64,000 bases of DNA. Origin: Desulfuromonas sp. (GTDB lineage Bacteria > Desulfobacterota > Desulfuromonadia > Desulfuromonadales > BM515). The DNA lies in contig PKUF01000121.1 of assembly GCA_002869635.1 (NCBI GenBank), positions 26,650 to 90,649 of the forward strand, in the 5' to 3' direction. A program made the position numbers and the translations under genes. The notes below the pieces were generated by a model that was given only the letters and a program-made list of their open reading frames with translations, did no database searches and was not told where the DNA came from. Shown here piece after piece: positions 1-64,000 of the stretch; position 1 is the stretch's first letter; each line of letters begins with the position of its first letter.

Positions 1-38
1 AAAAAGCGGCCCGGAAGATCACTTCCGGGCCGCTTTAC
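1..38 (-). terminator. Rho-independent terminator downstream of cbiO
   Basis: 13-bp stem AGCGGCCCGGAAG (5-17) / CTTCCGGGCCGCT (22-34). On the minus-strand transcript it is followed by a U-run (plus-strand AAAAA at 1-5). It lies about 25 nt after the cbiO stop. Confidence 0.7.
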
Positions 39-59
39 GTTAACGTTGAACTGGCAATT

Positions 60-815
60 TTATGTTTTAGGCGAACAGATGGGACACCCCTGCAGGCGTA
101 GAGGCTTTTCAAGATGACTGCGGGCAAGCAGATCATCGTCACGGAAAATCTCTTCCGTCGCCCCGTCGGCAGTGACCGTCCCTTCGTGCAGAACTATCGT
201 CCGTTCGCAGAGATCAAGGACCAGATCGAGGTCGTGGGTGGCGATGATTTTGGTGTGGTGGAAAGAGTCGAGAAGTCCGATCAGCCGCCGTCGCGCCCGA
301 GGGTCGAGACCGGTGGTCGGCTCGTCCATCACCAGAATATCCGGCGACATGGAGAGAACCGAGGCAATAGCAACCGCCCGTTTCTCCCCGCCGGAGAGGC
401 GAAAGGGGGGGCGATCACGCAGGTGCAGCGCCTCAACCCGCTCAAGAGCATCGACAACTCGGCTCTCCACCTCCTCGGCTGGAAGGCCGAGATTGAGGGG
501 ACCGAAAGCGACATCGTCAAAAACCGTCGGCATAAAGAGCTGATCATCAGGATCTTGAAAGACCATCCCGACGCTCCGCCGCACCTCATTGACCGTCTCA
601 CGCGTCAAAGGGTAATCACCAATACGCACCCGCCCCTCCCCCGGTGTCAGATAACCGTTGAGGTGAAGCAGCAAGGTCGACTTGCCGGCCCCGTTGGCAC
701 CAACGATCGCCACGGACTCACCATGGTGGATGCGGAACGAAATCCCCTGCACCGCTGCGGTGGCGTCTGGATAGGTAAAGTGAAGGTCTTCAACTTCGAC
801 AATATGATGGCTCAT
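60..815 (-). CDS. cbiO: ECF-type cobalt/nickel transporter ATP-binding protein (CbiO/NikO family)
   Basis: Walker A GANGAGKST, ABC signature LSGGEKRAVAIA, Walker B ILVMDEPT. Overlaps cbiQ by 4 bp. Confidence 0.9.
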   Translation of the reverse strand: MSHHIVEVEDLHFTYPDATAAVQGISFRIHHGESVAIVGANGAGKSTLLLHLNGYLTPGEGRVRIGDYPLTRETVNEVRRSVGMVFQDPDDQLFMPTVFDDVAFGPLNLGLPAEEVESRVVDALERVEALHLRDRPPFRLSGGEKRAVAIASVLSMSPDILVMDEPTTGLDPRARRRLIGLLDSFHHTKIIATHDLDLVLDLCERTIVLHEGTVTADGATEEIFRDDDLLARSHLEKPLRLQGCPICSPKT

Positions 816-1624
816 CGCAGAAGGTCCGTCAGCAAGGTGCCGAAAAGCTGCGGCAGGTTAATGAAACGGCAGAGAAGAAAGTACCCACTCCAGCCGGCGA
901 CGAAAAAAAGTTCGGCCATAGCGATGCGGCTGCTGCGCAACATGCGGATCTCGCCATCGAAGCCACGACAGAGCATCGCCAGATGGATGCGCCGAGCCCG
1001 CGCCAACGTCCGCAGCAGCAGTTGACCAATAAGATGGCCGAAGGTCTGCATCCCCAACCCTCGACCGCGAAAGGAGCGCAAGGCTCGGGCCCGCACCAGG
1101 CGGGTCGCCTCATCGACCAGCACGAAGAGATAGCGATAGAGAAAGAGGAGCTGCAGAGCAAAAGCACGCGGCGCCCCGAGCCGTTCGAGCGCCATACAGA
1201 CCCCGGAGAAGCTGGTGGTGGCGATCAGGATCAGCGCCGCCAGTACCGTCAGGGCGAACCGGAGCAGAATCGAAGCGAAGGAGACCCAGCCTCCGCTGAT
1301 CCCCCAGGCGCCAAGATGAAGCATGATTTCGCGGTCGAGGAAAGGATTGAAGATCCCGACGAAGAAGGCAAACGGCGCAGCCAAAAGCAGTTTGCGCAGG
1401 AGAAAGCCAGCGGGAAGGCGCCCACGGGCAATCAAAAGGATAGGGAAGAGAGCAAAAGGAATCAACGCCGAGAGGGCGTAGCGATCAAAGGAGACCACCA
1501 TCAGAACAAAAACGAGGGTCGTGACCAGCTTGGCTCGCGGGTCAAGACGGTGCAGTGGTGTATCGTCACCGGCCAGAGCGTCGAGAGTACCGATATCAAA
1601 AAAGGCGGATTCGAGTTTGGCCAT
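812..1624 (-). CDS. cbiQ: ECF transporter transmembrane T component (CbiQ family)
   Basis: Polytopic hydrophobic protein with a CbiQ-like N-terminus (LDPRAKL...). Translationally coupled to cbiO. Confidence 0.85.
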   Translation of the reverse strand: MAKLESAFFDIGTLDALAGDDTPLHRLDPRAKLVTTLVFVLMVVSFDRYALSALIPFALFPILLIARGRLPAGFLLRKLLLAAPFAFFVGIFNPFLDREIMLHLGAWGISGGWVSFASILLRFALTVLAALILIATTSFSGVCMALERLGAPRAFALQLLFLYRYLFVLVDEATRLVRARALRSFRGRGLGMQTFGHLIGQLLLRTLARARRIHLAMLCRGFDGEIRMLRSSRIAMAELFFVAGWSGYFLLCRFINLPQLFGTLLTDLLR

Positions 1625-1640
1625 GTGACAAGGACCGCGT

Positions 1641-2072
1641 TTAGTTCAAGGTGCAGGAGAGGGGTGAGCTGAACTCCCCTTCCGCAACAGGTGCAACAGA
1701 GGGCGAAGTCCAGTGACCGGTCAAGAGGCCGATCTTGGCGCGAAAATCATTCAGGGAGAACGGCTTAAGTAAACAGTGCACCGAACCGAAGCGTTTAAGA
1801 CGTCCCTCAAGCATCCCTTTTTGAGCGGTAATCAACAACACTTGTGGCGGGTGAGGCAGCCGGCTTGTCAGTTCGATCAAATCGAGACCGGTCACTTTCG
1901 GCATCTGCAGGTCGGTCACCAAAAGGTCGACCTCTCCCTGTAAAATCTGCGCCACCGCATCTTCGCCGTTCTCGGCGCTACGCACCGAAAAACCTTCCCG
2001 CTCTAAGACCCGCCGCAGAATATCGCGGTATCGGGGTTCATCATCCAGCACCAAGGCTCGCCAGCGCATCAT
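1641..2072 (-). CDS. Single-domain response regulator (receiver only)
   Basis: REC fold motifs: LVLDDEP, LLVTDLQMP (phospho-acceptor Asp), LLKPF (conserved Lys). No output domain. Confidence 0.85.
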   Translation of the reverse strand: MMRWRALVLDDEPRYRDILRRVLEREGFSVRSAENGEDAVAQILQGEVDLLVTDLQMPKVTGLDLIELTSRLPHPPQVLLITAQKGMLEGRLKRFGSVHCLLKPFSLNDFRAKIGLLTGHWTSPSVAPVAEGEFSSPLSCTLN

Positions 2073-2254
2073 CTTCTCCTTCCAGATCGGTTATACGAAT
2101 TCATCACGGAGGGACTTCAAGAAGAGTGCCAGAGAGCAAACAACGCAATTTCAAAAACTTAGGGTCGTTTTCGGGGGGGGCAGGGCGGTGAAGCGGTGAC
2201 AGAATGCCGTCTTCCCCCAGCAAAGCCGACAACTCTGGGGCGAAAAGATGTCGC

Positions 2255-2674
2255 CTAGGCGAGATTCTTACCGGTGGTGGTTGTCACCAGCTTGCCGTGT
2301 TTCACCCCCTTGGTCCCAATCAGCTCATCGGCAAGGCGCCGCACCGTCTTCCCCGTCCCTCGCACCACCACCACCTCAAGACAGTGATGAGCATCAAGAT
2401 GAACGTGCAGCGCCGAAACGATAGCGTCATGGTGCGAATGCTGATGTTCGGTAAGTTTGTCGGAGAGGTCGCGGGTGTGATGATCATAAACCAGGGTCAC
2501 CGTCCCTACCGTCTCCTCCTCGTCGTGACTCGACTGTTCTTCGACCAGTGAAGCGCGGATCAGGTCGCGGATCGCCTCGGAGCGATTGACATACCCTTTA
2601 TCGCGAATCAAGGCATCAAACTGATATAGCAAACGCTCATCGATGGAGATTCCGAAGCGAAGCAGATCGGCCAT
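2255..2674 (-). CDS. nikR: Nickel-responsive transcriptional regulator NikR
   Basis: Ribbon-helix-helix N-terminus ([24 protein letters not shown]). His-rich C-terminal metal-binding domain (HHTRDL..HQHSHHD..HVHLD..HCLEV). The internal ATG (MADLLRFG) was chosen as start; the ORF-track start at 2734 adds 20 unlikely residues. Confidence 0.85.
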
Positions 2675-2818
2675 AACAAACCCCTCTAGAATCGAAGTCG
2701 TGATACTTTGGCGCCTGTGTAACACGGTCAACAAAGAGGGTCAACCGCCCGACACCGCCTCCTGACATCGCTAACGCTCTTCTTTCCACCCGCTATCCAC
2801 AGCTTCCCCACGGCCATT

Positions 2819-2865
2819 TCACAACATCTAGTGTCGCCAAACCACACATCCTCCAGATATAGTAT
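2819..2865. promoter_or_regulatory. Two putative NrdR boxes upstream of nrdD
   Basis: TCACAACATCTAGTGT (2819-2834) matches the remembered NrdR-box consensus acaCwAtATaTwgtgt at 13/16. CCTCCAGATATAGTAT (2850-2865) matches at 11/16. Start-to-start spacing is 31 bp. Confidence 0.45.
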
Positions 2866-2873
2866 TAAAAATC

Positions 2874-2901
2874 TTGACTGCCGAAGATGATGTGCTACAG
2901 T
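2874..2901 (+). promoter_or_regulatory. Candidate sigma-70 promoter of nrdD
   Basis: TTGACT (2874-2879), 16-nt spacer, TACAGT (2896-2901). About 45 nt upstream of the nrdD ATG. Confidence 0.35.
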
Positions 2902-2944
2902 CCCGTCACTGTTTTTTGATGCCATCGTTGAGAGGGAGGGAAAG

Positions 2945-4927
2945 ATGCCTCAGCAGATCCGCAAACGGGACGGACGTCTCGTTCATTTTGAAGAGGAGAA
3001 GATCACCGAAGCGATCGCCAAAGCGGTCAAAGCGGTTGGTGGCCAGGACATGGAGCGTCCGGCCCAGATCACCGACCAGATCGTCAGCATCCTCGAGGTC
3101 TTCGCCAAGGGGGGCCGCGTCCCGACGGTGGAAAACGTTCAGGACCTGGTGGAGAAGATGCTCATCGAGAATGGGCACGCCCAAGTCGCCAAGGCGTACA
3201 TTCTCTACCGCAGCCAACGCGAGACGCTGCGCCAGACCAAACAGTTCATGCAGCAATCGATCGAAGCGATCGATTCCTACCTCACCCGTGAGGATTGGCG
3301 GGTCAACGAGAACGCCAATATGGGGTACTCGCTGCAGGGGCTCAACAACCACATCGCTTCGAACATCACCAGCAACTACTGGCTCAACAAGATCTATCCT
3401 GAAGCGGTCGCAAGCGCCCACCGCAACGGCGACTACCATATTCACGACCTCGGGATGCTCTCGGTCTACTGTTGCGGCTGGGACCTGAAAGATCTCCTCC
3501 TCAAAGGGTTCACCGGCGCCTTCGGCAAGGTCCAGAGCGGTCCGCCCAGGCATTTTCGCACCGCCCTTGGCCAGGTGGTCAACTTCTTCTACACCCTTCA
3601 GGGTGAGGCAGCCGGAGCTCAAGCCTTTGCCAGCTTTGACACCTTACTCGCCCCTTTTATTCGCTACGACAAGCTCGGCTACAAAGAGGTGAAACAGTCG
3701 CTGCAGGAGTTCATCTTCAACATGAACGTGCCGACCCGCGTCGGCTTCCAGACCCCCTTCACCAACATCACCCTCGACATGACTCCGCCCAAGGGGATGT
3801 CACAAGAGGGGGTGATCATCGGCGGTGAGATTCAGGAGGAGACCTACGGCGACTTCCAGGAGGAGATGGATCTGTTCAACCGCGCCTTCTGCGAAATCAT
3901 GATGACCGGTGATGCCTCGGGGCGGATCTTCTCTTTCCCGATCCCGACCTACAACATCACTGCCGGCTTCGACTGGGAATCGGAGCGTTTCAAGCCGATC
4001 TGGGAGATGACCGCTAAGTACGGCATCCCCTACTTCAGCAACTTCATCAATTCTGACATGGACCCGGAGGATGCTCGCTCCATGTGCTGCCGTTTGCGCC
4101 TCGACAACCGCGAACTGCGCCGGCGTGGTGGCGGCCTCTTCGGCTCAAACCCACTCACCGGCTCCATCGGCGTCGTCACCCTCAATCTGCCTCGTGCCGC
4201 CTATGAGGCGAAGGGGAATGTCGAAACCTTTCACGCTCGGCTACTTGAACTGATGGAACTGGGAAAGACCTCCCTTGAAATCAAGCGCAAGCAACTCGAA
4301 CGCTTCACCAGCGAGGGGCTCTACCCTTACAGCCGCTTTTACCTCGACGCCATTCACCAACGCAACGGTCGTTTCTGGGACAACCATTTTTCGACCATCG
4401 GCCTGATCGGGATGAACGAGGCGTGCCTCAACCTCATCAACTGCGGAATCGATACCCCTGAGGGAACAACACTGGCAACCGCGACCCTCGAATTCATGCG
4501 CGGTCACCTTGAGCGCTTCCAAGAGGAGACCGGCCACCTCTACAACCTTGAAGCGACCCCCGCCGAAGGAACAAGCTTCCGCCTCGCCAGCCGCGACAAA
4601 GAGCTCTATCCCGAGATCCACAGCGCCGGCAACAGCGAACCCTACTACACCAACTCAACCCAGCTCCCGGTCGGTAGCACCGAAGATATCTTCAGCGCCC
4701 TGACACATCAGGATCCGCTGCAGACGCTCTATACCGGCGGCACGGTCTTTCACGGTTTTCTTGGTGAGCGCCTCGAAGACTGGCGCCAGGCGCGGCTCTT
4801 GGTGCGACGCATCGCCGAGAACTTCCATCTCCCCTACTTCACCCTCAGTCCGACCTTCACCATTTGCCCGGTGCACGGCTATATCCCCGGCGAGCATTTT
4901 GACTGCCCACATCATCAGGCAGCGTGA
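2945..4927 (+). CDS. nrdD: Anaerobic (class III) ribonucleoside-triphosphate reductase, large polypeptide lacking the glycyl-radical tail
   Basis: N-terminal ATP-cone (IRKRDGRLVHFEEEKI). NrdD core. C-terminal ICPVHGYIPGEHFDCP zinc-ribbon start. Ends at an in-frame TGA (4925-4927) before the glycyl-radical motif. Confidence 0.85.
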   Translation: MPQQIRKRDGRLVHFEEEKITEAIAKAVKAVGGQDMERPAQITDQIVSILEVFAKGGRVPTVENVQDLVEKMLIENGHAQVAKAYILYRSQRETLRQTKQFMQQSIEAIDSYLTREDWRVNENANMGYSLQGLNNHIASNITSNYWLNKIYPEAVASAHRNGDYHIHDLGMLSVYCCGWDLKDLLLKGFTGAFGKVQSGPPRHFRTALGQVVNFFYTLQGEAAGAQAFASFDTLLAPFIRYDKLGYKEVKQSLQEFIFNMNVPTRVGFQTPFTNITLDMTPPKGMSQEGVIIGGEIQEETYGDFQEEMDLFNRAFCEIMMTGDASGRIFSFPIPTYNITAGFDWESERFKPIWEMTAKYGIPYFSNFINSDMDPEDARSMCCRLRLDNRELRRRGGGLFGSNPLTGSIGVVTLNLPRAAYEAKGNVETFHARLLELMELGKTSLEIKRKQLERFTSEGLYPYSRFYLDAIHQRNGRFWDNHFSTIGLIGMNEACLNLINCGIDTPEGTTLATATLEFMRGHLERFQEETGHLYNLEATPAEGTSFRLASRDKELYPEIHSAGNSEPYYTNSTQLPVGSTEDIFSALTHQDPLQTLYTGGTVFHGFLGERLEDWRQARLLVRRIAENFHLPYFTLSPTFTICPVHGYIPGEHFDCPHHQAA

Positions 4928-4948
4928 CCCCATACAAGGAGAGAGACG

Positions 4949-5107
4949 ATGAACACCATTTGTGAGGAAAAAACCGAAGTCTACGCCCGCGTCTGCGGCT
5001 TCTTCCGCCCGGTCCAGCAGTGGAATAAGGGAAAGAAAGAAGAGTTTAACGACCGTTCCGAGTTTGTTGTCGGCCAGAGCGAGACGGACAACAACGTTGG
5101 CGATTAA
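4949..5107 (+). CDS. 52-aa ORF carrying the NrdD glycyl-radical motif (MNTICEEKTEVYARVCGFFRPVQQWNKGKKEEFNDRSEFVVGQSETDNNVGD)
   Basis: My own translation; the ORF is below the track cutoff. It is in the same frame as nrdD, 21 nt after the TGA. Strong SD AGGAGA (4937-4942) lies 6 nt before the ATG. RVCGFFRPV..WNKGKKEEF is the canonical NrdD C-terminal glycyl-radical region. Confidence 0.6.
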   Translation: MNTICEEKTEVYARVCGFFRPVQQWNKGKKEEFNDRSEFVVGQSETDNNVGD

Positions 5108-5795
5108 AGGGTTTCAGGGGACATCGCTGGTCGATTACCCCGGCAAGATGGCGGCCCTGATATTCTTCGGCGGTTGCAATCTGACCTGTCCCTTCTGTCA
5201 CAACCCGGCCTTGGTTATCGCACCGCAAGAGCTGCCGGATATGCCGTATGAGCTCCTCCTAGAAGAGCTCGAAACACGCCGCGGTTTCATTGATGGCGTG
5301 GTGATCACCGGAGGAGAGCCGACCCTCGCCAAAGAACTCCCTGATCTGTTGCGGCAACTACGCCGGCTCAACTTACAGATCAAGCTCGACACCAACGGCC
5401 TCCTCCCGGACACTCTCAGTGAACTCATCAACGAGAAGCTACTTGACTTGGTCGCCCTCGACCTTAAAACCGCACCACACCGTTACAACGAGCTTCACTC
5501 CACCCCGATTGCGACAGATCTCCTTAAGCAAAGCATCGCTCTGCTCAAAGGACAAAAGAGCTGTCAGGTGGAGTTTCGCACCACCTGCGTTCCTGGGCTT
5601 ATCGGGGAAAAGGAGATCCACCTTCTCGGCACCTCCCTCAGCGGCGCCAAGGAGTGGTCCCTGCAACAGTACGCCCCCGGACATGCCCTCGATCCGGCCT
5701 GGAAAGAGCTCCGGCCTTACTCTTCGGCAGATCTCTACCAACTCGCCCGCATTGCCGGAACCTATGTCCCAACAATTCACTGGCGAGGGCGCTAA
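5097..5795 (+). CDS. nrdG: Anaerobic ribonucleotide reductase activating protein (radical SAM)
   Basis: IKGFQGTSLVDYPGK..FFGGCNLTCPFCHNP (CxxxCxxC cluster). Likely TTG start at 5097, giving MAIKGF. The ORF-track start at 4962 overlaps the glycyl-radical ORF in another frame and is unlikely. Confidence 0.8.
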   Translation: MAIKGFQGTSLVDYPGKMAALIFFGGCNLTCPFCHNPALVIAPQELPDMPYELLLEELETRRGFIDGVVITGGEPTLAKELPDLLRQLRRLNLQIKLDTNGLLPDTLSELINEKLLDLVALDLKTAPHRYNELHSTPIATDLLKQSIALLKGQKSCQVEFRTTCVPGLIGEKEIHLLGTSLSGAKEWSLQQYAPGHALDPAWKELRPYSSADLYQLARIAGTYVPTIHWRGR

Positions 5796-5822
5796 ATTTC
5801 ATCTTCATTCTCCCTGGAAACA

Positions 5823-5860
5823 GTAAAGAGGCCGTGAACAGTTGTTCACGGCCTCTTTAC
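5823..5860. terminator. Bidirectional hairpin terminator after nrdG
   Basis: Perfect inverted repeat GTAAAGAGGCCGTGAAC / GTTCACGGCCTCTTTAC. Confidence 0.6.
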
Positions 5861-5889
5861 TGTCGAAATCGATAGTTGCAGAAATAGCG

Positions 5890-6018
5890 CTAAAACCGCA
5901 ACCAGAGCAGGAAGGAGAAACTGAAAACTGCCAGAACACCACCTGCGAGGGTATAGAGCAGATAATCGAGAAAACCAGAATTTTTTGCCGGAGTCCGGAC
6001 CGAATTTTCTTGCTGCAT
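5890..6018 (-). CDS. Possible 42-aa small membrane protein (MQQENSVRTPAKNSGFLDYLLYTLAGGVLAVFSFSFLLWLRF)
   Basis: My own translation. AGGAGAG lies just upstream. One hydrophobic helix. Ends next to the bidirectional hairpin. No homology recognised. Confidence 0.3.
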   Translation of the reverse strand: MQQENSVRTPAKNSGFLDYLLYTLAGGVLAVFSFSFLLWLRF

Positions 6019-6161
6019 AACTCTCCTCATCACGACCTAGATCTCATTTTCATCCGTGGGGTGTTTTTCTAGCAACTTAAATGCCAAAGAACTTTATAAT
6101 CATTTCTCTTCTTGCCAAATTCAGGGACGAGGGTAGATTTGAAAACAGGAGGTACCCGTAA

Positions 6162-6506
6162 ATGACGCCTATAGCCCCCTCCCCCGACAATGATTTCACA
6201 CGCCAGATCGAAGCTCTCGACAGTCGAGACCCTGAGGCCTTTGAACGCCGCCGCGAGGCCTTGTTACAGCAGCTCCTAGAAACGTTTCCCGAAGACGCAA
6301 GGCAGCGGGCACAACAATGGCAGTTCCGCCTCGACGCGACCCTTGCCCGCTACCACCACCCTTTGGCTCGAATGAACAAAATGGTAGAGCTTTTTTGGGA
6401 AGGAGTTCACACCTTCAAATACACCCTCGACCACCCATCCCCTCTCAAAGAAAAGCGCCCTTCGGCAAAAGTCATCCCGCTTTTCCGCCGGAAAAATAAC
6501 GACTAG
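6162..6506 (+). CDS. DUF3135-like small protein
   Basis: Pattern ..DPEAFERRREALLQQLLE..P...RQRAQQWQFRLD resembles the DUF3135 family from memory. RBS AGGAGG upstream. Confidence 0.5.
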   Translation: MTPIAPSPDNDFTRQIEALDSRDPEAFERRREALLQQLLETFPEDARQRAQQWQFRLDATLARYHHPLARMNKMVELFWEGVHTFKYTLDHPSPLKEKRPSAKVIPLFRRKNND

Positions 6507-6713
6507 CGGCAAAAAGACACGACATGCCACCCTCCCCCTGTGCTTTTACACAGTAACGGCAGCCCTTTTTCGTCTCCCCCCCACTGCCATTCCCCTGATC
6601 CTCCACAGATAAACGTGTTGCCTGTTTGGCCACAGCCATGGTATTTTGCGACCTTAGCGCGTTCGTGGCGACATTTTAACCACAACCGTAGCACAAGAGG
6701 GGGAGAACCAACC

Positions 6714-7517
6714 ATGCACCTTCTTCGGCTTTGCCTGATCGTGCTCTGTCTCACGACACCTTGGGAGTCTCAAGCAGCACCCTTACGCTATGCTGGCGCG
6801 ACAACGCTGCAACGCGATTTCATGCCCGAGGCGACGCGACTCTATGAAAAGGAGACGGGGACGGACTTCCGCATCCAAGGCGGAAATACCGTCCCAGGGC
6901 TTCGGGCTTTGCTCAATGGCGATGTAGAAATCGCTGGGGCCGGTCGTTTTCTTAGCGTGACCGAAAAAGAGGCTGGACTCGTCGAGACTTTGATCGGCTG
7001 GGATGCGATGAGCGTCATTGTCCACCGTGACAATCCAGTTTCGAACCTCACCCTTGACCAGTTGCGCAACATTTTTTCCGGGAGCGTCCAAAACTGGCGT
7101 GAGGTCGGAGGCCAAGATCAGGCGATCCTGGTCGTCGCCACCCCTCCTGGCTCCGGCATGCGAAGCATGAGCGAACAACTGATCCTCAAGGGGAAGTCGC
7201 CTCTCACCAGCAAAGCGATCATGGCCCCCTTAGTCCATGACGCAGACCAACAGGTCGCCCGGTTTCCTATGGCGATCACGGTCCTTAGCCAAAGCATGCT
7301 CGACGCTGATGGAGTCAAAAGACTCCCTGTCGACGGCATGCTCCCGGAGGAGTCTCTCTTCGGAGAAGGGGGGTACCCCTTGGTCAAACCACTGCTCCTT
7401 GTCACGCGCAGTGACCCTGATGCCGCAACTGCTGCCTTTATCCGCTTTGCCTTGAGTGATCCGGCCCAGCAGTTGTTGAAGAAAAAGTTTTATCCACTTA
7501 AACATACGCTTCCCTGA
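6714..7517 (+). CDS. Periplasmic PstS-like (PBP-like 2) substrate-binding protein
   Basis: Signal peptide MHLLRLCLIVLCLTTPWESQA. PBP motifs GGNTVPGLRALLNGDVEIAGAGR and LTLDQLRNIFSG..NWREVGG. ATG at 6714 is preceded by GAGGGGGAG. Confidence 0.75.
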   Translation: MHLLRLCLIVLCLTTPWESQAAPLRYAGATTLQRDFMPEATRLYEKETGTDFRIQGGNTVPGLRALLNGDVEIAGAGRFLSVTEKEAGLVETLIGWDAMSVIVHRDNPVSNLTLDQLRNIFSGSVQNWREVGGQDQAILVVATPPGSGMRSMSEQLILKGKSPLTSKAIMAPLVHDADQQVARFPMAITVLSQSMLDADGVKRLPVDGMLPEESLFGEGGYPLVKPLLLVTRSDPDAATAAFIRFALSDPAQQLLKKKFYPLKHTLP

Positions 7518-7579
7518 CGGCCTCTCTGTCGGCCAACGGAATCTCTGCTGACAGCCCCCTGCCCCTCAAAGGATTTGCC

Positions 7580-9943
7580 ATGTTCAAAACGATCATGTTG
7601 CGCTGGAAAATTCTCATTGCCCTCTTCTGCCTCTCTGCCATCCCCTTGGCCGTGGCGACCACCATCCTCTCCAATGTCACTACGGACCAGATCGACCAGG
7701 GGATGGAGGCTCGGGCCAGTGAAGTAAATAACTTCGTCGGCAAGAGCATTGAGTCGGGGCAGCAGGAAACCAGTAATTACATACGGCTTTTAGCCCGCAG
7801 TACTGACATGGTCAATGCTCTTTACTACGCCACCCTCACCGGCGACAGCGAACAGGTCGGCAAAATTGTTGGCGAAAGCCAGCAGCTCTTCAATCTCGAC
7901 CTCGTAACGGTTCTTGACCAGAACGGCAACGTTCTGTTGCGCTCGGACCAACAAGTGGTCACTTCCGCCGAAGAGGGGCTCCCCGACTATCTCGCCCCCG
8001 CTTTGGTCGGCGAAGAGGTCTCAAGCATCAGCATTGTCGACGGCTCTCTCGCCATGGTCTGCGCCACCCCGGTACGTCTTAAAGCCGACCAGATCGGCGT
8101 TCTCGTTGGTGCGAATTTCCTCAACGACAGCTATGCCCACTACATCAGAAAACTCAGCAGCGCTGAAATCGCCTTTTACAATGGCAACAAGGTCACAGCG
8201 ACGACTCTTGCCGAACTGAGAACCGTGGATCGTGGCTCTTTTGAAAACAACAAGGGAGAGAGCAACCTCGGTGAAGCGCCCTTTTTTATCTTCGACAAAA
8301 GCCTTGGTCAGAGTCGGGGGATCCTCATCGCCCTCGACCGTAGCGATTCGGTTGCCGCCCAGTGGAATTTCCGTAAAATCGCTCTCTTGGTCATGCTCGC
8401 CGCCATCGGCCTCGCCATCGCCGTTGGCCTGACCATCTCGCACGGCATCGTCAAACCTCTCACCGCTGTCGTCGCCAACCTGCAGGAATTCGCTGAAGGG
8501 GAAGGGGACCTGACCCGCACCATCGACATTCAGACCAACGACGAAATTGGCCAACTCGCCGGCAGCTTCAACCGCTTCATTGCCCGTCTCGGCGACATGG
8601 TTCGTCGCACCCGCGGGGTCTCTGTCGATCTCAACAAAGCAAGCGATCAAGTCGGGAGCATCGTTCGTGATGTTCGAGAAGGCTCGAACCAGCAGTCACT
8701 CTCGCTCGAGGAGTCGTATCAGGCGATGCAAGGGGTTGAAACCTCCATCTCGGGGATCGCTGAAAGCACCGGTTCGCTGGTGGAAGCCGCGGAAGAGAGT
8801 TCCTCGGCCACTCTCGAACTCGGCGCAACCATCGAGGAGATCGCCACCCAGATGGAGAAACTCTTCGCCACCGTTGAAGAGGTCTCAAGCTCAATCAGCG
8901 AAATGTCGGTCTCAAGTCAGCAGATCGCCGAAAATGTTGAGGTTCTCTCCTCCTCCACCGAAGTAACGGCCTCCTCCATCACCGAGCTTGACGCCTCGAT
9001 CAAAGAGATTGAGGAAAATGCCGAACGGACCAGCCTCCTTTCGGACGAAGCGGCTCAAGATGCCCAAAAGGGAAAAGAGGCGGTGGACGAAACAATTCAG
9101 GGGATCGGTGCCATCCGTGAGATGGTCGACAAGGCGAGCGGTGCCATCCTCGAACTTGGAAACCAGTCAAACGCCATCGGCAAGATTCTCACCGTCATTG
9201 ACGAGGTTGCCGACCAGACCAGCCTCCTCGCCCTCAACGCCGCCATCATCGCCGCCCAAGCCGGTGAACATGGAAAAGGATTCGCTGTTGTGGCTGATGA
9301 AATTCGTGAACTCGCTGAGCGCACCGCCGTCTCAACCCGCGAAATTGCCAGCATCATCAACAGCCTCCAAAACGGCACCAAAGAGGCCGTCACCGCGATG
9401 AACGCTGGCAGTGAGCGAGTCCATCAGGAGGTAGAACGCTCGAAAATCGCCGGGGATGCCCTCGAAAAGATCCGTACCAGTACCCTCAAGGCACGGGAAC
9501 AGGTCGGAGGAATCGTCCGGGCAACTCAGGAACAATCCCGTGGCAGCCGACAGATCACCAACTCGATCAACCAAGTCGCCTCTATGCTCGACCAGATCGC
9601 CACCGCGATCCGCCAACAGACCGATGGGACGCGACAGCTTGCCCGTGCCGCCGAAGCGATGAAGGAGATCGCCTCGCAAGGGAAGCTGAGCACTGCTGAG
9701 CAAGCGAAAGGGAGTCGCCAGATCAACATCAGCATGGAGAAAATCCGCTCCATGATCGAACGAATTGACGAAGCGACCCGCGAACAGACCCAGAGCAGCC
9801 GTCAGGTGGTCGAGGCGGTCTCCCGTATCCGCGAACTCGCTGAAGGGACAACCACCCGCACCGCCGATCTCGACGAAGTCGTCGCCTCACTGCTCAATCA
9901 GACATCCGCCCTAGAGGAGGAAGTCGGCGCCTTTAAGGCATGA
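7580..9943 (+). CDS. Methyl-accepting chemotaxis protein (periplasmic sensor, HAMP, long signalling domain)
   Basis: Two TM segments flank a roughly 250-aa periplasmic domain. HAMP (DLTRTIDIQTNDEIGQLAGSFNRF). Conserved MCP hairpin LLALNAAIIAAQAGEHGKGFAVVADEIRELAERT. Confidence 0.9.
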   Translation: MFKTIMLRWKILIALFCLSAIPLAVATTILSNVTTDQIDQGMEARASEVNNFVGKSIESGQQETSNYIRLLARSTDMVNALYYATLTGDSEQVGKIVGESQQLFNLDLVTVLDQNGNVLLRSDQQVVTSAEEGLPDYLAPALVGEEVSSISIVDGSLAMVCATPVRLKADQIGVLVGANFLNDSYAHYIRKLSSAEIAFYNGNKVTATTLAELRTVDRGSFENNKGESNLGEAPFFIFDKSLGQSRGILIALDRSDSVAAQWNFRKIALLVMLAAIGLAIAVGLTISHGIVKPLTAVVANLQEFAEGEGDLTRTIDIQTNDEIGQLAGSFNRFIARLGDMVRRTRGVSVDLNKASDQVGSIVRDVREGSNQQSLSLEESYQAMQGVETSISGIAESTGSLVEAAEESSSATLELGATIEEIATQMEKLFATVEEVSSSISEMSVSSQQIAENVEVLSSSTEVTASSITELDASIKEIEENAERTSLLSDEAAQDAQKGKEAVDETIQGIGAIREMVDKASGAILELGNQSNAIGKILTVIDEVADQTSLLALNAAIIAAQAGEHGKGFAVVADEIRELAERTAVSTREIASIINSLQNGTKEAVTAMNAGSERVHQEVERSKIAGDALEKIRTSTLKAREQVGGIVRATQEQSRGSRQITNSINQVASMLDQIATAIRQQTDGTRQLARAAEAMKEIASQGKLSTAEQAKGSRQINISMEKIRSMIERIDEATREQTQSSRQVVEAVSRIRELAEGTTTRTADLDEVVASLLNQTSALEEEVGAFKA

Positions 9944-10734
9944 CCAACTCCCCCTTCACCTTGACCCTGCTCGGGACCGGCACCAGCACCGGGGTTCCAG
10001 TCATCGGCTGCAACTGCAGCGTCTGCCGCAGCGACGATCCGCGCAACCGCCGCACCCGATGCAGTGCGCTCTGGAGTTGGGAGGGACACCATATCTTGGT
10101 CGATACGGCAACCGATCTGCGACAGCAGGCCTTGCGCCAAGGCTTCACCCGAGTCGATGCCGTTCTGATTACCCACACCCACGCCGACCATATACATGGG
10201 ATCGACGATCTACGCACCTTCAACTTTACCAGCGGGGCGGCCATCCCCCTCTATGGCTCGACATCGGTGACCACAGCGATCCGCCGGACCTTTCGCTACA
10301 TTTTTCACGACGAGCCTGAAAGCGGCTACCGCCCTCGGCTAGAGACTCATAGCATCGACACTCCCTTCTCTCTTTTCGGCCGTACCGTCATCCCTGTTCC
10401 ACTGCAACACGGTGGCGGCCACTGTTTCGGCTACCGCATCGGAAACGCGGCCTATCTCACCGACTGCAATGGCATCTCTGACGACTCGTTCTCACTGCTA
10501 GAAGGGCTCGACCTTGTTGTTCTCGACGCCTTGCGCTTTAAGCCACACCAGACCCATTTCAACATCCCCCAAGCGATCGAAGTGGCCAAAAAAATTGCCG
10601 CGAAACGGACTCTTTTGACTCATCTCAGTCACGATGTCGACCACGCCTATCATGGCGAAAAACTCCCCAAGGGAATTGAATTTGCCTTTGACGGACAAAC
10701 GATCGTTTTGTCCGAAAGGGACGTAACATCCTGA
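9940..10734 (+). CDS. MBL-fold metallo-hydrolase (PhnP/GPMB-like)
   Basis: LGTGTSTGVP..C.C..C and the HTHADHIHG motif. 4-bp overlap with the MCP gene. Confidence 0.8.
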   Translation: MTNSPFTLTLLGTGTSTGVPVIGCNCSVCRSDDPRNRRTRCSALWSWEGHHILVDTATDLRQQALRQGFTRVDAVLITHTHADHIHGIDDLRTFNFTSGAAIPLYGSTSVTTAIRRTFRYIFHDEPESGYRPRLETHSIDTPFSLFGRTVIPVPLQHGGGHCFGYRIGNAAYLTDCNGISDDSFSLLEGLDLVVLDALRFKPHQTHFNIPQAIEVAKKIAAKRTLLTHLSHDVDHAYHGEKLPKGIEFAFDGQTIVLSERDVTS

Positions 10735-10815
10735 TTTCTCCTTGTCAGCCAGTAGCGCTTACGCGTACTATGAGAGACCGTTTGCTCACACCCACCCCAA
10801 CGATGACGACGGCGT

Positions 10816-12642
10816 ATGCATCAGGAAATCCGCCTGCACGGGCACATTAACGACGATATCGAATACTTCGCCACCGGTGCCGCCCGCGACATCTATCAGA
10901 GCTATTTCTATGAGGTTGCCGGTGACGGGCTCCGTTTCTTCTCCCCCGGAAACGAGCTTGTCCTTGAACCGGAAGGAGTCAGCCACCGCGGCAACGGTGG
11001 TTCGATCTGTGAGTACATGTTCGGGGTCGACCTGCCGCTGGCTGACCTTGCCAAAACCGATGTCTGCAACCGCCTCGTCCTCTATGGCGGGACCTATCAG
11101 GAGGGAGGCCACCTCCTCTTCACCCCTCAGACCGACGGCAACCGCAGCTACGAGCAAATTTTTTTTGAAGGCAACGCTGTTCGCAATTACTTCTTCTTCC
11201 TCACCGGTTCGGTTTCGGGGCCATCGCAGGAACAGCAAGAAGGAATCTTACGGCTACTCGGCAAACTCTTAAAACGCAGCACCTGCGTCGGCGAAGGAGA
11301 GGATGCCGGCCTCATTGATGAGATCTTCGGTCTGCTCGGCCATCGCAGTTCGTTCTACTTGATCAAACTCCTGCACAAAAAACACGCCATCTACCAACAG
11401 ACCTTCAGCGAGCTCTATCACCGCTACAAATCAATCCCCGACAGCGAGTACGAACGACTACAGCAGTTGGCAGAGAAACTCGGGGTCAGCCGCTATCAGC
11501 AGGAGCGGATCCGCATCGACGTGATGTATAAACATCCCGACAACCGGCGGATCGTCGACGAATACAAAAATATTCTTATTGAGTGTGACCGCAAAGGCTC
11601 GATCAGCCGCCTCGAAAACGCCCGCCTCACCCGCCTAAAAACACTCTCGGTACGCAACAAGATACCAGCGGCGCTCTTCTACACCCTCGACGAGATGCTC
11701 AAGAATGACAAACACGTCGAGATTGAAGAGCAGGACTATCTCTCTGAAACCCGGCAGGTGCTTGAGGGAATTTTCCTGCAGGAGCACCTTATCGACGCCA
11801 GCATTGATCGCGACGATATGATCCGCCTGCTTCACGCTAAACGCAAGGCGAGTGACAACCGCGACCACACCTTTGAGCAGATCCTGCTAGAGACGGGCAA
11901 AGCCTGCGACGAGAAGATCCGCGACGGTGGCGATATCTCCCTACTCGAGAGTTTCTCCTATATCATCACCTACTTCGACCGCTACGATAACACCGCAGCC
12001 AATATCGGACAGCTCGCCTTCATGGAGAACGTCCGTCTGAGCGAAGAGATGATTCGCAGCCTGCTCGGCAACAAGAAAGAGTTCGACCTGCTCGGCGAGC
12101 CTCTCTTTGAACAGCTCATCTTCCAGCCCCTCTTTGAAAACAAGTACCTCGGCAAATTCGGCCGTAAGAAGATTACCCTCTTGCGACAGGGGCTGACCGC
12201 CATTGAACAGGGAAGCACTACCGTCAAAGAGCTCCTCGCTTCCCTCATGGTTGTCGGAAGCCATGAGAAGACCTACGGAATCCTCCTCGATCACATCAAA
12301 GACCGTATTCGCAACTTCTACTCCCGCTACAGCACCCGAGCCGAACAAAAAGAACTCCTTAAGGAGATCGAAGAGGAGTTACGCAACAAAGGTCTCATCA
12401 AAGAACCGATCTCAGCGCCACTCTTCTTTGACGTTGTGGTCAGTATCAAGAAGGAGTCGGTCTACCTCCACAACCTGCTGCCGAAGATCGTCGCCGAACG
12501 CGATGTCGCCCTGCGCGAAGACTTCCTCGAAAACAGCGGCCTCGACCGATTCTACGTCGAGGAACTCGAGCGTGAATACTACGAGCTCAACCACCTCGAC
12601 CTCGACGATCTCTATCTCATCCGTAAGAGCCTGACCGACTGA
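10816..12642 (+). CDS. Conserved hypothetical protein, 608 aa
   Basis: Long uninterrupted ORF with host-like codon usage. No catalytic motif recognised. Confidence 0.6.
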   Translation: MHQEIRLHGHINDDIEYFATGAARDIYQSYFYEVAGDGLRFFSPGNELVLEPEGVSHRGNGGSICEYMFGVDLPLADLAKTDVCNRLVLYGGTYQEGGHLLFTPQTDGNRSYEQIFFEGNAVRNYFFFLTGSVSGPSQEQQEGILRLLGKLLKRSTCVGEGEDAGLIDEIFGLLGHRSSFYLIKLLHKKHAIYQQTFSELYHRYKSIPDSEYERLQQLAEKLGVSRYQQERIRIDVMYKHPDNRRIVDEYKNILIECDRKGSISRLENARLTRLKTLSVRNKIPAALFYTLDEMLKNDKHVEIEEQDYLSETRQVLEGIFLQEHLIDASIDRDDMIRLLHAKRKASDNRDHTFEQILLETGKACDEKIRDGGDISLLESFSYIITYFDRYDNTAANIGQLAFMENVRLSEEMIRSLLGNKKEFDLLGEPLFEQLIFQPLFENKYLGKFGRKKITLLRQGLTAIEQGSTTVKELLASLMVVGSHEKTYGILLDHIKDRIRNFYSRYSTRAEQKELLKEIEEELRNKGLIKEPISAPLFFDVVVSIKKESVYLHNLLPKIVAERDVALREDFLENSGLDRFYVEELEREYYELNHLDLDDLYLIRKSLTD

Positions 12643-12702
12643 CCCCTTTTCTGAACCGGGTCATATCATCAACGGAGTTTTCGCTTCTGACGTGAGGCGC
12701 CC

Positions 12703-14766
12703 ATGCTCCCGCTCCCCCTCTCTCAGACCCGCAACCTTGGCATCATCTCCCATATCGACGCCGGCAAAACGACGGTTTCGGAACGGATTCTCTATTTCAG
12801 CGGCGAGATTCATCGCATGGGCGAAGTCCACGACGGTGAAGCAACCATGGATTGGATGAAGCAGGAACAGCAGCGCGGCATCACCATTACCGCCAGCGCC
12901 ACCTGCTGTCGCTGGAAGGAGGGGTGGCTTCAACTCATTGACACCCCCGGCCACATCGATTTCACCATTGAAGTTGAACGCACCCTTCGAATCCTCGATG
13001 GCGCAATCACCATCTTCAGCGCCGTCGAGGGGGTCCAACCTCAGAGTGAGGCAGTATGGCGTCAGGCCGACCGCTACGGTCTGCCACGTCTCTGCCTGAT
13101 CAACAAGATGGACCGACTCGGTGCCGCCCCTCTCACTGTCTTGCAGCAGATAGAAACACGACTTGGAGCCAAAGGGTTGCTGATGCAGCTTCCTCTGGGG
13201 AGTGAACATAACTTCTGCGGGGTAATTGACCTGCTCAGCCGCGAGCAACTCCTCTTTAACGAAGACGGGAAAATGGAGATTCAGCGCCAGCCGCTGCCTG
13301 CTGAACGACGAAAAGAGGTCGAAGCGTCAAGAGAAAAGCTTCTCGAGACGCTGGCGGATGAAGATGACGCCATTCTCGAAGCCCTGCTCGAGGGGAAGGA
13401 TCTGCCACTTTCGCAACTGAAAGAGGCTCTACGTCGCGAGGTGCTGGCGGGCCGCCTCTTCCCGGTCTTTCTCGGCGCAGCGCTGCGTAACATCGGGATC
13501 CAGCCGCTACTCGACGCCGTGCTCGACTACCTCCCCTCCCCTCTTGATCTCCCCCCTCTTCAGGCCAATATTCCCGAAACGGAGCAGGTCGAAACGATTC
13601 GGTGCCGACCAGACGCTCCCCTTTGCGCCCTCGCCTTCAAGGTCGCCAGCAACGAGGGACACAAGCTGACTTGGGCCCGCCTTTACGCCGGGCGGTTGAA
13701 CGTTGGCGATCTGGTTCATCTTTCGAACCATCACAAAAGTGAAAAGGTCAGTCGACTTTTTCGCCTCCATGCCCAGAAGCGTGAGCGGCTCGAATCCGTT
13801 GAGGCAGGAGAGATCGTCGCGATCGGCGGTCTTAAGGAGGTGACAACCGGCAACACCCTGTGCAGTGCCGATCATCCCTTGCTCCTCCCAGGACTGCCCA
13901 TCCCCGAAGCGGTGGTGAGCCTGGCGCTGGAGGCGGTAAGTCACGACGACCGGGAAAAGCTTCCGAAAGTACTGGAGCGTCTGCAGTGGGAAGACCCGAC
14001 CCTGATCGTACGTGAGGATGGGGAAACGGGAGAACTGCTTATCTCAGGAATGGGAGAGTTACACCTTGAGATTGTTCTTGAGCGGCTACAGCGTGAGCAA
14101 GGGGTTCAGGTTCGTAGCGGCCGCCCGCAGGTGATTTACCGCGAGAGCATCGGCAAAAAGGTACGACACCGGGAGATTTATCACCGAGAGTTTGAAGGGA
14201 AAATCCTGCACGGTGAAATCGATCTGAGCCTGCGTCCTCTTGCTCGTGGCGAGGGCGTGCAGATCGTCAGCAAAGATGGAATCGACAGCGCCCTCCCTCG
14301 CGCTTGGCGCGAGGGGATCGCCACCACACTTCAAGCGCTCTGTCAGGGAGGGATCATCACCGGCTACCCCTGCACCGACCTTGAAATATGCCTTGAGGCG
14401 ATCCCCTTTGTCGCCGGAGAAACCAGCGAACCCGGCTTACGGGCCGCGGCCCAGCGGGGAGGGACACTGGCGGTACGCCGTGCCGCGCCACTTTTGCTCG
14501 AACCGGTGATGCGACTCGAGCTAAGCGTCCCGACCGAAGACGCCGGACGGACTCTCGGGGGATTGCAGCAGAAACGAGGACGTATTGAAGGGCTGCAGAG
14601 TCAGAAGGAGATTGAACTGATCACCGCTTTTGTTCCGCTGACCGAGATCTTCGGCTACGCCACCGAACTCCGCAGCGCCACCCACGGCCGTGGCAGCTTC
14701 AACCTCAGCTTCTCACACTACGAGCCTGCTCCATCAGCAGAGCAGGCTCGATTCGGTCTCGCCTAG
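12703..14766 (+). CDS. Elongation factor G paralogue (EF-G-like GTPase)
   Basis: G1 SHIDAGKTT, G3 DTPGHIDF, G4 NKMD. Full five-domain length. Confidence 0.9.
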   Translation: MLPLPLSQTRNLGIISHIDAGKTTVSERILYFSGEIHRMGEVHDGEATMDWMKQEQQRGITITASATCCRWKEGWLQLIDTPGHIDFTIEVERTLRILDGAITIFSAVEGVQPQSEAVWRQADRYGLPRLCLINKMDRLGAAPLTVLQQIETRLGAKGLLMQLPLGSEHNFCGVIDLLSREQLLFNEDGKMEIQRQPLPAERRKEVEASREKLLETLADEDDAILEALLEGKDLPLSQLKEALRREVLAGRLFPVFLGAALRNIGIQPLLDAVLDYLPSPLDLPPLQANIPETEQVETIRCRPDAPLCALAFKVASNEGHKLTWARLYAGRLNVGDLVHLSNHHKSEKVSRLFRLHAQKRERLESVEAGEIVAIGGLKEVTTGNTLCSADHPLLLPGLPIPEAVVSLALEAVSHDDREKLPKVLERLQWEDPTLIVREDGETGELLISGMGELHLEIVLERLQREQGVQVRSGRPQVIYRESIGKKVRHREIYHREFEGKILHGEIDLSLRPLARGEGVQIVSKDGIDSALPRAWREGIATTLQALCQGGIITGYPCTDLEICLEAIPFVAGETSEPGLRAAAQRGGTLAVRRAAPLLLEPVMRLELSVPTEDAGRTLGGLQQKRGRIEGLQSQKEIELITAFVPLTEIFGYATELRSATHGRGSFNLSFSHYEPAPSAEQARFGLA

Positions 14767-15932
14767 AGGCTCCCTTGGAGCCAGGCACTGATCGCCCGCT
14801 GTGTCGCTGGCCAACCCGCCCCGAGACGCTGCTCAAGAAAAGCGGCAAAGAGGCTGTCGAAGAGTTGCAACCCCTCTTCCACCACCGCCATCCGCTCGAA
14901 AAAAACCGCCTCGCGCTCACTCGCTGCATCGGTAAGAGCATCCTTCTCAAGATGCACCGCCGGCGCTCGGTAAGAGGCGAACTGAAAGAGTTCCCCTTTT
15001 AGGTTCAGTTTCCAGAGATTCTCGTTTTTTTCAAGATAGAGAACTGCCTCGCTGATGCTCTTGCCATTCTGCAAAGCGACACAAACTTCGCTGAAGTTGC
15101 TCTGTGGCCCGCTGACCGTCACCTTTTGCGTCCCCTCTTCTCCCCCACCACAGAGCACCAACCGGTCATTAAGGTAGGCGGTGAAGGTCTCCCCTTCCGC
15201 CGCAGGACCAGGTTGATCAATCCGCCAAGCGGCGCTGCCGTTCATGGTAGCGAACATCATCCAAAGGAGAAAGTCGTCACCGATCCAGCGATTGTCGCGG
15301 ATCATCTCAAGAATTCCGTCCCCTCGGGCCCCATTGGCCTGCTGTAGCGCCTCACGACAGGTCGGCGACACGACGGAGAGAGCCCGGGCGTAGGGATGAA
15401 TTGGGACAAGGCGTAGGCCGGGGAAACTCTGACGAAACTGGGTCTCGAAAAGATCGACGACCTTGGGGCTGAGATTCGCCAAGGTCAGACGCTGGCACCG
15501 AGTATCCCAGACGGCATCGAAAATCGCCGGGGTCGGCAAGGTCCGCGCCAGGAGTGAGCCATAGACCGCCTCCTTCAACTCTTCACGGCGCGCCTTGGGG
15601 ACACGGTTTAATCCAGGGTTGGCAGCGAGAAAATCGCGCTGTGCCAACTCAAGATAGGAACGGAGTAGGGTCGGTGGAATACGACGCTGGTCCCGCCGTA
15701 ATGAGAAGAAGAGATAATGATCACGACTGTACGCCGGAAGGGAAAAATCACCGACACTGCTGTCATCGAGTTCAACCCAACCGACGGAAAGTTCATCGGC
15801 GCTCTGATCGATATTGACAAAGCGACGAGCCATCAGGTGTTCCCCCACCCATGTCGTCAAGTCGCCGGAAGGAAGGTCCCCCTCGACCGCGAATTGGCTG
15901 ATACTTACTGAATTGGCGAGAATTCCCATCAC
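14763..15932 (-). CDS. rdgC: RdgC-like recombination-associated protein
   Basis: N-terminal two-thirds resembles RdgC (..VGWV.., LFFSLRRDQRRIP.., KARREELKE). About 85 aa longer than the E. coli protein. Confidence 0.6.
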   Translation of the reverse strand: MMGILANSVSISQFAVEGDLPSGDLTTWVGEHLMARRFVNIDQSADELSVGWVELDDSSVGDFSLPAYSRDHYLFFSLRRDQRRIPPTLLRSYLELAQRDFLAANPGLNRVPKARREELKEAVYGSLLARTLPTPAIFDAVWDTRCQRLTLANLSPKVVDLFETQFRQSFPGLRLVPIHPYARALSVVSPTCREALQQANGARGDGILEMIRDNRWIGDDFLLWMMFATMNGSAAWRIDQPGPAAEGETFTAYLNDRLVLCGGGEEGTQKVTVSGPQSNFSEVCVALQNGKSISEAVLYLEKNENLWKLNLKGELFQFASYRAPAVHLEKDALTDAASEREAVFFERMAVVEEGLQLFDSLFAAFLEQRLGAGWPATQRAISAWLQGSL

Positions 15933-16285
15933 ATATCACTCCTTGTGAGCTTGAACGTTGGTTGAAAAAGTGGGACAGACTAGCAGGTTTTTGCCAAAGA
16001 AAGAAGGGGCCAGCTGTTTCGCCGGCCCAAACCCAGATTGAGTTAAAGAAATTCTTTCTAAATCAGGCGTCGCCATCTTCTTGTCGCTACGATTTGGTAA
16101 ATGAATAACCGTAAATGCTATTCTCTCATTAACTATCCTGAATGTTGACATTACCACATTAACCAAATACGAAACACGGTATGGTAATTGTATGTTTTCA
16201 GGATGTTGACAGCGATGTCAGCCTCTTGGGGTGTCCACAATGGGGTGGTCTCCCCACTTTATGGATTGGCGTTCATGAGGGGGCC

Positions 16286-18781
16286 ATGGAACTCAAACCT
16301 TCAAGCAAGTGGCAACTCTACACCCTTTTCGCCCTATCGGGGTTCTGTGCTCTGGTCTACGAGGTTCTCTGGACCAAGTATCTCTCCTTGATTTTCGGCA
16401 CGACCATGCCGGCGGTCAGCATAGTCGCCGCAACCTTCATGGGAGGTTTGGCGCTGGGGAGTTTTCTCATCGGCCGTCTTGCCGACCGAGAGGCAAACCT
16501 GCTACGTCTCTACGCCTTTCTTGAATTCGGCATCGCTATCTTTGCTCTTCTTTCGCGTCCCGGCCTCAATCTGGTGGAGGGGCTTTATGCCACCATTATC
16601 AACCTCTTCCCTGACCTCCCCCTTCTCACCCATGCCCTCCACTTCGGCATCGGAGCGGCACTGCTGATTCCACCGACCCTCTGCATGGGAGGAACCTTTC
16701 CTCTGATGTGCCGCTTCTTCGCCCGAAAAAAGTCGGGAGGCCAGATCGGCCGACTCTACGCCATGAACACTTTCGGCGCCACCCTTGGAGCCTTCGGCAG
16801 CGGCTATGTCCTCATCCCGAGTATCGGCCTGAGTTCAACACTCTATCTCGCGGTCATCTGCAACATCCTGATTGCCGTCGTCTCTTTGATGATGTCGAAG
16901 AAGATGGGACAGGCTCGCCATAGCGACGCCTCAGCCAGCAACCGGGAGCAGCAACCCCTTGAGGCCAAACAGCATCTCTTTCCCCTCACCTTCATCGGAC
17001 TGATCGGATTCTGTTCTCTCGCCTACGAGATTCTTTGGACCCGTGTTCTGCTTCTCTTTCTCGGCAACACCACCTATGCGTTCTCGTTGATTCTAACGGC
17101 TTTTCTTATCGGCATCGCGGCCGGTGGTGCGGTTTATGCGCGCAAAGTCCACAAGGAACTCAACGAAAAGACCGTCATCACACAGCTCACCCTTCTCATG
17201 GGGCTTTCAGTCGCCTTTACCCTCCCTTTATACGACCGACTGCCACACATTTTCCTGCAGATTCACGCCCTCGTCGATGATCGCTGGTGGCTTCTCTCTC
17301 TGACTTCTCTCCTTGTCACCTTGGCCATTATCGGGTTGCCGGCACTCCTCTCCGGCTCTTTGTTGCCAGCAACCGTCGCCCTGATCGATCCAGGCCGGCT
17401 GCGCACCGGCGAGGGGGTTGGCCTGGTCGTCCTTTTCAACACCGTCGGCGCCGTACTCGGCAGCCTCGTCGCCGGATTCGCCCTTGTACCACTGGCCGGT
17501 GTTCAGGGGAGTTTCCGTCTGCTCTGCCTGCTCAATCTATTGCTCGGGCTTGCCCTACTCATCCGTTACCGTCCCGGCATGACTCGACGCAGAATCAGCC
17601 TTGCCCTTTGCAGCATAGGAATCTTTGCGCTCTTCTACGCTCCGCCCTGGAACCAGGAACTGATGAACAGCGGAGTTTACATCTACGCCCAGAAGTACCT
17701 GCAGATGGGCGGGCTCGAAAAGATTCTTGAGAACGAGAGACTGATTGAGGTCTTTGAAGGGCGCGATGCCACCGTCGCTTTGCACGAAAGCACAGACGGC
17801 CAGTTCCGCTTCTTTTCGGTTAACGGCAAGACCGACGGCGGCAACGCCATCGATATGGGAACCCAACTTTTGGTCGGGCATCTGCCGATGCTCCTGCACC
17901 CGAACCCGAAGCACTCTCTTGTCATTGGCCTTGGAACCGGAATCACCTTGCGCGGGCTTTCCGGTTATCCGGTTGAAACCATCGACTGTGTCGAAATTTC
18001 ACCTGAGGTGGTCGAAGCATCACACTACTTCCGCGAAGAGAACGGTAATGCGCTGAATGACCCAAAGATTCGCCTCGCCATTGAAGATGGTCGCAATCTG
18101 CTACAGACCCGCGACACCCACTACGACGTGATTATCTCCGAACCCTCCAATCCGTGGCAGGCAGGCAACTCCAATCTCTTTACCGCTGAATTTTACCGTC
18201 TTGCCCGAAAACGCCTTAACCCGCAAGGGCTCTTCTGTCAATGGGTCGGGCTGTATGATATCACGTCCGACAATCTACGAACCGCCGCCAACACCTTTCT
18301 TTCGGTCTTCCCTCACGCTATGGTTTTTCGTGCCGGCAGCGATCTGATTCTTGTCGGCGGGGAAGATCCACTGACCTTCGATTTTACTCAAGTCAAAGAG
18401 CGGATGCAAAGACCGGTGGTACGTGAAGCACTAAAATTGGCGCAAATCCACTGCCCCAGTGATCTTTTGGCCCGCTACTATCTTTACAATGAGGAGCCGC
18501 TACGGCAAATTGCCAGGGGCGCCCCACTCAACACAGATGATCTGCCCCGGCTTGAGTTCTCGGCCCGCTTCAATCTCGGCGAGAAAACCCTCGGCGCCCT
18601 TCAAAGTGCCAATGTCGCCATGCTCACAGAAATCAGCGACAAGGTTTCTCTCCCCGTGGTCAATCTGGGAGAGAACAATCGAGAAATCAGTCAATCCCTC
18701 CAGATCCTCAGCCAAGGATATGCTCGGGCCGGACGTGATAACGTCTCTGACTATCTGAGAAAAACCGCCTTAAACCTCTGA
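16286..18781 (+). CDS. Fused polytopic membrane / spermidine-synthase-like protein
   Basis: About 480 aa of TM helices, followed by an aminopropyltransferase fold (GLGTGIT, VEISPEV, DVIISEPSNPW). ATG at 16286 is preceded by GAGGGGG. Confidence 0.8.
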   Translation: MELKPSSKWQLYTLFALSGFCALVYEVLWTKYLSLIFGTTMPAVSIVAATFMGGLALGSFLIGRLADREANLLRLYAFLEFGIAIFALLSRPGLNLVEGLYATIINLFPDLPLLTHALHFGIGAALLIPPTLCMGGTFPLMCRFFARKKSGGQIGRLYAMNTFGATLGAFGSGYVLIPSIGLSSTLYLAVICNILIAVVSLMMSKKMGQARHSDASASNREQQPLEAKQHLFPLTFIGLIGFCSLAYEILWTRVLLLFLGNTTYAFSLILTAFLIGIAAGGAVYARKVHKELNEKTVITQLTLLMGLSVAFTLPLYDRLPHIFLQIHALVDDRWWLLSLTSLLVTLAIIGLPALLSGSLLPATVALIDPGRLRTGEGVGLVVLFNTVGAVLGSLVAGFALVPLAGVQGSFRLLCLLNLLLGLALLIRYRPGMTRRRISLALCSIGIFALFYAPPWNQELMNSGVYIYAQKYLQMGGLEKILENERLIEVFEGRDATVALHESTDGQFRFFSVNGKTDGGNAIDMGTQLLVGHLPMLLHPNPKHSLVIGLGTGITLRGLSGYPVETIDCVEISPEVVEASHYFREENGNALNDPKIRLAIEDGRNLLQTRDTHYDVIISEPSNPWQAGNSNLFTAEFYRLARKRLNPQGLFCQWVGLYDITSDNLRTAANTFLSVFPHAMVFRAGSDLILVGGEDPLTFDFTQVKERMQRPVVREALKLAQIHCPSDLLARYYLYNEEPLRQIARGAPLNTDDLPRLEFSARFNLGEKTLGALQSANVAMLTEISDKVSLPVVNLGENNREISQSLQILSQGYARAGRDNVSDYLRKTALNL

Positions 18782-18808
18782 TCTGCGCCATTGAGTCCTC
18801 TAGAAACA

Positions 18809-18845
18809 CGACGGGCCGGGATGTGCATTGCACCCCGGCCCGTCG
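18809..18845. terminator. Bidirectional hairpin between convergent genes
   Basis: CGACGGGCCGGG (18809-18820) / CCCGGCCCGTCG (18834-18845). Confidence 0.55.
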
Positions 18846-18864
18846 CATTCGATCGTAAAACCTC

Positions 18865-19878
18865 TTAGCAGATACGCGGGAGCTGTTCACCTGCGAGCAT
18901 CTCAATAGAACGCACGCCTCCGATGGAGGTTCGCATCCGCACCTTGCCATCCGCCACGGCAGTGACTTCACCGATAATCGCCGCATCACTCCCTTCACGA
19001 TGCATCTGCATCGCCGCCAGTGCCGCCTCAGCCTGCTGAGGCGCAACGATCGCCAACAGTTTTCCTTCGTTGGCAACAAAGAGGGGATCAAGACCAAGAA
19101 TGGAGCAGACCCCGGAAACTTCACTTCGCACCGGCAACGCCAGTTCGTCAAGGGTGATCTCCACCTGCGACTGACGGGCGATCTCCTTGAGGGTTGTCGC
19201 CACCCCACCGCGGGTCGGATCGCGCAGCACGTGCAGGTCAGCACCACAGACGCTAATCAACTCATCCACCAGGTGATTGAGCGAGGCACTGTCACTGCAA
19301 AGATCTGTCTCAAGAGCGAGCCCCTCGCGTCGAGCAAGAACCGCCATCCCATGATCACCGAGGGTACCATTGATGAGGATCTTGTCACCGACCTGGGCGC
19401 CGCTACCGCGGATATCGAGGTCGTGTTCAATCACCCCAACACCTGAGGTGTTGATGAAGATTTTATCCGCCTTGCCACGGGGAACAACCTTGGTGTCACC
19501 GGTGACAATGGCGACGCGGGCTTTCTGGGCCGCTTCTTTCATCGCCCCTAAAATCGTCTTGAGCTCCGCCACCGGCAACCCCTCCTCAAGGATCAAGCCG
19601 ACGCTGATCGCCAACGGTCGAGCACCGGCCATGGCGAGATCATTGACCGTACCGTTGATGGCGAGGTCCCCGATGTTGCCACCAGGAAAAATCACCGGTT
19701 CGACAACGTAGCTGTCAGTGGTAAAGGCGAGGCGACCGTTTTGAGGCGGCAGCACCGCCGCGTCATTCTGATCACCGGGGGCAAGGTCACAAAGAAGAGG
19801 GACGATCAATTCATCAAGCAGCTGATGGCTCAAGCTGCCACCACTGCCGTGTCCCAGAAGAATCACATCGGATGTCAC
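18865..19878 (-). CDS. hypE: Hydrogenase maturation protein HypE
   Basis: AIR-synthase-like fold. Characteristic C-terminus ..LPRIC. Confidence 0.9.
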   Translation of the reverse strand: MTSDVILLGHGSGGSLSHQLLDELIVPLLCDLAPGDQNDAAVLPPQNGRLAFTTDSYVVEPVIFPGGNIGDLAINGTVNDLAMAGARPLAISVGLILEEGLPVAELKTILGAMKEAAQKARVAIVTGDTKVVPRGKADKIFINTSGVGVIEHDLDIRGSGAQVGDKILINGTLGDHGMAVLARREGLALETDLCSDSASLNHLVDELISVCGADLHVLRDPTRGGVATTLKEIARQSQVEITLDELALPVRSEVSGVCSILGLDPLFVANEGKLLAIVAPQQAEAALAAMQMHREGSDAAIIGEVTAVADGKVRMRTSIGGVRSIEMLAGEQLPRIC

Positions 19879-19907
19879 GCAAAACTCCTCATCGCGCCGA
19901 ATAAGGT

Positions 19908-20999
19908 TCAGACGCCGTATTTGTATTCCGCCGCGCAGGTCCCCTCACTCGAGACCATGCAGGCACCAACCGGGTTCTCCGTGGAGCAGACCGTCTTAAA
20001 GAGCGGACAGTCACGGGGGGTCACCTTCCCTTTGAGGATCTCACCGCAGAGGCACCCCTTGTGCTCTTTCGGCTCTTCCACCGGTACCGGCAACGCCAAG
20101 GCCGCATCGAAGGGAGCGAACTCATCCCGCAACCGCAGCCCCGAGTCGGGGATCTCACCGATGCCCCGCCAGCGAGCATCACAGGGGGTAAAGACATCGG
20201 CGATGAGCTGCTGCGCTTTGAGGTTCCCCTGCGGCTTGACGATGCGGCTGTACTGGATCTCAAGACGCGCCTCGCGGGCGACAACCTGCTGCACCAGCAT
20301 CAACACTCCCTGCAGCACATCAAGAGGCTCGAATCCGGTGATAACGCAGGGAACATGGTATTTCTTCACCAGCAGTTCATACCCTTGTGCCCCGATCACC
20401 GCTGAAACGTGGGCCGGACAGAGATAACCGTCGACCTGCAGATCCGGGTCACTGACCAGCGCCGCCATCGGGGCCGGCATCGTCTTATGGGCGGTCAGCA
20501 CAAAGAAATTCTTCAGACCCTGACGCTGGGCCGTCAGCACCGCTCCGGCAATGGTCGGGGTCGTCGTCTCAAAACCAACCCCGAGAAAGACGACCTCTTT
20601 CTCCGGGAGGCTGGCGGCAAGGGCGACAGCATCAAGCGGGGAGTAGACGATGCGGATATCGGCACCATCCGCTTTCTCGCGCAGCAGACTGCTGCTTGAA
20701 CCGGGGACCCGGATCATATCGCCAAAGGTGGCAATCACCGTGTTGCGGCGCCGGGCAAGAGCGACCGCTCGGTCGACATACTCAATCGGCGTGACGCAGA
20801 CCGGGCAGCCAGGACCGGAGATCAGACGGATCGGCACCGGAAGCAGATTACGTAGTCCGTGCTGATAGATCGCCATGGTGTGGGTGCCGCAGACCTCCAT
20901 AAGGGTAATCGACTGACGATAACCCGCAACCATCTCGGTGATACTGTCAAGGAGTTTGCGCGCGACGGCGGGGTCGCGGAATTCACGACTGTAGTTCAT
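19908..20999 (-). CDS. hypD: Hydrogenase maturation protein HypD
   Basis: REFRD.., MEVCGTHT, GPGCPVCV motifs. Confidence 0.9.
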   Translation of the reverse strand: MNYSREFRDPAVARKLLDSITEMVAGYRQSITLMEVCGTHTMAIYQHGLRNLLPVPIRLISGPGCPVCVTPIEYVDRAVALARRRNTVIATFGDMIRVPGSSSSLLREKADGADIRIVYSPLDAVALAASLPEKEVVFLGVGFETTTPTIAGAVLTAQRQGLKNFFVLTAHKTMPAPMAALVSDPDLQVDGYLCPAHVSAVIGAQGYELLVKKYHVPCVITGFEPLDVLQGVLMLVQQVVAREARLEIQYSRIVKPQGNLKAQQLIADVFTPCDARWRGIGEIPDSGLRLRDEFAPFDAALALPVPVEEPKEHKGCLCGEILKGKVTPRDCPLFKTVCSTENPVGACMVSSEGTCAAEYKYGV

Positions 21000-21226
21000 T
21001 CGGCCGCCATCCCCTGATCGAGCATCTCGCGAAAGAGTTTCAAGGTCTCTTGCGCATCTTCTTCGTCGAGTTTTTCGATGGCAAAACCGGCGTGAATCAA
21101 GACGAAATCACCGACCTCAACCCCCTCGACCATCATCAGACTCGCCTCACGCCGCACCCCATCAATCTCACAGGTCGCGGTCTCACCGTCGATCTTCTCC
21201 ACCCGCATCGGAACTCCGAGACACAT
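20996..21226 (-). CDS. hypC: Hydrogenase maturation protein HypC
   Basis: N-terminal MCLGVPMRV signature. 76 aa. 4-bp overlap with hypD. Confidence 0.9.
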   Translation of the reverse strand: MCLGVPMRVEKIDGETATCEIDGVRREASLMMVEGVEVGDFVLIHAGFAIEKLDEEDAQETLKLFREMLDQGMAAE

Positions 21227-21229
21227 CGC

Positions 21230-21982
21230 TTAGGCTCCTTTGCTATCGGCGGCGGCCTTCTTGCCAGCCACCCCCTGACGTAGCCAGGTGTACCAGGCCT
21301 CCATCCCTTCTCCCGAGTGGCAAGAGAGTTCGAGGATGGTGATCTCGGGGTTGACCTGTCGGGCAAACGCTTTGCACTTCTCAACATCAAACCGCAGATG
21401 CGGCAAAAGGTCGATCTTGTTGATGAGCATCATTTTTGCCGCCCGGAACATCTGGGGATACTTGAGCGGCTTGTCCTCCCCTTCAGTCACCGAAAGGACC
21501 GCCACCTTGAAATCTTCGCCGAGGTCAAAGGAGGCGGGACAGACGAGATTGCCGACGTTCTCGATCATTAGCAAGTCCGTGGCGTTAAGGTCGAAGGTCT
21601 CGACTCCGTGGCCAACCATGTGGGCATCAAGATGACAACCGGTACCGGTGTTGATCTGCAACGCTGGCACGCCGGTGGCGGCGATGCGGTCGGCGTCGTT
21701 GGCGGTCTGTTGATCCCCTTCAAGAACGGCAAAGCAAATCTCCTCTTTCAGATCACTTAAGGTCCGTTCGAGAATCGAGGTCTTTCCCGAACCGGGAGAG
21801 CTGACCAAATTGAGGACGAAAAGTTCTTTATCGGCAAAAAGCTGCCGATTGTTCCCCGCCAGGCGGTTATTTTTGGCGAGAAGGTCCTCTTCGATCTTGA
21901 CGGTCTTGCCATCATGATCGTGCTTATGGTCGTGGTGATGGTGTGAGGCCTCGGCGGGGCCGCATCCGCAATCAATACACAT
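21230..21982 (-). CDS. hypB: Hydrogenase nickel-incorporation GTPase HypB
   Basis: CxxCGC plus a His-rich N-terminus (HHHHDHKHDHD). P-loop SSPGSGKTS. NKIDL G4 motif. Confidence 0.9.
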   Translation of the reverse strand: MCIDCGCGPAEASHHHHDHKHDHDGKTVKIEEDLLAKNNRLAGNNRQLFADKELFVLNLVSSPGSGKTSILERTLSDLKEEICFAVLEGDQQTANDADRIAATGVPALQINTGTGCHLDAHMVGHGVETFDLNATDLLMIENVGNLVCPASFDLGEDFKVAVLSVTEGEDKPLKYPQMFRAAKMMLINKIDLLPHLRFDVEKCKAFARQVNPEITILELSCHSGEGMEAWYTWLRQGVAGKKAAADSKGA

Positions 21983-21985
21983 CGC

Positions 21986-22327
21986 TTATTCGATCTCCAT
22001 TTCGATGACGCGCAACTCCTCCCCCTGCAGGCGCTCCAGCGCATAACTGCCACAGGTCGAACAGTTGAAGGTCGTGGTGTCTAAATCGATGTCGGCGCCA
22101 CAATCACGGCAGCGCCCCTTCCCCTTGACCTGCCGAATCAGCAGTTCGCTCCCGGCAAGCAGGGTCCCCTCGCAACAGACTTCGTAGCAGAAGGCGACGG
22201 AATCGGGGATCACGCCGGCGAGATCGCCGATTTCGATGGTGACGCTGAGAACTCGCTGCGCCCCTTGGCGGCGAGCGTTCTCTTCGGCAATCTCGACAAT
22301 ACTGCGGGTAATCCCCAGTTCGTGCAT
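21986..22327 (-). CDS. hypA: Hydrogenase nickel-incorporation protein HypA
   Basis: MHE N-terminus. Zinc site CRDCG...CSTCG. 113 aa. Confidence 0.9.
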   Translation of the reverse strand: MHELGITRSIVEIAEENARRQGAQRVLSVTIEIGDLAGVIPDSVAFCYEVCCEGTLLAGSELLIRQVKGKGRCRDCGADIDLDTTTFNCSTCGSYALERLQGEELRVIEMEIE

Positions 22328-22367
22328 CCAACAACTCCGCTAGAAAATAAAAAAACGACGAAAAATC

Positions 22368-22397
22368 ACTATAATGCCACTGTTTACAAAAATGCAA
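22368..22397 (-). promoter_or_regulatory. Candidate sigma-70 promoter of the hyp operon
   Basis: On the minus strand: TTGCAT, 18-nt spacer, TATAGT. About 40 nt upstream of the hypA ATG. Confidence 0.35.
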
Positions 22398-22442
22398 GAG
22401 GGCAACGCTCCACAGACACGTATACAGCACTTCACGGATCGA

Positions 22443-22472
22443 TTGACCAGAGCCGCCCCCCTCACGTATCAT
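22443..22472 (+). promoter_or_regulatory. Candidate sigma-70 promoter of the 73-aa ORF / MBL gene
   Basis: TTGACC (22443-22448), 18-nt spacer, TATCAT (22467-22472). Confidence 0.35.
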
Positions 22473-22505
22473 GAGAGCAACCTATACCTTGGCAGGAGAG
22501 ACCCT

Positions 22506-22727
22506 ATGGCATTCCATCTTAAGACCCGCATCTGGCAGACCGGCGCCCTCGACTGGTGGGCGATGCTCAATAACGAAGATGTCTACCTCGGCAGCCGCGA
22601 ATTCCCTCTGCCGCCTGAAGAGGGGGATGAGTGGACGGTGCGCAGCACCGGCGACCGCTTCAAGATCAGGGACGGTGAGATCGTCCACCTCGGCAATTTC
22701 CCGGTTGAGGACGCGTTCCCCTGGTGA
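22506..22727 (+). CDS. Small hypothetical protein (73 aa)
   Basis: ATG at 22506 preceded by GGAGAG. 4-bp overlap with the downstream MBL gene. No motif recognised. Confidence 0.5.
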   Translation: MAFHLKTRIWQTGALDWWAMLNNEDVYLGSREFPLPPEEGDEWTVRSTGDRFKIRDGEIVHLGNFPVEDAFPW

Positions 22728-23341
22728 GTGCTCTAGAGGTCGTGCAACTCCCCGTCGGCACGATGGCCAACTTCACCTATCTCGTCTATGATCCAACCAT
22801 TGGCGAGGCGGCGGCGGTTGACCCTTCCTTCGGCACACAGGAGCTGTTGCGCGAACTCACCGCGCGGCAGCTGAGCCTGCGCTGGGTCATCAACACCCAC
22901 GGACATCACGACCACATCGCCGGCAACACGGAACTCTGCACCGCAACCGGGGCCCGACTAGCGGCGCACCCGGCCGATCTTCCTGAGGTTGCCAGGGCTT
23001 TAAACGACGGTGACCGGATCGCCATCGGCACGGGTGAACTTGAGGTGATTCACACCCCCGGCCACACCCCCGGCTCGATCTGCCTGCGCAGCGACACGGC
23101 GCTAATAACCGGCGACACACTCTTCGTCAGTCGGGTCGGCCGGGCCGACTTTGACGGCAGCGATGTCACGACCATGTACCATTCTCTGCAACGCCTCGCT
23201 GCTTTGCCGCCGCACCTGCGCATCTATCCCGGACACGATTACGGGCCGACTCCTACCTCAACCCTCGCCTGGGAAAAAGAGAACAACCCTTACCTGCTAT
23301 GCTCGGATCTTGCGAGTTTTATCCGTCTGCGCCTCGCTTGA
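22724..23341 (+). CDS. MBL-fold hydrolase (glyoxalase II-like)
   Basis: THGHHDHIAGN motif, HTPGHTPGS, and a later D..H. Confidence 0.85.
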   Translation: MSALEVVQLPVGTMANFTYLVYDPTIGEAAAVDPSFGTQELLRELTARQLSLRWVINTHGHHDHIAGNTELCTATGARLAAHPADLPEVARALNDGDRIAIGTGELEVIHTPGHTPGSICLRSDTALITGDTLFVSRVGRADFDGSDVTTMYHSLQRLAALPPHLRIYPGHDYGPTPTSTLAWEKENNPYLLCSDLASFIRLRLA

Positions 23342-23374
23342 GGCGGATTCTTCTACTTTTCAGGAGCGGTTCCC

Positions 23375-24472
23375 ATGGCCATCACCCTGCTTGATATGCT
23401 GCTCAACGCCCAGTTGATCAACCGCCATCAGTTCGACGAAGCACTGCAGAACCGGGTCCTCTATGGGGGGCGCATCGGGACCAGCCTGATTGAACTGGGG
23501 TTCGTCGATGAGGAGACCCTCGCCCGCTTTCTCAGCAGTAAGTTGTCCGTCCCCTACGTCCCACCGCAGCGTCTCCTCAACATCCCGGAGAACGTCATCG
23601 CCCTGATCCCGCAGGATCTTGCCCTGAAGTACAAGGTGATCCCACTGCGCCTTGAAGGGAAACGACTGCACCTGGTGATGTCAGACCCTGCCGACCTCAC
23701 CGCTGTCGACGAGATTGCCTTCGCCAGCGGATACCTGATCTTCCCTTTGATCACCCCTGAGGTCCGCCTCATGCAGGCTCTTGGCAAATACTACGAAATG
23801 CCGGTAAGCAGTCGCTATCAGGCGATCCTCGACCGAATCAGCACCGCCCCAACGCCTCCCCCCGCCGTCTCTTTACCGGTGGAGGTTGAAGAGCACCTCG
23901 AAGAAGCGGAAGTGGTGGAGGACCTCCTCGATGAGCCCGCAAGCAGACCGGACACCCCGCCGGACTGGTCGGAGCGGATGGAAAACTACTCCGTCGACAG
24001 CCTGTCGCAGAAGCTTGCTTACGCTGAAGACCGGGAGCAGATCGCCGACCTCTTGATCCAAGCCCTACGACGCAAGTTCGACCGCGGCGCCCTTTTTCTT
24101 ATCCGCAAAGAGACCGCCTCGGGCTGGCGCGGTTTTACCAACCACGAAGAGACCACCTCTCTCGATACGCTGCACATCCCGCTGATGCGTCCTTCGATCC
24201 TCAAGACCGCCCTAGAAGGACACAGCTACTATCTCGGCAGTCTCGAGAGCTCCCCCCTCAATTCCCGACTCACGGCAGCCTTCGGCGACGAGTGGCCCTC
24301 GACGGTTCTGGTCATGCCGCTGTCGATTATGGGGCGAGTGGTCTGTATTCTCTATCTAGAGGGGGGAGGAGCATCACTGAAGGAGTGGGTTCCCAACCTG
24401 CAAAAGCTGCTCAACAAAGCAGCCCTTGCTTTTGAGATTCTGATCTGTCGTGACAAGATCCTGATGAGTTAA
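23375..24472 (+). CDS. T2SSE_N (MshEN-like) domain protein with a GAF-like C-terminal domain
   Basis: N-terminal GspE-N-like region (RIGTSLIELGFVDEETLARFLS, ..ALKYKVIPL.., LHLVMSDPADL). C-terminal GAF-like segment. Confidence 0.65.
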   Translation: MAITLLDMLLNAQLINRHQFDEALQNRVLYGGRIGTSLIELGFVDEETLARFLSSKLSVPYVPPQRLLNIPENVIALIPQDLALKYKVIPLRLEGKRLHLVMSDPADLTAVDEIAFASGYLIFPLITPEVRLMQALGKYYEMPVSSRYQAILDRISTAPTPPPAVSLPVEVEEHLEEAEVVEDLLDEPASRPDTPPDWSERMENYSVDSLSQKLAYAEDREQIADLLIQALRRKFDRGALFLIRKETASGWRGFTNHEETTSLDTLHIPLMRPSILKTALEGHSYYLGSLESSPLNSRLTAAFGDEWPSTVLVMPLSIMGRVVCILYLEGGGASLKEWVPNLQKLLNKAALAFEILICRDKILMS

Positions 24473-24481
24473 ACGAAGAGA

Positions 24482-25228
24482 CTAGCGCGGCGCAGCGGCC
24501 GGAACAGGCGAGGAATTGAGATCACCGTAAAGATACTGGAGGATTGCCGCCAAGGTAAAGCCAGCGGTCTCACTGCGCAGAATACGGGGACCAAGAGATA
24601 CCGGCAGGAATCCGTGTTCTTGAGCCAACGCCGCCTCCTCAAAAGAGAAGCCCCCTTCCGGCCCCACAAGAAAAGCGATGGCAGAGGGAGGCTCACAGGG
24701 TAAGACCTGCGAGAGGGGCACACTCCCCTCCTCCCAGAGCATCAACTTCAAGGGCGCCTTTTCTTTTTCCAGGGCCTCAACCAACGATGAAGGCCGGTCA
24801 AGCGACGGCAGAGATGGCCGTCGACATTGCCGCGCCGCCTCCTGAACAATCTTCTCCCAACGCGCCGCCTTGGCGCCGCCCTTCACACGCTGGGTTCGCT
24901 GGCTGAAGATCGGTGTAAAACGCTTCACCCCAAGTTCCGTCCCCTTCTGCAACACCAACTCCATCTTCTCCCCCTTGGGGAGCCCCTGAAGCAGATGCAG
25001 GCGAAGTGGATGTTCCTCTTCGCTCCAACGAGCAAGGGGTTCCGCCAACCCCTGCTTCTTCCCCATCCGGGTGATCCGAGCGTGACAGAGGGCACCACCT
25101 CCATCGAGCAATATCAACTCGTCACCAACGGAGAGACGCAGAACCGTCCGCAAATGGTGCAGAGTCCCATTCTCTAAAAGGATCGGTGTCGCTGCCAAGG
25201 CAGAGGGGGGGACAAAGAAACGATGCAC
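24482..25228 (-). CDS. rsmE: 16S rRNA (uracil1498-N3)-methyltransferase RsmE
   Basis: HRFFV N-terminus, LLQGLPKGEKMELVLQKGTELGV, GPEGGFS, LGPRILR.ETA. Start set at GTG 25228 (family-typical N-terminus, 7 nt after the prmA stop). The start is uncertain. Confidence 0.8.
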   Translation of the reverse strand: MHRFFVPPSALAATPILLENGTLHHLRTVLRLSVGDELILLDGGGALCHARITRMGKKQGLAEPLARWSEEEHPLRLHLLQGLPKGEKMELVLQKGTELGVKRFTPIFSQRTQRVKGGAKAARWEKIVQEAARQCRRPSLPSLDRPSSLVEALEKEKAPLKLMLWEEGSVPLSQVLPCEPPSAIAFLVGPEGGFSFEEAALAQEHGFLPVSLGPRILRSETAGFTLAAILQYLYGDLNSSPVPAAAPR

Positions 25229-25235
25229 AACAAAC

Positions 25236-26150
25236 TCAGCGGCGGTAGACGAGGCAAGACCACTCTTCGCGATGAGTAATCTGCGGAGGCTGGGCGAAAC
25301 GACCATCGAAAGCCTGCCGCACAAACCCCTCCTTCTCCTGCAGTATCCCCGAAAGAACCAGAAGGGCTCCAGGAGCGAGACGCTCAATGAGGGGATCGGC
25401 GAGACGCACATTCTCTTCGGCGAGGATGTTGGCAAGAATCAGATCGAAGCCGACGTCAAGCTCTTCGAGGGGAGCTCCGGTGAGTTCGACCGTTTGCTCA
25501 ACATGATTGACCTCGCAGTTTTCACGGCTGGTCAAGAGCGCCTGCTCTTCGATATCGCAGGCGAGGACCCGCTCGGCTCCAAGGGCGGCGGCAGCAATGG
25601 CGAGGATCCCCGAGCCGGTCCCGACGTCGAGAACCCGTCGAGGAGGCTCCGCACTGTCAAAAGCCTCAGCGACCGCTTCAAGACAGAGCCGGGTCGTCCC
25701 GTGAGTGCCGGTGCCAAAAGCCATTCCAGGGTCGAGAACGACAACGATATCATCCTCTTGGGCCGCAAACTCTTCCCAACTCGGTCTGACGACGAGGTGG
25801 TGACCGATGCGGACGGCGCTGAAGTGCTGCTTCCAACCTTGAGCCCAGTCCTGAGCTCCGACCTCGACCGCCTGCGCCGAAACCGTCCGCCAATCGGGAT
25901 AAAAAGGCGCCAACCGCTGCATCAGTGCATCGACCTCACCCAACAAAGAAGCGGTGTCGTCACATTCGAAATACGCCTTGAGCTGCTGCTCTCCCTCGGG
26001 GAGTTCATTCGGATCGGGAGGGATGAACGTGTCAAGAGCCCGCTCTTCGACAGTCACGCCGGCAGAACCGAGAAGAACCAGTTCACTGGTCACCAGATCA
26101 ATAGCCGCTGCGGGAACCGTCACCAGAATTTCAATCCATGGGGTCATCAT
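25236..26150 (-). CDS. prmA: Ribosomal protein L11 methyltransferase PrmA
   Basis: W.E..V N-terminus. DPGMAFGTGTHGTT and LDVGTGSGILAIAAA SAM motif. Confidence 0.9.
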   Translation of the reverse strand: MMTPWIEILVTVPAAAIDLVTSELVLLGSAGVTVEERALDTFIPPDPNELPEGEQQLKAYFECDDTASLLGEVDALMQRLAPFYPDWRTVSAQAVEVGAQDWAQGWKQHFSAVRIGHHLVVRPSWEEFAAQEDDIVVVLDPGMAFGTGTHGTTRLCLEAVAEAFDSAEPPRRVLDVGTGSGILAIAAAALGAERVLACDIEEQALLTSRENCEVNHVEQTVELTGAPLEELDVGFDLILANILAEENVRLADPLIERLAPGALLVLSGILQEKEGFVRQAFDGRFAQPPQITHREEWSCLVYRR

Positions 26151-26387
26151 GGCCCCTGTTTAGCAGATCAAACCACAACGACGCAACAAAATTCCCTTGA
26201 CAGCAGATTCCCCAATAAAGTCTAATCTAAGAAGACTTAATGAGCGGATTACCTTATATGATCCAATTCAGACAAAGAGCGTCTCCAGGGATGACTTCCT
26301 ACAGCTGTCTTCATGAAAAACGAAAAGAACGATTGCACCCCCCAACAGAACTGCTAGACTGAGAGAGGTTTCTCATGAGGACTGTCC

Positions 26388-27194
26388 ATGCTTGAATCGC
26401 AACCTGTCTTTCTTCTCTCTGACGCAACAGGTGAAACCGCTGAAAAGATGGTCATGGCGGCCCTCACCCAGTTTCGCGGTAAGGAAATACAGCTTAAGCG
26501 ATTCAGCAACATCCGCAATAAAAACCAAGTTTATGAAGCGTTAGACGAGGTCCTCAAGAAAAGGGGGCTGGCGGTTTACACCATCGTCAACCGAGAGCTG
26601 GCCCAATTGGTCCATGATGAGTGCGACGCTCTCGGACTCCCCCATCTCGACCTGCTAACCCCTCTTCTCATGCGCCTTTCGCAGTTCATCGGGCTTTCTC
26701 CCCGAGAAACACCGGGGCTGCTGCATGGGGTCGACGACGCTTATTTCCGTCGGATTGAGGCGGTGGAATTCACCGTCAAGCATGATGATGGACAAGAGAC
26801 CCGGAACCTCCCCAAAGCCGATATTGTTCTGGTCGGGGTCTCCCGAACAAGTAAAACACCGCTCTCCATCTACCTCTCGCACCGAGGTTGGAAAGTCGCA
26901 AACATTCCGCTGGTCAAGGGAATCGCACCACCGGAAGAGCTGTTCAAGGTCGACCCGGCCCGTGTTGCAGGTCTGCTCATCGACCCACAACGCTTGATGG
27001 AGCTACGCGCCGCAAGGCTGCGCAATCTCGGGCAGGATCCTCGTACGGCCTATGCCGATTTTGAAGAGATTGAAGATGAGCTGCGAACCGCCAAAGGTCT
27101 CTTTCGCCGTCACCGCTGGGCCGTGATCAACGTAACCGGCAAAGCGGTCGAGGAGACGGCCAATGAAGTGTTGGTCAAGCTCCATCTCAAATAG
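26388..27194 (+). CDS. Pyruvate, water dikinase regulatory protein-like kinase/pyrophosphorylase (DUF299)
   Basis: [13 protein letters not shown]-terminus. [12 protein letters not shown]-loop. Confidence 0.85.
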
Positions 27195-27268
27195 AGAACA
27201 AAAGATTCTGCCGCCATGCGGCTGACCCACCGCAGCCTTTGGCTGCCGTCAGGAAGGAGAAACAGATT

Positions 27269-27940
27269 ATGCGTATTCTGGTCGTCGAAGACGAAAAGAA
27301 AGTCGCCAGTTTTATCAAACGCGGCCTCGAAGAGGAAGAGTTCAGTGTCGATGTCGCTTACGATGGTGAAGAAGGTCTTTACATGATCGAGACCAACACC
27401 TACGACCTGATCCTCATGGATATCATGCTCCCGAAAATGGACGGCCTTGAGGTTGTTCAAGCGATGCGCACCAAAGAGATTAACGTCCCTGTCCTTTGTC
27501 TCACCGCCAAGGATTCGGTGGACGATATCGTCTCTGGGCTCAACTCCGGCAGTGACGATTACCTGACCAAACCGTTTGCCTTCGCCGAACTCCTCGCCCG
27601 TGTTCGGGCGTTGCTGCGCCGCGGTACCAAGGAGCGTGGTGCCGAGGTCAACTACGCGGATCTACGCCTCGACCCTGTCGCCCATAAGGTCTGGCGTGGC
27701 AACAACGAACTCGACCTCACCGCCAAAGAGTACGCTCTGCTCGAATATTTCATGCGTAACGCCGAACAGGTCTTGACCCGGACCATGATCGCCGAGCATG
27801 TCTGGGACTACACCTTTGACTCCTTTACCAATATCATCGACGTCTATGTTAACTATCTGCGCAAGAAGGTGGACCGCGAATTTGACCGCAAATTGATCCA
27901 CACCGTCCGAGGTGTCGGCTACGTACTCAAAGAGGATTAG
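27269..27940 (+). CDS. OmpR-family response regulator (CusR/CopR-like)
   Basis: MRILVVEDE, LILMDIMLP, LTKPF. Winged-helix C-terminus (LT.KEYALLEYF, IHTVRGVGYVL). Confidence 0.9.
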   Translation: MRILVVEDEKKVASFIKRGLEEEEFSVDVAYDGEEGLYMIETNTYDLILMDIMLPKMDGLEVVQAMRTKEINVPVLCLTAKDSVDDIVSGLNSGSDDYLTKPFAFAELLARVRALLRRGTKERGAEVNYADLRLDPVAHKVWRGNNELDLTAKEYALLEYFMRNAEQVLTRTMIAEHVWDYTFDSFTNIIDVYVNYLRKKVDREFDRKLIHTVRGVGYVLKED

Positions 27941-27941
27941 C

Positions 27942-29384
27942 GTGCCGCTACGATCCATCCGCCTGCGCCTGACCTTCTGGTCTGCTCTGACCCTGACCGC
28001 CATCATGGCGGTCAGCGGCCTGGCGTGGCATTTTACCCTGAGCTCCAGCAGCTTAAAACATATTGACGATCGACTCGAGTTGATCGCCGTTGATGTTGCG
28101 GCGTATCATCACACCGAGCATATTGAGCCGATCCCTACGGACGACTGTCAACGTCTTGAAGGGTTCTTACGCAGTCACAACTGGGGTGAATTCGTTCAGA
28201 TCCTCAACGAACGGGGCTCTATCTCCTGCGCCTCGTCCAACCTTGAGGGGTTCCACCTCCCGCTTAGCAAGGAGGCTCTGCAACACCTCGGCAACGGTGA
28301 AGCCACCTACGAAACCATCGACAGCAATCAAGGCTTCGCCGTACGCCTGCTGACCCTGCCAGTGATTAAGGGTGGGCACCTCTTCGACATCATTCAAGTC
28401 GGGCAGGACCTTAGTCCCATGGAGAAGACCTTGAGCGCGGTTCGCCTCAAACAGGCCCTCTTCATTCCGGCCGCAGTCATCCTCTTCTCTCTCGGTGGCT
28501 GGTTCCTCGCCGGTCGGGCCTTGGCACCGGTTGATCGCATCACCCGGGCCGTCCAGAAAATCAATGCTGAAAATCTCGATCAGCGCCTCCCTCTGAGCAA
28601 AAGCAGCGACGAAATTTCTCGACTCACGGAGACCTTCAACTCCATGCTGAGTCGCCTTAAAGAGCAGTTTCACAAAATGAAGCAGTTCTCTGGGGATGCC
28701 TCGCATGAGCTGCGAACCCCTTTGACCATCCTGCGCGGAGAAACAGAAGTGGCGCTACGCTGGGCCAAAGAACCGGATGAGTTTCGTGAAATCCTCCGTT
28801 CCAACATGGAAGAGATTGACCGCATGGAACGCATCATCGAGAACCTATTGACGCTCGCCAAAAACGAGGAGCTTAAACGTAATCTTGAGCTGCAAGAACT
28901 CAGTCTCAGTGATCTCTTGCAGGAGCTCTACCTCAGTGGCAATATCTTGGGCGAGAAGAATGAGGTCAGCGTCCGCCTCAACCTTGAAGTTGAAACCGAA
29001 GTCACGCTGCGCGGTGACGAACTGCGACTACGTCAGCTCTTCCTTAACCTGATCTCCAACGCCGTCAAATATACCTCCAGCGGCGGTACGGTCACCATCG
29101 GTCTGACTTGCACAGACGATGCTGCGGTGATTACCGTCACCGATACCGGCGTCGGAATAGCCCCGGAACATTTAGCGCTAATCTTTGACCGTTTTTACCG
29201 TGTCGACAAAGCCCGCAACCGCAATGACGGGGGGAGTGGCCTCGGCCTTGCCATTGCAAAATGGGTCGTCGATGCCCACGAAGGAACGATCCACGTCGCT
29301 TCAATCCCCGACGAGGGGAGCACATTCACAGTCTCCCTCCCACTCGCCGGTCCCGCAGAACAGAACCGGGATGTCTTCATCTAA
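27942..29384 (+). CDS. Sensor histidine kinase (two TM segments, HAMP, HisKA, HATPase_c)
   Basis: GTG start 2 nt after the regulator stop, with AAGAGGA upstream. H-box SHELRTPLT. N-box LISNAVKYT. G-boxes DTGVGI and GGSGLGLAI. Confidence 0.9.
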   Translation: MPLRSIRLRLTFWSALTLTAIMAVSGLAWHFTLSSSSLKHIDDRLELIAVDVAAYHHTEHIEPIPTDDCQRLEGFLRSHNWGEFVQILNERGSISCASSNLEGFHLPLSKEALQHLGNGEATYETIDSNQGFAVRLLTLPVIKGGHLFDIIQVGQDLSPMEKTLSAVRLKQALFIPAAVILFSLGGWFLAGRALAPVDRITRAVQKINAENLDQRLPLSKSSDEISRLTETFNSMLSRLKEQFHKMKQFSGDASHELRTPLTILRGETEVALRWAKEPDEFREILRSNMEEIDRMERIIENLLTLAKNEELKRNLELQELSLSDLLQELYLSGNILGEKNEVSVRLNLEVETEVTLRGDELRLRQLFLNLISNAVKYTSSGGTVTIGLTCTDDAAVITVTDTGVGIAPEHLALIFDRFYRVDKARNRNDGGSGLGLAIAKWVVDAHEGTIHVASIPDEGSTFTVSLPLAGPAEQNRDVFI

Positions 29385-29459
29385 CTCTTTCAACAGCGTC
29401 GCTTGTCATCCATCCTCTCTTCTGGCATGATGCCGGCAATCCTATTTATACGAGGCTGT

Positions 29460-30587
29460 ATGACACTCCCCCCGATTCTGACCCACGCTAAGGACCTTGC
29501 GCCCCTGGCCGACGAACTACGTCGCGAAGCAGTCATCGCTGTCGACCTTGAAGCCGACTCGATGCACTCCTATCGTGACAAGGTCTGCCTGATCCAATTC
29601 ACCACGTCGCAACGTGATGTGCTTGTCGACCCGCTCGCCTGCGGCGATCTTTCCGCGCTCAAACCAATCTTTGCCGATCCAGGCATCCGAAAGATCTTTC
29701 ATGCCGGTGATTACGACATCCGCTCGCTGCATCGTGATTTCGGCATTGAGGTCATCGGCCTGTTCGACACAATGATTTGCAGCCAGTTCCTTGGTGAAGA
29801 AAGGATCGGCCTCGCCGACGTTCTCGGCAAATACTTCTCCATCGAATTGGACAAGAAGTTCCAGAAAGCCGACTGGTCAAAACGCCCGTTAAGCCCTGAG
29901 ATGATCGCCTACGCCGCCGAAGACACCCGGCACCTGCATCAACTTGCGATTCTCCTAGAAGAGAAAATCAACGCGCTTGACCGTCTTGAGTGGGTCAAGG
30001 AAGAGTTCGCTTTGCTCGAAAAGGTGCGCCACAGTGAAAGCGATGGCCCTCTCTTTTTACGCATCAAGGGAGCGGCCCTGCTCGACCCTCTCGCCCTTGC
30101 CATCCTTGAGGAACTCCTGCTCTGGCGCAATGAGGTCGCTCAACGCCGTGACACTCCGGTCTTCAAGGTATTCGGCAACGCACCATTACTGCAAATCGCC
30201 CGCAATGCCCCGAGATCCCTACAAGGGCTGGTAGGAATTGAAGGGGTCTCCCCTCGCCATGTCGATCGCTATGGACGGCAGATTCTGCAAGCCGTGGAGA
30301 GGGGCCTCGCCCTCCCCGAGGCACAACGCCCACGCTACCCCCGCCCCCCCCGACGAGAGAAAGACCCCGCTGCCGACAAGCGACTGACCAAACTCAAGGG
30401 GTGGCGCAAGGAGATGGCTGAAAGCCTCAATATGGACCCGGGGATCGTCATTAACAACGCTCTGCTCGAAGAGATCTCCCGCCGAGCCCCCCAGACCTCG
30501 GAGCAGTTGGCGCAAGTTCCGATGCTCAAGCGTTGGCAGCAGAAGATCCTCGGTATCGGCATCCTGCAAACTCTCAATGGGAAGTGA
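29460..30587 (+). CDS. rnd: Ribonuclease D (DEDDy 3'-5' exonuclease + HRDC)
   Basis: AVDLEADSMHSY, FHAGDYDI, YAAEDT motifs. HRDC-like C-terminal region. Start uncertain (alternatives at 29403 and 29427). Confidence 0.8.
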   Translation: MTLPPILTHAKDLAPLADELRREAVIAVDLEADSMHSYRDKVCLIQFTTSQRDVLVDPLACGDLSALKPIFADPGIRKIFHAGDYDIRSLHRDFGIEVIGLFDTMICSQFLGEERIGLADVLGKYFSIELDKKFQKADWSKRPLSPEMIAYAAEDTRHLHQLAILLEEKINALDRLEWVKEEFALLEKVRHSESDGPLFLRIKGAALLDPLALAILEELLLWRNEVAQRRDTPVFKVFGNAPLLQIARNAPRSLQGLVGIEGVSPRHVDRYGRQILQAVERGLALPEAQRPRYPRPPRREKDPAADKRLTKLKGWRKEMAESLNMDPGIVINNALLEEISRRAPQTSEQLAQVPMLKRWQQKILGIGILQTLNGK

Positions 30588-30593
30588 GCGTAG

Positions 30594-31541
30594 ATGCTTG
30601 ATCCTGACCTTGAACGTCTGTTGCACCAGGTCGCGCCTCTCTCCCCCCCGAAAGAGGCGCGACGTCTTTTCCACGGACGCGGTCACATGTTCCCCGGTCT
30701 TGAAGATATCGTCCTCGACGCCTACCCCCCTCTTCTGTGGCTCGTCCTTTACGCCCCCCGCCCTGATGGCTGGTTACAACAACTCGCCATAGAGCTAAGA
30801 CGGAAGTTCCCCAGTTTCAGCGCCTTGGCGGTGCAACACCGCTACCGCCCCAAGACACCACTTGAGCTTCTCTACGGCGAGCTTCCGACTCCTGTCGTTG
30901 CACGCGAACACGGTCTCTCTTACCTTCTGCGGCCGGGGCAGGGTCAGAACATCGGACTTTTTCCCGACATGGCAAATGGCCGGATCCTTGTTGCCGAACG
31001 CGCAAAGGGGCGACGTGTCCTGAACCTTTTCGCTTACAGCTGCGCCTTTTCAGTTGCCGCCCTCGCCGCCGGGGCCGACAAGGTTGTCAATGTCGATATG
31101 AACCGCAGTCTGCTCAACCTCGGGCGGGAGAACCACCTTCTCAATGGCCTCGACCTTCGCCGCGCCAGCTTTCTCTGTCACAACATCTTCAAATCTTTCG
31201 GACTGCTGCGTCGCCTTGCCCCCTTTGATCTGGTGGTCCTTGATCCTCCCGGCGAGCAGGGGGCAAGTTTTCAGGCAATGCGAGACTGGCCAAAACTGCT
31301 TCGCCGCCTTCCCGAGTGGCTTGCTCCCGATGGCGAAGTCATCGCCTGCATCAGTACCCCCGACCGTCCCTCGGCTTTTCTCACCTCAGCCTTCGCCGAA
31401 TCTCTGCCACAAATCGAAATTCTTCAGCAGTTCGGTGCGGGCCCCGACTTCCCCGAGACCGACCCGGAGAAGGGGCTGCAGATTCTCCACGGACGGCTCC
31501 CTCCGTCACAAGGGGTTGCACAACCGCAAGAAAGTACTTAG
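30594..31541 (+). CDS. Class I SAM-dependent methyltransferase (RlmI/YwbD-like)
   Basis: GLFPDMANGR, VLNLFAYSCAFSVAA, VVLDPP motifs. Confidence 0.7.
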   Translation: MLDPDLERLLHQVAPLSPPKEARRLFHGRGHMFPGLEDIVLDAYPPLLWLVLYAPRPDGWLQQLAIELRRKFPSFSALAVQHRYRPKTPLELLYGELPTPVVAREHGLSYLLRPGQGQNIGLFPDMANGRILVAERAKGRRVLNLFAYSCAFSVAALAAGADKVVNVDMNRSLLNLGRENHLLNGLDLRRASFLCHNIFKSFGLLRRLAPFDLVVLDPPGEQGASFQAMRDWPKLLRRLPEWLAPDGEVIACISTPDRPSAFLTSAFAESLPQIEILQQFGAGPDFPETDPEKGLQILHGRLPPSQGVAQPQEST

Positions 31542-31578
31542 ATTAACCTAGTATCCTTTTTTGAACCGGGATTTCTTC

Positions 31579-32973
31579 ATGACCGAGGCTCTCCATCTCC
31601 CTGCCCCCTCTCCCGATCTGGTGCTGGCGGTTGACCAGCGCGGAGAGATTCGCTGCCTGCGTTGCTCGCCGCAGGTGGCGCCGCATGTCAGGGATGCCTC
31701 CGGCTTTTCCGGCACCCGGCTTGAACGTTTTCTCGCCGCGACAACCCCTCCACTGGCCGAGCTGGTTATCGAGGTGGTACGTGAGCAGAAACCTCTCACA
31801 GGCATTCTTCTACGCCTCCCCGAGACGGCTGACTCTCCCACCCTCAATGTCGACCTTACCCCCGGCGGACTGACGAACGACTTTCGTGCCCAGCAGGTTC
31901 TGCTTACCTTCTCCCGCCCCACGTCATCGACACCGCCCCCGGAGCACTACGGGCTGGTCGGAGAGAGTCCAGCCTTGCGCGAGCTGCTGCGCAAGATCGA
32001 GCTTTATGGGCCGACCGATGCGGCGCTGATCGTCACCGGTGAGACCGGAACCGGCAAAGAACTCGTCGCCAAAGCCCTGCATGATGCCAGCCATCGCGAC
32101 AACGCCCCTTTCGTTGCCGTTAACTGCTCGGCGATTTCTGAGGAGCTTCTTGAATCGGAACTTTTCGGACATGAAAAGGGAGCGTTTACCGGCGCGGTCC
32201 GCAGCCACCGCGGTCGCTTTGAGCGCGCCGACGGCGGGACCCTCTTTCTCGACGAGATCGGCGATATGCCGCTGCACACCCAGACCCGTTTGCTCCGTAT
32301 CCTTGAGACCGGCGAGGTAGAACGGGTCGGCGGTGAACAGGTGAAAAAGGTCGATGTCCGGGTGGTTGCCGCCACCAACGTGCCGCTGGAGCAGGCGGTA
32401 GGCGAAGGGAAATTTCGCGCTGACCTCTACCATCGTCTCTCTGTGCTGCGCTTGCATCTTGCACCGCTTCGACAACGCAGCGACGACATTCCGCTTTTAG
32501 TCGCGCACTTTCTGAAAGAGTTAAGTACCAAGTATGGTCGCACCATCCAACGCCTGACCCAGGAGGCGATGGAGCTACTGCAATCCTACCTGTGGCCCGG
32601 CAACATCCGCGAGTTGCGCAACATCATTGAGCGAGTTTTCATCGAGACCCAAAACGAGGTAATTGGGGTGCGGGCCTTCTCTGAATGGGTGCAGGAACGC
32701 CGCGCCTTCTCTGCCGGTATCGCACTGCCAAAGCCGGAGAAGATTGCTCCCCCCTATCCGTTGCTCACCGAGCTTGAGGAACGCCACCCCAATCAACTCC
32801 TTGATCTCGATGCAGAGACAATCCGTGTCGCCTGGCAGGCAAGCCACGGCAACCTCAGTGCAACGGCACGGCACCTCGGCATCCATCGCGCCACCCTCTA
32901 CCGCCATCTTGATCGTCTTGGCCTTGACCGTGAGGCCCTCTCTACTCCCTCTGAAGCAGGAGCGCCCCCATGA
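31579..32973 (+). CDS. Sigma-54-dependent transcriptional activator (AAA+ with Fis-type HTH)
   Basis: Walker A GETGTGKE. GAFTGA loop (EKGAFTGA). FLDEIGDMP. C-terminal HTH ATARHLGIHRATLYRHL. The roughly 130-aa N-terminal sensory domain is unrecognised. Confidence 0.9.
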   Translation: MTEALHLPAPSPDLVLAVDQRGEIRCLRCSPQVAPHVRDASGFSGTRLERFLAATTPPLAELVIEVVREQKPLTGILLRLPETADSPTLNVDLTPGGLTNDFRAQQVLLTFSRPTSSTPPPEHYGLVGESPALRELLRKIELYGPTDAALIVTGETGTGKELVAKALHDASHRDNAPFVAVNCSAISEELLESELFGHEKGAFTGAVRSHRGRFERADGGTLFLDEIGDMPLHTQTRLLRILETGEVERVGGEQVKKVDVRVVAATNVPLEQAVGEGKFRADLYHRLSVLRLHLAPLRQRSDDIPLLVAHFLKELSTKYGRTIQRLTQEAMELLQSYLWPGNIRELRNIIERVFIETQNEVIGVRAFSEWVQERRAFSAGIALPKPEKIAPPYPLLTELEERHPNQLLDLDAETIRVAWQASHGNLSATARHLGIHRATLYRHLDRLGLDREALSTPSEAGAPP

Positions 32974-33293
32974 CTCGAGAAGAACTGGCCCAATTTGACG
33001 GCCGACAGGGACAAAAAGCCTATGTCGCCGTGAACGGAAAAATCTACGATTTTAGCGCAAGCCCCCTTTGGCAAGAGGGAGACCATCAGGGGTCACATCA
33101 GGCCGGTTGCGACCTGAGCGAGGAGTTGCGCTCCGCCCCCCACGTGCGCGCCGTTATTGAACGCTTCCCCGTCGTCGGTGATCTTGAGGAACCGTCTGCC
33201 GACAATGATGCAACAAGCTCCAACAAGACAAAGACCATTGGGGGCATCTTTCTCGTCATCATCATCGCCCTACTGGTTGCACTGCTTCGCTGA
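32970..33293 (+). CDS. Cytochrome b5-like haem/steroid-binding domain protein with a C-terminal TM anchor
   Basis: ELAQFDGRQGQKAYVAVNGKIYDFS motif. Hydrophobic tail IGGIFLVIIIALLVALL. 4-bp overlap with the activator gene. Confidence 0.7.
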   Translation: MTREELAQFDGRQGQKAYVAVNGKIYDFSASPLWQEGDHQGSHQAGCDLSEELRSAPHVRAVIERFPVVGDLEEPSADNDATSSNKTKTIGGIFLVIIIALLVALLR

Positions 33294-33321
33294 TTCAGAG
33301 TCTCAGAAACCTTTGAAGAAC

Positions 33322-33356
33322 AAAAAAGCCGAGCTCTTTCGAGCCCGGCTTTTTTG
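33322..33356. terminator. Bidirectional rho-independent terminator
   Basis: AAAAAAGCCGAGCTC tttc GAGCCCGGCTTTTTT: a stem with one mismatch, flanked by A- and T-runs. Confidence 0.7.
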
Positions 33357-33377
33357 TTCTTCATTTAAACGAACCTG

Positions 33378-35741
33378 CTATGGCCGCTGAATATTCGCCG
33401 TTGCATCATCATTATCGAGATAATCTGCGGCGGCCCCGGCAGCAAGAACAATCTCACCGTCAAAGGCACCATCCATCAGATACTCGAGCGAATCAAAGAT
33501 CAAACGCTTGGTGTAATAGCTATTGTGAGCCCAAGCCCCCGGATCATGAGCCAGCAAATTGAAGTTGAACGCAGCCCCCATGGTCGGTTTGCCGGTGGTC
33601 GCATCACCCCAATTTTTGAAGCCGTTGCTGCGGTCGATTTCAACCGCATCAAGAGTTCCACTGCCATCGGTGTCGTTGAAGAAGTAGGGGTAGCTCGCGG
33701 CAAAGAAGATCCCTTTTGCCTGAAGAGCCGTCTCAAGAACGTCGAGGGCCGCCTCGAAGTTTTCTTCTTCGGTGTTGAGGAAATCAGCCGCTGCCTGAAC
33801 GTCTGTCGCATCGCCCCCTTCGGCGACAAATGCCGCACCATGGCTTCCGTCATGGCACTCGATACAGATGGTTGAGGTAATTGCGGTAATTTTGTCGGTA
33901 GTATCGTCGACGTCAACCGGAAGGAAAAGGTGCCCTGCGTCACTGGTCATGTGACAACCGACGCAAGGACCGTTGGTCCCGTTCGCCGCCTCGTAATCCG
34001 CCAGATCGGCATCGGTTCCCATCCCGATCTGATCGTGGGCATAATAGGAAACGTTGGCGTAGTCGTCTGTTGCTGAGTCACCATCAACATCATACTCATA
34101 ACCGGTGGCGGCAAAGACCGTCCCGCCCGCGGCAAGGTAGTGAGAGTTGATAAAAGAGAGGTTGCTGAAATCGCCTGTCGATGCGGCAATGGTATCACCA
34201 CTCTCACGTCCCGTATGACATGCCATACAGACGTTGGAGCCGTTGATATCAGGATAGGTTGTGCCATAATCCGCGGTCACCGGGCCAGGATTCCTTAAAC
34301 CACCAGAGTTGTCACTGTGGCAGCCCCAGCAATAGAGCAGTTCATTCTGTCCAGAACCTGTTGTTGAAGACCAATCCACCAGATGCGAGAAATCATTATC
34401 AAGCGGATCGTAGACAACGTCATTGGTCAAATCATCATCATTATTGAGTTTTGTTGCATTCAGGTAGTTTTGCAAACCCGTTGCGGTATGACACCGTTGA
34501 CAATCAGCACGCCCTGTACGATCACCGGGAACCGTGTCCTCTGTTTTATCCCAGTCGTAATGCACCCAGCCTGGTGCCTCGGCATCCGTCGTTGACGCCG
34601 CGATCATCGCGGCTGTCTGCGTCACCGTACGATCCATATCCTGGGCAGGGTCGGCCCAATACTCCATAACAGCTTTTTTTTGCTCGAGCAAAAAACCACC
34701 ATGGGCCGAGCTTGCCCACTGATCGTTGATCGTCGTCGTCTCATTGTCAGCGCGAATCTCTTCCACCGCATGGACGTCGTGGCAAACAAGACAGCTGCTC
34801 TTGCCACTCACCTCGTCCGCATCAACAACATAGCCTTCAATCTCATCGGTCGTTGCCGGATCGTCATAGTGAGTATCGGCAATCACACGCATATGGCGAT
34901 CTTCGTGATAGATCATCCCGTCTCGAGTCGCGGGATCTCCCTTCTCACTCATGTGGCAGGTGACGCAGGTCTCGTATTCGGTCTCAAAAAGCAGGCCACC
35001 GGCGTTATGGGGATTATGGCAGGTGCGACACTGAACCGAGGTTCCGTCCTCGACAGGAAGAACGATCGCTTCAAGCTGGGCAACCGTCGTAACGTCTTTG
35101 TAGAGACGTCCTCCTTCGTCAGTATGACACTTGGAGCAAACAGCCCCATCACGAACCCTCGCTGTGGCGTGACGTGAGGCGGTGTACTCGGTGTAGATAT
35201 TGTCCGCCTGAGGATGGTAGGTCAAATGGCTTTCAGGCAGAGCATCGTGACAGCTCCCGCAGACGGCGGCATCCGGAGAAGGGACAGGAATCGGGCCGAC
35301 CCCGAAGTGCTCCTCACCGGCACCGTGACAATTTTCACAGGTTACAGCAGCAAGCCCCACATGTCCGTTTGCCGCATCAGAGGGAACATCCGCGGCATCG
35401 ATCAGTTCCTCCAGCCCCTGACCATCCCCAAGCGGATCATGGCAACCGAGACATTCAGACTCAGAGGACGCCGCAATATGGTCGCTGTGGATTACATGCT
35501 TGCCGCTGAGAAAATCCGTAACCTCTCTTGAACTCCAGGAGAAACCTTCATGGCAGCCGATACAGGTGGCGGCGCCGACATAGGCAAGACCATTGGCGTC
35601 ACGGCCGTACTCGGCACGATCGCTGATCACGGTCCCGGCGTTGACAACGGTGTCAGATTCGCGGTCACTGCCACAACCCCAGAGGGGGGCGATGGCCGTC
35701 GCCGCTAGGGCAATCAGAGCTAGTTGTTTTGCTCCTCGCAT
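33378..35741 (-). CDS. Outer-surface lipoprotein multihaem c-type cytochrome (13 CXXCH)
   Basis: I counted 13 CXXCH motifs. Signal peptide with lipobox (MRGAKQLALIALAATAIAPLWG-C). ATG at 35741 with GGAGGA 6 nt upstream. Confidence 0.9.
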   Translation of the reverse strand: MRGAKQLALIALAATAIAPLWGCGSDRESDTVVNAGTVISDRAEYGRDANGLAYVGAATCIGCHEGFSWSSREVTDFLSGKHVIHSDHIAASSESECLGCHDPLGDGQGLEELIDAADVPSDAANGHVGLAAVTCENCHGAGEEHFGVGPIPVPSPDAAVCGSCHDALPESHLTYHPQADNIYTEYTASRHATARVRDGAVCSKCHTDEGGRLYKDVTTVAQLEAIVLPVEDGTSVQCRTCHNPHNAGGLLFETEYETCVTCHMSEKGDPATRDGMIYHEDRHMRVIADTHYDDPATTDEIEGYVVDADEVSGKSSCLVCHDVHAVEEIRADNETTTINDQWASSAHGGFLLEQKKAVMEYWADPAQDMDRTVTQTAAMIAASTTDAEAPGWVHYDWDKTEDTVPGDRTGRADCQRCHTATGLQNYLNATKLNNDDDLTNDVVYDPLDNDFSHLVDWSSTTGSGQNELLYCWGCHSDNSGGLRNPGPVTADYGTTYPDINGSNVCMACHTGRESGDTIAASTGDFSNLSFINSHYLAAGGTVFAATGYEYDVDGDSATDDYANVSYYAHDQIGMGTDADLADYEAANGTNGPCVGCHMTSDAGHLFLPVDVDDTTDKITAITSTICIECHDGSHGAAFVAEGGDATDVQAAADFLNTEEENFEAALDVLETALQAKGIFFAASYPYFFNDTDGSGTLDAVEIDRSNGFKNWGDATTGKPTMGAAFNFNLLAHDPGAWAHNSYYTKRLIFDSLEYLMDGAFDGEIVLAAGAAADYLDNDDATANIQRP

Positions 35742-35779
35742 CTTAAGTCCTCCTTGCGTGCGTTGATAAGTGGGTAACA

Positions 35780-36589
35780 TTAATGGCAGCGCCGGCAGGT
35801 ACGGCCGTTGCTGGCGTTATTTAGGTTTTCAGCGATATCTCCCCACCCTTTGGGGTGTGGGTTGATACCAAGGCCACTCTTGGAACTGTGGCAGGTCAGG
35901 CAGATATCCCCTTCGGGATGACAAGCCTGACAACTTGCCAAAGAGCGGCGCGCCTCACGACTATGCTCGTAGGACCAATCGTGAGTCGGCAGCACCGAGT
36001 TGACGTGACAGCTCTGGCAGGAGTCTTCGCTAAAGCCCTCGTGGGCACTGCCAGAGATGCTGATGTCGCTCCAACCGCGACGGTGCGATTTGATCGCCAG
36101 ATCGGCCGGAGCAAAGGAGTCATGGCACTCGGTGCAGGAGTTGACTTCGTGGCAGCTGCTGCAGAGCTGTTGGTCGGTACGGGCGGCGATGGGATGGCTG
36201 ACCATGAAGTCCGAGCGATGGACGTTGGTCATCGCGTTACCGAAGCTCCCCTGCTCATCGGCAGTCCCGGCGGCATGACACTCGAGACAGAAGTCCTGCT
36301 CATGACAGCTGGCGCAGTCGTTGCCCTGCTTTCTCGCCTCACGTGCGTGTTGCAGGCTCCAGACGGCACCATGGGTCTTCAGACCGGAGAACTCGACGTC
36401 ATCGACATAATCTTGATCGTGACAGTCGAGGCAGACCGTGGTTAAAGGAAGAATGTCATCCGCATCGACCAGATGGCAGGCAGAACATTGCGCCGCCGGC
36501 ACGATGCGTAGGTGGGCGGCGTGATCAAACTCCGCCGCGAAAAGCGGAGTCGCCCACAAGATCAGAATGGCGCAGATAGCGCGGATCAT
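35780..36589 (-). CDS. Periplasmic decahaem c-type cytochrome (10 CXXCH)
   Basis: I counted 10 CXXCH motifs in 269 aa. Sec signal peptide MIRAICAILILWATPLFA. AAAGGAG upstream of the ATG at 36589. Confidence 0.9.
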   Translation of the reverse strand: MIRAICAILILWATPLFAAEFDHAAHLRIVPAAQCSACHLVDADDILPLTTVCLDCHDQDYVDDVEFSGLKTHGAVWSLQHAREARKQGNDCASCHEQDFCLECHAAGTADEQGSFGNAMTNVHRSDFMVSHPIAARTDQQLCSSCHEVNSCTECHDSFAPADLAIKSHRRGWSDISISGSAHEGFSEDSCQSCHVNSVLPTHDWSYEHSREARRSLASCQACHPEGDICLTCHSSKSGLGINPHPKGWGDIAENLNNASNGRTCRRCH

Positions 36590-36603
36590 ATCGGCACTCC
36601 TTT

Positions 36604-37815
36604 TCAAAAGAGGATGTTCAGACGAACACGACCCCGGTAGTACTCATCCCAGAGTTCACTGTCCGTCCGCTCGACCTTGGCTTCCACCGACGTCGTCTTG
36701 TTGATCGAGGCGACCAGGTCGAGCCAGAGGCGACGGCTGGTGGTCTCATCATCTTCTTCAATACGACGTTCAAGGACGTCAAGGTGCATCCCCGCTCCGG
36801 CTCGGAACATGTCGTTCAGCTTCCAGGAACCATGCATCTTGACGCCGCGTAGCTCCTCCCCACCATCATCATCGCGATAAACTGCGCTGACATAACCGGC
36901 AAAACGGTCTGTGCGAATTTTCTCGAAGCCAAGCTCGTAAACTCTGGCGTTGTTGTACTCTTCGTACATCTCGAGAACGTAGCGCAGGAAGCCGCGAACT
37001 CCCCTGGCGATGTGCAGATCAAGTTGAGTAGAGAGTTCTTCGTATTTACTGACAGAAAAGACCGAGTAGATCGAGGTCGAGGAGAAGATCGGCAACGAGT
37101 AGAGGTACTCGGCCTGCAGCGACCAGTTGTGAGCCCGGTGATAACGGGCACCGGCAAGGCCATAGCTGACCGCCTCACTGAGCATGTCGTACTGCATCTC
37201 AGCATAAACGTTCAGCAACCGTTTGTAGTCGTAGTCAGCGGCAAAGCCGGCGAGTTCGTGGGTCAGCTCGCTCTCATCCCATTTTTGAACATAGGAGATG
37301 TCGAGCTCAAGGTCATCGATAAGGGAGGCGGAGACTTCAATACCATCGATAATGTCCTTGGCGTTGTAGCCTTCATAGTACGTGACATCCCCCCCTCCAA
37401 AAAGGGTCACACCGAAAGGCCCGAGCCCTTCGTAGACCAAATGGAGCCCGTCCATCAAAGAGGCCCCTGCCGCGGTCGCGACAAATTGCCGGCCTAGGCG
37501 AAGATCGAGACCGTCAACCACGCCCTTTTTCTCGAAATAGGCGTAGTAGAGTCGACTGTCAATCTTCTCTTCATTGTTGATGTCGTCTGCCAGACGTCCG
37601 TAACCACGGAAGTCGAGTCCTGCCTCGTCAATGTCGCGGACATTGACGAGCAAGTACTCATACCCCGGTACGGCCGTCTCGCCATCCGCCGTGTCAAACC
37701 ACTCGATCTCGGTACTCGACCGACCGGAAATCGACACCGCCAGAGCGCTGTCAACCGGCAAAAGAGCGAGCAGAACGACAGCGGCGAGCCCATACAGATG
37801 CTGCCATACCCTCAT
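36604..37815 (-). CDS. Porin-like outer-membrane beta-barrel protein of the porin-cytochrome cluster
   Basis: Signal peptide ..LLPVDSALA. Alternating amphipathic strands rich in Y/G/D. C-terminal ..RVRLNILF (terminal Phe). No Cys or haem motifs. Confidence 0.75.
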   Translation of the reverse strand: MRVWQHLYGLAAVVLLALLPVDSALAVSISGRSSTEIEWFDTADGETAVPGYEYLLVNVRDIDEAGLDFRGYGRLADDINNEEKIDSRLYYAYFEKKGVVDGLDLRLGRQFVATAAGASLMDGLHLVYEGLGPFGVTLFGGGDVTYYEGYNAKDIIDGIEVSASLIDDLELDISYVQKWDESELTHELAGFAADYDYKRLLNVYAEMQYDMLSEAVSYGLAGARYHRAHNWSLQAEYLYSLPIFSSTSIYSVFSVSKYEELSTQLDLHIARGVRGFLRYVLEMYEEYNNARVYELGFEKIRTDRFAGYVSAVYRDDDGGEELRGVKMHGSWKLNDMFRAGAGMHLDVLERRIEEDDETTSRRLWLDLVASINKTTSVEAKVERTDSELWDEYYRGRVRLNILF

Positions 37816-38185
37816 AATGCCTCCTTTTCACGTTGTGACAAACACCCCCCTATGGGATGCCTGCCGCATCCATGTCACCCCTGCGTCGCGGCAGTCGGCG
37901 CAAGCTAGAGCTTAAAATAAACTCACTCCAGTCTACGTGGGAATCATCCCGCGTCAACTGCAAGGACAAAAGTTAATGAGCATAAACGATGCCCAATAAT
38001 CACAAAAGGAATCAAGATCCAAAAACAGACATTTGAATCACATCGTGAGATTCGCCGACCTTTTTTACTCGGCAAAAAACAACTAAGAATGTCGTCTTTT
38101 GACGATTTTCACCTGCTGTGGGGAAAAATCACGGTAAAATGTAGTCACGGAAGAAAAACGAGGAGCCCCCAGAAAGGAGGAGACC

Positions 38186-38416
38186 ATGAACGAAATGGGA
38201 ACGATGGACACGGTCACGAGGCTGGTACGTTACTGCCATCAGGGCGAGGAATTCGCACAGCGTCTCTTCGACGAAGTGATTTCGCAGGGGATGCTCGACA
38301 TCAAGATGCCTGAAGGGATGATGCACCTCAGCCAAGAGGAGCACGACGAGTTTGTCGCCCGCTTCAGTGCCGAGGTCGGACCGACCCTCTGGATCTCGAA
38401 GCGGCGCAAGCACTGA
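38186..38416 (+). CDS. Small hypothetical protein (76 aa)
   Basis: AAAGGAGGAG RBS. No motif recognised. Confidence 0.45.
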   Translation: MNEMGTMDTVTRLVRYCHQGEEFAQRLFDEVISQGMLDIKMPEGMMHLSQEEHDEFVARFSAEVGPTLWISKRRKH

Positions 38417-38424
38417 GTTGGCTG

Positions 38425-39147
38425 CTACGCCAGCGGTTCGCCGAGACACTCGCCGAGAACGAATTCCTGAATACGGCGTTCATCATGGCGACAGAGGTCG
38501 AGGAACTCAATGCCAAGTCCGGGAGGGAGCGCAGGGTTGAACGGGCTCCCTTCCGCATTGATCCAGACGATCTTCCCTTTACAACAGACGGTTTTTTCTG
38601 CACCGGGCAGAAAAAACTCAAGGGTGATGATCGATTCGAGGGGGAGGGGAACACGGGTTTCAATAAAAAGCCCCCCGGCGCTAAGGTTAACGCTGTAGTC
38701 GTGGAGGGTTTTGCGCTCTTTGAGACCATAATGGACAAGCATGCGACTCTTGACCCGGGGCGTCGCACGGTCCGCAAGTTTGAGAAAACGACGCACAACC
38801 TCAAGCAGCAGGGATCGATTGAGAGGCTTCTGAATAATGTCGTCACAACCAGAGCCTCGACAGAGTTCAACCTCTTCAGGAGGGAGACCGTCGGTGATCA
38901 AAACCACCGGGGTCGTGAAAAGGGCAGGATCCTGCTTGATCTGACGACAACAGCTCGCTCCATCCAAACCCGGCATGAGGTGGTCCATCAACACCAGATG
39001 CTGGCGGGTGGCGCGCAGTATCTTCAAAGCTTCTTCACCGCTGGTCGCCGTCGTCACCTGCACCCGCTCACGATTGAGGAAAGAGCGTTCCATATCGAGA
39101 AAAAGTTTGACGTCATCAACGAGAAGTATTTTTTTCGGGATTTCCAT
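38425..39147 (-). CDS. Response regulator with C-terminal PilZ domain
   Basis: REC (ILLVDD, LVLMDHLMP, IQKP). PilZ motifs RATPR ... NLSAGG. Confidence 0.85.
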   Translation of the reverse strand: MEIPKKILLVDDVKLFLDMERSFLNRERVQVTTATSGEEALKILRATRQHLVLMDHLMPGLDGASCCRQIKQDPALFTTPVVLITDGLPPEEVELCRGSGCDDIIQKPLNRSLLLEVVRRFLKLADRATPRVKSRMLVHYGLKERKTLHDYSVNLSAGGLFIETRVPLPLESIITLEFFLPGAEKTVCCKGKIVWINAEGSPFNPALPPGLGIEFLDLCRHDERRIQEFVLGECLGEPLA

Positions 39148-39282
39148 TGGCAGGCCGTTTCAAACAGTCAAGGGGGCACCAAAACAAGAAGCAAGCATCA
39201 GGCCAGCTGAACTTTTTAACACACTAACCATTGTACGTAAAAAAGGGGGAGGCTGTCTCTACCTCTTGGAGCTCAAAAAACA

Positions 39283-39316
39283 AACGCCCCGATCCGCATA
39301 AAAGGATCGGGGCGTT
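39283..39316 (-). terminator. Rho-independent terminator of the DUF4350-like gene
   Basis: AACGCCCCGATCC / GGATCGGGGCGTT stem. On the minus strand it is followed by TTTGTTTTTTGAG. Confidence 0.75.
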
Positions 39317-39343
39317 CCGAATTCATAAAGAGAGAGAGGCGGA

Positions 39344-40105
39344 TTAAGGACGAGCGAGCCAGCTCCCGAGGTTACGCGCCAATTTCTGATTCGTCGCGTC
39401 GAGGAAGCGATTTTGGAAGATCGCATCATCGCCGAAAATCGCAAACTCACCAGCCCCTTGGGTCCCGTAGATAATGACCCCAAGAGATTGCATCGCGTCA
39501 CCTTCACCGAGCTTTTTGTCACCGTTAAGATCAACCCAGGAGCGCTCACCGCTGCGGGCCACGATGCGACTGTTCTCGGCACCACTAAGCAGCGCCCAGC
39601 CCCCGTAAAGCGAGAAACTTTGGAGCCCATCGGTGAGAGGACTCGCTTCAAGGTGAGTCACCTTGAAATTCAGGTCGTTCTCCTTAATCACCGCATCCTG
39701 CTCATGAATCACACCGTTGGAGTGAAAAACACCGAGTTTCCCCATCAGCGGCGAGTAAGTCGGCGCGATATGGAGCATCACTGCCAGTTTGCCTCCCGCT
39801 TCAACAAAAGCAAAGAGGTCCTTGAGTTCATCCGGTTTGTAGGGGAGAAAAGCACCGGATGTAATAACAGCATCAACCCCCGTAAGAGCTTCGGCATCAA
39901 GCGGGGTCGTCGCCAAACGCAGCTCGCATCCTTGCTCGTTCAGAATGGTCGCCAATTTGGAGAGGTCAAGCTCTCCCTCGCCGTCGACGCGAAAACGCTG
40001 GCCATGCCCTTGATCGACCAGTACCACCGCCGCGTCCGCAGCCGGTGTGAGCATCAGAGGGAAAAGCAGCAGAAACGCCAGTAGCAGTCGTTGTAAAATC
40101 ATCAT
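39344..40105 (-). CDS. Secreted DUF4350/GldG-like domain protein
   Basis: Signal peptide MMILQRLLLAFLLLFPLMLTPAADA. The family assignment is from general resemblance only. Confidence 0.5.
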   Translation of the reverse strand: MMILQRLLLAFLLLFPLMLTPAADAAVVLVDQGHGQRFRVDGEGELDLSKLATILNEQGCELRLATTPLDAEALTGVDAVITSGAFLPYKPDELKDLFAFVEAGGKLAVMLHIAPTYSPLMGKLGVFHSNGVIHEQDAVIKENDLNFKVTHLEASPLTDGLQSFSLYGGWALLSGAENSRIVARSGERSWVDLNGDKKLGEGDAMQSLGVIIYGTQGAGEFAIFGDDAIFQNRFLDATNQKLARNLGSWLARP

Positions 40106-40262
40106 CGGATAAGGACTCCTTACGAGAATAAGTAAACACATCAGCAACCCGTATTTCAGGATGGGACAAGTCTACTCCCCCCCTGCCGACAATTCAAGCC
40201 CATTTTGGTCATCTTTTCTCGCACCCTCAAAAGTCCCCCATTGCCCTCTCTTATCACGCCCG

Positions 40263-42785
40263 CTAACGCTCGCGACAAACACCGGGCGAGAGCGCCTCAA
40301 CCTGAGGCAACCGCCAGATCTCGGCGTTGTACTCGGCGATCGTCCGGTCGGTCGAGAAGAGGCCGCTAGCGGCGGTGTTGGCAATGCTCATCCGACTCCA
40401 GCGCTCCTCATCGCGGTATAGTTCAGCGGCGCGCTGCTGGGCAAGACGATAGCTGGTAAAGTCGGCCAGCGTCAGCCAGGGGTCAGCAGGGTTGGTCAGG
40501 GCGGCGAGAAGCGGCGCGAAGACCTCTGGTTCAAAGCGGTTGAAGTGGCCGCTTTCGATCAACGCCATCACCCGTCCCAGCTCAGGGTCGGCATCGATAA
40601 AAGTCTGGGGATCGTAATGATGCCGAATCTCGGCGACCTCGGCAGCGTCCAGCCCGAAGAGGATGAAGTTCTCCTCCCCCACCTCCTGGCGGATCTCGAT
40701 ATTCGCCCCGTCAAGGGTGCCGATGGTCAGCGCCCCATTCATCATAAACTTCATGTTCCCGGTACCCGACGCCTCTTTGCCGGCAGTGGAGATCTGCTCC
40801 GAAAGATCAGCAGCGGGACAGATCGCCTCCATCGCTGTCACCCGATAATTGGGAAAGAAGATCAGGCTCAGCCTCCCTTGCATCTCGGGATCACGGTTGA
40901 TCACCGTCGCAACGTTACTGATCAGTTTGATGATCCGCTTCGCCATGGCATAGCCAGGAGCGGCCTTACCGCCGATCAGGACCATACGCGGGGTCCAGTC
41001 GGCGGTGTCACCTCTTTTGATCCGATCATAAAGATGTATCACATGCAGCAGGTTGAGCAGCTGCCGTTTGTACTCGTGAATCCGCTTGACCTGAATATCG
41101 AAAAGGGCCGTGGGATCGACCTCAACCCCACAGTCGCTGGCAATCAGTTCAGCAAGCTGCACCTTGTTGCGATGCTTGACCTCACGCCAGTGGCGGCGAA
41201 ATTCTGGATCATCCGCCAGCGGCGCGATTTTGCGCAGTTCGGAGAGATCTCGTAACCACCCCTCACCAATCCGCTCTCGGAGCAGACGGGTAAGTCCGGG
41301 ATTCGACCAGGCAAGCCAGCGCCGAGGAGTCACCCCGTTGGTCTTGTTGTTGAATTTATGGGGCCACAGCGCGTAGAAATCGGCGAAGAGCCCCTCGATC
41401 AGGAGTTGAGAGTGGAGCGCTGCCACCCCGTTAACCGAGAAGCTACCAACAATAGCAAGGTAAGCCATGCGAACCATCGGCTCATCTCCCTCCTCGATGA
41501 GCGACATTTTCTGCAGATGCGCGGTATCACCAGGCCAGCGCTGCGCCACCTCGGCGAGGAAGCGGGCATTGATCTCGTAGATGATATCGAGCAGGCGCGG
41601 CAAAAGCTGGCGGAAGAGGCGCACTGGCCACTTCTCAAGCGCCTCAGGGAGAAGGGTGTGATTGGTGTAGGCCATGCACGAGGTGGTGATCTCCCACGCC
41701 TCGTCCCAGCCAAGGCCCTGTTCATCGACCAGCAGGCGCATCAGTTCAGCGACGGCGATGCTCGGGTGGGTATCATTAAGCTGAAAGCAGTTTTTCTCGG
41801 CGAAGCGGGAGAAGTCGCGCCCGTGAGTACCGCACCAGCGACCGAGGACATCCTGCAGACTTGCCGAAGCGAGGAAGTACTGCTGCCTCAGCCGCAACTC
41901 CTTGCCGTTCTCGCTGGCGTCATTGGGGTAGAGGACCATCGTGATATGCTCGGCGGCGTTCTTCGCCGCCACCGACTCGGCATAATCCCCGGCGTTGAAC
42001 TCGTGCAGGTTGAATTCGTCGGTCGCTGCCGCTTTCCAAAGACGCAGGGTGTTGACCGTACCGTTGCGATACCCCGGCACCGGCAGATCGTAGGGAACAG
42101 CGAGGACATCGTGGGTCTTGACCCAGCGCACCCCGAGCTCACCGGAGGGGCCGCGATAGAACTCACTGTGACCACCGAAGTGAACCCGCTGGGTGTACTC
42201 GGGACGCTCCAACTCCCAGGGATTGCCAGGGCGCAGCCAGTGATCCGGCACCTCAATCTGCTCGCCGTCGGCTATATCCTGACGAAACATCCCATATTCA
42301 TAGCGCAGTCCGTAGCCGGTCACCGGCAGCTGCAAAGTGGCACAGCTGTCGAGAAAACAGGCGGCAAGTCGCCCCAATCCACCGTTGCCAAGGCCAGCGT
42401 CGTTCTCACTTTCAGCGAGTTCTTCGAGCTCGAGTCCGAGACCATGCAACCCCTCGGCGATCGGCTGCTGCAGATCGAGGTTGAGCATAGCGTTACCAAG
42501 GGAGCGACCGATGAGGAACTCAAGAGAGAGGTAGTAGGCGTTGCGACAGTCCTGCTCCTGATAGGCGTAGCGGGTCGCCTTCCAGCGCTCCATCAGCCGG
42601 TCACGCAGCGCCAGCACCAACGCTTGGTAGGCAAAGCGCGCCGAGCGACAGTGGCGGTCACGCCCAAGGTGGCACGCGTAATAGCGACGAAAATCGGCGG
42701 CGAGGCTCGCCTCATCCATCCCCAGAGCCGGGCTCTGGGTCAGTTCGGGCTGGGGTGTGCTCCGTTTCAGCGAGATATCGAACAT
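40263..42785 (-). CDS. glgP: Glycogen/maltodextrin phosphorylase
   Basis: EASGTGNMKFMMNGALTIGTLDGANIEI (PLP-Lys region). Full length. ATG at 42785 with GGAGG upstream. Confidence 0.95.
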   Translation of the reverse strand: MFDISLKRSTPQPELTQSPALGMDEASLAADFRRYYACHLGRDRHCRSARFAYQALVLALRDRLMERWKATRYAYQEQDCRNAYYLSLEFLIGRSLGNAMLNLDLQQPIAEGLHGLGLELEELAESENDAGLGNGGLGRLAACFLDSCATLQLPVTGYGLRYEYGMFRQDIADGEQIEVPDHWLRPGNPWELERPEYTQRVHFGGHSEFYRGPSGELGVRWVKTHDVLAVPYDLPVPGYRNGTVNTLRLWKAAATDEFNLHEFNAGDYAESVAAKNAAEHITMVLYPNDASENGKELRLRQQYFLASASLQDVLGRWCGTHGRDFSRFAEKNCFQLNDTHPSIAVAELMRLLVDEQGLGWDEAWEITTSCMAYTNHTLLPEALEKWPVRLFRQLLPRLLDIIYEINARFLAEVAQRWPGDTAHLQKMSLIEEGDEPMVRMAYLAIVGSFSVNGVAALHSQLLIEGLFADFYALWPHKFNNKTNGVTPRRWLAWSNPGLTRLLRERIGEGWLRDLSELRKIAPLADDPEFRRHWREVKHRNKVQLAELIASDCGVEVDPTALFDIQVKRIHEYKRQLLNLLHVIHLYDRIKRGDTADWTPRMVLIGGKAAPGYAMAKRIIKLISNVATVINRDPEMQGRLSLIFFPNYRVTAMEAICPAADLSEQISTAGKEASGTGNMKFMMNGALTIGTLDGANIEIRQEVGEENFILFGLDAAEVAEIRHHYDPQTFIDADPELGRVMALIESGHFNRFEPEVFAPLLAALTNPADPWLTLADFTSYRLAQQRAAELYRDEERWSRMSIANTAASGLFSTDRTIAEYNAEIWRLPQVEALSPGVCRER

Positions 42786-42858
42786 ACGAAAAACCTCCGA
42801 CAACAAAAGAGAACCGCTCCCCCCCTTATAACAGCGACACGACGAAAAGCAAACAGCG

Positions 42859-44448
42859 CTAGAGCAGAAGCAGCACCAGGTTCAGCAGGCCGATACCGAA
42901 CCCGAGCAACGCCCCGAAGAGGTTGATGTAACGAAACTGCTCTTTCATGATCCCCATGAGCAGATCCTCGACCTGCAACAGATCGAGGCCATTCACCTTC
43001 TCTTCGACGATCTTCTGCACGTTAAGCGCCTCGACCAGCGGCGGTACTTCTTTCTTCAAAATCTCGGTCAGCTGACGGTAGAGGCCCTCTTCTAGTTCCT
43101 CGCGCAAGTCAGCCGGGAGACGCGCCGAGAGGCGCCCGAGCGGTTTGAGCTGCAGCCATTGATTGATCTGCCCGGCGATGAGTTCCTCCACCGCGCTGCG
43201 CATCCGTGGATCGCGCAGCAACGTCAGTGCCAGCTCCTTGAGCTGCTGCTGCAACCGTTCGAACCCGCCTTGCGGCAAGGCGCTCTCAAGCAACGAAGCG
43301 AAAGAGCGGTCCTTGAGGCGATCAACCAACGTCTCAAGGACCGCCATCAGCGATTGCGCCGTACGCGGACTGCGCATCGTCTCAATCAGCCGCACGCGGA
43401 CGAAACGCCGCACCCCGGCAACCTTGTCGTAAGAGAGGTTCTGGACATAGCTGTTCACCGGCCGATCGAGGAAACCATCGAGCCGCTCGCGCAGCATGGT
43501 CGCCACCTGAGACTGGGTCTTCTCTTCGCGCAGCCAGCGGGCAATCTCGTCACCGGCCTGATCAAGGAACTCGGGGATGCGATCGTAAATCTTGTCGAGG
43601 TTGATAAAACCGGCGAGGAGCCCGGAGAGACCACCGAGGGAGTCGAGGAAGCTCTCGACTCCCTGCTTGCCTTTCTCGACCAATCGCGCCCGAAAGGCCG
43701 GGTCGTACATCATCCCACCAAACTTCTCGAGCAGCGGCGGGATCTCCTTGTCGATCTGAGCCAGCAGCAGCTCGATCAGATCATCAGGGAGGAGCTCACG
43801 CAGGCTCTTGGGAGAGTTAAGAATCTGTTCACTCTTAGCGTCGATGAAGGCACCGACCTCGCGTTCCAACGCCGGCGACTGAAGCAGGGCGACGATCCGC
43901 GCATCGACATGACTGCGCAGACGCTGGTAGCGCTCAGGGGTAAGAAAACTCTCGAGGTCGCGCGACAGGAGCGCCTCCCCCTGACGCTGCAGGTACCCTT
44001 CAAGTTTGTCGGCGAAGGCGTCGCTGTCGAGGTAGGCGTAGATCGATTTAAGGAGCTTCCAGCGCAGCAACTCGCTCAGTTCGCGGAAGCGCTGACGAAA
44101 CTCTTCCGGAACCAGCGACTCAAGGGGGCCAAGATCACGATCGAGGAACTGGCCAAGCTTCTCGCTCACCGCCCCTTTGAACTCACGGCGGAAACGCTCT
44201 GAAGTCAGGGTACGCCCGACATCCTCGGCGGTGAGGAGGTGGCTACCGACCATATCCCCCATACGCGCCGCCAACTCTCCCCGTTTAGAGGGGATAATCC
44301 CCGGAGTCAGCGGCACCCTCAGACCGAAGATCCGCCACGGCCGCAAAGGGCGAAAGAGCATACGGATGGCGATGTGATTGGTAACGTAGCCGATAAATCC
44401 GCCCAGCAGCGGCGGGAGGATATACGTCAATGACGGCGGCAGAGGCAT
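42859..44448 (-). CDS. DUF445-family membrane protein
   Basis: N-terminal GGFIGYVTNHIAIRMLFRP..GIIP motif and a C-terminal TM helix, typical of DUF445. Confidence 0.65.
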   Translation of the reverse strand: MPLPPSLTYILPPLLGGFIGYVTNHIAIRMLFRPLRPWRIFGLRVPLTPGIIPSKRGELAARMGDMVGSHLLTAEDVGRTLTSERFRREFKGAVSEKLGQFLDRDLGPLESLVPEEFRQRFRELSELLRWKLLKSIYAYLDSDAFADKLEGYLQRQGEALLSRDLESFLTPERYQRLRSHVDARIVALLQSPALEREVGAFIDAKSEQILNSPKSLRELLPDDLIELLLAQIDKEIPPLLEKFGGMMYDPAFRARLVEKGKQGVESFLDSLGGLSGLLAGFINLDKIYDRIPEFLDQAGDEIARWLREEKTQSQVATMLRERLDGFLDRPVNSYVQNLSYDKVAGVRRFVRVRLIETMRSPRTAQSLMAVLETLVDRLKDRSFASLLESALPQGGFERLQQQLKELALTLLRDPRMRSAVEELIAGQINQWLQLKPLGRLSARLPADLREELEEGLYRQLTEILKKEVPPLVEALNVQKIVEEKVNGLDLLQVEDLLMGIMKEQFRYINLFGALLGFGIGLLNLVLLLL

Positions 44449-44511
44449 GGGCAGACTCCTGAAACGGATGGAACAGCAAAACGGGGAGGCATCATAGCCC
44501 CTTTGCGCCGG

Positions 44512-44913
44512 TCAGACAAGCGGCCCCTCCTCAAAGAGGACCACCAGATAGCCGTCGGGGTCGTGCAACCAGAGCTCACGCCGATCGTGCTCGGTATCAT
44601 CAAGCTCATAAAGGATACGCACCCCTGCCCGCTCGCAGCGGCTTGTCCGCCGCGCCAGATCGGTCACCGGCAGCTCAAACATCAACCCGTTGCCGCGGGG
44701 GTGACGATCAAGCGCGTCAAAATGGGCCGGATGACGCTGGCGCAACGTCGCCTCGTCACGAAAGAGGACCACGGCGTCACCGCAGCGCAACCAGAGCAGC
44801 ATAGGAAATCCGCCCCCCGGCGCCCCTTCTTCCAGGGGCAGACCGAGCAGGTCACCGTAAAATCCGGCGGTTGCCTCAAGGTCGGCAACAGCCAATGTCA
44901 ACGTCAGAGTCAC
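44512..44913 (-). CDS. VOC/glyoxalase-family protein
   Basis: ..V.DLEATAGFYGDLLGL.. and ..LWLHDPDGYLVVL.. motifs. GTG start at 44913 with GAGGAG 7 nt upstream. Confidence 0.6.
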   Translation of the reverse strand: MTLTLTLAVADLEATAGFYGDLLGLPLEEGAPGGGFPMLLWLRCGDAVVLFRDEATLRQRHPAHFDALDRHPRGNGLMFELPVTDLARRTSRCERAGVRILYELDDTEHDRRELWLHDPDGYLVVLFEEGPLV

Positions 44914-44990
44914 CTTTGTTCTCCTCACATTTATTTGATTCCCCGCCGCGCTGCATGTATAGTTGCGGCCTACGGAGGGCTTTTGAAGCA

Positions 44991-45557
44991 ATGAACGACG
45001 ACCGAAAAAAGATCGCCCAAGAACTGAATCTTCTCGAGCAGGCGATACGCGAGCTCGAGATCACCTACGAGCAATATTTTGCCGGGGTCGAAAAACGCGA
45101 ACCGGTCAAAGATCGCGAAAAGGTGGCGCGGATGTCGCGCCTCTTTGCCAACCGCCGCATTATGCAGACCGACCTGCGTTTTCGCTACCAGAACCTCGCC
45201 ACCCGCTTTCACAGCTACAGCGGCTACTGGGACCGTATCCTCCGCCTCATGGACGAGGGGCGCTACCACCGCCAGAAGGGTTCGATGCCGGCGCCCCCCA
45301 AATCGCCACCACTGGGGAGGAATAGCGAAACGGGTCGCAGCGAGCGGCCGAGTGAAGCCGACGCCCTCTACCAGCAACTGCAGGAGGCCCGCCGCGCCTG
45401 CAACATGAACGGTAGCGGACCCGACCGCACTCAAGTCGCCTCCTTCCTCGAACAGCAGAAGAGCAAGATTCGCGAGAAGTTCGGTGACCGCGAGGTCGAA
45501 TTTCGTGTCGTGCTCGAAAACAACCAACCCAAAATCAGGGTTCGTCCCAAAGGGTAG
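44991..45557 (+). CDS. Hypothetical protein (188 aa)
   Basis: ATG at 44991 with GGAGGG upstream. Helical and charged. No motif recognised. Confidence 0.5.
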   Translation: MNDDRKKIAQELNLLEQAIRELEITYEQYFAGVEKREPVKDREKVARMSRLFANRRIMQTDLRFRYQNLATRFHSYSGYWDRILRLMDEGRYHRQKGSMPAPPKSPPLGRNSETGRSERPSEADALYQQLQEARRACNMNGSGPDRTQVASFLEQQKSKIREKFGDREVEFRVVLENNQPKIRVRPKG

Positions 45558-45562
45558 AAGAG

Positions 45563-46714
45563 ATGACGGCCATCCCCCCCGCAGAAAGAAAATCGGCGCT
45601 GGTGCTTGCCGGCGGCGGGATCATGGGGGCCGCCTACGAGATCGGCTGTCTAAGCGCCCTTGATCGTCTCTTTTCCCCCGGCTTTTCCTGTCGCCACTTC
45701 GACATGTACGTCGGGGTCAGCGCTGGCTCAATCATCGCTGCGCTGGTCGCCAGCCGCCTCGCGCCTACCGCCCTCTTCAAAGCGATCATCAACGACGAAC
45801 ACACTGCCTTTAACTGGCACCGCTCTGACATCTACAAACTCGACCTCTCCGAAGTCGCCGCCGGCATCCTGCGCCTGCTGCGCAATACCTGGCCGATCAT
45901 TCAGGCCCATCGGCGCAACCACTGGTCCTTCTCCATCGCCGATCTCTTCTCGATCATTCAGGAGCAGTTCCCGGCGGGACTCTTCTCTCTCACCCCGATG
46001 GAGGAATACCTTCGCCGCACCTTCGCCGCCGAAGGGTTGAGCACCGACTTTACGCGACTCCATACCGAACTCTACATCCCCGCCTACGACCTCGATCTCG
46101 GCCGCCGCGTCGTCTTCGGGGCCGAACCGTTTCGGGATGTCAATATCTGTCAGGCGATCACCGCCTCCTGCGCCATCCCCTACTTCTTTCGCCCCCATCA
46201 GGTCAAGGAGGGATATTACATTGACGGTTCTTACGGTCGGGTCTCGCATATCGACATCGCCATCGAGCAGGGAGCGAAGCTGATTGTCTTGGTCAACCCG
46301 CGGGTGCCGATGGAGAACGACCGCGAGCGCTTCTGCATGCCGACCCTCTCCTTCGGCCAGTGTTCCTCCATCGCCGAGCTCGGCATCACCCACGCCTGGG
46401 AGCAGTCGATGCGGATCGAGACCAAAGAGAAACTCGAGATGGCGGTTCAATTCTACCGCCGCCAACGCCCTGATGTCGACATCGTCATTCTCGAACCAGG
46501 GCGGGAGGAGTCGCTCCTTTTCTTCCTCAGTCCAATGAGCAACGCCAGTCGCAATCATGTCATGAGTTATGGCTATCAGCTCACCATCGGCCAACTGCGC
46601 GAGCGCTATAACGAACTGGCGCCAATCTTTGCCCGCCATGGCATTCTCACCCGCGATGATCGCCTCTTCGCTCCGGCACCGGGGACAGATGGGGCACCGG
46701 AGGAGCGACGATGA
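45563..46714 (+). CDS. Patatin-like phospholipase
   Basis: Oxyanion GGGIMG. Nucleophile elbow GVSAG. Catalytic Asp in IDGS. Confidence 0.85.
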   Translation: MTAIPPAERKSALVLAGGGIMGAAYEIGCLSALDRLFSPGFSCRHFDMYVGVSAGSIIAALVASRLAPTALFKAIINDEHTAFNWHRSDIYKLDLSEVAAGILRLLRNTWPIIQAHRRNHWSFSIADLFSIIQEQFPAGLFSLTPMEEYLRRTFAAEGLSTDFTRLHTELYIPAYDLDLGRRVVFGAEPFRDVNICQAITASCAIPYFFRPHQVKEGYYIDGSYGRVSHIDIAIEQGAKLIVLVNPRVPMENDRERFCMPTLSFGQCSSIAELGITHAWEQSMRIETKEKLEMAVQFYRRQRPDVDIVILEPGREESLLFFLSPMSNASRNHVMSYGYQLTIGQLRERYNELAPIFARHGILTRDDRLFAPAPGTDGAPEERR

Positions 46715-48618
46715 GCCTCGTTCTGATCACCGGACACCTGCGTCGCTCTCCCCAAGCGACCCCGCTGGCAGCGGCCTCTCTTGTCGCCGCTCTCGACCAA
46801 CGGCAACGCCGCCAAGCACACCTTCTTAACCTTTACGCACCTTCTGAGGTCGAGGCGGCAGTAACCGAACTGACCGCCTCCCCCCCCCAAATCATCAGCT
46901 TCACCCTAACAACATGGAACCGTAGCTGGCTCCTCGCCATGGCCCGCAAACTGCGCCAAAAGCTCCCTGAAACCCTGCTCATCGCCGGTGGCCCCGAAGC
47001 GACCGCTGCTCCAGCCGAAGTTCTCGCCGAAGGGGAGCTCAATGCGGTGATCAGAGGTGAGGGAGAGATCCCCTTTCGCCAGATCGTCAGCGACCGATTC
47101 GCCGGACGACCTCTCGCCGCAGCGCCGGGAGTGATGCGCCACGGCGACCGCGAAGAGCCAGCGTTCGCACCACTGCCTGACCTCGACACTCTCGACTCCC
47201 CCTGGCTAAGCGGCATCCTCACCCCACCGCGCGACGGTGGACTGCTCTGGGAGGTCGCCCGCGGCTGCTCCTTTGCCTGCAGCTTCTGCTTTGACGGCCG
47301 GGGACAAAAGGGGGTCCGCCCCTTCCCACGCCAGCGGCTGGCCGCAGAAATCGAACTTTTTGTCAAGCAAGGGGTTGGACAGGTATGGGTGCTTGATTCG
47401 ACCTTTAACGCACCGCCGGAGCGCGGGAAAAGCCTGCTGCGCCTGCTCGCCGAGCGGGCACCGCAGATCCATTTCCACCTTGAGGCGAAAGCCGACTTTC
47501 TTGATAAAGAGACGGCACAGCTCCTCTCCCGACTCACCTGTTCGCTACAGCTCGGGCTACAGTCGCTGCGCCCTGAGGTGATGCGCCAGGTACGTCGTCC
47601 GATCACCCCGGAAGGTTTGAGTAAAAAGATCCGCCCTCTACAGCAGCATGGCATCACCTACGGCTTCGACCTGATCTACGGTCTCCCCGGGGATGATCAC
47701 GCCGGGTTTTGCCAAACCCTCGACGAAGCGCTCAGCCTTGAACCGAATCATCTCGAGATCTTCCCTCTCGCCCTCCTGCCGGGAACTCCACTGGCGGCTG
47801 AAGCGGGCAAGTTCGGCCTGCGTGCGGCCACAAACCCTCCCTATGAAATCAGCGCCAGCACAAGCTACAGCGCTGCCGACCTTGCGGCGAGTCGAACCCT
47901 CGCGGCAACGACCCAGCTCTTTTACAACATCGGGCGCGCCGTCGCCTTTTTCCCGACCTTGTTGCAGTCTCTTGAGACAACACCCTCCGCACTCTTTAGC
48001 GACTTTGGCCAATGGCTCCAAGATGAACAGAACCTCCCCCTAAACCGCCTTCTCGCACTTGAGACATGGAGCCCGCAACAGCTGCTACCACTCCAAATCG
48101 ACTACCTGGGCAAACAACTCAAAAAGAGAAAAAGAGGGCGGCTGCGCCCTCCCCTCAAAGACCTGCTCACCTACCATTTCCACTACGCTGAGACCGTTCT
48201 CGGAGCCGACACCCTCCCTCCCCCTCGGTCGCCGGGCGACTGCTGGGATCGTCCCTTACACCTCGCCCCGGCAGTCCACCTCGTCTCCTTTGCCTATGAA
48301 ATTCTCGACCTGCTCGAGATGGGGGAGCCAGATCTGGAGCAGATCTTCCGCCTCTTTCGCCCGGTCGGCTCAACCGCGCTCTTTTTGCGCCGAAACGGTG
48401 AGGTGATCTGTGAATCGCTTGAGGAGGAGATGCGCCGTCTGCTGCTGGGGTGCGACGGCAAACGTTCGCCAAAGGAGATCTTCGCCGGCGCGGTGCGTGA
48501 GGATGTGGGTCGGGAGATTGTGGCATTCGCCGTCGACGAAGGGATTCTCGTCCCGTGCCGCTCCGGCAACAACAAGAGAACGCGTCAGTTCAGTAAAAGA
48601 TCCATGAAACCGCGGTAA
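46711..48618 (+). CDS. B12-binding-domain radical SAM protein
   Basis: N-terminal B12-binding-like region. CSFACSFC (CxxxCxxC) cluster. 4-bp overlap with the patatin gene. Confidence 0.8.
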   Translation: MSLVLITGHLRRSPQATPLAAASLVAALDQRQRRQAHLLNLYAPSEVEAAVTELTASPPQIISFTLTTWNRSWLLAMARKLRQKLPETLLIAGGPEATAAPAEVLAEGELNAVIRGEGEIPFRQIVSDRFAGRPLAAAPGVMRHGDREEPAFAPLPDLDTLDSPWLSGILTPPRDGGLLWEVARGCSFACSFCFDGRGQKGVRPFPRQRLAAEIELFVKQGVGQVWVLDSTFNAPPERGKSLLRLLAERAPQIHFHLEAKADFLDKETAQLLSRLTCSLQLGLQSLRPEVMRQVRRPITPEGLSKKIRPLQQHGITYGFDLIYGLPGDDHAGFCQTLDEALSLEPNHLEIFPLALLPGTPLAAEAGKFGLRAATNPPYEISASTSYSAADLAASRTLAATTQLFYNIGRAVAFFPTLLQSLETTPSALFSDFGQWLQDEQNLPLNRLLALETWSPQQLLPLQIDYLGKQLKKRKRGRLRPPLKDLLTYHFHYAETVLGADTLPPPRSPGDCWDRPLHLAPAVHLVSFAYEILDLLEMGEPDLEQIFRLFRPVGSTALFLRRNGEVICESLEEEMRRLLLGCDGKRSPKEIFAGAVREDVGREIVAFAVDEGILVPCRSGNNKRTRQFSKRSMKPR

Positions 48619-49952
48619 GTCTCGCGCTTGCGTTCCGACGCCTCATAGAGAGAAGAGGAGAAGAGAGCGGTCACCGCATGCTCAGCCAGCATGGTAAAGA
48701 GCTGGTAATCGACCTGCGCGAACCGCTCCTTCTGAATAAAAAGGCGGTAGATCGCAAGAAGCCCCATGCTCTCACCATGAATTCTAAGTGGGATCGCCGC
48801 CAAAGGGCGCCGCAGATCGTCCGATCCTTCAAGCACCGATCCCTGCTCATAGTGAGGTGAATCTTTTTCGAGCGCCTCCCAGAGGATACCGTCACCGGGG
48901 CGAACGTCGGGAAAACTCCCCTCTTCAAACCCTTCACCGGTCTCGTAATGCAGCAGATCATGCCCCTTTTCCATCAACAACAGGGCAAACTTCTCGGCCC
49001 CGACAAAGTTGATAACGACCTCCTTGATGATGCTGGCGACCTCTTTGCGGTCAAGAACCGAATGCAGGCGCGAAGAGGCAATATAAAGATTGGTCAGGTT
49101 GTTGTTGACCTCGTCGGTCTGCACAAGCTGCTGAGCGAAATCGAGGTTTTCTTCCTCCAGTTCATCAATCCTCTCCCGCAACCGCTCATTCTCCTCCTCC
49201 AAGCGACGGCTGCGTTTCTCAAGCGCACCGAGTTTCTCCTCAAACGAACCGGTGAAGCTCTCAACGATGGCCCCTTCCTCCTCGTCCCCCCGCAGAATAA
49301 GTGCCTCAAGCGACTCAACCCCGTCACTGTCTGGATGAACGAGGTAGATCCCCATCCCCTTATCGCCTTTTTGCTCCTGACGTTTGACCTTGCCGAGAAG
49401 ATTGAGTTGCTCCCCATCTGGAAGTTCAAGAGAGATTTCGACGACGGTCTCAAGGTCGAGAAGCCGGCTGCTCTTGACATAGATACCGTTTAGAGAGATG
49501 TCTCGCACTTGAGCCTCAAGTGCCTTCTCCCCCCCCTTGATACGCACCCGCAGCGGCTTGCGCACCCGAGGCGAAGTTCGTCCCTTCAACCCACCGAGAA
49601 GGCGCTGTACCTTTTCGTTGAGTTCGTTTTTGTTCACCGGCTTGGTGATATAGTCGTCACACCCAGCGGCAAGACATTTGCGCACATCCTCTTCCTTGCC
49701 GGCGGCGGTCACCATAATGATCTTCAACCCCTGCCAACGCGCCTCCTGGCGCAACTGAAGACAGAGTTCATCCCCATCAAGCCCTGGCATATAAAGATCG
49801 AGCAGAAGAAGATCAGGCGGAGTTTCCGCCATCACCTCAAGGGCCGCTTCGGCAGAGTGAGCCTCAAACAGGGTGTGCCCCTGACCTTCGAGGAAAGATT
49901 TTTCCAACTCGAGGAAAAGAGCGACGTCATCGACAAGAAGAATGGTGGCCAT
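48585..49952 (-). CDS. Response regulator with PilZ, coiled-coil and GAF-like domains
   Basis: REC (ILLVDD, LLLLDLYMP, ITKP). PilZ RTSPR ... DISLNG. Heptad-rich linker (RRLEEENERLRERIDELEEE). GAF-like C-terminus. Confidence 0.8.
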   Translation of the reverse strand: MATILLVDDVALFLELEKSFLEGQGHTLFEAHSAEAALEVMAETPPDLLLLDLYMPGLDGDELCLQLRQEARWQGLKIIMVTAAGKEEDVRKCLAAGCDDYITKPVNKNELNEKVQRLLGGLKGRTSPRVRKPLRVRIKGGEKALEAQVRDISLNGIYVKSSRLLDLETVVEISLELPDGEQLNLLGKVKRQEQKGDKGMGIYLVHPDSDGVESLEALILRGDEEEGAIVESFTGSFEEKLGALEKRSRRLEEENERLRERIDELEEENLDFAQQLVQTDEVNNNLTNLYIASSRLHSVLDRKEVASIIKEVVINFVGAEKFALLLMEKGHDLLHYETGEGFEEGSFPDVRPGDGILWEALEKDSPHYEQGSVLEGSDDLRRPLAAIPLRIHGESMGLLAIYRLFIQKERFAQVDYQLFTMLAEHAVTALFSSSLYEASERKRETYRGFMDLLLN

Positions 49953-50119
49953 AAAATTTCACCTCAAGAAAGAATACTCTCTGCGAGGCTACCGCACCCC
50001 CCGGCGATTGTAAAGAGAAGGCCTTCTCCTTCTTTTTCATCGATGACCTCAGTCGCGACTTGCAGCGACCGACAGATTTCGCTAGACTGGTCATACCAAA
50101 CAGGAAATGGATAAAAGGT

Positions 50120-50848
50120 ATGACCTCAGCATTCAAGCCGATCCGCCCGAAAAAAATCTCAGAAGAGATTGTCACCCAGATCAAGGCGCTCATCGCCAAG
50201 GGGGAGTTACGCCCCGGTGAACGCATCCCCTCAGAGCGGGATCTCGCCTCACTGCTCGGGGTAAGCCGCCCTTCGGTCCGGGAAGCAATCATGGTTCTTG
50301 AAGCGATGGGTTTTCTCGAATCGCGTCAGGGAGGGGGAACCTTCGTCCGCGCCCTCACCGAGACAACCATCGCCGACCCCCTCGCCCGCCTTATGGAGTC
50401 GAAGGATCCGCGCATGCTCCACGCCTTAACGGAAGTCCGCATGGGACTCGAGAGCTGGTCGGCCTACTTGGCGGCACTGCAGGCCGAGGCGAGCGACATC
50501 GACGAACTGCACCGACTCTACGGTGAGATGGAAACCCAGTCGGCGCATGGTGGATGGGATGCCGACACTGACACTCAGTTCCACTATGCCATTACCGCCG
50601 CCACCCACAACACGGTGCAGATTCATCTGCTCGACACCATTCACTCCCTCTTCCATGCCACCATCCAGACGGCTCTGGTGGAGTTCTACAGCAAGAACGG
50701 CTATCGCGAAAAACTCCTCGCCCAGCACAAGGAAATTCTCGACGCGATCAGCGAGCGTGATCCCGAGCGGGCACGCCAGAGTATGCTTGATCACCTGGCA
50801 TTGGTCGAAGAGAAGATGGCCCAACTGCTTGTCAACTCCGTTGATTGA
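50120..50848 (+). CDS. GntR/FadR-family transcriptional regulator
   Basis: wHTH (GERIPSERDLASLLGVSRPSVREAI) plus an FCD-type helical C-terminal domain. Confidence 0.85.
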   Translation: MTSAFKPIRPKKISEEIVTQIKALIAKGELRPGERIPSERDLASLLGVSRPSVREAIMVLEAMGFLESRQGGGTFVRALTETTIADPLARLMESKDPRMLHALTEVRMGLESWSAYLAALQAEASDIDELHRLYGEMETQSAHGGWDADTDTQFHYAITAATHNTVQIHLLDTIHSLFHATIQTALVEFYSKNGYREKLLAQHKEILDAISERDPERARQSMLDHLALVEEKMAQLLVNSVD

Positions 50849-50867
50849 CCCTTAAGGCGATAAACAC

Positions 50868-50906
50868 AAAAGGCCCCCGTTCCCAATTGAGAACGGGGGC
50901 CTTTTT
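50868..50906. terminator. Bidirectional rho-independent terminator
   Basis: AAAAGGCCCCCGTTC ..loop.. GAACGGGGGCCTTTTT. Confidence 0.8.
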
Positions 50907-50926
50907 ATTGGATCGACGCCCAGAGG

Positions 50927-51208
50927 CTAGGCGACGTTTTGATAACGCCTATGGAAGCGAGGCCGTTCAGCGATGAGGTGGAAGATCTCATCAACCGTCG
51001 GAACCCGACCGGCGATACGGACATCGTCATCCACCAGCAGCGCCGGCGAGACATAGACCCTATGGTCGATCATCTTGCGCCGATCACGAAAAAGATGAAC
51101 CTCGGCTTCAACCCCGGCCCGCTCAAGCGCCTGGCGCACATTCTCAAGCGTCTCTTCGCCCCGGGCGACCCGTTCAGGTTTACAAAGAATATCGATACGC
51201 ATCGCCAC
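50927..51208 (-). CDS. Thioredoxin-fold small protein (MTH895/ArsE-like) lacking the CxxC motif
   Basis: Resembles the small glutaredoxin-like family (..VSPALLVDDDV..AGRVPTVDEI..), but only one Cys sits at the expected redox position. Confidence 0.45.
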   Translation of the reverse strand: MAMRIDILCKPERVARGEETLENVRQALERAGVEAEVHLFRDRRKMIDHRVYVSPALLVDDDVRIAGRVPTVDEIFHLIAERPRFHRRYQNVA

Positions 51209-51298
51209 CTCCCTGCCCTGACGGGCAAATAGATTACCGATTTGGTCTCATTATAGCACCAAGAAAAGGGAGTGCAACAGAAATCGACACCCCCTTAT

Positions 51299-52177
51299 TC
51301 AGCGCTGCAACGGCGGCGCGTCGCCGTAGACCTGACGCAGTGCCCGCTTGACCCGGGCAATCAGGCGCAACGGATTGGTCGGCTTGGCAATAAAATCGTA
51401 GTACCCCATATCAAGCAGGCGGGCCTCCTCTTCCGGCGACGACTTGGAGGAGAGAGCAATGACCGGAATTTTACGGGTCTTGGTGTTCCCCTGCAGAGCC
51501 CGGAACATCTCATAGCCGTCCATGCGCGGCATCACCGTATCGCAAACGATCAAGTGAGGTGGAGACTGCATCGCCAGTTTCAATCCTACCGCGCCGTTTT
51601 CAGCCTCCTTGACCGAATAGGCCTCTTTCTTCAGTGCCGCGGCAACCGCAGCCCGACTCAACTCCTGATCGTCAACAACAAGAATCTCCCACCAGTCGCT
51701 TACTGAGATCTCATCCGGTACGATCTCCTCTTCGCCATGGTAGTGACGATTGATCGCCGCTTGAATCTCGGTCGGTGTCGTGACGCAGGGGATGATCCGC
51801 AGACCGGTGCGGAAGGTGAAGTGATCGATGGTCTCCATATCGAGAGGGTTGACCATCGCCATGTAGACGCTGTTGTTCTCTTTTTTCAACGGAAATATCA
51901 TCGCTCGAGTCACGGTATCGACATCGATCAGATCGAGAATCTCCGGGGGAAACTTATGCTTGGAGAAACCACGCACCGTTTTGAAACCGAACTGCCGTCC
52001 GAGAGCCGCCGCGATATCCTTTTCGGTCACGACTCCCATCTCCTCAAGCTCCTGCCCAAGGCGGCGGCCCGACTCTTTTTGCCGTCGGAGCGCCCCCTTC
52101 AGGAGGGTCTCCGTCAGCACCCCCGCTTCAATAAGGATCTCGCCAAAACGTTTTCTTCTACCGGTTGTTACAGCCAT
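51299..52177 (-). CDS. MshEN (T2SSE_N) c-di-GMP-binding domain fused to a receiver domain
   Basis: Tandem 24-residue MshEN motifs RFGEILIEAGVLTETLLKGALRRQ and RLGQELEEMGVVTEKDIAAALGRQ, separated by 5 residues. C-terminal REC (ILVVDD, LIVCDTVMP, IAKP). Confidence 0.85.
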   Translation of the reverse strand: MAVTTGRRKRFGEILIEAGVLTETLLKGALRRQKESGRRLGQELEEMGVVTEKDIAAALGRQFGFKTVRGFSKHKFPPEILDLIDVDTVTRAMIFPLKKENNSVYMAMVNPLDMETIDHFTFRTGLRIIPCVTTPTEIQAAINRHYHGEEEIVPDEISVSDWWEILVVDDQELSRAAVAAALKKEAYSVKEAENGAVGLKLAMQSPPHLIVCDTVMPRMDGYEMFRALQGNTKTRKIPVIALSSKSSPEEEARLLDMGYYDFIAKPTNPLRLIARVKRALRQVYGDAPPLQR

Positions 52178-52342
52178 AACACTCCCTCATCTCCCTCCAT
52201 ACCCTCATTTTTTAGGGGAAAACCTATGACAAGACAAGTAAAAAACCATTTCTCTCCTCAATTGGCACCTCATTGACCAACTGGACGTCACCTGCAAAAG
52301 GGGATTATACTCGAGATAAATCCTTGCGAAGGACAGCCCTTT

Positions 52343-53653
52343 ATGTCGTCTCGACACCCACAATTGTTCCCTCCTGCCGCTAGCATCGCTCTAAGTTATG
52401 CACTCTTCGCCGGCCTCTGGATTGTCTTCTCTGACCGTATGCTCGAAAGTCTGGTCAGTGACCTGAAGACGCTAAGTCAGCTTCAGACCCTTAAAGGAGG
52501 GATGTTCGTTGTCGTCACCACCGGCCTCATCTTTGCTCTGGTCCACCGCCTCTACCTAACTCTGCATGTCAGCGAAGAGCGCTATCGCGAGGTGGTGGAG
52601 GGGACCGATAATCTTATCACCCAGGTCGATGAAGAAGGTCGTTTCACCTATGTCAACCGCCGCTCCTTACGTTATCTTGGTCTTCCCCACGAGCAGTGCC
52701 TCGGCCGACTCGCCTTCGATTTCGTCCATCCTGACGATCAGGAACTTACACTGCGGTGGTTTCAAAAATGTTTAAGCGAAAAAGTACAGAGTTCCCGCAT
52801 CGAGAACCGGCTTCTAACTCCTGACGGACAAATCACTCCCATTCTCTGGACCGCGAGCTTCCGTTATCTTGCCAACACTCGGCTTGAAGGGGTCCGTGCC
52901 ATCGGACAAGATATCAGTGACCGCAAAGCGATCGAACAGGCGCTGACCGAACATCTGCGGCTCAAATCAGAGTTCATCTCCACCGCCGCCCATGAGCTGC
53001 GTACCCCCTTGGCAACCATCGTCGGATATGCCGAGCTTCTCGCCACCCCCCCGGACGGCTCGGCCTCATCGCTTTCGACTGAACAGAAAGAGTATGCCGA
53101 GACCATCCTCGACCGCTCCGTCGCTCTGGCTGGGATCATCGACGACCTGCTTGATCTAAGCCGCATCGACGCCGGGCAAGACCTCCCACTGCACCTTGAA
53201 GCCTGCGACCTTGGTCAACTCTGTGAGCGGATCATCCACGATTTTCGCACTCGTTTCCCCAAACGCCGCTTCGTCCTTGAGCTCCCTCCGGGAGTTTTCC
53301 CCGTCAAAGCCGACCACGATCGACTTGCTCAGATCATCGAAAACCTCATTGACAACGCTCTCAAATACTCCCCTGACGAACAGGAGGTTACTCTTACCTG
53401 CTGCCACCGGCAGAGTGAGATCTGCATAACGATTCGGGATCACGGCATCGGGATGACTGAAGAGGCACAGCAACGCATCTTTGAACCGTTCTTCCGCGCC
53501 GACGCCTCGAACACCGCCGTCCCCGGTCTCGGCCTCGGTCTGAGCATCGTGCAGAAGATTGTTCAGGGGCACGAGGGGCGGATCGAGGTTGAAAGCAAAG
53601 CGGGTCAAGGGACCGCCCTGACCGTCTGCCTTCCCGGCCAGTGCAATGCCTGA
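52343..53653 (+). CDS. PAS-domain sensor histidine kinase
   Basis: Two N-terminal TM helices, a PAS domain, H-box AAHELRTPL, N-box IDNALKYS, and G-boxes DHGIGM and GLGLGLSI. Confidence 0.9.
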   Translation: MSSRHPQLFPPAASIALSYALFAGLWIVFSDRMLESLVSDLKTLSQLQTLKGGMFVVVTTGLIFALVHRLYLTLHVSEERYREVVEGTDNLITQVDEEGRFTYVNRRSLRYLGLPHEQCLGRLAFDFVHPDDQELTLRWFQKCLSEKVQSSRIENRLLTPDGQITPILWTASFRYLANTRLEGVRAIGQDISDRKAIEQALTEHLRLKSEFISTAAHELRTPLATIVGYAELLATPPDGSASSLSTEQKEYAETILDRSVALAGIIDDLLDLSRIDAGQDLPLHLEACDLGQLCERIIHDFRTRFPKRRFVLELPPGVFPVKADHDRLAQIIENLIDNALKYSPDEQEVTLTCCHRQSEICITIRDHGIGMTEEAQQRIFEPFFRADASNTAVPGLGLGLSIVQKIVQGHEGRIEVESKAGQGTALTVCLPGQCNA

Positions 53654-54050
53654 CCACCAGACATACCGCCTCTACTACGACGGCAACTGCCCCTTTTGCA
53701 ACGAACAGGTCTGCAACCTCCACCGACAAACGAAAGAGATCCGACTTGAGCTGATCAACATCAACAATCCAACAGCACCAGTACCCCAAGGCGTCAACCA
53801 GGCGGCGCTTCAGCGAGAAATCCATCTCCTTACCCCCGAGGGAAAAATCCTGCGCAACGTCGATGCGCTCCTCGCTCTCGCCCCCTTCACCGCACCGGGA
53901 AGTCTCTTACAGCGCCTCGCTCCACTGCTGCGACTGTCCCTTCTTCGCCCCTTCGCCCGTCTCGGCTACCGCCTCGTTGCCTGTTTCCGCCATCGGCTGC
54001 GCCGAACTCTCCCCAAGGAAGGTTCCCCCGACGATGAAGATCGGGCATAA
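53646..54050 (+). CDS. DCC-family thiol-disulfide oxidoreductase (DUF393)
   Basis: YYDGNCPFC motif. 8-bp overlap with the kinase gene. Confidence 0.75.
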   Translation: MPDHQTYRLYYDGNCPFCNEQVCNLHRQTKEIRLELININNPTAPVPQGVNQAALQREIHLLTPEGKILRNVDALLALAPFTAPGSLLQRLAPLLRLSLLRPFARLGYRLVACFRHRLRRTLPKEGSPDDEDRA

Positions 54051-54970
54051 TGACGACTATGATACGGCATTTCGTCACCTCCATCTCCCCTCACAACCGC
54101 CAGCTTTTACGCCAGCTAGTCTTCCGCCACACGCTCTGGAGTTTCATTCTCTTCCTACTGGCCTCCGGCTGTCGACTCATCCCGTTGCCAGCTTGGAGCG
54201 GGCACCTCGCCGTCGCGCTGCAACTTGTCGCCATCGCCCAGCTCTTACCCCCGCTGCTCCAATTGATGGATGAGCCACGCCGCCGCAGCTTCTATCTCGC
54301 GTGGGGAGTCCTTCTCCTTACCGGCCTCTACCTGCTCTTTCAGCTCGTCCGAACCAGCGCATTACTGCCGCTGATGGCGCTGCAGTCGGGAGCGCTCCTC
54401 TTCTGCGGCGCTCTGGTTGGGGCAACGCTCGCCCGCTACACTCGCCGCCTACGCGACCTTGTGCCGGTCGCAGCGGTGATCGCGGCGACCGACCTTTTGA
54501 GCTGGCTGGCCGGACCGACGGCCGGGATGATCCCGATCATTGACAGCTACTATCGCGCTCCGAGCGGCCCGCCGCCGCTCATCGACCTGCTGCTGGTCAA
54601 GTTCGCCCTCCCCTCGCCACTTGGGCTTGCCCCCCTCTTTGGAATCTCGGACTGGATCATGGTTGTCTTCTTCGCCGTCGTGGCAAAACGACACGGCCTT
54701 GATGACAATCTGTTCCCACGGCGCACCCCTCTCTACCTCCCGCTACCGGTGTTCGCCCTCACGGCGGCACTCTTCGCCGCCCAGACGAGCGGACTCTTTT
54801 TACCGGCGCTGCCAATCGTCGCCCTGATCGTCCTTGTGGGAGATTTCACTCTCTGGTGGTGGCAAAAAGGGAGGAATAAATCGGCGGACGACCCCTTTTC
54901 CCCTTCACAGCCGCCCCCGGCACATGGTAGTCAAAGGGATCAACAATCTGAAAGGAGCGATAATGTCTGA
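54050..54970 (+). CDS. Polytopic membrane protein, possible presenilin/SPP-like intramembrane aspartyl protease
   Basis: Multiple TM helices. Ordered motifs AATD(148), FGISD(201)WIM, LPAL(252-254)P. TAATG overlap with the upstream gene. Confidence 0.55.
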   Translation: MTTMIRHFVTSISPHNRQLLRQLVFRHTLWSFILFLLASGCRLIPLPAWSGHLAVALQLVAIAQLLPPLLQLMDEPRRRSFYLAWGVLLLTGLYLLFQLVRTSALLPLMALQSGALLFCGALVGATLARYTRRLRDLVPVAAVIAATDLLSWLAGPTAGMIPIIDSYYRAPSGPPPLIDLLLVKFALPSPLGLAPLFGISDWIMVVFFAVVAKRHGLDDNLFPRRTPLYLPLPVFALTAALFAAQTSGLFLPALPIVALIVLVGDFTLWWWQKGRNKSADDPFSPSQPPPAHGSQRDQQSERSDNV

Positions 54971-55394
54971 ATCGCAGAACCAAACCAAGGTCAAAGTCCA
55001 CTACACCGGTACTCTCGCCGACGGAACCGTCTTCGACAGTTCCCGCGAGCACGCCCCTCTCGAGTTCGCCCTCGGTGCCAACCAGGTCATCAAAGGATTC
55101 GAAGAGGCCGTAAGCGGCATGACCGTGGGTGAAACCAAAACCGTCACCCTCCCGGCCGACGAAGCTTACGGCCCGCACCATGCCCAGCTGGTCCATGAGA
55201 TCAGCGCCAGCCAGTTCGCTGAAGGGGTCACCCCGACTGTCGGGATGCAGATCCAGTCGCAGGGTGCCGAAGGGGAGCCGCCGCTGATCGCCATGATCAC
55301 CGAAGTGACCGAGGATAAGGTCACCATCGACGCCAACCATCCGCTGGCCGGCAAGGATCTCACCTTTGAGCTTGAGCTGATGGAGCGCGACTAA
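54963..55394 (+). CDS. FKBP-type peptidyl-prolyl cis-trans isomerase (SlyD-like, with an IF insert and no His tail)
   Basis: VKVHYTGTLADGTVFDSS, FALGANQVIKGFEEAV, ANHPLAGKDLTFELEL motifs. AAAGGAG RBS. Confidence 0.9.
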   Translation: MSESQNQTKVKVHYTGTLADGTVFDSSREHAPLEFALGANQVIKGFEEAVSGMTVGETKTVTLPADEAYGPHHAQLVHEISASQFAEGVTPTVGMQIQSQGAEGEPPLIAMITEVTEDKVTIDANHPLAGKDLTFELELMERD

Positions 55395-55478
55395 GCGCTT
55401 TTGCCGTAGAAACAGCACGGGGCCGGAGGAGAATCTTCCTCTGGCCCCGCCCTTTCCCACCTTTTCGATCTCCCCTTT

Positions 55479-55982
55479 ATGAGCGAATCCCCCCGTACCC
55501 CGATCTACATGACCCCGGCCTGTGCTGCTCGCCTGCGTCAGGAACTCAAAGACCTCCTCTACAAGGAGCGCCCCGAGATGGTGCAAACCGCCGCTTGGGC
55601 CGCCGGTAACGGCGACCGCAGCGAGAACGCCGACTACCAGTATGCCAAGCGCCGCCTGCGCCAGATTGATGGTCGTATCCGCTTTCTCACCAAGCGGCTT
55701 GAGAGCGCCGAGATCGTCGATCCGGTGGCACAGGCAAAAATTGCCAACGGCCGCATCCTTTTCGGCGCCACCGTCACTTACGAAAATGAAGAAGGCGACG
55801 AGAAAACCGTAAGCATTATCGGTGTCGACGAATACGACCCCGGCAAAGGCTACGTCAGCTGGACCGCCCCCATCGCCAAGGCGATCCTCGGCAAGCGTGA
55901 GGGGGATGAGATCCGTTTTCAGACCCCAGGCGGCCTCAGCGAACTGGTCATTGTCGCCGTCGAATACCTCCCCCTCGACTGA
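55479..55982 (+). CDS. greB: Transcription elongation factor GreB
   Basis: GDRSENADYQYAKRRLRQIDGRIRFLTKRL closely resembles the E. coli GreB coiled-coil. FKBP-like C-terminal domain. Confidence 0.85.
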   Translation: MSESPRTPIYMTPACAARLRQELKDLLYKERPEMVQTAAWAAGNGDRSENADYQYAKRRLRQIDGRIRFLTKRLESAEIVDPVAQAKIANGRILFGATVTYENEEGDEKTVSIIGVDEYDPGKGYVSWTAPIAKAILGKREGDEIRFQTPGGLSELVIVAVEYLPLD

Positions 55983-56181
55983 GCCTACCCGCTCATGCCG
56001 GACTTAGAATTAAGCAACCTCTTGCTGCAGGATGGATTCAAATTGCACGTACAGCATCAAGGCACCACAGCAAAAACTTCTACGGGGCCAATAGCCAAGA
56101 AGACATTTACAGGCCCTACCGAATGTCACGTATAAGTTTTGGCTCTTTAGTACACCGCAACGACTGCCATCGGCCGACAAT

Positions 56182-56544
56182 TTAGTTGGTGACTTTCTTC
56201 ATCAATCCATCGATTTCATTAAGATCAAAGGGTTTCTTGAGATGACCATTCAGGCCGATGGAATCTAGCTGCTTATCAGAGATCTCTTCAGACGTGAAGG
56301 CATAGATAGGGATCACCGACTTGTCTTCTCCAGCCAGTCCTGCACGTATTTTTTCTGTTGCCTCATATCCCCCCATTGTCGGCATATAGCAGTCCATAAA
56401 GACAAGATCAAAGGACTCTCTCTGAATAGCCTTGATGGCGTCTAGGCCATTTGTGACGGAGACCACGTCATGCTTGAGTCGCTTGAAATGAAATTCCAAG
56501 AGAGCTCGGTTGATATCTTCGTCTTCAACGATAAGGATGCGCAT
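56182..56544 (-). CDS. Orphan CheY-like receiver protein in the low-GC segment
   Basis: MRILIVEDE, LVFMDCYMP, HLKKPF. No clear SD. The longer TTG-initiated ORF (to 56733) is possible. Confidence 0.7.
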   Translation of the reverse strand: MRILIVEDEDINRALLEFHFKRLKHDVVSVTNGLDAIKAIQRESFDLVFMDCYMPTMGGYEATEKIRAGLAGEDKSVIPIYAFTSEEISDKQLDSIGLNGHLKKPFDLNEIDGLMKKVTN

Positions 56545-56683
56545 ACAGTTTTTGAGGGAAAGCAGATGTGTGTGGAAAAGGTCGACGCTGACCATTGTGT
56601 ATACAGCATGTGTGGCGAGAATGGTAGTTTTTTCGGGAGGGCTAACTATTGCGTAACGGCGCTTTGCCCAGAAAAGAGGATTG

Positions 56684-56848
56684 CTATTGGCGAGAGGTTC
56701 TCTCAGGGGACGGAATAATGTTGTTTTCTTCAATGTTTACGACAACTCCGCATTTAGGACATACCCTTGACGTCACCCGATCAAGGTCTCTGGAAAACTG
56801 AATAATCCTGAATTTGCACTGGGGGCATTTAAGGAAGAAGGTATCCAT
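56684..56848 (-). CDS. Small zinc-ribbon protein (54 aa)
   Basis: CPQC ... 19 residues ... CPKC. Weak RBS. AT-rich. Confidence 0.4.
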   Translation of the reverse strand: MDTFFLKCPQCKFRIIQFSRDLDRVTSRVCPKCGVVVNIEENNIIPSPERTSRQ

Positions 56849-56904
56849 AGGCCAACTCTGACAGGTCAATCCATAAATACAAGCCTATGCCCTCACAAAT
56901 GGCG

Positions 56905-57078
56905 TTAGCGCAACTTAACTCCTCTTGGGGGTTTGTTTTTAAAGACTTCCTTCAAACTGGTATCAGCATCCGGTAGCGACTGACTAACAGCCTCTAGAAT
57001 GTTCTTGGCTTTGCCGCGTGCAGCAGGGTCGTCATCGGCGTTAATGGTCACAGTGATCGTCAGCTTATATTCGGTCAT
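56905..57078 (-). CDS. Small hypothetical protein (57 aa; MTEYKLTITVTINADDD...)
   Basis: ORF in the low-GC segment. Weak AGGA upstream. No motif recognised. Confidence 0.3.
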   Translation of the reverse strand: MTEYKLTITVTINADDDPAARGKAKNILEAVSQSLPDADTSLKEVFKNKPPRGVKLR

Positions 57079-57173
57079 TGTTGGTTGTGATCCTGTAGAT
57101 GTGTTCAGTCGGTAGGGAGCTTGAGAATCAAGCGGACTGGTCAGCAACGCTGACAGAGCAGAGTGTCACTCAG

Positions 57174-57338
57174 TGAATGGTATGGCACTAGCCGGGAATG
57201 TGCGGGAATGGGCCGGAATGAATGGGAAGTGTCGATTTTTCATAGGATTGTGTAAGGTAGTTGTGAGGGAAAAAGGCTTCGAACGGTTTGGCTCTAAGGG
57301 AAATATATTCTGGGACGGTTTAGACTGGTTTGGCACTA
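57174..57338 (+). repeat. attL-like array: three direct copies of GGTWTGGCWCTA (putative transposase end-binding sites)
   Basis: GGTATGGCACTA at 57179-57190, GGTTTGGCTCTA at 57285-57296, GGTTTGGCACTA at 57327-57338, plus a partial GGTTTAGAC at 57317-57325. A TG dinucleotide lies at 57174-57175, 4 bp outside copy 1. Confidence 0.5.
57194..57231 (+). repeat. Four helically phased (10-bp period) GGGAATG-like repeats
   Basis: GGGAATG at 57194, GGGAATG at 57204, CGGAATG at 57214, GGGAAGTG at 57224. Confidence 0.7.
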
Positions 57339-57356
57339 ATGACGTTAGAAGGTGTA

Positions 57357-57397
57357 ACGCGGCCACCTGTCAGTTTTGAGCTGGTTGGTGACCGCGT
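57357..57397 (-). terminator. Hairpin downstream of the 144-aa ORF (candidate terminator of the repressor-helicase-ORF144 transcript)
   Basis: 11-bp stem ACGCGGCCACC (57357-57367) / GGTGACCGCGT (57387-57397), with one G-U pair on the minus-strand RNA. The U-tract is poor. Confidence 0.4.
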
Positions 57398-57407
57398 CGT
57401 TTGTTGG

Positions 57408-57842
57408 TTAAGCAACTAGCTTCAAATGGTTTGTTATGCTTTTCTGTATTTCTAAAGGTATTGACTTTACTACCTTGTCTACAAAAGATTTGTCTTTTAC
57501 AGATAAAAGCAGAATTCTCAGTTCATCAATAAGCAGATCAAGGATTTCTTGTCTGCACCATTGTTTTTTGAATTGATTCTTGCCCATTTTCTGGTCAATT
57601 CGCGTAAGGCTCCTGTCTTTAGTGTAAATGTAGCGCATCGTATATTTATAGGTTTTGTTTTCATCGTCAATGTCTGAGTAGACAATGTCTACAAATAACC
57701 TTTCTTGTTTTCTGTATGTTTCTACCTTTTCACATTCACTATTGAATGCGTTTTCAACCAATTCTGACGGCTGTACGCCAAGCTCTAGGTAGTTTGCTGT
57801 AATTGTGTTTATTAATGAGCCTATTCTTTCCTTTTTTGTCAT
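57408..57842 (-). CDS. Hypothetical 144-aa protein translationally coupled to the helicase
   Basis: ATGA overlap with the helicase stop (57839-57842). Low GC. No motif recognised. Confidence 0.7.
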   Translation of the reverse strand: MTKKERIGSLINTITANYLELGVQPSELVENAFNSECEKVETYRKQERLFVDIVYSDIDDENKTYKYTMRYIYTKDRSLTRIDQKMGKNQFKKQWCRQEILDLLIDELRILLLSVKDKSFVDKVVKSIPLEIQKSITNHLKLVA

Positions 57843-59695
57843 TGCAACATCCTCCTTATCTCTTCGATTATAGCAGAGATGTGGTCGATAGAAAGCAATA
57901 AAGATTTATTATCTCTATCTTTGACCGGCCCAAATTTGCTCAACAGCTTGAGGTTTATGTACATTACAAGAGTTCCGTCATTTGGTGTGTCTTCCTTCAG
58001 GTAACGTACCCATCGCGAAAACACTGGGGCAAGGTTGCAGTCCTTTTCACTTATGCCTAAATCAGTAAGGAGATTGGTGACGGCATCTTGTGATTTTTGT
58101 GTAAGTATCTTGCGCATCTGTATTCTCGCAAGATCTGGCCTTTTTTCGAGCAGGGTTGGGTCTATGTCCTGAGAAAGTTTTTTGGTCTCTCGTCGTGTTA
58201 ATTTTTCTCGGATGTCGATCAGGTCGTCCTCATCGAGGTTGGAGTTCTGTCGAATTTCGTTGATTTTTTGATCGACATTTTGCTGTATTTCGGTGCGTTT
58301 TTGAGCGAAGAGTTCGTTGAAGTCTAGATCTTCCAGGTAGGAGTCTGAGTCATGAATAAAGGCTCTGTCTGAACTGACGCCCGCAAGTTCTGTGGTGCGA
58401 TTTTCATAGTCAAGTTCGGTTTGTGTATACTCGCGAGTGGCAGTGTGCTTTGCTCTGTCAATTTCTTTTTGGAAGGTGGCCCACATTGAGTCAAGGCCTG
58501 TTTCGTGGTGGTAGATGACCAAGGCGTTGTTGTCAATTTCGAAGGCAGTCGTTTCTTCCTCGGGGATTGTTCTGAGCACTCTCCCAACAACTTGGGCGAA
58601 GGAGTTTAGGCTTCTGTATGGTCTGAAGATGGCCAAAATTGACAGATATGAATGGTCATATCCTTCCATTAGCATGTTTACTGAAATGACAGCTCGACAC
58701 TGATGGTTGTCTATGCATCTGAAGGCGGCATCTAGTTTATCTTGTTCCATTTCACTGTGAACAATAACTGATTCTATGCCATTTTCTTTGTAAAGTCTAA
58801 ATAAGTCAGTGGCGTGAGCAATAGAGCATCCTACTGCAAGTATTTTGTGAGGTACTTTTCTGGATATATTGTTAAGCTCATTGAGCTTATTTATGCTGTG
58901 TTCTATGACGTCTCTCGAGCACTCTTCTGATAATGCGACGCTTTTTTCAAGCCACTCCTTATCCTTCAATTGCAGAACGGCATCCTTTGTGAGTTTTTCT
59001 CCAGGACGTTCTGGCATGATAAAGAAAAGTTCATGGGCATTCACGGTCTCTTTTCTCAGCCAAGAAACGTAGCGCTCTCTCATCGCTTCTGAAAGAGGTG
59101 TTTCATGGATGTTTTCACCTGGAACTTCTTTGTTGTCGCCTCTGAATGGTGTCCCTGTAACGTGTAATTTTTTTGCGGTGTTAAAAAAAGAAAAAACCTG
59201 TTGCCAGCTTTCTGCTGGTGCGTGGTGCGCCTCGTCAACAATTATTAAATCGAAAAAATCAGGGGGGACTCTGTTGGTTAGACCTTTTTCTCTTGAACCT
59301 ATAAGTTTGTGTATATTGGAGTATATTATGTCGCTTTTATTTAGGTGGTCGTCGGATATTTCATTTCTGTATTCACATAATGTTGGAATGTCTTCAGGGT
59401 TGAAAATTACATCTTTGTCTATCCAGAAATTATCTTTAAGTGCTTCTTGAGTTTTTTGTATGCTTTTTTTTGTAACTAAGCCTGGTGTAATAATTAATAC
59501 GCGACCGTTGGCTACACTGAACGGAGCGATTGAAATCAGGCCGCTTTTCCCGGTTCCTGTTGGCAGAACAACAAGGGCTTCGCCTTGTGGGTTCTCTGAG
59601 AAATATTCTTTAATTCGTAGGTATGCTTCAATTTGAGGGGATCTAAGCTTTTTGTTTCCCTCAATATTTACAGCGGTTTTCATGAAATAAGACAC
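57839..59695 (-). CDS. SF2 DEAH-box helicase (ResIII-like N-lobe) with an unassigned C-terminal region of about 220 aa
   Basis: Motif I LPTGTGKSG, Ia LIITPG, II IIVDEAHHAP, III VTGTPFR, VI FAQVVGRVLR. GTG at 59695 with GGAGGGG 6 nt upstream. Confidence 0.85.
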   Translation of the reverse strand: MSYFMKTAVNIEGNKKLRSPQIEAYLRIKEYFSENPQGEALVVLPTGTGKSGLISIAPFSVANGRVLIITPGLVTKKSIQKTQEALKDNFWIDKDVIFNPEDIPTLCEYRNEISDDHLNKSDIIYSNIHKLIGSREKGLTNRVPPDFFDLIIVDEAHHAPAESWQQVFSFFNTAKKLHVTGTPFRGDNKEVPGENIHETPLSEAMRERYVSWLRKETVNAHELFFIMPERPGEKLTKDAVLQLKDKEWLEKSVALSEECSRDVIEHSINKLNELNNISRKVPHKILAVGCSIAHATDLFRLYKENGIESVIVHSEMEQDKLDAAFRCIDNHQCRAVISVNMLMEGYDHSYLSILAIFRPYRSLNSFAQVVGRVLRTIPEEETTAFEIDNNALVIYHHETGLDSMWATFQKEIDRAKHTATREYTQTELDYENRTTELAGVSSDRAFIHDSDSYLEDLDFNELFAQKRTEIQQNVDQKINEIRQNSNLDEDDLIDIREKLTRRETKKLSQDIDPTLLEKRPDLARIQMRKILTQKSQDAVTNLLTDLGISEKDCNLAPVFSRWVRYLKEDTPNDGTLVMYINLKLLSKFGPVKDRDNKSLLLSIDHISAIIEEIRRMLQ

Positions 59696-59732
59696 GTTGT
59701 ACCCCTCCTTTTTCTGATTCTTTATTCGAAGC

Positions 59733-60413
59733 CTACATCCGCCCGCCGCCCCATACGACGCGGCCGATGATATTGAGTTTTTCGACCTGGTCGGCGGGCA
59801 CGGTCTGCTCGTCGTAGGCCGGGTTGTCGCTCTTGATCTTGATGCTGCCGTCGAACAGGCGCTGCAGGCGCTTAGCGACCAGCGTGCCGTCGATCTTGAT
59901 CACGTAGATCGCGTCGTCCTTTACTTCCTGCCTTGAACGATCCACCAGCAGAATCCCCCCCTCCTTGATCGTCGGCTCCATCGAATCGCCCATAGCGCTG
60001 ATCAGCGCGAGCTCGTCGCGGTTGAGGTGCATGGTGTTTTTTAGCCAGGCCGTCTTGAACGCCAGGTGATCGACGACCTGCTCGCTCTCTACTAAAGCCC
60101 CGCTGCCGCAGCTCGCCTTGACGGCATAGCGCGGGATGAAGGTGTATTCCCCGCGCATCGCCTCGCGATCGCCCGGCGCTATTGTGGTGCCGGTTTCTGC
60201 CTCTCTCGGCTCATTTCCCGTTACCAGCCACTCAAGACCTACACCAGCAACGTCGGCGATCTTCTTTAGCGCCGACATCCCCGGTTCGCTTCGACCGGAA
60301 AGGTACTGCCGGACAGCGGTCTCGGATAATTCGCACTGCAGCGCAAAAGCGCGCACACTTTTCCCCCCTATCGCTTCTTTGAGTCGATCGGTGAAAAGTT
60401 CGGAGTTCATCAT
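59733..60413 (-). CDS. Prophage repressor, CI/LexA-like (XRE HTH + S24 peptidase)
   Basis: HTH (VRAFALQCELSETAVRQYLSG). S24 catalytic GDSMEPT and VAKRL. GGAG lies 6 nt before ATG 60413. Divergent from the ner-like gene. Confidence 0.85.
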   Translation of the reverse strand: MMNSELFTDRLKEAIGGKSVRAFALQCELSETAVRQYLSGRSEPGMSALKKIADVAGVGLEWLVTGNEPREAETGTTIAPGDREAMRGEYTFIPRYAVKASCGSGALVESEQVVDHLAFKTAWLKNTMHLNRDELALISAMGDSMEPTIKEGGILLVDRSRQEVKDDAIYVIKIDGTLVAKRLQRLFDGSIKIKSDNPAYDEQTVPADQVEKLNIIGRVVWGGGRM

Positions 60414-60540
60414 CAAGACTCCGAACAAACACCGAACGTGTCGGGATTTATGTGCATTTTTCGTAAGTCCTTAAAACTGCGAGTTGATAATAATTGTTCG
60501 CACCTCAGCACAAAAAAGAACTACGAACAAAAGAATTGTG

Positions 60541-60569
60541 TTGACGATGCGTCATGTGCGCGTTATTGT
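60541..60569 (+). promoter_or_regulatory. Candidate early (Pe-like) promoter of the ner-A-B operon
   Basis: TTGACG (60541-60546), 17-nt spacer, TATTGT (60564-60569). Flanked by repeats TTGTTCGCACCTCAGCACAAAA (60495-60516) and TTGTCGCACCTGCAACAAAG (60571-60590). Confidence 0.45.
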
Positions 60570-60613
60570 TTTGTCGCACCTGCAACAAAGAAAGAAACAA
60601 AAAAGGAGGCGAC

Positions 60614-60874
60614 ATGAGCGCCCATAAAAAACGGACAGAACTGAATCTTGAGGAAATTCTCGCCAACCCCGATACGCGGCGGGAATGGCTCAAATTTCAG
60701 CTGGCGCTCCATGGTTCTAGCTTCTCAGCGATTGCTAGGGAGACCGGTTTTACGCACCAAGCGATCTGCTCAATTGCAGGGCGTCGTTATGGCAACCGGC
60801 AGGTCGAAGCCCTTATCGCGCGAACAATTGGGATGGCGCCCGCACACATTTGGCCCGAGCGATACACAAAATGA
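60614..60874 (+). CDS. ner: Ner-like DNA-binding protein
   Basis: ..SFSAIARETGFTHQAICSIAGRRYGN..EALIARTIGMAPAHIWPERY parallels Mu Ner (..IWPSRY). AAGGAGG RBS. Confidence 0.75.
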   Translation: MSAHKKRTELNLEEILANPDTRREWLKFQLALHGSSFSAIARETGFTHQAICSIAGRRYGNRQVEALIARTIGMAPAHIWPERYTK

Positions 60875-60909
60875 TGCCAGATAAAGGCTGAATCGGCAAG
60901 GGATTAGGC

Positions 60910-63063
60910 ATGTCTGAGATAAAAACACACTATACTTCGCGCGAGTTGGCCACCTTACCAGGGATGCCGACAACCGAAAGGGGCGTTCAGCTCCTTGCCA
61001 CCCGCCAAAACTGGCCATGGCGCAAGCGCGCCGGGCGTGGCGGCGGCCGCGAATATCCCGTCACCGCTTTGCCCGACCAAACCCGTGAACATCTTGTTGG
61101 AACTCTCCTGCTCACGACCCGTGACGAGATAGCTACCCCCGCCGCAATCAGCAGCGTCAGCGCCGAACCGCCAGCGAGCGTGGCCGAAGTTCAGCCTCTG
61201 GCCGAACTCAAGACCTGGCAGCAGCGACGCATGGACGCCCGCCTGCAGTTCATCCGCCTCATCGAGCGCGGCGCCTGCACCATCGGCGTCAATAAGACCA
61301 TCGACACCCTCGTCGCCAAGGCCAAAGCCGGTCTGCTCCCCGACGATCTGCAGCGCCTCGTCCCCGTCGCCAATGCCCGCTCAGGTGGCGACGGCGGTCG
61401 TACCCTGTCGCGCCGCACGCTCATGCGCTGGTGGAGCGACTATAAAAAGTCCGGCGGTGACTACGCTGCCCTTGCCCCGGCCAAGGCCGAGCGCGAAGCG
61501 GTCCCGCCCTGGGCGGCTCATTTCCTCAAACTCTACCAGGTTCCGCAGAAGCCGAGCCTCGCCATGGTCGTGCGCGACCTTGCTGTCATCCTCCCCGAAG
61601 GAGTTGAGCCCCCCAGCGAAACCCAGGTGCGCAGCTTCGTCAAGAAGTACAGCCGCCTCGATATTCAGAAAGGGCGCAAGAGCGGCAGCGAGCTGCGTGG
61701 CCAGCGCCTCTTCCGCCAGCGTGACAGCTCAGGGCTCGAGCCGGGCGATATCTTTGTCTTCGACGGTCACAGCTTCAAAGCGTACGTGAGTCACCCCGCC
61801 CACGGACGTCCATTTAAGCCCGAGGTCTGCTGCGGCATCGATGTCGCCACCCGCTATGTTCCGGGCTTCTCTGTTGGCCTTGCTGAATCAACCCAGACCG
61901 TCGCCGACGCCATCCGCGCCTGCCTCACCGTTGATGAGAAAAGTCCCGTCGGCTGCATCCCTGCCATCATCTACGCCGACAACGGTGGCGGCAACACCGC
62001 CAAGGTCAACGCAGACGACATCGCTGGGCTCTACGCCCGCCTCGGTATCACCTTTAAGACCGGCATCCCAGGCAATCCCCAAGGGCGCGGTATCGTCGAG
62101 CGACTCAACGCTACCCTCTGGTTACCCGCCGCCAAGCGGCTGCCGACCTACACCGGCAAAGACATGGACAGCCTCACCGCCCGCGGTGTCTACCTCACCC
62201 TGCAGAAAGAGGTGCGCGAGGCGAAAAAGTCAGGGCTGCCCGTCAAGAGCGACCTGCTCATCGCCTGGGCCGACTTCATCGCTCTGCTCGAAGACGAAGT
62301 CAACGCCTACAACCACCGTCCTCACAGCGCCCTGCCGCGTATCGCCGATCCCGGTGACGGCCGTATGCGCCACATGACTCCGGCCGAGTGCTGGGCCAAC
62401 TGGGTCGCCAAAGGGTGGCGACCGATCCTCCCCGAGACGGCCGAGATCGACACCCTCTTCCGCCCCCATGAGCAGGTTAAATGTACCCGCGGGACCGTCC
62501 GCCTCTTCGGCAACATCTACGCCGATCCCGCCCTCAACCACTACCACGGCATGCTCCTCACCGTCGGTTATGACATCCACGACGCCAGCCGCGTCTGGGT
62601 GCGCGATGAAGAAGGTCGACTCATCGTTGTCGCCCGTCGTGACGCCAACAAGAGCGCCTGGATGCCGGTCACTGCCATGGAAAAGGCGCGCGAGCAGCGC
62701 TACCAGAACCGTATGCGTACCCTCGAACGTCAGCGCGAAGAGGTTGAACTCGAACGCGCCGGCGCCCCGCAAGAGGTCGCCTTCGAAGCGATCGAGATCA
62801 CCCCCGAGATCGAGCGCGGCAGCGAGATCGTCGCCCGCCTTGAAGCCAAGAAAAAAGAGCGCCCCATGCCTGAAAACGACTTCGAGACCGCCGAAGCATT
62901 GCAGGACGAAATATCCAGAGGATTAGAGGTCAGTCCCGACGAACAACAGTGGCTTGACGACTACAACCACTTTCTCACCACCGGCAAAAAACGCGGCCTG
63001 CACCGCTCCGGCTGGCAGCCTTACGCCGCCCGCCTCACCGGCAGAACCGCAGCGCAGAAATAA
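60910..63063 (+). CDS. Mu-like DDE transposase (MuA family)
   Basis: N-terminal winged-helix (HYTSRELA..PTTERGVQ). rve-type core with D (VFDGH), D (IYADNGG) and E (GIVERLN). Mu-transposase-like C-terminal region. Confidence 0.85.
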   Translation: MSEIKTHYTSRELATLPGMPTTERGVQLLATRQNWPWRKRAGRGGGREYPVTALPDQTREHLVGTLLLTTRDEIATPAAISSVSAEPPASVAEVQPLAELKTWQQRRMDARLQFIRLIERGACTIGVNKTIDTLVAKAKAGLLPDDLQRLVPVANARSGGDGGRTLSRRTLMRWWSDYKKSGGDYAALAPAKAEREAVPPWAAHFLKLYQVPQKPSLAMVVRDLAVILPEGVEPPSETQVRSFVKKYSRLDIQKGRKSGSELRGQRLFRQRDSSGLEPGDIFVFDGHSFKAYVSHPAHGRPFKPEVCCGIDVATRYVPGFSVGLAESTQTVADAIRACLTVDEKSPVGCIPAIIYADNGGGNTAKVNADDIAGLYARLGITFKTGIPGNPQGRGIVERLNATLWLPAAKRLPTYTGKDMDSLTARGVYLTLQKEVREAKKSGLPVKSDLLIAWADFIALLEDEVNAYNHRPHSALPRIADPGDGRMRHMTPAECWANWVAKGWRPILPETAEIDTLFRPHEQVKCTRGTVRLFGNIYADPALNHYHGMLLTVGYDIHDASRVWVRDEEGRLIVVARRDANKSAWMPVTAMEKAREQRYQNRMRTLERQREEVELERAGAPQEVAFEAIEITPEIERGSEIVARLEAKKKERPMPENDFETAEALQDEISRGLEVSPDEQQWLDDYNHFLTTGKKRGLHRSGWQPYAARLTGRTAAQK

Positions 63064-63066
63064 AAA

Positions 63067-63088
63067 AAGCCCCGCTGCAACGGGGCTT
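63067..63088 (+). other. Hairpin between the transposase and ATPase genes
   Basis: AAGCCCCG ctgcaa CGGGGCTT, with no following T-run. Possible attenuator or RNA-processing signal. Confidence 0.4.
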
Positions 63089-63133
63089 AAACGGCCGTTA
63101 AAGGCCTCTTTCCAAGCACAAGGAGGATAACAA

Positions 63134-63868
63134 ATGAAACACCAGATGGCAATGACCAAGAACATGCGACGTTTCCTCAACGTCGTCGACGAGCTGATGA
63201 ACCGCCCTCCCGGTACTGAGGGGATGGGACTTCTCTGGGGAAAGCCGGGGCAGGGAAAATCGACCTCGGTCGCCTACGCCTGCAACGCCATGGACGGTGT
63301 CTTCGTCCGCGCCATCGGCAGCTGGACCGTCACCAGCATGCTCGGCGAGATCTCGGTCGAGCTTGGCGGCAAGCGTCAGCTGCGCCGGGCCGACATGATC
63401 CACTACATCGTCGAACAGCTCGCTGCCAACCCTCGCCCGGTCTTCATTGATGAAGCCGACTATCTTTTCCAGCAGGTGCAGATGATCGATTCCCTACGCG
63501 ACATCTACGACCTCTCGCGCGCCCCGGTGATCCTCATCGGCATGGAAGACATCGCCCGCACCCTGCAGAACAACGGTCGCTTCGCCCGCCGCATCACCCA
63601 ATGGGTCGAGTTCGAAGGGATCGACCTCGCCGACGCCCGCATTGTTGCCGATACCTGCTGCGAGGTCGGCATCGATGACGACCTGCTGCGCTACATCCAC
63701 GACGAGAGTAGCGGCAACATTGGCCGCCAGATCGTCGCCCTCACCAAGGTAGAGCGTATGGCCAAGGCCAGCGGGCTTGCCAGTGTCGGCCGCGACGACT
63801 GGGGCGACCGTACCCTCTTCTACGATCAGCCGGTCTTTAGCAGCCGCAAATCGAAGAGGGGAGAGTAG
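63134..63868 (+). CDS. MuB-like AAA+ transposition ATPase
   Basis: Walker A GKPGQGKST. Walker B VFIDEADYL. Positioned directly after the transposase, as in Mu. Confidence 0.8.
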   Translation: MKHQMAMTKNMRRFLNVVDELMNRPPGTEGMGLLWGKPGQGKSTSVAYACNAMDGVFVRAIGSWTVTSMLGEISVELGGKRQLRRADMIHYIVEQLAANPRPVFIDEADYLFQQVQMIDSLRDIYDLSRAPVILIGMEDIARTLQNNGRFARRITQWVEFEGIDLADARIVADTCCEVGIDDDLLRYIHDESSGNIGRQIVALTKVERMAKASGLASVGRDDWGDRTLFYDQPVFSSRKSKRGE

Positions 63869-63872
63869 TCAC

Positions 63873-64000
63873 ATGCCAGGAATTCAGGGAATGGCCCACA
63901 AACGGGGGAGGGGGGGAGCCGTCCGCCGCAAGATGTGGCAGTCCATGCGCATCATTCGCAGATTCACCATTCCTGACATCGTCCGCACCGCGCCCGGAAC
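63873..64000 (+). CDS. Hypothetical prophage early protein (5' part; runs off the window)
   Basis: My own translation: MPGIQGMAHKRGRGGAVRRKMWQSMRIIRRFTIPDIVRTAPG... The ATG lies 5 nt after the MuB-like stop. Confidence 0.4.
   Translation, partial: MPGIQGMAHKRGRGGAVRRKMWQSMRIIRRFTIPDIVRTAPG

Follow-up and report, generated by a model that had tools for sequence, protein, structure and literature searches.

A predicted attL of a Mu-like prophage in Desulfuromonas, its Mu-like site spacing and the cargo beside it

The ends of bacteriophage Mu start with 5'-TG, and its attL consists of a terminal MuA-binding site (L1) followed by two closely spaced sites (L2 and L3). The D3112-like phages of Pseudomonas carry three 22-bp putative transposase sites at each end, and their termini read 5'-TGT (Cazares et al. 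2014, PMC4378225). We analyzed a 64,000-nucleotide stretch of an uncultured Desulfuromonas genome (the window) that contains a short array of direct repeats. We interpret positions 57164–57339 as the left end (attL) of a transposable, Mu-like prophage of the D3112 type, a reading to which we assign a probability of about 0.88. Directly observed are the features of the sequence and how they are conserved, as well as the register and geometry in which they occur. This interpretation sets the left boundary of the element to a single base, 57164, and thereby decides which of the neighboring genes are cargo.

Repeat array, spacing and adjoining early region

The array consists of three exact copies of GGTWTGGCWCTA, which start at 57179, 57285 and 57327, all on the + strand, with start-to-start distances of 106 bp and 42 bp. 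No further copy occurs in the window. The three direct repeats of the preliminary description are present with the positions, single orientation and spacing given there, and are both exact and unique. A degenerate 12-mer allowing no mismatches has three matches in the 64 kb on both strands, which are the array copies, against a chance expectation with a mean of 0.00 and a maximum of 0 (100 dinucleotide-preserving shuffles). When two mismatches are allowed, 14 matches are found versus 9.1 expected, which is no enrichment; the signal is therefore a tight, exact, local cluster. The TGGC cores lie 20, 126 and 168 nucleotides from the predicted terminus, and the features are collected in Table 1.

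Table 1. Features of the predicted left end and its surroundings, in window coordinates except where a relative is named
Feature	Coordinates	Strand	Remarks
Orphan 57-aa gene, host-side flank directly outside the terminus	56905..57078	-	homologue search finds only itself
Inferred left terminus, 5'-TGT	57164..57166	+	starts TGTCACTCAG...; predicted host/phage junction between 57163 and 57164
L1, terminal predicted transposase-binding site	57169..57191	+	core GGTATGGCACTA at 57179-57190
Four phased hexamers, (C/G)GGAA(T/G)	57194..57229	+	exact 10-bp intervals; offsets 31/41/51/61 from the terminus
L2, internal predicted transposase-binding site	57275..57297	+	core GGTTTGGCTCTA at 57285-57296; 106 bp from L1
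L3, internal predicted transposase-binding site	57317..57339	+	core GGTTTGGCACTA at 57327-57338; 42 bp from L2
ORF144, small partner gene of the helicase	57408..57842	-	start overlaps helicase stop by 4 nt; predicted cargo in the prophage
SF2 helicase, 618 aa, predicted cargo	57839..59695	-	ResIII + Helicase_C; begins 37 bp past the repressor stop, same strand
Prophage repressor	59733..60413	-	HTH_3 + Peptidase_S24 (Pfam); 226-aa gene call from near-identical contig L039; transcribed towards attL
Ner-like early regulator	60614..60874	+	HTH_35
MuA-like DDE transposase, 717 aa	60910..63063	+	HTH_Tnp_Mu_1, rve, Mu-transpos_C; expected binder of L1-L3
MuB-like AAA+ target-DNA activator	63134..63868	+	AAA_22
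Slot cargo, relative L003	496-2024	leftward	Bro-N protein and two small ORFs
Slot cargo, relative L004	1126-2178	leftward	DUF4124 protein and a 169-aa ORF
Slot cargo, relative L007	271-1073	leftward	179-aa protein, no assigned function
Slot cargo, relative L154	2215-2954	leftward	179-aa protein, no assigned function

The repeat search lengthens the three copies to 16 nucleotides (GAATGGTATGGCACTA, GAACGGTTTGGCTCTA and GACTGGTTTGGCACTA), and extends L2 and L3 further to a unit of 23 nucleotides (57275–57297 and 57317–57339) with 78% identity. The string GGTTTAGAC (57317–57325), which adjoins the third copy and had been described as a half-copy, is indeed present. Given the 23-nucleotide unit, it is not a separate element but belongs to a bipartite site of ~22 bp, as the upstream half-site of L3. 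Two mechanically called ORFs run across the array, one of 66 residues on the − strand (57166–57366) and one of 68 residues on the + strand (57173–57379). Neither has a family match, the + strand ORF being without a Pfam match, and they are most likely not genes. Scans for promoters and terminators gave counts at the level of shuffled sequence.

The preliminary description likened this array to the L1-L2-L3 sites of Mu. On the Mu record (NC_000929) the corresponding cores lie at 22/127/167, versus 20/126/168 in the window, and the analogy is therefore correct by measurement. The spacer between L1 and L2 contains four hexamers at 10-bp intervals, an arrangement that is unique in the window and for which ~7.5e-8 occurrences are expected by chance. 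The same 10-bp phasing is found in five relatives (L003, L004, L005, L007 and L154) and, at 33/43/53/63, in phage Mu itself. The position of the hexamers matches that of the pac site and HU-bent spacer of Mu. The spacer hexamers are a candidate pac site or bending element, and the 10-bp-phased GGGA hexamers may represent a cis element of this kind conserved from Mu to Desulfuromonas phages.

The array is located 3.7 kb upstream of a Mu-type early region in the canonical gene order and orientation. By Pfam, this region has the gene set of Mu, with a leftward repressor, ner, a DDE transposase bearing Mu-specific domains and an AAA+ B protein. The transposase has no Pfam match to the I-gamma end-binding subdomain of Mu. 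Its closest relatives in IMG/VR are 49–58% identical, among 25 in all that range from 35 to 58%; the best relative in genomes is 53% identical, and the closest ones belong to Desulfuromonadales and Geobacteraceae. Look-ups of the exact transposase and GreB proteins returned no record. L164, a near-identical contig of the same strain, carries genes for Gam, GemA, Mor, lysis functions and a Mu gp27-like protein further downstream. The public assemblies of this strain (ENA ERZ794998 and JGI 3300007102, ~5x coverage) break inside the transposase gene with a gap of ~55 bp (62330–62386), which the window sequence bridges.

For comparison, we collected transposase relatives in IMG/VR (25 loci) and in GTDB genomes (10 loci). 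Eleven of these show the layout of the window, comprising eight IMG/VR contigs, a Desulfuromonadales MAG and a Geobacter MAG (33–58% transposase identity), and L017. In each, a cluster of T(A/T)TGGCA cores is found 2–3.6 kb upstream of the transposase gene, and consists of 5'-TGT, 16 nucleotides, the terminal core, GGGA-type repeats and two further cores. The distance from L1 to L2 is about 103–106 bp in those relatives where both cores were matched by the scan, and that from L2 to L3 is 39–55 bp; L2 is inverted in two relatives. The L1 of the window is homologous to that of L003 (TGTGAATTACTGACTGGTATGGCACTAG) and of other relatives. A scan of both strands of IMG/VR with the L1 string TGANTGGTWTGGCWCTAG gave a single real match, the left end of L003, and no right end, and a scan for TGTTACCCACTG...TGGCA likewise gave left ends only. 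L1 and R1 thus evidently differ outside the core.

Left terminus and right ends

The pattern TGT-N14-T[AT]TGGC has a single match in the window, at 57164. In 10 of the 11 relatives, TGT occurs in one register, exactly 16 nucleotides before TGGCA, while L017 is ambiguous by one nucleotide. When the left ends are anchored on the core, the window reads agag followed by TGTCACTCAGTGAATGGTATGGCACTAG, and the corresponding positions read aact followed by TGTGAATTACTGACTGGTATGGCACTAG in L003, acgg followed by TGTTACCCACTGAATGTATTGGCACCAG in L026, and cttc followed by TGTCAGCTACTGAATGATATGGCATTAAG in L154, the Desulfuromonadales MAG. The flanks upstream of TGT are mutually unrelated among the relatives, with a mean column information of 0.34 bit compared to 1.0 bit over positions 1–28. 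Positions 57164–57173 of the window align with conserved element sequence (TGT at 1–3, A at 5, and the block A9/C10/T11/G12), and TGTTACCCACTG is common to several relatives inserted at different places. As conservation starts at TGT and is preceded by unrelated flanks, the element therefore begins at 57164. The terminus had been placed at the TG at 57174–57175; this dinucleotide is present, but it lies inside L1, and the terminus moves by 10 bp. Our placement is based on comparison among relatives, rather than on a sequenced junction or an empty site.

The right end of the element lies beyond the window, and the assignment of attL depends on the comparison with relatives in this respect as well. 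The contig with L013 as its left end has L085 as its right end, which terminates in TTAGTGCCAAATCTCCCGCAAATTTATGCCAAAAAGATCGCGCCGCAACA. This right end has two inverted cores at a distance of 22 bp and finishes with ACA, and its register is the same as that of the left end. The pairs L012/L228 and L017/L262 also have the same core at both ends, inverted at the right; in all three relatives the inverted copies at the right end finish in ACA. The pattern TGCCAWA-N15-TGCCAWA-N14-ACA matches at least 120 stretches of IMG/VR. Among the matches listed, 55 lie no more than 300 bp from the outward end of the fetched stretch; uniform placement would put 5.7% there. In left-end orientation, the consensus of the matches listed begins at the terminus with TGTAAcggcGCGCgcgaTTTGGCAC, continues as.g.TTtGCGcg..aTTTGGCAC, and is strongly conserved at positions that the pattern does not force. 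The ten bases past the terminus are random among the right-end matches listed. From the left/right pairs and the IMG/VR matches it follows that a large clade of Mu-like phages has T(A/T)TGGCA(C/G) as its conserved half-site, and that the repeats of the window are, by sequence, members of this group.

The 5-bp target duplication predicted for the element of the window is CAGAG (57159–57163). A metagenome scan for the predicted R2/R1 pair, terminus and duplication (GCCAWA-N15-17-GCCAWA-N14-ACACAGAG) gave nine matches, mostly of low complexity, and none of the nine came from sample 3300007102, which is known to hold the strain of the window. One of the nine, in L147 (2163–2212) from another sample, is an unrelated family-type right end, GGTGCCAAACATCATGTAAGACGGTGCCAAATTCGACGCTTCCTTACA, whose flank happens to be CAGAG; the left ends in the window and in L008 are bordered by the same pentamer. 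In L013 (82–90) and L085 (19075–19085), the flanks read TCCTG before TGT and CCTGT after ACA; CCTG is common to both with an offset of one base, and there is no clean 5-bp duplication. This likeness may be due to chance or to a chimeric metagenome assembly. The flanks of L017/L262, also on metagenome contigs, are AGATG and ATTGC, which do not match, and the two-ended metagenome contigs of the relatives may be chimeric.

Other routes to the right end stopped short of it. The next contig of the strain, reached via MuB, ends at about 85 kb in window coordinates, and the L003 contig, when followed rightwards, stops in tail-fiber genes; the tail module of L003 is not common to the capsid relatives. 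The right end of the D3112 record does not contain the sites, and ~100 bp are missing from it according to the literature. No empty site was found for the left junction, as all three other contigs with the 57-aa flank gene are occupied and 99.95–99.98% identical to the window. The search with the 57-aa protein found only itself, so no relative could supply an empty site.

The comparison with Mu suggests how the array would function. The three repeats would be the conserved halves of three bipartite sites of ~22 bp, with L1 at the terminus and L2 and L3 internal. All three would be bound by the MuA-like transposase, whose gene lies 3.7 kb to the right. By analogy with Mu, the transposase on L1 would pair with the inverted sites of the right end via an operator/enhancer region between the repressor gene and ner, and L2 and L3 would serve as accessory sites. 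The resulting transpososome would nick at the terminal TG/CA, at 57164 on the left side, and join the ends to target DNA that the MuB-like ATPase selects. The L1-L2 spacer with its four 10-bp-phased (C/G)GGAAT hexamers is most likely a bent architectural segment, a pac site, or both, if the parallel with Mu holds.

Cargo slot, alternative boundaries and the helicase/ORF144 cassette

In the window, 2.3 kb of cargo lie between attL and the repressor gene. The relatives also contain leftward cargo in this slot, which is variable and differs in each (Table 1). By its gene content, this slot behaves as a hotspot for cargo in the phage lineage. In L287, an unrelated Mu-type prophage, a helicase with 68% identity and its 144-aa partner lie between the repressor/Ner pair and the left end of that element, which is of the type of Mu proper (TGTAAACCAACAGCGCCAGAAACGAAC). 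No att-like site was found between 59.5 and 59.8 kb in the window. Given the lack of room for an att site at 59.7 kb, the cargo in the slot of the relatives and the L287 parallel, the helicase/ORF144 cassette is therefore cargo within the element. This agrees with its placement inside the prophage by the preliminary description and with the terminus at 57164. The G+C content of the cassette is 34–48%, compared to 54–67% for the phage core, which fits a recent acquisition. The cassette is probably co-transcribed with the repressor in lysogens.

Base composition and gene order would also allow the prophage to end just to the left of the repressor gene, near 59.7 kb, with the repeats and the helicase belonging to a separate island or to a regulatory array of operators or iterons. 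The G+C content falls from about 60% to 34–48% at this point, and the repressor gene is the leftmost gene in both Mu and D3112 (PMC5977238). However, the helicase starts within 37 bp of the repressor stop, in a region free of att-like sites, and the same repeat array is found in relatives that do not contain the helicase. As the array also bears the family-specific terminus and the relatives likewise hold cargo between attL and the repressor gene, we consider a boundary at 59.7 kb highly improbable. Even less credence is due to a boundary near 56.1 kb, which would turn the response-regulator, zinc-ribbon and 57-aa genes into prophage cargo. The G+C content is already low (45–47%) from 56.0 kb, and a weak L1-like string, TGTCACGTATAAGTTTTGGCTCTTTAG, is present at 56124–56150. 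This string, however, is 3 nucleotides out of register, lacks GGGA repeats, L2 and L3, and runs into a coding region, whereas the complete conserved attL architecture is found at 57164. It is probably a chance match, or may be a remnant of an older end. The low-G+C block from 56.0 to 57.16 kb, with TGTCACGTATAAGTTTTGGCTCTTTAG at its start, contains a CheY-like response-regulator gene, a zinc-ribbon ORF and the orphan 57-aa gene.

Two further alternatives accept the array as attL. One retains the TG at 57174–57175 as the terminus, from which a 5-bp duplication of CTCAG would be predicted. Mu ends begin with TG, and L003 has a TG at an equal distance from the core, but the sequence from 57164 to 57173 would then lie outside the element despite matching conserved element sequence, with TGTTACCCACTG shared by different insertions. 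The register TGT-N16-TGGCA also holds at the right ends, and the L1 of Mu has an internal TTGAAG at the matching place; a terminus at 57174 is thus very unlikely. The other alternative is that the array is attL by descent in a defective prophage, whose right end was lost or rearranged and whose sites no longer work in transposition. The failure to find a right end with a pattern that assumes an intact R1/R2 pair and a duplication is compatible with such a loss, but is equally explained by the fragmented ~5x assembly and by the assumptions built into the pattern. Moreover, L1 to L3 and the spacer repeats are in place, and the genes for the repressor, Ner, A, B, Gam, GemA, Mor, lysis and early packaging are intact. 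We regard a defective prophage as unlikely, while giving the idea some weight. The interpretation of the array as the left end of a Mu-like prophage, as first proposed from the window alone, is favored by the layout in the 11 relatives, the Mu-matching spacing, the adjoining Mu-type early region and the inverted motif at the right ends of relatives.

Within the prophage bounded by this attL, the helicase and ORF144 appear as a pair that is also found elsewhere. A helicase with a partner of ~140 residues forms a conserved mobile pair in the window (57408–59695), L286 (8001–10282), L287 (8001–10294) and L289 (8001–10282). Homologues of the helicase with 60–71% identity are distributed across Vibrio, E. 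coli, Salmonella, Pseudomonas and Myxococcus. The E. coli homologue (62% identical) is located exactly between a P4-type integrase gene and psu, and is followed, with a 4-nucleotide overlap, by a 141-aa gene whose product is 33% identical to ORF144 (E 1e-23). In P. aeruginosa, the helicase homologue and its partner are part of a satellite-like island that also contains Ogr/Delta, AlpA and Toprim/DUF927 genes. One source lists ORF144 itself as a protein of a Desulfuromonas sp. MAG. Its representative homologues number 88, mostly 25–37% identical and almost all of 94–164 residues (one of 75 and one of 651 residues).

The pair fits no model of Pfam or NCBIfam and no PADLOC model at full length, and ORF144 has no family in any of the three collections. 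In PADLOC-DB 2.0.0, the helicase has only partial domain matches (mREase_IV, 6.5e-14, residues 139–376; PbeA; REase_I) and ORF144 matches at chance level only; the helicase also has no match in the phage genome collection. A single-sequence AlphaFold model of ORF144 (pLDDT 70) has no significant fold match in the PDB; the best (E 0.2) is a faint resemblance to dsRNA-binding domains.

The region between int and psu is reportedly a defence hotspot of P4-like satellites, as described by Rousset et al. in 2022. The genomic contexts argue for a defence function of the pair. We tentatively propose, at somewhat less than even odds, that the helicase and ORF144 form an unnamed two-gene anti-phage defence system; separately, the GGGA hexamers are perhaps a conserved cis element. 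Such a candidate system would be carried in a slot expressed in lysogeny, between attL and the repressor gene, in Mu-like prophages, and in the int-psu hotspot in P4-like satellites. The conserved helicase would act as the effector or motor, and the fast-evolving partner of 140 residues would give specificity.

Comparison with described phage ends and satellite elements

The predicted attL shares with that of Mu the 5'-TGT terminus and the arrangement of one terminal site and two internal direct repeats. The distances in Mu, counted between its CGAAA cores, are 105 bp from L1 to L2 and 40 bp from L2 to L3, and in both elements 10-bp-phased GGGA-type hexamers fill the L1-L2 spacer. The early genes are also arranged alike, with a leftward repressor followed by ner, A and B. 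In contrast, the site sequences are unrelated, being of the CGAAA type in Mu and T(A/T)TGGC(A/T)C in the window, and the repressor gene that is leftmost in Mu is here separated from attL by the cargo. The Mu layout is thus kept within 1–2 bp, in its terminal register, its 105-bp and 40-bp spacers and its phased hexamers, despite a wholly different site sequence. This suggests that the architecture of the transpososome, rather than sequence, is what is conserved.

The D3112-like Pseudomonas phages (Casadabanvirus) are the closest named relatives by transposase, with about 37% identity, the comparison having been made with D3112-type phages and not directly with MuA. The reported 5'-TGT termini and three 22-bp putative sites per end of these phages agree with the left end in the window. 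From position 4 of the record, the left end of D3112 reads TGTGGGGAGGTGACTGTTTTGACAC, in the register of the window, and GTGA is found at positions 10–13 in both. The reported sites of these phages, at 10/93/124 bp from the end (PMC4378225), are spaced differently from those of the window, the repressor stop of D3112 is followed by no cargo and lies just 172 bp from the end, and the host phylum differs. Membership in Casadabanvirus was considered and rejected, given a transposase identity of only ~37% and a Desulfuromonas host; the element is D3112-like in architecture, but we do not place it in that genus.

The TTTGGCAC family, which consists of ends of Mu-like phages in IMG/VR, has the same core type, the TGT-N16-TGGCA register and a bipartite unit of ~22 bp. 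The upstream half-site is (T/G)NGA in the window versus GCGC in the family, and the cores of the window read GGT(A/T)TGGC(A/T)CTA; the family consensus describes right ends, whereas the sites of the window form a left end. The P4-like satellite hotspot of E. coli has a homologue of the helicase and a 141-aa partner between the integrase gene and psu, in contrast to the pair of the window, which occupies the attL-repressor slot of a Mu-like prophage. This slot next to attL appears to be a cargo site, and the helicase/ORF144 pair a candidate defence cassette with a homologue in E. coli. For metagenomes, the comparison provides two end-finding patterns, TGT-N16-TGGCA for left ends and TGCCAWA-N15-TGCCAWA-N14-ACA for right ends. 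The attL of the window is of a kind already known, and its interest is in the conservation of the Mu geometry, the end-finding patterns and the candidate defence cassette.
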